Source: a virus (Duplodnaviria; Heunggongvirae; Uroviricota; Caudoviricetes). Taken from it: a DNA stretch of 15,390 nt. The stretch spans positions 98,586 through 113,975 of IMG/VR virus record IMGVR_UViG_3300032286_000363; one strand, written 5' to 3'. The position numbers and the translations under genes are program-made. This document shows, piece by piece, positions 1 to 15,390 of this stretch; within the stretch, counting starts at the first letter, position 1, and each line of letters begins with the position of its first letter. The notes beneath the pieces are model-generated. The model was not told the origin of the DNA. It worked only from the letters and a program-made list of their open reading frames with translations, and did not search any database.

Positions 1-845
1 GAACATTGACACAGAATATAAAGCCTATATATTAGGCTTTATTTATGCAGATGGATCAGTTTATCAACCACCTGGAAACAGACAGCTTAATTTTAGAATA
101 GGAGTTCAAGAAAGAGACTCTTATATTCTAGATCAGTTATCATTAGCTGCTGCAGGAGGACATAAACACACAGTTAAAACTCCATCTAGTATAAAGAAAG
201 GCTATCAGCCTCAAGTTTGTGTTAACATTAGCTCCAATGAACTATGTCAAGATTTAATAAATTTTGGATGTGGTGTTAGAAAGAGTAAAGAAGGAATGAA
301 ATTTCCTCAACTATCTCCTGAAATGGTTCCTCATTTTATTAGAGGATTTCTAGATGGTGATGGTAGTGTAATTCTTAAAAAACAAAGCTATAAATACAAA
401 AGAAAGACATCGTATAGTATTTCTAATCCTCATCAGGATAGGTTTAAACTTGTATTAGCATTTTCTTCAACAGATAAAGAGTTTCTGTTAGAGATAGCTA
501 AACATTTACAAGTAGAAAAGCCTTACATCACTGAAAAGGTTAGAACTATTATGAACTATATCCTTTGGATAGAAGTTAAAGCTGATGTTCAAAAAGCTAT
601 TATGTATTTATATGGTGATTGTAATTACTTCCTACAAAGAAAGTATAACAAAGTAATTGAATTTAACAAGACAATCAAAAGCGAAGCTACAGATACATCT
701 GTAGAACGTTTAGAGACTACCTGAGCAGTAAAGTCTGCTTAATAACAGGAAGTAGTATGGGTTAGTAACCATATGAAAAAGCGTCCAGCCCCTATTATAG
801 GGTGATGATATAGTCCATGCCTTAGGAAACTAAGGAGAAACCATG
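1..845 (+). mobile_element. Group I self-splicing intron (IA2-like), 3' portion; 5' end lies upstream of the window; interrupts rIIA
   Basis: Core pairings read directly: P6 GCG 681-683/CGU 707-709; P6a CUACAGA 687-693/UCUGUAG 698-704; P7 G-A(bulge)-GACUA 713-719/UAGUCC 811-816; P7.1 (CCUG 720-723/CAGG 746-749, AGCAG 724-728/CUGCU 735-739); P7.2 (UAUGG 756-760/CCAUA 769-773); P8 CCCUA 790-794/UAGGG 798-802; J8/7 AUGAUA 805-810; P9.0 AUG 817-819/CAU 842-844; P9 CCUUAG-GAAA-CUAAGG 820-835; terminal G at 845. The downstream exon resumes in frame with a conserved protein motif. Confidence 0.92.
2..724 (+). CDS. Intron-encoded double-motif LAGLIDADG homing endonuclease, 5'-partial
   Basis: Frame is open from base 2 through the track's ATG at 296. 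Motif 1 KAYILGFIYADGS (20-58); motif 2 HFIRGFLDGDGS shortly after 296. TGA stop at 722-724 lies within the ribozyme core. Confidence 0.9.
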   Translation, partial: NIDTEYKAYILGFIYADGSVYQPPGNRQLNFRIGVQERDSYILDQLSLAAAGGHKHTVKTPSSIKKGYQPQVCVNISSNELCQDLINFGCGVRKSKEGMKFPQLSPEMVPHFIRGFLDGDGSVILKKQSYKYKRKTSYSISNPHQDRFKLVLAFSSTDKEFLLEIAKHLQVEKPYITEKVRTIMNYILWIEVKADVQKAIMYLYGDCNYFLQRKYNKVIEFNKTIKSEATDTSVERLETT

Positions 846-2816
846 CTAGGTTTCAAGGCTCCTTTAGCTTACAGTTCTAGTTTCTATTTTGTATGTAGAA
901 AAGATGGAATAGAACGTAAGTATATGATGTATGAAGGAGAAGACACAAACACAATTGACTTGTTGTATGAAAAAGCTACAACAGAAGATAATGGTGTTAA
1001 GGTGATTGTTCCTGTAAACTATTATGACAGACACGATTTTAGAACAAAGATTAGAGAGCAATTGGCCTATTTTGAGAATGTATATTTTGATTGTGGCGAT
1101 CTTGTAGATAATAACTTTTCTATATTCAGGAATGAATTGTTTCAATTCTCTGAATTAGCTAGTGAATCTTATTTACATTTATGTTTAGATAATGTATACT
1201 ATCCTATTGATTTCCAGAAGCTTGGGATAGATTCTATTCAACTTCCTGTAGCTCTTAGATTTAGTCTTACAGATGGTCTTTTCCCAACTCCAAATAGAGA
1301 ATCTATCAGATATACCAAGGAAGGTAAAGAAATCATCCTTAAGAGAATCTCTGAACTTGCTGATTTCTTTGTAAATAAGTATAATGAGCAAGTGCAAGAT
1401 ACAGATGATATACATGCTATCATGGATTATTATTCTAATACAAATAGAAATGTAACTATTCTAAAATCTAAATATAATGCAGGACTTTTAGTAGAGTTTG
1501 CTACAATAAAATTTAACGAACCAAAGCTTAAGGATGTTAGCGTTCTTAACATGAAAAAACTTCATAGAGTTAGAGAATACATACTTGGTGAATTTGATGT
1601 TAAGTTTAGAATAGAGCGTGGTAAATGGAGAGAGTGTAAAAGTTATTGGGATGTTGATATACAAAGATATGGTCAATACAACAAAGTTAAAGACATTTAC
1701 ATTTATGATGAAAGAATCTCTGGAAACAAGAAAGACTATCTAAAGAGCATTGCTTCTCAAGCATGGAATGAGCAAACTCTACTTATCAGAAAAGGTAAAC
1801 CTTTTACACTTGGTTCTGTAAGAGGTGCTACTGACTATAAGACTTACATGGATATTCTAGATCTTAGGAACATTGATAAGTCTTTATGGAGAACTGCTAT
1901 TAAGGAGTTTCAATCTATTGTAAAGATGTACAATAAAGAATGGCAAGATCTTGATGCATTAGTGGTTCCTCAATCCTTTATAGACAGTAAGAAGAAAGTG
2001 AAGATTAGTGTTTCTGGAGGCACGCCTGGTGTAAGAAGACAAAAGCTTAAAGGTGAAATCGTTGGTAAAGAAGCTTCTCCATTAGAAAGAGATGTGTATG
2101 GTCAGAATTGTAAGTTTGTTCCTACAACATATGTTTTAGAGAACGCTCACAAACTACCATATCTACATGTTTATGGTTCTCAAGCTGATAAAGATGTGCT
2201 TGATCGTTTATATGGTGCATTTAATAAATGTCGTAAGAACATTAAGTTCATCATATTCTCTGAAAGAGAACTTAATAACTTAGAGAAAGTAGAATTACAC
2301 AACTGGATAAAACTTGATAAATTTATGAAAGGAGACAACAAACCATTTAAGAGAATAGTGACAGCTTATTTAGTAAAGAAGCTTTATGAGAAGAACAGAT
2401 CGGTGTTTCAAAGAAATCACCACATGTTATCAATTTCTGAAGATCTTTACAATAAAATTGTAATGCTTGGTAAATATCAAGATCTTTATCATCCTGGATA
2501 TATGTCTGCAGATACAGAAGCTATTATATTCAGTGAGCTTTTAGAAATAGCTGAAGCTAAAGATCTATTTGATGGTGAAGTCTATCCTATTTATCAAGAG
2601 GTTAAAGAGATTCTTGAGAAGTTCCCATTCATTGAGAATGTATTCAGTGTAATGAAAAGTTGGGGATGTGATGATCCTTTACAACAAGTTGTTATTGATC
2701 TTTTGAAGTATAACAGACATAGAGTTAATTTAAAGAATTACACTGTTAAACTTACAGAAGATGCTCCTTTAGAGCAAGAATTAACTGAAGATGTTGTAGA
2801 AACTCTACAAGATTAA
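846..2816 (+). CDS. rIIA: rIIA-like protein (GHKL/Hsp90-like ATPase N-terminus), exon 2; exon 1 is upstream of the window
   Basis: Begins LGFKAPLAYSSSF, matching the second half of the rIIA GxxG-LGxKxPxxY motif (T4 rIIA GGFGLGSKSPFSYTDTF, recalled from memory). Also NGVKVIVPV and PTPNRESI motifs. Lies directly upstream of a clear rIIB. Confidence 0.85.
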   Translation, partial: LGFKAPLAYSSSFYFVCRKDGIERKYMMYEGEDTNTIDLLYEKATTEDNGVKVIVPVNYYDRHDFRTKIREQLAYFENVYFDCGDLVDNNFSIFRNELFQFSELASESYLHLCLDNVYYPIDFQKLGIDSIQLPVALRFSLTDGLFPTPNRESIRYTKEGKEIILKRISELADFFVNKYNEQVQDTDDIHAIMDYYSNTNRNVTILKSKYNAGLLVEFATIKFNEPKLKDVSVLNMKKLHRVREYILGEFDVKFRIERGKWRECKSYWDVDIQRYGQYNKVKDIYIYDERISGNKKDYLKSIASQAWNEQTLLIRKGKPFTLGSVRGATDYKTYMDILDLRNIDKSLWRTAIKEFQSIVKMYNKEWQDLDALVVPQSFIDSKKKVKISVSGGTPGVRRQKLKGEIVGKEASPLERDVYGQNCKFVPTTYVLENAHKLPYLHVYGSQADKDVLDRLYGAFNKCRKNIKFIIFSERELNNLEKVELHNWIKLDKFMKGDNKPFKRIVTAYLVKKLYEKNRSVFQRNHHMLSISEDLYNKIVMLGKYQDLYHPGYMSADTEAIIFSELLEIAEAKDLFDGEVYPIYQEVKEILEKFPFIENVFSVMKSWGCDDPLQQVVIDLLKYNRHRVNLKNYTVKLTEDAPLEQELTEDVVETLQD

Positions 2817-2817
2817 A

Positions 2818-2849
2818 TTTGGTATTATGTATAATTTTTAGTATATTTA
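2818..2849 (+). promoter_or_regulatory. Bacteroidota-type promoter for rIIB
   Basis: TTTG 2818-2821, 20-nt spacer, TATATTTA 2842-2849; resembles the TTTG(-33)/TAnnTTTG(-7) consensus. Confidence 0.65.
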
Positions 2850-2878
2850 GGGGGTACAAAGCCCCCATTTTTATTTTT
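2850..2878 (+). terminator. Intrinsic terminator after rIIA
   Basis: GGGGG 2850-2854/CCCCC 2862-2866 stem followed by ATTTTTATTTTT. Confidence 0.55.
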
Positions 2879-2897
2879 CATTTAAAAACAAAAAAAC

Positions 2898-4382
2898 ATG
2901 AGCAATTTTAGCATTGACTGGTTCAAACAAGAATTAGTAAAATTACAATTAGAAGAACAAAGACTTAAGAACGAAATGATGAGACTTGAGTTGGAAGAAA
3001 AACAAAAAGAGGTTGATGATTGTGACTGTGAGGATGGGTGGGAGATTGAGAATGATTTTGATGAGGAAGAAAATGATTACAAATGGGATGGTACTCAAAA
3101 CTTTAGTGATGAGCAAGAGTATGTTCCTTATTTTAAACCTTACATGCATCTTAAAATGGTTAATGATGTATTGACTATTGTGTTACACGATGGTCAAATC
3201 ATCAGCAAACCAAATGCTACACAAGATGATTTCAAAGCAGCACAGAATGCTAGCAATGAAGCAGACTTATTCACTCTTGTTATGTCTCAAGAAGTTAGAG
3301 AAGACAAGATGAAAAGAGATGCTGAAGTGAGCAGAATGAAAGCTATCCAAAAAGGATTGGATGAGCTTTCAAACTTTAATGATTTTGTTGTAGATGGTTA
3401 CACTGTATATCTTAAAGGTATCAGTAGAAGTCTTCCACAAATCATTGTAGAAGAGTTCTTAACAATCATTGGTGCTTATTCTAACATGGGAATATCTAAT
3501 GATGAGATAGAGAAATCACTACCGTATAATGAAAGCTATCAAGGTCTTAAAAGATTCTTTATGTGGTGTTGCTTAAATCCAAGAGCAGAAGTTGCACATG
3601 AGTTGTACAGATTCTTGAAAGAGAATTCCTTCAGAATAACAAAACAAGGTTTCTTTGTTGCTCTTAGGAATGTTGTAAGCTTATGTGATGATACAGCCCT
3701 TGTAGATTTTGTAAGCAATTCTTACAACAAGATTAAGGCTATCTGGAAGAAAGATCCTTCTCAAAAGAATGTATGGAAAGATTCTAACGATTTCTATTTC
3801 TTACAAGATCTTGAATTTGAAGGAGCTTCAAATGTATCCTTAGTAGGTAACCTTACAGCTTTATATTTGGAACTTCCTCAAATGAAGAATAACCGTTATA
3901 CAGATGCATGGACTAAAACATTTGACATTCGTGTAGGTGTTCCTGTAAACATGCCTATGAGTGATTGTAACTGGAGTACACAAGATTGTGCTGCTGCAGG
4001 ATTACATTTCACAGCTGATCATATCAACTATGTAGGATGTGGTGATACATCTATGTTGATTCTTATTAACCCAATGAAGGTTGTTGGTATTGGTGAATAC
4101 AAAGGTCGTTGTTATGAATATCTTCCATTGATGACTGTTCCTACAGAAGAGTCTACAACCATCCTTCACGATCTTAACTTTGATACATTGGAATTAGATG
4201 ATCAATATGCTGTTCGCGAATTGGAATCATTGGTTGAAAGAACACAAGCAGGATTTGTAGCAGAATCTCGTAAGTATGATTTTAACATTCCTAACATTTC
4301 TATTGCAGAGATAAAAGGAATTACAGCATCTCTTGAAGAAATGTATTCAGAAATTGCAGATAGAATCAAAAACATCGATTAA
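2898..4382 (+). CDS. rIIB: rIIB-like protein
   Basis: C-terminal half carries rIIB-type motifs: ELYRFLKENSFRITKQGFFVALRNV, YTDAWTKTF, VNMP, C..GLH, INPMKVV, RCYEY. Follows rIIA. Confidence 0.85.
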   Translation: MSNFSIDWFKQELVKLQLEEQRLKNEMMRLELEEKQKEVDDCDCEDGWEIENDFDEEENDYKWDGTQNFSDEQEYVPYFKPYMHLKMVNDVLTIVLHDGQIISKPNATQDDFKAAQNASNEADLFTLVMSQEVREDKMKRDAEVSRMKAIQKGLDELSNFNDFVVDGYTVYLKGISRSLPQIIVEEFLTIIGAYSNMGISNDEIEKSLPYNESYQGLKRFFMWCCLNPRAEVAHELYRFLKENSFRITKQGFFVALRNVVSLCDDTALVDFVSNSYNKIKAIWKKDPSQKNVWKDSNDFYFLQDLEFEGASNVSLVGNLTALYLELPQMKNNRYTDAWTKTFDIRVGVPVNMPMSDCNWSTQDCAAAGLHFTADHINYVGCGDTSMLILINPMKVVGIGEYKGRCYEYLPLMTVPTEESTTILHDLNFDTLELDDQYAVRELESLVERTQAGFVAESRKYDFNIPNISIAEIKGITASLEEMYSEIADRIKNID

Positions 4383-4389
4383 TTAAAAT

Positions 4390-4425
4390 AATATACCCCA
4401 TTTATGTCTATATTTGGGGTATATT
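4390..4425 (+). terminator. 11-bp hairpin after rIIB, overlapping a -7 promoter box (TATATTTG 4409-4416)
   Basis: AATATACCCCA 4390-4400 is the exact reverse complement of TGGGGTATATT 4415-4425; T-rich tail follows. Confidence 0.6.
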
Positions 4426-4433
4426 TTATTATT

Positions 4434-4841
4434 ATGACTACAAAAAGAAAAAAGGCTGTTGCTAAACCTAAAACCTTAAAGACTAGAAATGCAGGCACAC
4501 TAACAGAGAGTGCTTTCTGGAGCTTTATTAGAAGTGGACTAAGACAAAAGAGTAGATTTTGGAAACCTATTACACAATGTAAGATGGCTAACAGAAGAAC
4601 TTACAAAGGACCTCTCAAGAGGCAGAAGTTTGAATATCAGTGTAACGAATGTAAACAATGGTTTCCTGACAAGGAGATCAATGTTGACCACAAGATCCCA
4701 GTGGGGGCTCTTAATTGTTCAGCTGATTTAGCTGGTTTTGTTGAACGTTTGTTTTGTGAAGAAGAAAATCTTCAGTGTTTGTGCTCAAACTGTCATGATG
4801 TTAAGACTAAAAAGGAAAAAGAATTACGTAAAAAAAGTTAA
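4434..4841 (+). CDS. Zn-binding HNH endonuclease-family protein
   Basis: CNEC...NVDHKIP...NLQCLCSNCHDVKT. ATG 4434 is preferred over 4404, which lies inside the hairpin loop. Confidence 0.8.
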   Translation: MTTKRKKAVAKPKTLKTRNAGTLTESAFWSFIRSGLRQKSRFWKPITQCKMANRRTYKGPLKRQKFEYQCNECKQWFPDKEINVDHKIPVGALNCSADLAGFVERLFCEEENLQCLCSNCHDVKTKKEKELRKKS

Positions 4842-4848
4842 TCATATA

Positions 4849-4880
4849 TTTGGAAATGTGATAAATATGGTCTACTTTTA
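4849..4880 (+). promoter_or_regulatory. Bacteroidota-type promoter for the GIY-YIG gene
   Basis: TTTG 4849-4852, 20-nt spacer, TACTTTTA 4873-4880, 18 nt before ATG 4899. Confidence 0.5.
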
Positions 4881-4898
4881 TATTATAAACTCTATAGT

Positions 4899-5513
4899 AT
4901 GTTTTATCTTTATCAACATGTCAGATTAGACACTAACCAAGTATTTTATATTGGAATATCACGTTATAATAAACAGTATAAGTATAAAAGAGCAGCTCAA
5001 AAAGATAAAAGAAACTCTATTTGGAAAAATATTGTTTCTAAAACTAATTTTATATATGAAATTCTTTTAGAATCTAATGATATAAATGTTATAAAATCTA
5101 AAGAGATTGAACTAATAGCTTATTATGGTAAAATAAAATACAAAACAGGATGTCTAGCTAATATTACAGATGGTGGTGAAGGTACCTTTGGGTATATACC
5201 AAGTAAAGAAATCAGATTAAAACATTCAGAAAATATGAAAGGAAGAAAACATAGTGAAGAAACTAAGTTAAAAATGAAAAATGCTCAGTTAGGTAAAATT
5301 GTTCCAGCAGAAGTAGGTAAAAAAATAAGTAAATCTAAAAAAGGTAAAAGTGTAGGTAAATTACATGAAAATAAACCTTTAAAAGTTTTACATATACCAA
5401 CTAACATGGAATTTAAATCTATAACAAAAGCAGCTCAATATTTTAATTTAAGGAGATGTACTCTTGCTATAAATATTCATTCTGGAAAAGAAAAAGATTT
5501 TAAAATTGTCTAG
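4899..5513 (+). CDS. Free-standing GIY-YIG homing endonuclease with NUMOD3 and C-terminal NUMOD1-like DNA-binding modules
   Basis: FYLYQH...FYIG, conserved R, KEIELIAYYG, LANITDGGEG; HSEETKLKMK (NUMOD3); EFKSITKAAQYF (NUMOD1/IENR1-like). Visibly more AT-rich than its neighbours. Confidence 0.85.
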   Translation: MFYLYQHVRLDTNQVFYIGISRYNKQYKYKRAAQKDKRNSIWKNIVSKTNFIYEILLESNDINVIKSKEIELIAYYGKIKYKTGCLANITDGGEGTFGYIPSKEIRLKHSENMKGRKHSEETKLKMKNAQLGKIVPAEVGKKISKSKKGKSVGKLHENKPLKVLHIPTNMEFKSITKAAQYFNLRRCTLAINIHSGKEKDFKIV

Positions 5514-5563
5514 CAGGTTTATCTAAAACAGCTGGAGGATATATTTGGAAATTTAAAAATTAA
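5504..5563 (+). pseudogene. Out-of-frame relic of a NUMOD1-type homing endonuclease C-terminus
   Basis: Translates as NCLAGLSKTAGGYIWKFKN*, bounded by TAA 5501-5503 and TAA 5561-5563. C..G..KTAGGYxW is the typical NUMOD1 tail. Confidence 0.6.
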
Positions 5564-5566
5564 TAA

Positions 5567-5803
5567 ATGAGTAACGATTTAAAAATTGAGATTAACAAAG
5601 ATGTATCTTTTGTTGAACACTGGTATGAAGGAAAAATACAATACGATAATCAGGAGCATTTGTTCTGGTTAATCTATCCAAAAGGAACAGACATTAATGG
5701 AAACAGCTATGAAATAGATGTAAGATTTTTCTTCCAAAGAGTTCCTAGGGAAGTTAGAGCAATGATTCCATATATTATTGACGCATTTAAACAAAAAATA
5801 TGA
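5567..5803 (+). CDS. Hypothetical protein (78 aa)
   Basis: Intact ORF; ATGA overlap with the next gene. Confidence 0.7.
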   Translation: MSNDLKIEINKDVSFVEHWYEGKIQYDNQEHLFWLIYPKGTDINGNSYEIDVRFFFQRVPREVRAMIPYIIDAFKQKI

Positions 5804-6846
5804 TAAAAACAGAAAAGAGTTACAGAGCTATCCAAATGGATAGTTCTTCTAGTCTTAAGGAGTTTTCAACTAACAGAAAGAAGTATTACAAAAAGTATAT
5901 ACTGAATGAAAGAGTTGAAGATGAGGATAACAAAGCTGCCACTATAGGCAGAGTGGTAGAAACCTTGTTGTTAGAACCACAAGAATTTGATGCTAGATTT
6001 TATATGTCTACATGTGCAAGTGCTCCTACAGGGCTAATGTTAGCTTTTGTAGAGGCTTTATATAAGCACACTATGGCAAACACAGATGAGAATGGAAACA
6101 TTAGTGTAGAGTTTGAAGAGATTTGCAAAGCAGCTTATGCAGATTCAGGATTCAAAATCAAGTTTGATGCTGTATTAGCTAAGTTTGTAGGTTCTGATGC
6201 TGAAATCTTCTATAAGGAAATGAGAGAAGTGAGAAGTAAAGGTCTTACAGTGGTTACAACAGAAGATGTCACAAATGCTGACAATATTGTGACAGAATTG
6301 AAAAGCAACTTTGTTACTGCAGAAGTGATAAATCTTGTAAACAGTGCACGTTACACTATCAATAATCAGTTCCAGATAGAAGGATATGGTGTAGATGGCC
6401 ATTTGTTTAAGAGCATGATGGATAAGGTGGTTATAGATCATAACGAAAGAACAATACAAGTGTACGATCTTAAATGTACATGGAGTGTTGAGAATTTCTA
6501 TGAAGAATACTATCTTTACAGAAGAGCTTATATTCAGGCCTATTTGTATTATAAAGCAGCACAATCTATGACTATCAATGAGGAAAGTGAACTTTATGGA
6601 TATTATGTTCTCTATCCAAAGTTTATTGTATGCGATAGTACAAACTATTTCAATCCATTGATCTATACACTTGATCTTGCTGATATGACAAATGCTTATG
6701 AGGGATTTGAACATAAAGGAAGAATCTATCCTGGTGTTAAACAGCTTATAGAAGATCTTAAGTGGGCTATTGAATATAATGTTTGGAACATTAGCAGAGG
6801 AAACTATATTAATAACGGATTAGTAAATGTAAAAGGAGGAAATTGA
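5800..6846 (+). CDS. PD-(D/E)XK exonuclease, RecE/ExoVIII C-terminal-like
   Basis: SSSSLK N-terminal motif, IGRVVETLLLEP, KSMMDKV, VYDLKCT (D-x-K), YIQAYLY. Confidence 0.75.
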   Translation: MIKTEKSYRAIQMDSSSSLKEFSTNRKKYYKKYILNERVEDEDNKAATIGRVVETLLLEPQEFDARFYMSTCASAPTGLMLAFVEALYKHTMANTDENGNISVEFEEICKAAYADSGFKIKFDAVLAKFVGSDAEIFYKEMREVRSKGLTVVTTEDVTNADNIVTELKSNFVTAEVINLVNSARYTINNQFQIEGYGVDGHLFKSMMDKVVIDHNERTIQVYDLKCTWSVENFYEEYYLYRRAYIQAYLYYKAAQSMTINEESELYGYYVLYPKFIVCDSTNYFNPLIYTLDLADMTNAYEGFEHKGRIYPGVKQLIEDLKWAIEYNVWNISRGNYINNGLVNVKGGN

Positions 6847-7397
6847 TGGATGTAAAAAAGACCATCACAAGTATATTCATAATGCCTACATTAAAGATAG
6901 GCAGAGAAAGACTACTTGGAAATGGATATATAAATGGGTATATAAAGGATGAAGAAAGAGATGTGCAATATCAAAACGCTGTATATGCTCTTTTTAAACC
7001 AAAAAAGATGGATGCTTTTCGTAGTTTTCTTGATGAAGAATATGCAAGAACAAATCAAATTATAGATGATTATGACTATCCAGAAGGATTTGTTGTTCTT
7101 GTGTATAATTTGGATGAGAAATTCAAGAGTGATTTTCTTCTTGTTAAAGAAGGATTGTATTCTAAAACTTCCAAAGAGTTTCAAGCACAGTTTCCAAAGA
7201 TTGTAAAGCTATTCAAGAATGGACTTCATAAAGATGAAATCTCTCTTCAATATCGTGTCTTCAATAAGACAGAAGATCTTAAGAAATACTGGGAAGAAAA
7301 ACTTGGTGTAGAGTTTGATGACACCATGGAAGTTTGGGATGGATTTAATATTGATAAAGAATCTTTAAACCTTAATAAAATTAAACAATATGTATAA
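6846..7397 (+). CDS. Hypothetical phage protein (183 aa)
   Basis: Intact ORF; ATG overlaps the previous TGA (TGATG 6844-6848). Confidence 0.75.
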   Translation: MDVKKTITSIFIMPTLKIGRERLLGNGYINGYIKDEERDVQYQNAVYALFKPKKMDAFRSFLDEEYARTNQIIDDYDYPEGFVVLVYNLDEKFKSDFLLVKEGLYSKTSKEFQAQFPKIVKLFKNGLHKDEISLQYRVFNKTEDLKKYWEEKLGVEFDDTMEVWDGFNIDKESLNLNKIKQYV

Positions 7398-7587
7398 CGA
7401 ACAATTATTAGTAAGGCTTATTGCTGATTTTGGTGTAGACCAAACTATTGCTTATTGCAAAATGGAAAGTGCAAAAAACTCCTATCTGTTTGAAGAATGT
7501 GTTAAGTCAGGTGAAGATCTCACTTGTACACAATATGATTTTGAAAGAGATTGGTGGAAAACTGCAGAATTAAAATTAAAACCTTAA
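7390..7587 (+). CDS. Hypothetical protein (65 aa)
   Basis: Overlaps the previous stop; part of a coupled gene run. Confidence 0.6.
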   Translation: MYNEQLLVRLIADFGVDQTIAYCKMESAKNSYLFEECVKSGEDLTCTQYDFERDWWKTAELKLKP

Positions 7588-7590
7588 ATT

Positions 7591-7962
7591 ATGAAAATGT
7601 TAGAACTGTTACAAGAACATCCTAAAACAGCCATTGTTATAAAACAATGGTTTTTAGAGAAGATGTTAGAAAGTCTTAAAGATGAATCTCTTCCTGAAGA
7701 TTTCAAAAATTATGTAAGAGAACAGGGAATAGATGATGATAAGATAGCAAGTATGATGGAAGGTTCTCCTAGAAGTCTATTTGATATATTTGATGAGCAT
7801 AAAATCCATGTAGAAATTTTACACGAGGTTACAGGCTTCTGGTGGAAAATTAAAGATGATAAAACCTTTCTACGTTTAGGAAATGATCCTTATAAAATTA
7901 GAACAGAAGCTGAAAAAGAATCTATTATTGAATCATTTAAATTATTGGAGGAAAAATTATGA
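7591..7962 (+). CDS. Hypothetical protein (123 aa)
   Basis: Intact ORF; ATGA overlap with the next gene. Confidence 0.7.
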   Translation: MKMLELLQEHPKTAIVIKQWFLEKMLESLKDESLPEDFKNYVREQGIDDDKIASMMEGSPRSLFDIFDEHKIHVEILHEVTGFWWKIKDDKTFLRLGNDPYKIRTEAEKESIIESFKLLEEKL

Positions 7963-8210
7963 GAGACAAAATAGTAGATGATGTAATAGATAAATACTAT
8001 GAGAGAAGTCAAATAGGTATTACTAAGTATGGTACCACCTTGTTTACAAATAACAAGGACAACTATCTTAAGCACTTACAAGAAGAACTTATGGATGCTA
8101 CGTTGTACATTGAGAAACTTATGTATCTGAAGGAAGAGTTAACTTGTTTGGTTAACCTTCATGGTAATGATGCAGATCTTGGTGCAGCTGTAAGAAACTT
8201 TGTTAAGTAA
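7959..8210 (+). CDS. Small helical protein, possible all-alpha (MazG-like) NTP pyrophosphohydrolase fold
   Basis: GITKYG motif followed by HLQEELMDATLY (EExxD acidic helix). Fold call is tentative. Confidence 0.45.
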   Translation: MRDKIVDDVIDKYYERSQIGITKYGTTLFTNNKDNYLKHLQEELMDATLYIEKLMYLKEELTCLVNLHGNDADLGAAVRNFVK

Positions 8211-8223
8211 TATTTTTAATTTA

Positions 8224-8256
8224 TTTGGTTTGTAAGGGCTGTAAGTTGTATATTTA
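8224..8256 (+). promoter_or_regulatory. Bacteroidota-type promoter for the RNR gene
   Basis: TTTG 8224-8227, 21-nt spacer, TATATTTA 8249-8256. Confidence 0.6.
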
Positions 8257-8271
8257 CAGCCCTTTATTTTT
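8234..8271 (+). terminator. 11-bp hairpin terminator upstream of RNR
   Basis: AAGGGCTGTAA 8234-8244/TTACAGCCCTT 8254-8264, 9-nt loop, followed by TATTTTTT. Confidence 0.7.
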
Positions 8272-8290
8272 TAACTAAAACAAAAACATT

Positions 8291-11080
8291 ATGGATTTAG
8301 GATTACAAGCTCTATCTGACATAACTGTGTACAGCAAGTATGCAAAGTTTATTCCAGAGAAGAAGAGAAGAGAAACTTGGGATGAAATAGTTGATCGTTA
8401 TCAGAATATGATGATCAAGAAATACCCCACCCTTGAGGAAGCAATTATTAAAAGTGCTGAACTCATTAGACAGAAGAAGGTCCTTCCTTCTATGAGAGCA
8501 TTACAGTTTGCTGGTCCTGCTGCAGAAGTGAACAATGCAAGAATATACAATTGCTGTTTTCTTCCTATAGATAGCTTACATAGCTTTAGTGAGACCATGT
8601 TCTTGCTATTAGGAGGAACAGGTGTTGGATATTCTGTACAGAAACATCATGTTGCACAACTTCCAGCTATTACAAAACCTGGTAAGAAAAAGACCTATCT
8701 AATTGAGGATTCTATTATGGGCTGGGCTGATGCTGTAAAGGTGTTGTTCAAAGCTTATATGGAAGGTAAGTTTATGCCTTCATTTGATTTCAGAGCTATT
8801 AGACAGAAAGGTGCTAGATTGATTACAGCAGGTGGTAAAGCTCCTGGTCCTGAACCATTAAAACTTTGTCTCACACATGTACAAGCTATTTTAGACAGAA
8901 AACAGGAAGGAGAACACCTATCTCCTATAGAAGCACATGATATATTGTGTCATATTGCTAACAGTGTGTTAGCAGGTGGTATTAGAAGAAGTGCTATGAT
9001 TGCATTGTTTAGCCTTGATGATGAAGAAATGATTACATGTAAGTATGGTAATTGGTGGGAAATAAATGAACAACGTGGTAGAGCTAATAACTCTGCTGTT
9101 CTTGAGAGAGGAAATGTTACAGAAACAGAATTCTTTTCTCTTTGGAAGAGAATAGAAGCTTCTGGATCTGGAGAACCTGGTATCTACTGGACTAACAATA
9201 AAGATTGGGGAACTAACCCTTGTTGTTTTATTGGAAGTACATTAGTAGCAACTGCTGATGGGCGTAATGCTGTAACAATTAAACAATTGTGTGATGAAGG
9301 ATACCAGGGACCTGTATATTCTATGCAAGCTCAAACTGGACAAGTGGTAACTTCTTACTGTTCAAAAGTTTGGAAAAGTAGAGAAAATGCAGAACTTGTT
9401 AAAGTTATTCTTGATGATGGTAGCAGTTTTACATGTACTCCTGATCACAGAATAATGCTCAGAAATGGACAATATGTTCAAGCTCAACAACTTGTAGAAG
9501 GAACATCATTGATGCCTTTCAATTCTTACAAAAGAAGTGATAGGAATTATAGAATGATTCAATCTAACACAGGTAGAGACATTGCTCAATATGCCCATGT
9601 TGCTCAGTATTATGACATCATTAAGGAAGGATATGACTCTCAGCACATCCATCATAAAGATGGAAATGGATTAAATGACCTACCTGAGAATTTAGAAGCT
9701 ATAGACGCATTAGAACACAATAGACAACATATGTTAGGAGCAAATAATGCTTTTCATAAAATGTCTTATGAAACACGTGGGCAATGGTCAGAAAAACAAT
9801 CATCTCGTCAAAAAGGAGAACACAATACTAACAGTAATGGTTTAACTACAGAAGAGATGATAATGCGTTGTTTTGAAAGAACAGTTCAAAAAAGAGCTAA
9901 ATTATCTTACCAAGAAGTGTTAGACAGCTGTGGTGTAAAATTTCTTTCTAAAGGAAGACTTAAAGAAATGAAAGCTGAAACCGTTGGAGAATTTGCTGAA
10001 AATCTAGCAGAGTTAGCAAATCATAAAGTGGTTTCTGTAGAATTTCTAAAAAGAAGAGAAGATGTTTATGATATGACTGTAGAAGGCACTCATAATTTTG
10101 CAATTATCACTTCCTCTAAAGATGATAATTTTATTACTTCTTCAGGAGTGTTTGTACATAATTGTGAAATAGGACTTAGACCATTCCAATTCTGTAACTT
10201 ATGCGAGATAAATGTAGATGATGTTGTGAATCAACTAGATCTTAATGATCGTGTAGCTGTATCAGCATTCTTTGGTACATTACAAGCAGGATTTACAGAC
10301 TTCCATTACTTACGTCCTATATGGAAACAAACTACAGACAAGGATGCTTTATTAGGAATAGGAATGACAGGTATTGGTTCAGGAAAGATTCTTGATGCAG
10401 ATCTTGAAATAGCAGCTAACACAGCTAAGGTGGTGAATTCTACAATATCAGCTATAATAGGAACTAATGAAGCAGCTCGTATAACATGTATTAAACCTTC
10501 TGGTACAACATCTTGTGTATTAGGAACTGCTAGTGGTATTCATGCTTGGCATGCTCCATATTATTTAAGAACTGTACGTTTTAACAAGAATGAAGACATA
10601 GCAATGTTTATGGAAGTGAATCATCCTGAACTATGTGAAGATGATGTACTTAGACCAAAAGATACATTGTGTGTAAGAATTCCTATTAAAGCACCTGAAG
10701 GTTCTATATTCAGAACAGAAACAGCTATTGATACATTAGAACGTGTTAAGAAGTTTGCTACAGAATGGGTCACACCAGGACATATTAATGGTGATAATAC
10801 ACATAATGTAAGTGCTACAATTTCTATTAAAGCTGATGAATGGGAATCTGTAGGAGAATGGATGTGGAATTTTAGAGAATCATACAATGGTCTTTCTGTA
10901 CTACCATATTTTGGAGGCTCATACAAACAAGCTCCTTTTGAGGACATTATAGAAGAAGAATATAATTCTAGAATAGGTCATTTAAAATCCTTAGATTTGA
11001 CAAAAGTTATGGAGATAGATGATAATGTAGAATTTGGTCAGATAGCAAGTTGTGCAGGTGGTGCATGTGCTGTAGAATAA
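8291..11080 (+). CDS. nrdJ: Class II (adenosylcobalamin-dependent) ribonucleotide reductase, monomeric RTPR-like, intein-containing precursor (929 aa; 616 aa after splicing)
   Basis: LPSMRAL, YNCCF, LLLGGTGVG, GGIRRSA, GEPG, reconstituted TNPCCEI active-site loop, FCNLCEIN, KPSGT, C-terminal SCAGGAC redox pair. No ATP-cone is evident at the N-terminus. Confidence 0.9.
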   Translation: MDLGLQALSDITVYSKYAKFIPEKKRRETWDEIVDRYQNMMIKKYPTLEEAIIKSAELIRQKKVLPSMRALQFAGPAAEVNNARIYNCCFLPIDSLHSFSETMFLLLGGTGVGYSVQKHHVAQLPAITKPGKKKTYLIEDSIMGWADAVKVLFKAYMEGKFMPSFDFRAIRQKGARLITAGGKAPGPEPLKLCLTHVQAILDRKQEGEHLSPIEAHDILCHIANSVLAGGIRRSAMIALFSLDDEEMITCKYGNWWEINEQRGRANNSAVLERGNVTETEFFSLWKRIEASGSGEPGIYWTNNKDWGTNPCCFIGSTLVATADGRNAVTIKQLCDEGYQGPVYSMQAQTGQVVTSYCSKVWKSRENAELVKVILDDGSSFTCTPDHRIMLRNGQYVQAQQLVEGTSLMPFNSYKRSDRNYRMIQSNTGRDIAQYAHVAQYYDIIKEGYDSQHIHHKDGNGLNDLPENLEAIDALEHNRQHMLGANNAFHKMSYETRGQWSEKQSSRQKGEHNTNSNGLTTEEMIMRCFERTVQKRAKLSYQEVLDSCGVKFLSKGRLKEMKAETVGEFAENLAELANHKVVSVEFLKRREDVYDMTVEGTHNFAIITSSKDDNFITSSGVFVHNCEIGLRPFQFCNLCEINVDDVVNQLDLNDRVAVSAFFGTLQAGFTDFHYLRPIWKQTTDKDALLGIGMTGIGSGKILDADLEIAANTAKVVNSTISAIIGTNEAARITCIKPSGTTSCVLGTASGIHAWHAPYYLRTVRFNKNEDIAMFMEVNHPELCEDDVLRPKDTLCVRIPIKAPEGSIFRTETAIDTLERVKKFATEWVTPGHINGDNTHNVSATISIKADEWESVGEWMWNFRESYNGLSVLPYFGGSYKQAPFEDIIEEEYNSRIGHLKSLDLTKVMEIDDNVEFGQIASCAGGACAVE
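9224..10162 (+). mobile_element. Intein (313 aa, precursor residues 312-624) with HNH endonuclease domain
   Basis: Block A CFIGSTLV, block B TCTPDH, block F EDVYDMTVEGTHNF, block G VFVHN followed by Cys+1; central HIHHKDGNGLNDLPENL HNH motif. Confidence 0.93.
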
Positions 11081-11117
11081 TATTGTTTTTGTTTCGTTTT
11101 TGATGATTGATGAATAC

Positions 11118-11155
11118 AGCCCCAATGTTTCTACATTTTGGGGCTCTTTTTTTTT
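11118..11155 (+). terminator. Intrinsic terminator after RNR
   Basis: AGCCCC 11118-11123/GGGGCT 11140-11145 outer stem, inner AATGT/ACATT stem, T9 tract 11147-11155. Confidence 0.8.
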
Positions 11156-11184
11156 GTCAAAACGAGAATAATTAATTAACTTTA
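11153..11184 (+). promoter_or_regulatory. Bacteroidota-type promoter for recA
   Basis: TTTG 11153-11156, 20-nt spacer, TAACTTTA 11177-11184. Confidence 0.6.
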
Positions 11185-11204
11185 CAGACTAAAAATCAAT
11201 CAAT

Positions 11205-12230
11205 ATGGCGAAAGCAAAAGAAGCTCCAGAGAGCAAAGGTAAATTTCAAGATGCACTTGATAAGCTAAATAAAGCTTATGGTGTAGGTACTGTTCTTACA
11301 TTAGATAGTAAGACAACTGGTGATTATGATCTTATCAGCACAGGAAGTGTTGGGTTTGATCATATTACATTGGGAACAGGTGGATTTGTAAAAGGTAAGA
11401 TGTATGAACTTATGGGATGGGAAGGTTCAGGTAAATCAACAATTTGTGGTCATGCTGTAGCAGAATGCCAAAAGAAAGGTGGTGTTGTTCTGTATATAGA
11501 TGGTGAACATGCTGTTGATAAGAATTATTTTGAAGCTCTTGGTGTTGATACCACCAAGATGTTAATTGCTCAACCATCATGTGGTGAGGAAGGTTTTAAC
11601 ATTGCTATGGAAATGATTGAAACAGGAACCATTGATCTTATTATCATAGATTCAGATTCTTCTTTAATTCCTAAGAAAGTGTTAGATGGTGAGGTGGGTG
11701 ATTCTTCTATTGGTAAGAAAGCCCTGCTTAATTCAAATGCCTATCCAAAGCTTAAAGGTGCTTTGTCACAACACAATGTTTGTGTTATTGTTATTTCTCA
11801 GTATAGAGAAAAGATAGGTGTTATGTTTGGTAATCCCACCACAACACAGGGAGGACATGCTCTTAAGTTTTATTCAGATGTTCGTATAGAAGTTTCCAAG
11901 AGTCTTGCTAAAGAAGGAGATCAAACTTATGGTAATATCACCAAGGTGAAAGCAATTAAGAACAAGATGAGTCCTCCATATAGACTATCTAGTTTTGAAA
12001 TCATCTATGGTCAGGGTATTGATAAGATTGGAGAACTAATGGAATTGATTAACGAGTTTGAGATAGGTAGAAAGTATGGTAAGACAATGACCATTAATGA
12101 AGTTAAATACGATCTTGAAGATTTCAAAAGAATGTTAATGGACAATGAAGAGTTCTATAATGACATTGTAAAACAAATTTTAAACAAAATTAATAACGTA
12201 AAAATTGAAGAAAATGCAAGTGAAATTTAA
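11205..12230 (+). CDS. recA: RecA-family recombinase
   Basis: Walker A GWEGSGKST, IDGEHA, Walker B IIIDS, QYREKIGVMFGNP, GGHALKFY, KAIKNK. Confidence 0.95.
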   Translation: MAKAKEAPESKGKFQDALDKLNKAYGVGTVLTLDSKTTGDYDLISTGSVGFDHITLGTGGFVKGKMYELMGWEGSGKSTICGHAVAECQKKGGVVLYIDGEHAVDKNYFEALGVDTTKMLIAQPSCGEEGFNIAMEMIETGTIDLIIIDSDSSLIPKKVLDGEVGDSSIGKKALLNSNAYPKLKGALSQHNVCVIVISQYREKIGVMFGNPTTTQGGHALKFYSDVRIEVSKSLAKEGDQTYGNITKVKAIKNKMSPPYRLSSFEIIYGQGIDKIGELMELINEFEIGRKYGKTMTINEVKYDLEDFKRMLMDNEEFYNDIVKQILNKINNVKIEENASEI

Positions 12231-12738
12231 AAAAATGCATGCTGATGCTCAACTTCCTGTAAAGGGGAGTGAGCATGCTGCATGTTTTGATGTTTATGCT
12301 ACAAGTGTAACAGCAGAATATGGTGGAATAGTTACCTATGGATTAGGGTTTGCAACAGAAATACCAGTGGGCTATATGGGAATATTAGTTCCTAGAAGCA
12401 ACATCACTAAACACAAATGGGTGATGAACAATTCTACAGGTATAATTGATTCTGATTATAGAGGAGAATGGATGATGAAACTCAATTCTATAGGAGGAGT
12501 TTATGAAGCACTTCCTTATGCTGTAGGAGATAGAGTGGGACAAATCTATTTTATGCCAATCCTTCCTACCACCTTTGTGGAAGTCACATCATTAGATGAT
12601 TCTATAAGAGGAGAAGGTGGATTTGGTTCTACAGGAATAGGAGATTTGAACACTTCTTCAAATAACACCTTTTATATCGATCCTAAATTCATAACTACAA
12701 CAAACATTGCAGATGGGAAAATTAATATTACAGCTTGA
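12214..12738 (+). CDS. dut: Trimeric dUTPase
   Basis: Motifs ACFDV, PRS, GIIDSDYRGE, RVGQI, RGEGGFGSTG. ATG 12214 is preferred to TTG 12205. Confidence 0.95.
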   Translation: MQVKFKKMHADAQLPVKGSEHAACFDVYATSVTAEYGGIVTYGLGFATEIPVGYMGILVPRSNITKHKWVMNNSTGIIDSDYRGEWMMKLNSIGGVYEALPYAVGDRVGQIYFMPILPTTFVEVTSLDDSIRGEGGFGSTGIGDLNTSSNNTFYIDPKFITTTNIADGKINITA

Positions 12739-12940
12739 TGAAGACGATCTTAACATCTTCAAGAAGCAATACATTAATTTGGTTGATCTTCATGATGAAA
12801 TCGAAAAACTCTTTGATGAGGGAGCTAAGATTGATAAACGAAAGAAGAAGGTCTATCAAGAATGGAAAGAGAAAATCAATTTTTTAATTGAAATGTATAA
12901 TACAAGGGCAACATTTAAAACCTATAATAAAGTAAAATGA
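12713..12940 (+). CDS. Hypothetical protein (75 aa)
   Basis: ATG 12713 overlaps the dut end; ATGA overlap with the next gene. Confidence 0.65.
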   Translation: MGKLILQLDEDDLNIFKKQYINLVDLHDEIEKLFDEGAKIDKRKKKVYQEWKEKINFLIEMYNTRATFKTYNKVK

Positions 12941-13620
12941 GAATATTGCACATTAGTGATAGTCATGGTTACCATGAGATGTTTCCTATGGAGAGATTTA
13001 AAGATGTAGATGTTGTTGTACACTCTGGTGATTGTTCCAATTATAAAGACCATATTAGGAATGAACAAGAAGTTAGAGCTTTCATAGGTTGGTATAAAGA
13101 TGTTCCTGTTAAACATAAAATTTATGTAGCAGGTAATCATGATACATCTATAGAACGTAACAGAGTGACACCAGCAGATTTTCATTCTGAAGGAATCACC
13201 TATCTTGAGAATGCAGCTACCACCATAGATGGTGTTAAGTTTTGGGGAAGTCCTTACACTCCTACATTTGGTCAATGGGCTTTTATGAAAAGTAGAGAAA
13301 CTATTGGTAGAGCGTGGAAACATATTCCTATAGATGTAGATGTTCTTATAACCCATGGTCCTCCTAAAGGTGTAAGAGATCTTTCACACGATAGAGATGG
13401 AATGCTTGAATTCTGTGGAGACAGTGCTCTTATGAAAGCTGTATGGGGATTAAAACCTAAAGTGATGTTGTTTGGACACATACATGATTCTCCAGGATGT
13501 GATAACCAAGGAATCTCTCATTATTCAAAAACACCAACAATCTTTTCTAACGCTTCATGTGTACATGATGGAAGATTTGATCTAGGACTTACATCATTTG
13601 GAAATATAATTGAAATATGA
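12937..13620 (+). CDS. Calcineurin-like metallophosphoesterase
   Basis: HISDSHG, HSGDCSN, AGNHD, THGPP, FGHIH metal-binding motifs. Confidence 0.9.
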   Translation: MRILHISDSHGYHEMFPMERFKDVDVVVHSGDCSNYKDHIRNEQEVRAFIGWYKDVPVKHKIYVAGNHDTSIERNRVTPADFHSEGITYLENAATTIDGVKFWGSPYTPTFGQWAFMKSRETIGRAWKHIPIDVDVLITHGPPKGVRDLSHDRDGMLEFCGDSALMKAVWGLKPKVMLFGHIHDSPGCDNQGISHYSKTPTIFSNASCVHDGRFDLGLTSFGNIIEI

Positions 13621-14009
13621 AATGTAAAACATGTGGAAAGAACGCTGAAAGTGAATACTGCTTTCAGCACAAACCAAGAAAGGCCCTTAAAAATGTAAAA
13701 TTTTCAGCTATTAAACGGAAAACTTCCGATGATTCAGCACAAATTTTACAAATGCAAGAGTTCTTCCTTGATATATGGAGAAAGAGAAAAGAACACAATT
13801 GTGAAAACTGTAAGAAGTGGCTTGGTAGTGAGCCACTTTCTTATATGTTTGATCATCTTCTTGAGAAAAGTAAATACCCTGATCTCAAACTTAAAGAAGA
13901 AAATATAATGTTAGTGTGTTTAGAATGTCACGATCTTAAAACAAGAGGTTTTGTAACTGATTTTGTTAGAGATAAAATAGAAGAAGTTAGGAACAAGTTT
14001 GATAAATAG
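13617..14009 (+). CDS. Zn-finger/HNH-fold nuclease-like protein (NinG-like)
   Basis: N-terminal CKTC..YCFQH; CENC...FDHLLEK...ENIMLVCLECHDLKT. Confidence 0.65.
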   Translation: MKCKTCGKNAESEYCFQHKPRKALKNVKFSAIKRKTSDDSAQILQMQEFFLDIWRKRKEHNCENCKKWLGSEPLSYMFDHLLEKSKYPDLKLKEENIMLVCLECHDLKTRGFVTDFVRDKIEEVRNKFDK

Positions 14010-14010
14010 T

Positions 14011-14018
14011 TATCTTTG
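14011..14018 (+). promoter_or_regulatory. -7 promoter box upstream of phoH
   Basis: TATCTTTG is an exact TAnnTTTG; TTAG (13987-13990) 20 nt upstream is an imperfect -33. Confidence 0.5.
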
Positions 14019-14031
14019 TTAAAACTTAAAT

Positions 14032-14682
14032 ATGAAAGAAGCTAACAGAGAACGTAAACAAGATATTAAGTATAAAATTACATTAAACGAAGAACAGAAA
14101 GAAGCTAAAAGACTCATCCTTGAGAATCAGATTGTTATCATCACTGGTAGAGCTGGTTGTGGTAAAAGTCTTGTTAGTGCTCAGGTTGCTTTAGATTTCC
14201 TTTTTAAAAAACAATGTGATCAAATCCTAATTACAAGAGCTGCTATTGAGGTGGGTAAAAGTCTTGGATTTCTTCCAGGAGGTCTTGATGAAAAGTTTGA
14301 TCCTTATTTAGAAGCATTTCAAGAAAACCTTATGAAGTGTTATGATAAAGTGAAGGTTGAAGAAATGGTCACTGCTAAAAAGATTAACGCAATGCCTGTA
14401 CAGTTTATAAGAGGAAAAACAATTGATGACATATTGATTGTAGAAGAAGCTCAAAACTTAAGCAAAGCAGAGATGTTAGCAATTGTTACAAGACTAGGAA
14501 AGAATGGTAAGATTATAATTAATGGGGACAATGAACAAAAGGATATTAGAGATGAGTTCAATGGCCTAAGTTTCATCACATCTCTTGTTAAAAAGATTCC
14601 AGAGATTAAATATATAAATCTCAAACACAACCACAGGTCTGATCTTGTGGGTAAAATATTAGAATTAGAATATGGAAAGTAA
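14032..14682 (+). CDS. phoH: PhoH-family ATPase
   Basis: Walker A GRAGCGKS, LGFLPG..EKFDPY, FIRGKT, IVEEAQN, GDNEQKD, HRSDLV. Confidence 0.93.
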   Translation: MKEANRERKQDIKYKITLNEEQKEAKRLILENQIVIITGRAGCGKSLVSAQVALDFLFKKQCDQILITRAAIEVGKSLGFLPGGLDEKFDPYLEAFQENLMKCYDKVKVEEMVTAKKINAMPVQFIRGKTIDDILIVEEAQNLSKAEMLAIVTRLGKNGKIIINGDNEQKDIRDEFNGLSFITSLVKKIPEIKYINLKHNHRSDLVGKILELEYGK

Positions 14683-14797
14683 AAAGAAGAAAACAAAAAG
14701 TAAACTTAGCAAGGTGGTAAAGAAAGTCACAAAATCCATTAAGAAAGGATTTGAAAATATAGGACAACCTATTGCTAAAAGTAATGGAATTATTTAA
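14672..14797 (+). CDS. Small lysine-rich protein (41 aa), below the ORF-track cutoff
   Basis: MESKKKKTKSKLSKVVKKVTKSIKKGFENIGQPIAKSNGII*. ATG overlaps the phoH end and the ORF fills the gap to the next gene. Confidence 0.55.
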   Translation: MESKKKKTKSKLSKVVKKVTKSIKKGFENIGQPIAKSNGII

Positions 14798-14813
14798 ACC
14801 AAAAACCAATAAA

Positions 14814-15113
14814 ATGAATCAATTTTTCTACACTCGTAAAGAGCTTGTATCTGGAACACCAGAAAATCCTGAATTTAAAGAATTCAGAGACAGTTTTAAC
14901 ATCAACAAGGTGGTGAGAACAATCACTATGAATGATGAACGTACATTAGTTTTATTAGATGATCTACATGAGAGAGCTCAAGAAGTTCCTGATATAGATC
15001 CTAAAACAAATAAGATGAGAGCTATGAAGCGTGTTAAGGACACTTTCCAATCTGAAATCTATCTTGATCCTTCAGATGCTGTTAGATTCCAAAAGGTCAC
15101 ATCTCTAGACTAA
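14814..15113 (+). CDS. Hypothetical phage protein (99 aa)
   Basis: ATG 14814 follows an A-rich leader and is preferred to TTG 14772; ends just before the terminator. Confidence 0.75.
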   Translation: MNQFFYTRKELVSGTPENPEFKEFRDSFNINKVVRTITMNDERTLVLLDDLHERAQEVPDIDPKTNKMRAMKRVKDTFQSEIYLDPSDAVRFQKVTSLD

Positions 15114-15120
15114 TAGAAAT

Positions 15121-15150
15121 AAAAAAGCCCTCTTAAATTGAGGGCTTTTT
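15121..15150. terminator. Bidirectional intrinsic terminator between convergent genes
   Basis: AAAAAGCCCTC 15122-15132/GAGGGCTTTTT 15140-15150, with T tracts on both strands. Confidence 0.9.
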
Positions 15151-15168
15151 AATTCTTTGTAAGAAGAA

Positions 15169-15390
15169 TTAAGCAGTAGCTTCAAGATCAGCTTTAATAG
15201 CTGCAATCTTTTCAACAATAGCTTGTCTTGCTTCAGCTGTACCACCTTCAACAACCATTGCTTCTAAAGCAACGATTGATTCAGTTAATCCAGTAATTGC
15301 TGCATCTTTTGCAGAAATTAAGATAGCAATTTGTTCTTGCTCAGCATCAAGAGCAGCTTGTAATTCATCTACTTTCATAGAGATTTCTTC
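15169..15390 (-). CDS. Ala/Glu-rich coiled-coil hypothetical protein, possibly 5'-partial
   Basis: Frame stays open past the track's ATG (15378) to the window edge (EEIS-MKVDE...); converges on the bidirectional terminator. Confidence 0.7.
   Translation of the reverse strand, partial: EEISMKVDELQAALDAEQEQIAILISAKDAAITGLTESIVALEAMVVEGGTAEARQAIVEKIAAIKADLEATA

What the first reader, a model, noticed from the sequence alone, without database searches (positions are those of the whole stretch)
672..870. Group I intron inserted in the ATP-binding motif of phage rIIA
Seen: a complete 3' ribozyme half (P6, P6a, P7 with a G713-C816 closing pair, P7.1, P7.2, P8, P9.0, GAAA-capped P9) ending at G845, with the next codons reading LGFKAPLAY. 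Established: rIIA has a GHKL ATPase N-terminus with a GxxGLGxK motif, and group I 5' exons end in U. Inference: exon 1 ends in a Gly codon GGU, and splicing restores G-x-x-G|LGFK. The phage group I introns I know are mostly in td, nrd, pol, recA, lysin, terminase or tail genes. I do not recall rIIA as a host, so this may be an undescribed insertion site; novelty is unverified.
Basis: partly seen in the sequence, partly recalled or inferred. Interest (0 to 1): 0.82.

Follow-up and report, generated by a model that had tools for sequence, protein, structure and literature searches.

The report
Mobile self-splicing intron splitting phage rIIA
The rIIA gene of an uncultured freshwater phage is interrupted, inside its ATP-binding glycine motif, by a mobile group I intron carrying a homing-endonuclease gene; this is a well-supported new example of a well-known selfish element in a host gene that the searched literature does not describe.

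Summary
Confirmed. Window 1-845 is the 3' part of a 992-nt group I intron that begins 146 nt upstream of the window and splits rIIA inside the GHKL ATPase G2 box.

- **Junction:** Exon 1 (121 codons, upstream) ends GGA AUG AUG GGU. Exon 2 starts at 846 with CUA GGU UUC AAG. The join gives a 777-aa protein identical across the junction to intronless homologues (ELGMMG|LGFKAPLAY).
- **Ribozyme:** The U-G pair at the 5' site, terminal G845, the P1/P10 guide and P2-P9 are all present. In 11 same-site relatives, 19 of 81 pairs show compensatory changes and 99% of cells pair, against 30-49% in slid controls.
- **Endonuclease:** The LAGLIDADG gene lies in loop L5. Its last ~20 codons are read from the ribozyme core.
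- **Mobility:** The intron is 94% identical between phages whose rIIA exon 2 is only 52-67% identical. 71 of 80 related loci lack any intron.
- **Rfam:** The model scores it below threshold (30.4 bits, cut-off 50), which I attribute to the ORF.
- **Hot spot:** Other introns hit the same motif 1 nt downstream and 5 nt upstream, the latter in a GenBank crAss-like phage.

I found no paper on rIIA introns. Earlier follow-ups of this scan found rIIA introns on other DNA. Splicing itself is untested. This is a new member of a known kind.

The parts
1..845 (+). 3' 845 nt of a 992-nt group I intron. The intron begins 146 nt upstream of the window, at L002 4854 = G000:C1:98439. Upstream of the window lie rIIA exon 1 (L002 4491-4853), P1 (L002 4849-4854/4865-4870), P2 (4871-4878/4883-4890) and the 5' strands of P3 (4899-4905), P4 (4909-4914) and P5 (4918-4925).
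1..724 (+). Double-motif LAGLIDADG homing-endonuclease ORF of 253 codons. The likely start is the AUG at L002 4963, 37 nt upstream of the window; the stop is UGA at 722-724. It lies in loop L5. Its last ~20 codons (660-724) are read from P5', P4', P6, P6a, P7 and P7.1.
   Evidence: Pfam LAGLIDADG_3 and LAGLIDADG_1 above cut-off, phrog_4645 at 7.8e-33. The ATG GG start is conserved in all copies, while the upstream in-frame ATG loses frame in relatives.
660..680 (+). 3' strands of P5 (660-665, 670-671) and P4 (675-680), with J5/4 CAA at 672-674
   Evidence: Long-range pairing with L002 4909-4925. P5 is rebuilt with a different sequence in the L086-type copy.
681..709 (+). P6 (681-683/707-709) and P6a hairpin (687-693/698-704, loop UACA)
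   Evidence: Compensatory changes in P6 (L089) and P6a
713..719 (+). P7 5' strand GAGACUA (A714 bulged), preceded by J6/7
   Evidence: Matches the RF00028 consensus GUUCAaAGACUA. Pairs with 811-816 and is invariant in all copies.
720..774 (+). P7.1 (720-723/746-749), P7.1a (724-728/735-739) and P7.2 (755-760/769-774). These lie between P7 and P3', the subgroup IA arrangement.
   Evidence: 79.5% identical to the cr116_1 rIIA intron over 126 nt.
782..788 (+). P3 3' strand CGUCCAG, pairing with CUGGAUG at L002 4899-4905
   Evidence: Two compensatory pairs: C-G to U-A, and G-C to C-G in L085. Recovered by unconstrained folding.
790..816 (+). P8 (790-794/798-802), J8/7 (803-810) and P7 3' strand UAGUCC (811-816)
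   Evidence: UGAUGAUAUAGUCC matches the RF00028 consensus UgAAGAUAUAGUCu
817..845 (+). P9.0 (817-819/842-844), P9 (820-825/830-835, GAAA loop) and terminal G845 (3' splice site after 845)
   Evidence: Five of six P9 pairs are compensatory. P9.0 changes U-A to C-G in L045.
846..2816 (+). rIIA exon 2 (656 codons plus stop). Its first four bases, CUAG, pair with the internal guide CUAG (L002 4862-4865) as P10.
   Evidence: phrog_612 RIIA match starting at profile position 117. Collinear with intronless homologues. P10 covaries: CUAG/CUAG against CUGAG/CUCGG in L085 and L089.
2898..4382 (+). rIIB homologue (context: the rIIA-rIIB gene pair)
   Evidence: phrog_609 RIIB at 9.4e-14

Best explanation
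This is a mobile group I intron of subgroup IA type, 992 nt long, inserted in the rIIA gene of an uncultured ~114-kb freshwater phage. The insertion lies between the fourth and fifth codons of the GHKL ATPase G2 box, GMMG|LG.

Proposed mechanism (inferred, not shown):
- On the pre-mRNA the internal guide sequence pairs with the end of exon 1 (UGGGU, with a U-G wobble at the cut) to form P1. It pairs with the first four bases of exon 2 (CUAG) to form P10.
- The folded core (P3-P8, P4-P6, P7 with its guanosine pocket) catalyses the two transesterifications.
- The exons join as ...AUG AUG GGU|CUA GGU UUC..., and a full-length 777-aa rIIA is translated.

The intron carries a double-motif LAGLIDADG homing-endonuclease gene in loop L5. 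That ORF runs into the ribozyme core and stops at a UGA in P7.1. By inference, the enzyme cuts intronless rIIA alleles at the conserved G2-box coding sequence during mixed infection. Repair from the intron-bearing genome would then copy the intron in (homing).

Shown here: the anatomy, covariation, exon collinearity, patchy distribution, and much higher similarity of intron than of exons. Inferred: catalysis of splicing and cleavage by the endonuclease.
For: - **Exon 1:** It lies upstream with a HATPase_c match and ends in GGU, followed by an in-frame stop in the intron.
- **Junction:** The joined protein is 777 aa and matches intronless homologues across the junction. P0004 is also 777 aa and 93% identical over exon 2.
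- **Motif:** It aligns with the Topo VI-B G2 box / ATP lid.
- **Structure:** 81 base pairs, 19 compensatory, 99.2% paired against 30-49% in slid controls. These include long-range P3, P5 and P10. The mini-intron MFE recovers the helices, z = -5.7.
- **Rfam:** RF00028 aligns to the 3' half, E 1.4e-5. Related introns in the same motif pass the Rfam threshold: L054 at 95.9 bits and cr116_1 at 80.8 bits.
- **Mobility:** L002 and L045 introns are 94.4% identical, while exon 1 is 81% and exon 2 is 52-67% identical. The closest relative, L004, is intronless. 71 of 80 related loci are intronless. Intronless alleles vary freely at synonymous sites of the junction, whereas every intron-bearing allele has GGT|CT(A/C)GG.
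- **Endonuclease ORF:** It is intact in all copies and 69-94% identical.
Against: - No splicing was observed. The window's copy does not reach the Rfam gathering score (30.4 against 50 bits), and the 5' part alone gives no RF00028 hit.
- P4 is an A/U run, and unconstrained folding prefers an alternative A-run partner. The P4 assignment rests on position and on comparison with the L054 and cr116_1 introns.
- In this copy and in L045, a Shine-Dalgarno-like AAGGAG and an AUG/GUG sit just before exon 2. Translation of exon 2 without splicing therefore cannot be excluded.
Confidence: 0.9

Rival explanations
1. The gene is split without splicing. The intervening DNA would only be a homing-endonuclease insertion. 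rIIA would be made as two polypeptides: a 124-aa N-terminal piece ending at the in-frame UAG, and a 657-aa piece started at AUG 843. These would assemble non-covalently.
For: - An in-frame stop lies 9 nt after the exon 1 end.
- AAGGAG at 832-837 followed by AUG 843 makes a good ribosome-binding site in frame with exon 2.
- Gene callers list both pieces as separate proteins (631-657-aa homologues without the ATPase domain).
Against: - Most same-site copies end ...AACCG|CUA and have no start codon or AAGGAG before exon 2.
- The break falls inside the GxxGxG loop.
- The RNA helices are kept by 19 compensatory pairs, including P1/P10 contacts with both exons. That pattern is only expected if the RNA must fold and splice.
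Confidence: 0.04
2. The ribozyme is no longer splicing-competent and rIIA is a pseudogene in this phage.
For: Sub-threshold Rfam score. rIIA is dispensable in phage T4 on most hosts (from my own knowledge, not tested here).
Against: - Both exons are open and under strong constraint: 100% amino-acid identity to intronless P0004 over exon 1 and across the junction.
- Only one broken cell falls in the core helices, and the catalytic-core strands (P7, J8/7) are invariant.
- The endonuclease ORF is intact.
- The low Rfam score can be explained by the 730-nt insertion in L5. The 3' half still aligns well.
Confidence: 0.04
3. Splicing occurs but is not autonomous. It would need the intron's own LAGLIDADG protein acting as a maturase, or a host factor, as in some fungal mitochondrial introns.
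For: - The endonuclease ORF overlaps the core by about 60 nt, so protein and RNA are co-adapted.
- P4, P5 and P6 are short and A/U-rich.
Against: - The same ribozyme scaffold works with a different, non-LAGLIDADG nuclease ORF in L5 (L086 type).
- A related intron in the same motif has no ORF at all (L054). A dedicated maturase is therefore unlikely to be required.
Confidence: 0.1

Closest known systems
Phage T4 td, nrdB and nrdD (sunY) group IA2 introns with I-TevI/II/III (recalled from established knowledge)
   Same: These are phage group I introns with P7.1/P7.2 extensions. They carry a homing-endonuclease ORF looped out of a peripheral helix, insert in sequence coding for a conserved catalytic motif, and have a patchy distribution among relatives.
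   Different: - The host gene here is rIIA, not a nucleotide-metabolism gene.
- The endonuclease here is a double-motif LAGLIDADG enzyme rather than GIY-YIG or an HNH relative.
- The ORF sits in L5 and overlaps P5'-P7.1.
Split rIIA-like gene of crAss-like phage cr116_1 (GenBank MT774389, Pamirivirus faecium)
   Same: - Same gene and same G2-box motif.
- RF00028 scores 80.8 bits.
- The P7-P7.2 region is 79.5% identical to the window's over 126 nt.
- The LAGLIDADG ORF belongs to the same PHROG (phrog_4645).

   Different: - The insertion site is 5 nt upstream in the motif (GGU GGG U|UU GGC).
- The ORF lies in the P1 loop rather than L5.
- The P3-P6 half is of a different type.
- The record annotates three separate CDS and no intron.
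Group I introns of marine Vibrio phages (for example 184E37.3a, annotated Intron_gpI in the ribonucleotide reductase gene) and the related core next to the DNA polymerase gene of Pseudoalteromonas phage PH357
   Same: 71-77% nucleotide identity over P4'-P7' (window 668-821). They appear to belong to the same ribozyme lineage.
   Different: They sit in or next to the classical host genes (RNR, DNA polymerase), not rIIA.
Same-motif introns in IMG/VR rIIA genes (L054 ORF-less; L094 with GIY-YIG; L086 type with another nuclease)
   Same: They share the same target motif. The L086 type has the same ribozyme and the same site.
   Different: - L054 and L094 are inserted 1 nt downstream (GGG U|UG, GGG U|UA) and have a different P3-P6 half.
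- Their endonuclease content differs.

Membership tests
Group I intron (Rfam RF00028) | Conserved core: P3-P8 and P4-P6 domains with the P7 pseudoknot, plus the J6/7, J8/7 and P7 consensus sequences | tested here: met
   All helices were found. 81 pairs are 99.2% kept, with 19 compensatory. The J6/7-P7 and J8/7-P7' strings match the model consensus.
Group I intron (Rfam RF00028) | Score at or above the curated gathering threshold (50 bits) | tested here: not met
   30.4 bits. In the model's alignment the 5' half is placed inside the ORF, because the true 5' half lies ~730 nt away across L5. Relatives with contiguous cores score 95.9 and 80.8 bits.
Group I intron (Rfam RF00028) | 5' exon ends in U paired with G in P1; intron ends in G; the internal guide also pairs with the 3' exon (P10) | tested here: met
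   U4853-G4866 in P1, G845 terminal, P10 CUAG/CUAG. P10 covaries with the exon in L085 and L089.
Group I intron (Rfam RF00028) | Removal restores an uninterrupted reading frame collinear with intronless alleles | tested here: met
   The 777-aa product is identical across the junction to P0004 and 12 other intronless homologues. 71 intronless loci were found.
Group I intron (Rfam RF00028) | Guanosine-dependent self-splicing | not testable with these tools
   The RNA contigs laid on the locus gave no informative junction.
Subgroup IA (IA2-like) | Extra helices P7.1 and P7.2 between P7 and the 3' strand of P3 | tested here: met
   720-749 and 755-774 lie between P7 (713-719) and P3' (782-788). 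No subgroup-specific model (GISSD) was available, so the IA2 label itself is an inference.
LAGLIDADG homing endonuclease (double motif) | Two LAGLIDADG helices, each with its acidic residue, in one chain | tested here: met
   ILGFIYADGSV and FIRGFLDGDGSV. PF14528 scores 31.4 bits (cut-off 22.5) and PF00961 scores 30 bits (cut-off 23.1). phrog_4645 at 7.8e-33.
LAGLIDADG homing endonuclease (double motif) | Site-specific cleavage of the intronless allele | not testable with these tools
   Only indirect support: the intron is far more similar than the exons between phages, and the distribution is patchy.
Phage rIIA | N-terminal GHKL ATPase domain, long variable C-terminal part, and an adjacent rIIB gene | tested here: met
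   - HATPase_c in exon 1.
- phrog_612 RIIA at 2.1e-24.
- tblastn matches to the rIIA genes of RB16, RB43 and Lw1 at ~30% identity.
- rIIB homologue at 2898-4382.

The most novel reading that the evidence does not exclude
The coding sequence of the rIIA G2 box is a cross-lineage landing pad. Self-splicing introns occupy three positions within 6 nt (-5, 0, +1) in freshwater phages and crAss-like gut phages.

One ribozyme scaffold has also exchanged its endonuclease cargo. Nuclease ORFs of three kinds (LAGLIDADG, GIY-YIG and a third type) run into the P4'-P7 core, read in the same frame, and stop at the same UGA in P7.1, so they share a ribozyme-encoded C-terminal tail.

The untested novel reading is that this shared read-through is functional. 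Ribosomes translating the endonuclease would unfold the core. Endonuclease synthesis and rIIA splicing would then be mutually exclusive, which would time expression of rIIA, a gene linked to protection from abortive infection.
Probability: 0.2. Interest if true: 0.6.

Novelty: new member of a known kind. Interest (0 to 1): 0.42.

Why it matters
Phage group I introns are best known from nucleotide-metabolism and DNA-replication genes, and the reason for that bias is an old open question. rIIA is an ATPase tied to protection from prophage-mediated exclusion, so it widens the list of host genes.

It also fits the rule that introns and their endonucleases target the most invariant coding sequence available. 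Here that sequence is LGMMGLGFKA, which is nearly invariant in 71 alleles.

In practice, gene callers and the Rfam model both miss this intron. rIIA is therefore mis-annotated as two or three genes in public records, for example MT774389. The family offers a natural series (ORF-less, and three nuclease types in related scaffolds) for studying endonuclease exchange.

Tried and rejected
- **Rfam at gathering threshold:** The window gave no hit. The 3.2-kb stretch holding the whole intron gave no hit at E <= 1. Same-site relatives L045, L060 and L076 and the IAS virus locus gave no hit. I put the missed same-site copies down to the long L5 insertion.
- **Rfam on the 5' 100 nt alone:** No RF00028 hit. 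This is expected, because P3, P4 and P5 have their partners ~800 nt downstream.
- **Megablast against GenBank phages:** No match for the first 3 kb of the window. The phage lineage has no close cultured relative.
- **RNA evidence:** Four metatranscriptome runs, held only as contigs, were laid on L002 4400-6400.
  - One contig joins exon 1 to exon 2, but it reads GGC CUU at the junction and differs at about 10% of positions. It comes from a relative, probably one with an intronless allele, and says nothing about splicing here.
  - One contig covers the intron 3' part into exon 2. That could be unspliced RNA or DNA carry-over.
  - No verdict on splicing can be drawn.
- **Yutin et al. 2021 (PMC7886860):** I checked whether the 'ATP_43b' intron host in crAss-like phages is rIIA. 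The paper defines it as an AAA-domain ATPase, so it is not.
- **HEG start codon:** I considered the upstream in-frame AUG inside P3 (L002 4903). I rejected it because relatives carry two 1-nt deletions between it and the conserved AUG GGA.
Full report
**Where the window lies.** The window is the last 15.4 kb of a 113,975-bp viral contig with direct terminal repeats, rated complete. I fetched 5 kb upstream as L002, so window position = L002 position minus 5000. DNA runs holding the stretch come mostly from freshwater, lake and sediment metagenomes. Related contigs are 105-118 kb. No close relative exists among GenBank phages.

**The observation.**
- P4' 675-680
- P6 681-683/707-709
- P6a 687-704
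- P7 713, 715-719 paired with 811-816 (A714 bulged)
- P7.1/P7.1a 720-749
- P7.2 755-774
- P3' 782-788
- P8 790-802
- J8/7 803-810
- P9.0 817-819/842-844
- P9 820-835 with a GAAA loop
- terminal G845

RF00028 aligns to 610-836 with 30.4 bits. That is E 1.4e-5 for a 1.2-kb search and E 3.2e-7 for the whole genome. It is under the 50-bit gathering score, so a default Rfam scan reports nothing. In that alignment J6/7-P7 (GUUUAGAGACUA), J8/7-P7' (UGAUGAUAUAGUCC) and P9 fit the consensus well. The model's 5' half is forced onto unrelated ORF sequence.

**The upstream half.**
- An ORF at L002 4491-4865 reads an rIIA N-terminus. It matches Pfam HATPase_c at 29.9 bits against a cut-off of 26.4.
- It runs ...N-T-E-L-G-M-M-G and then Q-Q-N-stop. 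The Gly codon GGU ends at L002 4853.
- P1 follows: UGGGU|C pairs with G-GCCCG (L002 4849-4854/4865-4870), with the canonical U-G wobble at the cut.
- The loop of P1 holds CUAG (4862-4865), which is complementary to the first four bases of exon 2 (CUAG, window 846-849). This forms P10.
- Next come P2 (8 bp with a GUAA loop), then the P3 5' strand CUGGAUG, J3/4 AAU, the P4 5' strand UUUUGG, J4/5 AAA and the P5 5' strand.
- Each of these strands has its partner in the window: P3' 782-788, P4' 675-680, P5' 660-671.
- The intron is therefore L002 4854-5845, 992 nt.

**The junction.** Joining L002 4853 to window 846 gives a 777-aa protein. In a MAFFT alignment with 13 intronless homologues it is gap-free and identical across the junction (...KRNSNTELGMMG|LGFKAPLAYSSSFYF...). 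The closest, P0004, is also 777 aa and 93% identical over exon 2. Exon 2 alone matches the PHROG rIIA profile only from profile position 117 onward, as expected for a protein missing its first ~120 residues.

The motif is the GHKL G2 box / ATP lid. It aligns with RGQQGIGISAAVLY and RGMYGLGVKAAVLY of topoisomerase VI-B structures. An rIIB homologue follows at 2898-4382. T4-like rIIA genes are the nearest named relatives, at ~30% identity.

**Comparative support.**
- Of 80 related rIIA loci in IMG/VR, 71 have exon 1 and exon 2 contiguous. Seven have a ~993-995-nt insertion at exactly GGT|CTA. One has a 365-nt insertion, and one is truncated.
- A 43-nt pattern from P7-P7.1 found 13 contigs, all with the match inside an rIIA gene. 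Nine of them were new.
- Eleven distinct same-site copies were aligned. For the 81 base pairs of the hand-drawn structure, 99.2% of cells are standard pairs and 19 pairs show changes on both sides.
- The compensatory pairs fall in P2 (4), P3 (2), P5 (3), P6 (1), P6a (2), P7.1a (1), P9 (5) and P10 (1). When the 3' partner is slid by 1-3 columns, 30-49% of cells pair and 0-4 pairs are compensatory.
- The P10 change is telling. Copies whose exon 2 begins CUCGG have CUGAG in the guide, in place of CUAG/CUAG.
- A mini-intron with L5 replaced by GAAA folds without constraints into P1, P2, the long-range P3, P5, P6, P6a, P7.1, P7.1a, P7.2, P8 and P9, at -80.8 kcal/mol and z = -5.7.
- Only P4, an A/U run, is drawn differently by that fold. 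Its assignment rests on position and on comparison with GCUG/CAGC in the L054 and cr116_1 introns.

**The endonuclease.**
- The ORF ending at window 724 is a double-motif LAGLIDADG enzyme, supported by Pfam LAGLIDADG_3 and LAGLIDADG_1 and by phrog_4645.
- The conserved start is AUG GGA UAC at L002 4963, giving 253 codons. An upstream in-frame AUG inside P3 is out of frame in relatives.
- The ORF fills loop L5. Its last ~20 codons are read from P5', P4', P6, P6a, J6/7 and P7, and it stops at UGA in the 5' strand of P7.1.
- It is intact in all copies, at 69-94% identity.

**Mobility.**
- The L002 and L045 introns are 94.4% identical, yet their exon 1 is 81% identical and their exon 2 is 52-67% identical.
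- The window's nearest relative, L004 (exons 76-88% identical), has no intron.
- Intronless alleles use many synonymous codons at the junction: 50 different 30-mers in 71 loci, with an almost invariant LGMMGLGFKA. Every intron-bearing allele has GGT|CT(A/C)GG.
- These features are the classical signatures of homing with co-conversion, or of selection for P1/P10 pairing. Cleavage itself is inferred.

**A hot spot.**
- L054 carries an unrelated-looking, ORF-less 365-nt intron that scores 95.9 bits on RF00028. It is inserted 1 nt downstream (GGG U|UG GGA). Its guide UCCCA-GCCCCAU pairs with both exons.
- L094 is an rIIA only 34% identical to the window's. It has an intron at that same +1 position, with a GIY-YIG ORF.
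[quoted passage not shown] RF00028 scores 80.8 bits there.
- In cr116_1 the guide AUGCCAA-GCUCAC fixes the splice sites at GGU GGG U|UU GGC, 5 nt upstream in the motif. Its P7-P7.2 region is 79.5% identical to the window's.
- L086, L091 and L097 have the window's ribozyme at the window's site, but a different nuclease ORF in L5 (phrog_9084 and phrog_7140, no LAGLIDADG match). That ORF ends with the same core-encoded tail as the LAGLIDADG ORFs.
- Related ribozyme cores in cultured marine phages lie in the ribonucleotide reductase gene and next to the DNA polymerase gene.

**What is not shown.** Splicing was not observed. Metatranscriptome contigs were uninformative.

In this copy and in L045, the 3' strand of P9 plus the following bases read AAGGAG-N5-AUG/GUG, in frame with exon 2. 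Separate translation of exon 2 from unspliced RNA is therefore conceivable. Most copies lack this feature.

**Novelty.** Five full-text searches found no paper describing an intron in rIIA. The crAss paper that reports many introns names MCP, PolB, primase and an AAA ATPase as hosts, not rIIA.

Earlier follow-ups of this scan had already noted rIIA introns on other DNA, including a crAss-like phage. My results agree with them.

The element is a new member of a known kind. It is solidly supported, mildly surprising in its host gene, and useful as an annotation warning.

Noticed in passing
L002 4060-4494 (upstream of the window; G000:C1:97645-98079): A free-standing NUMOD4 + HNH_3 endonuclease gene sits directly before rIIA. 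It begins with the 18 nt that start rIIA in relatives (ATGATTTTAGAAAAACAA = MILEKQ). rIIA itself restarts with a synonymously recoded copy (ATGATACTCGAAAAGCAA), overlapping the HNH stop as ATGA. The same arrangement, with the HNH 96% identical, occurs in L007 and L014. Other relatives lack it. It looks like a homing-endonuclease gene inserted after codon 6 of rIIA, with the target site recoded.
   Followed up: partly
window 832-845: The 3' strand of P9 and the following bases read AAGGAG-AAACC-AUG, in frame with exon 2. This is why gene callers report a 657-aa ORF from 843. L045 has GUG at the same place. The other same-site introns have neither the AAGGAG nor a start codon.
   Followed up: partly
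L086 11872-12663 (-), also L091 and L097: The ribozyme and the rIIA insertion site are the same as in the window. Loop L5 holds a different 264-aa nuclease ORF: a Cys-rich N-terminus, with phrog_9084 'homing endonuclease' and phrog_7140 'intron encoded nuclease' matches. It ends with the same ribozyme-encoded tail (...IKSEAEDTSSERLETT) as the LAGLIDADG ORFs. This is an apparent exchange of endonuclease cargo within one intron scaffold.
   Followed up: partly
window 4404-4841, 4899-5513, 13617-14009, and within 8291-11080: The window is dense in homing-endonuclease genes.
   Followed up: no
window 11205-12230: A UvsX-like recombinase ORF of 341 aa matches only positions 1-269 of a 506-position PHROG profile. 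Its C-terminal part matches a different family (phrog_9666). I did not check whether this gene is also interrupted or fused.
   Followed up: no
L084 (IAS virus, KJ003983.1): This crAss-like relative also has an rIIA-like match starting at the LGFK-equivalent residue. No RF00028 hit appears at gathering threshold in the 5.5-kb locus. I did not resolve whether it is split.
   Followed up: partly
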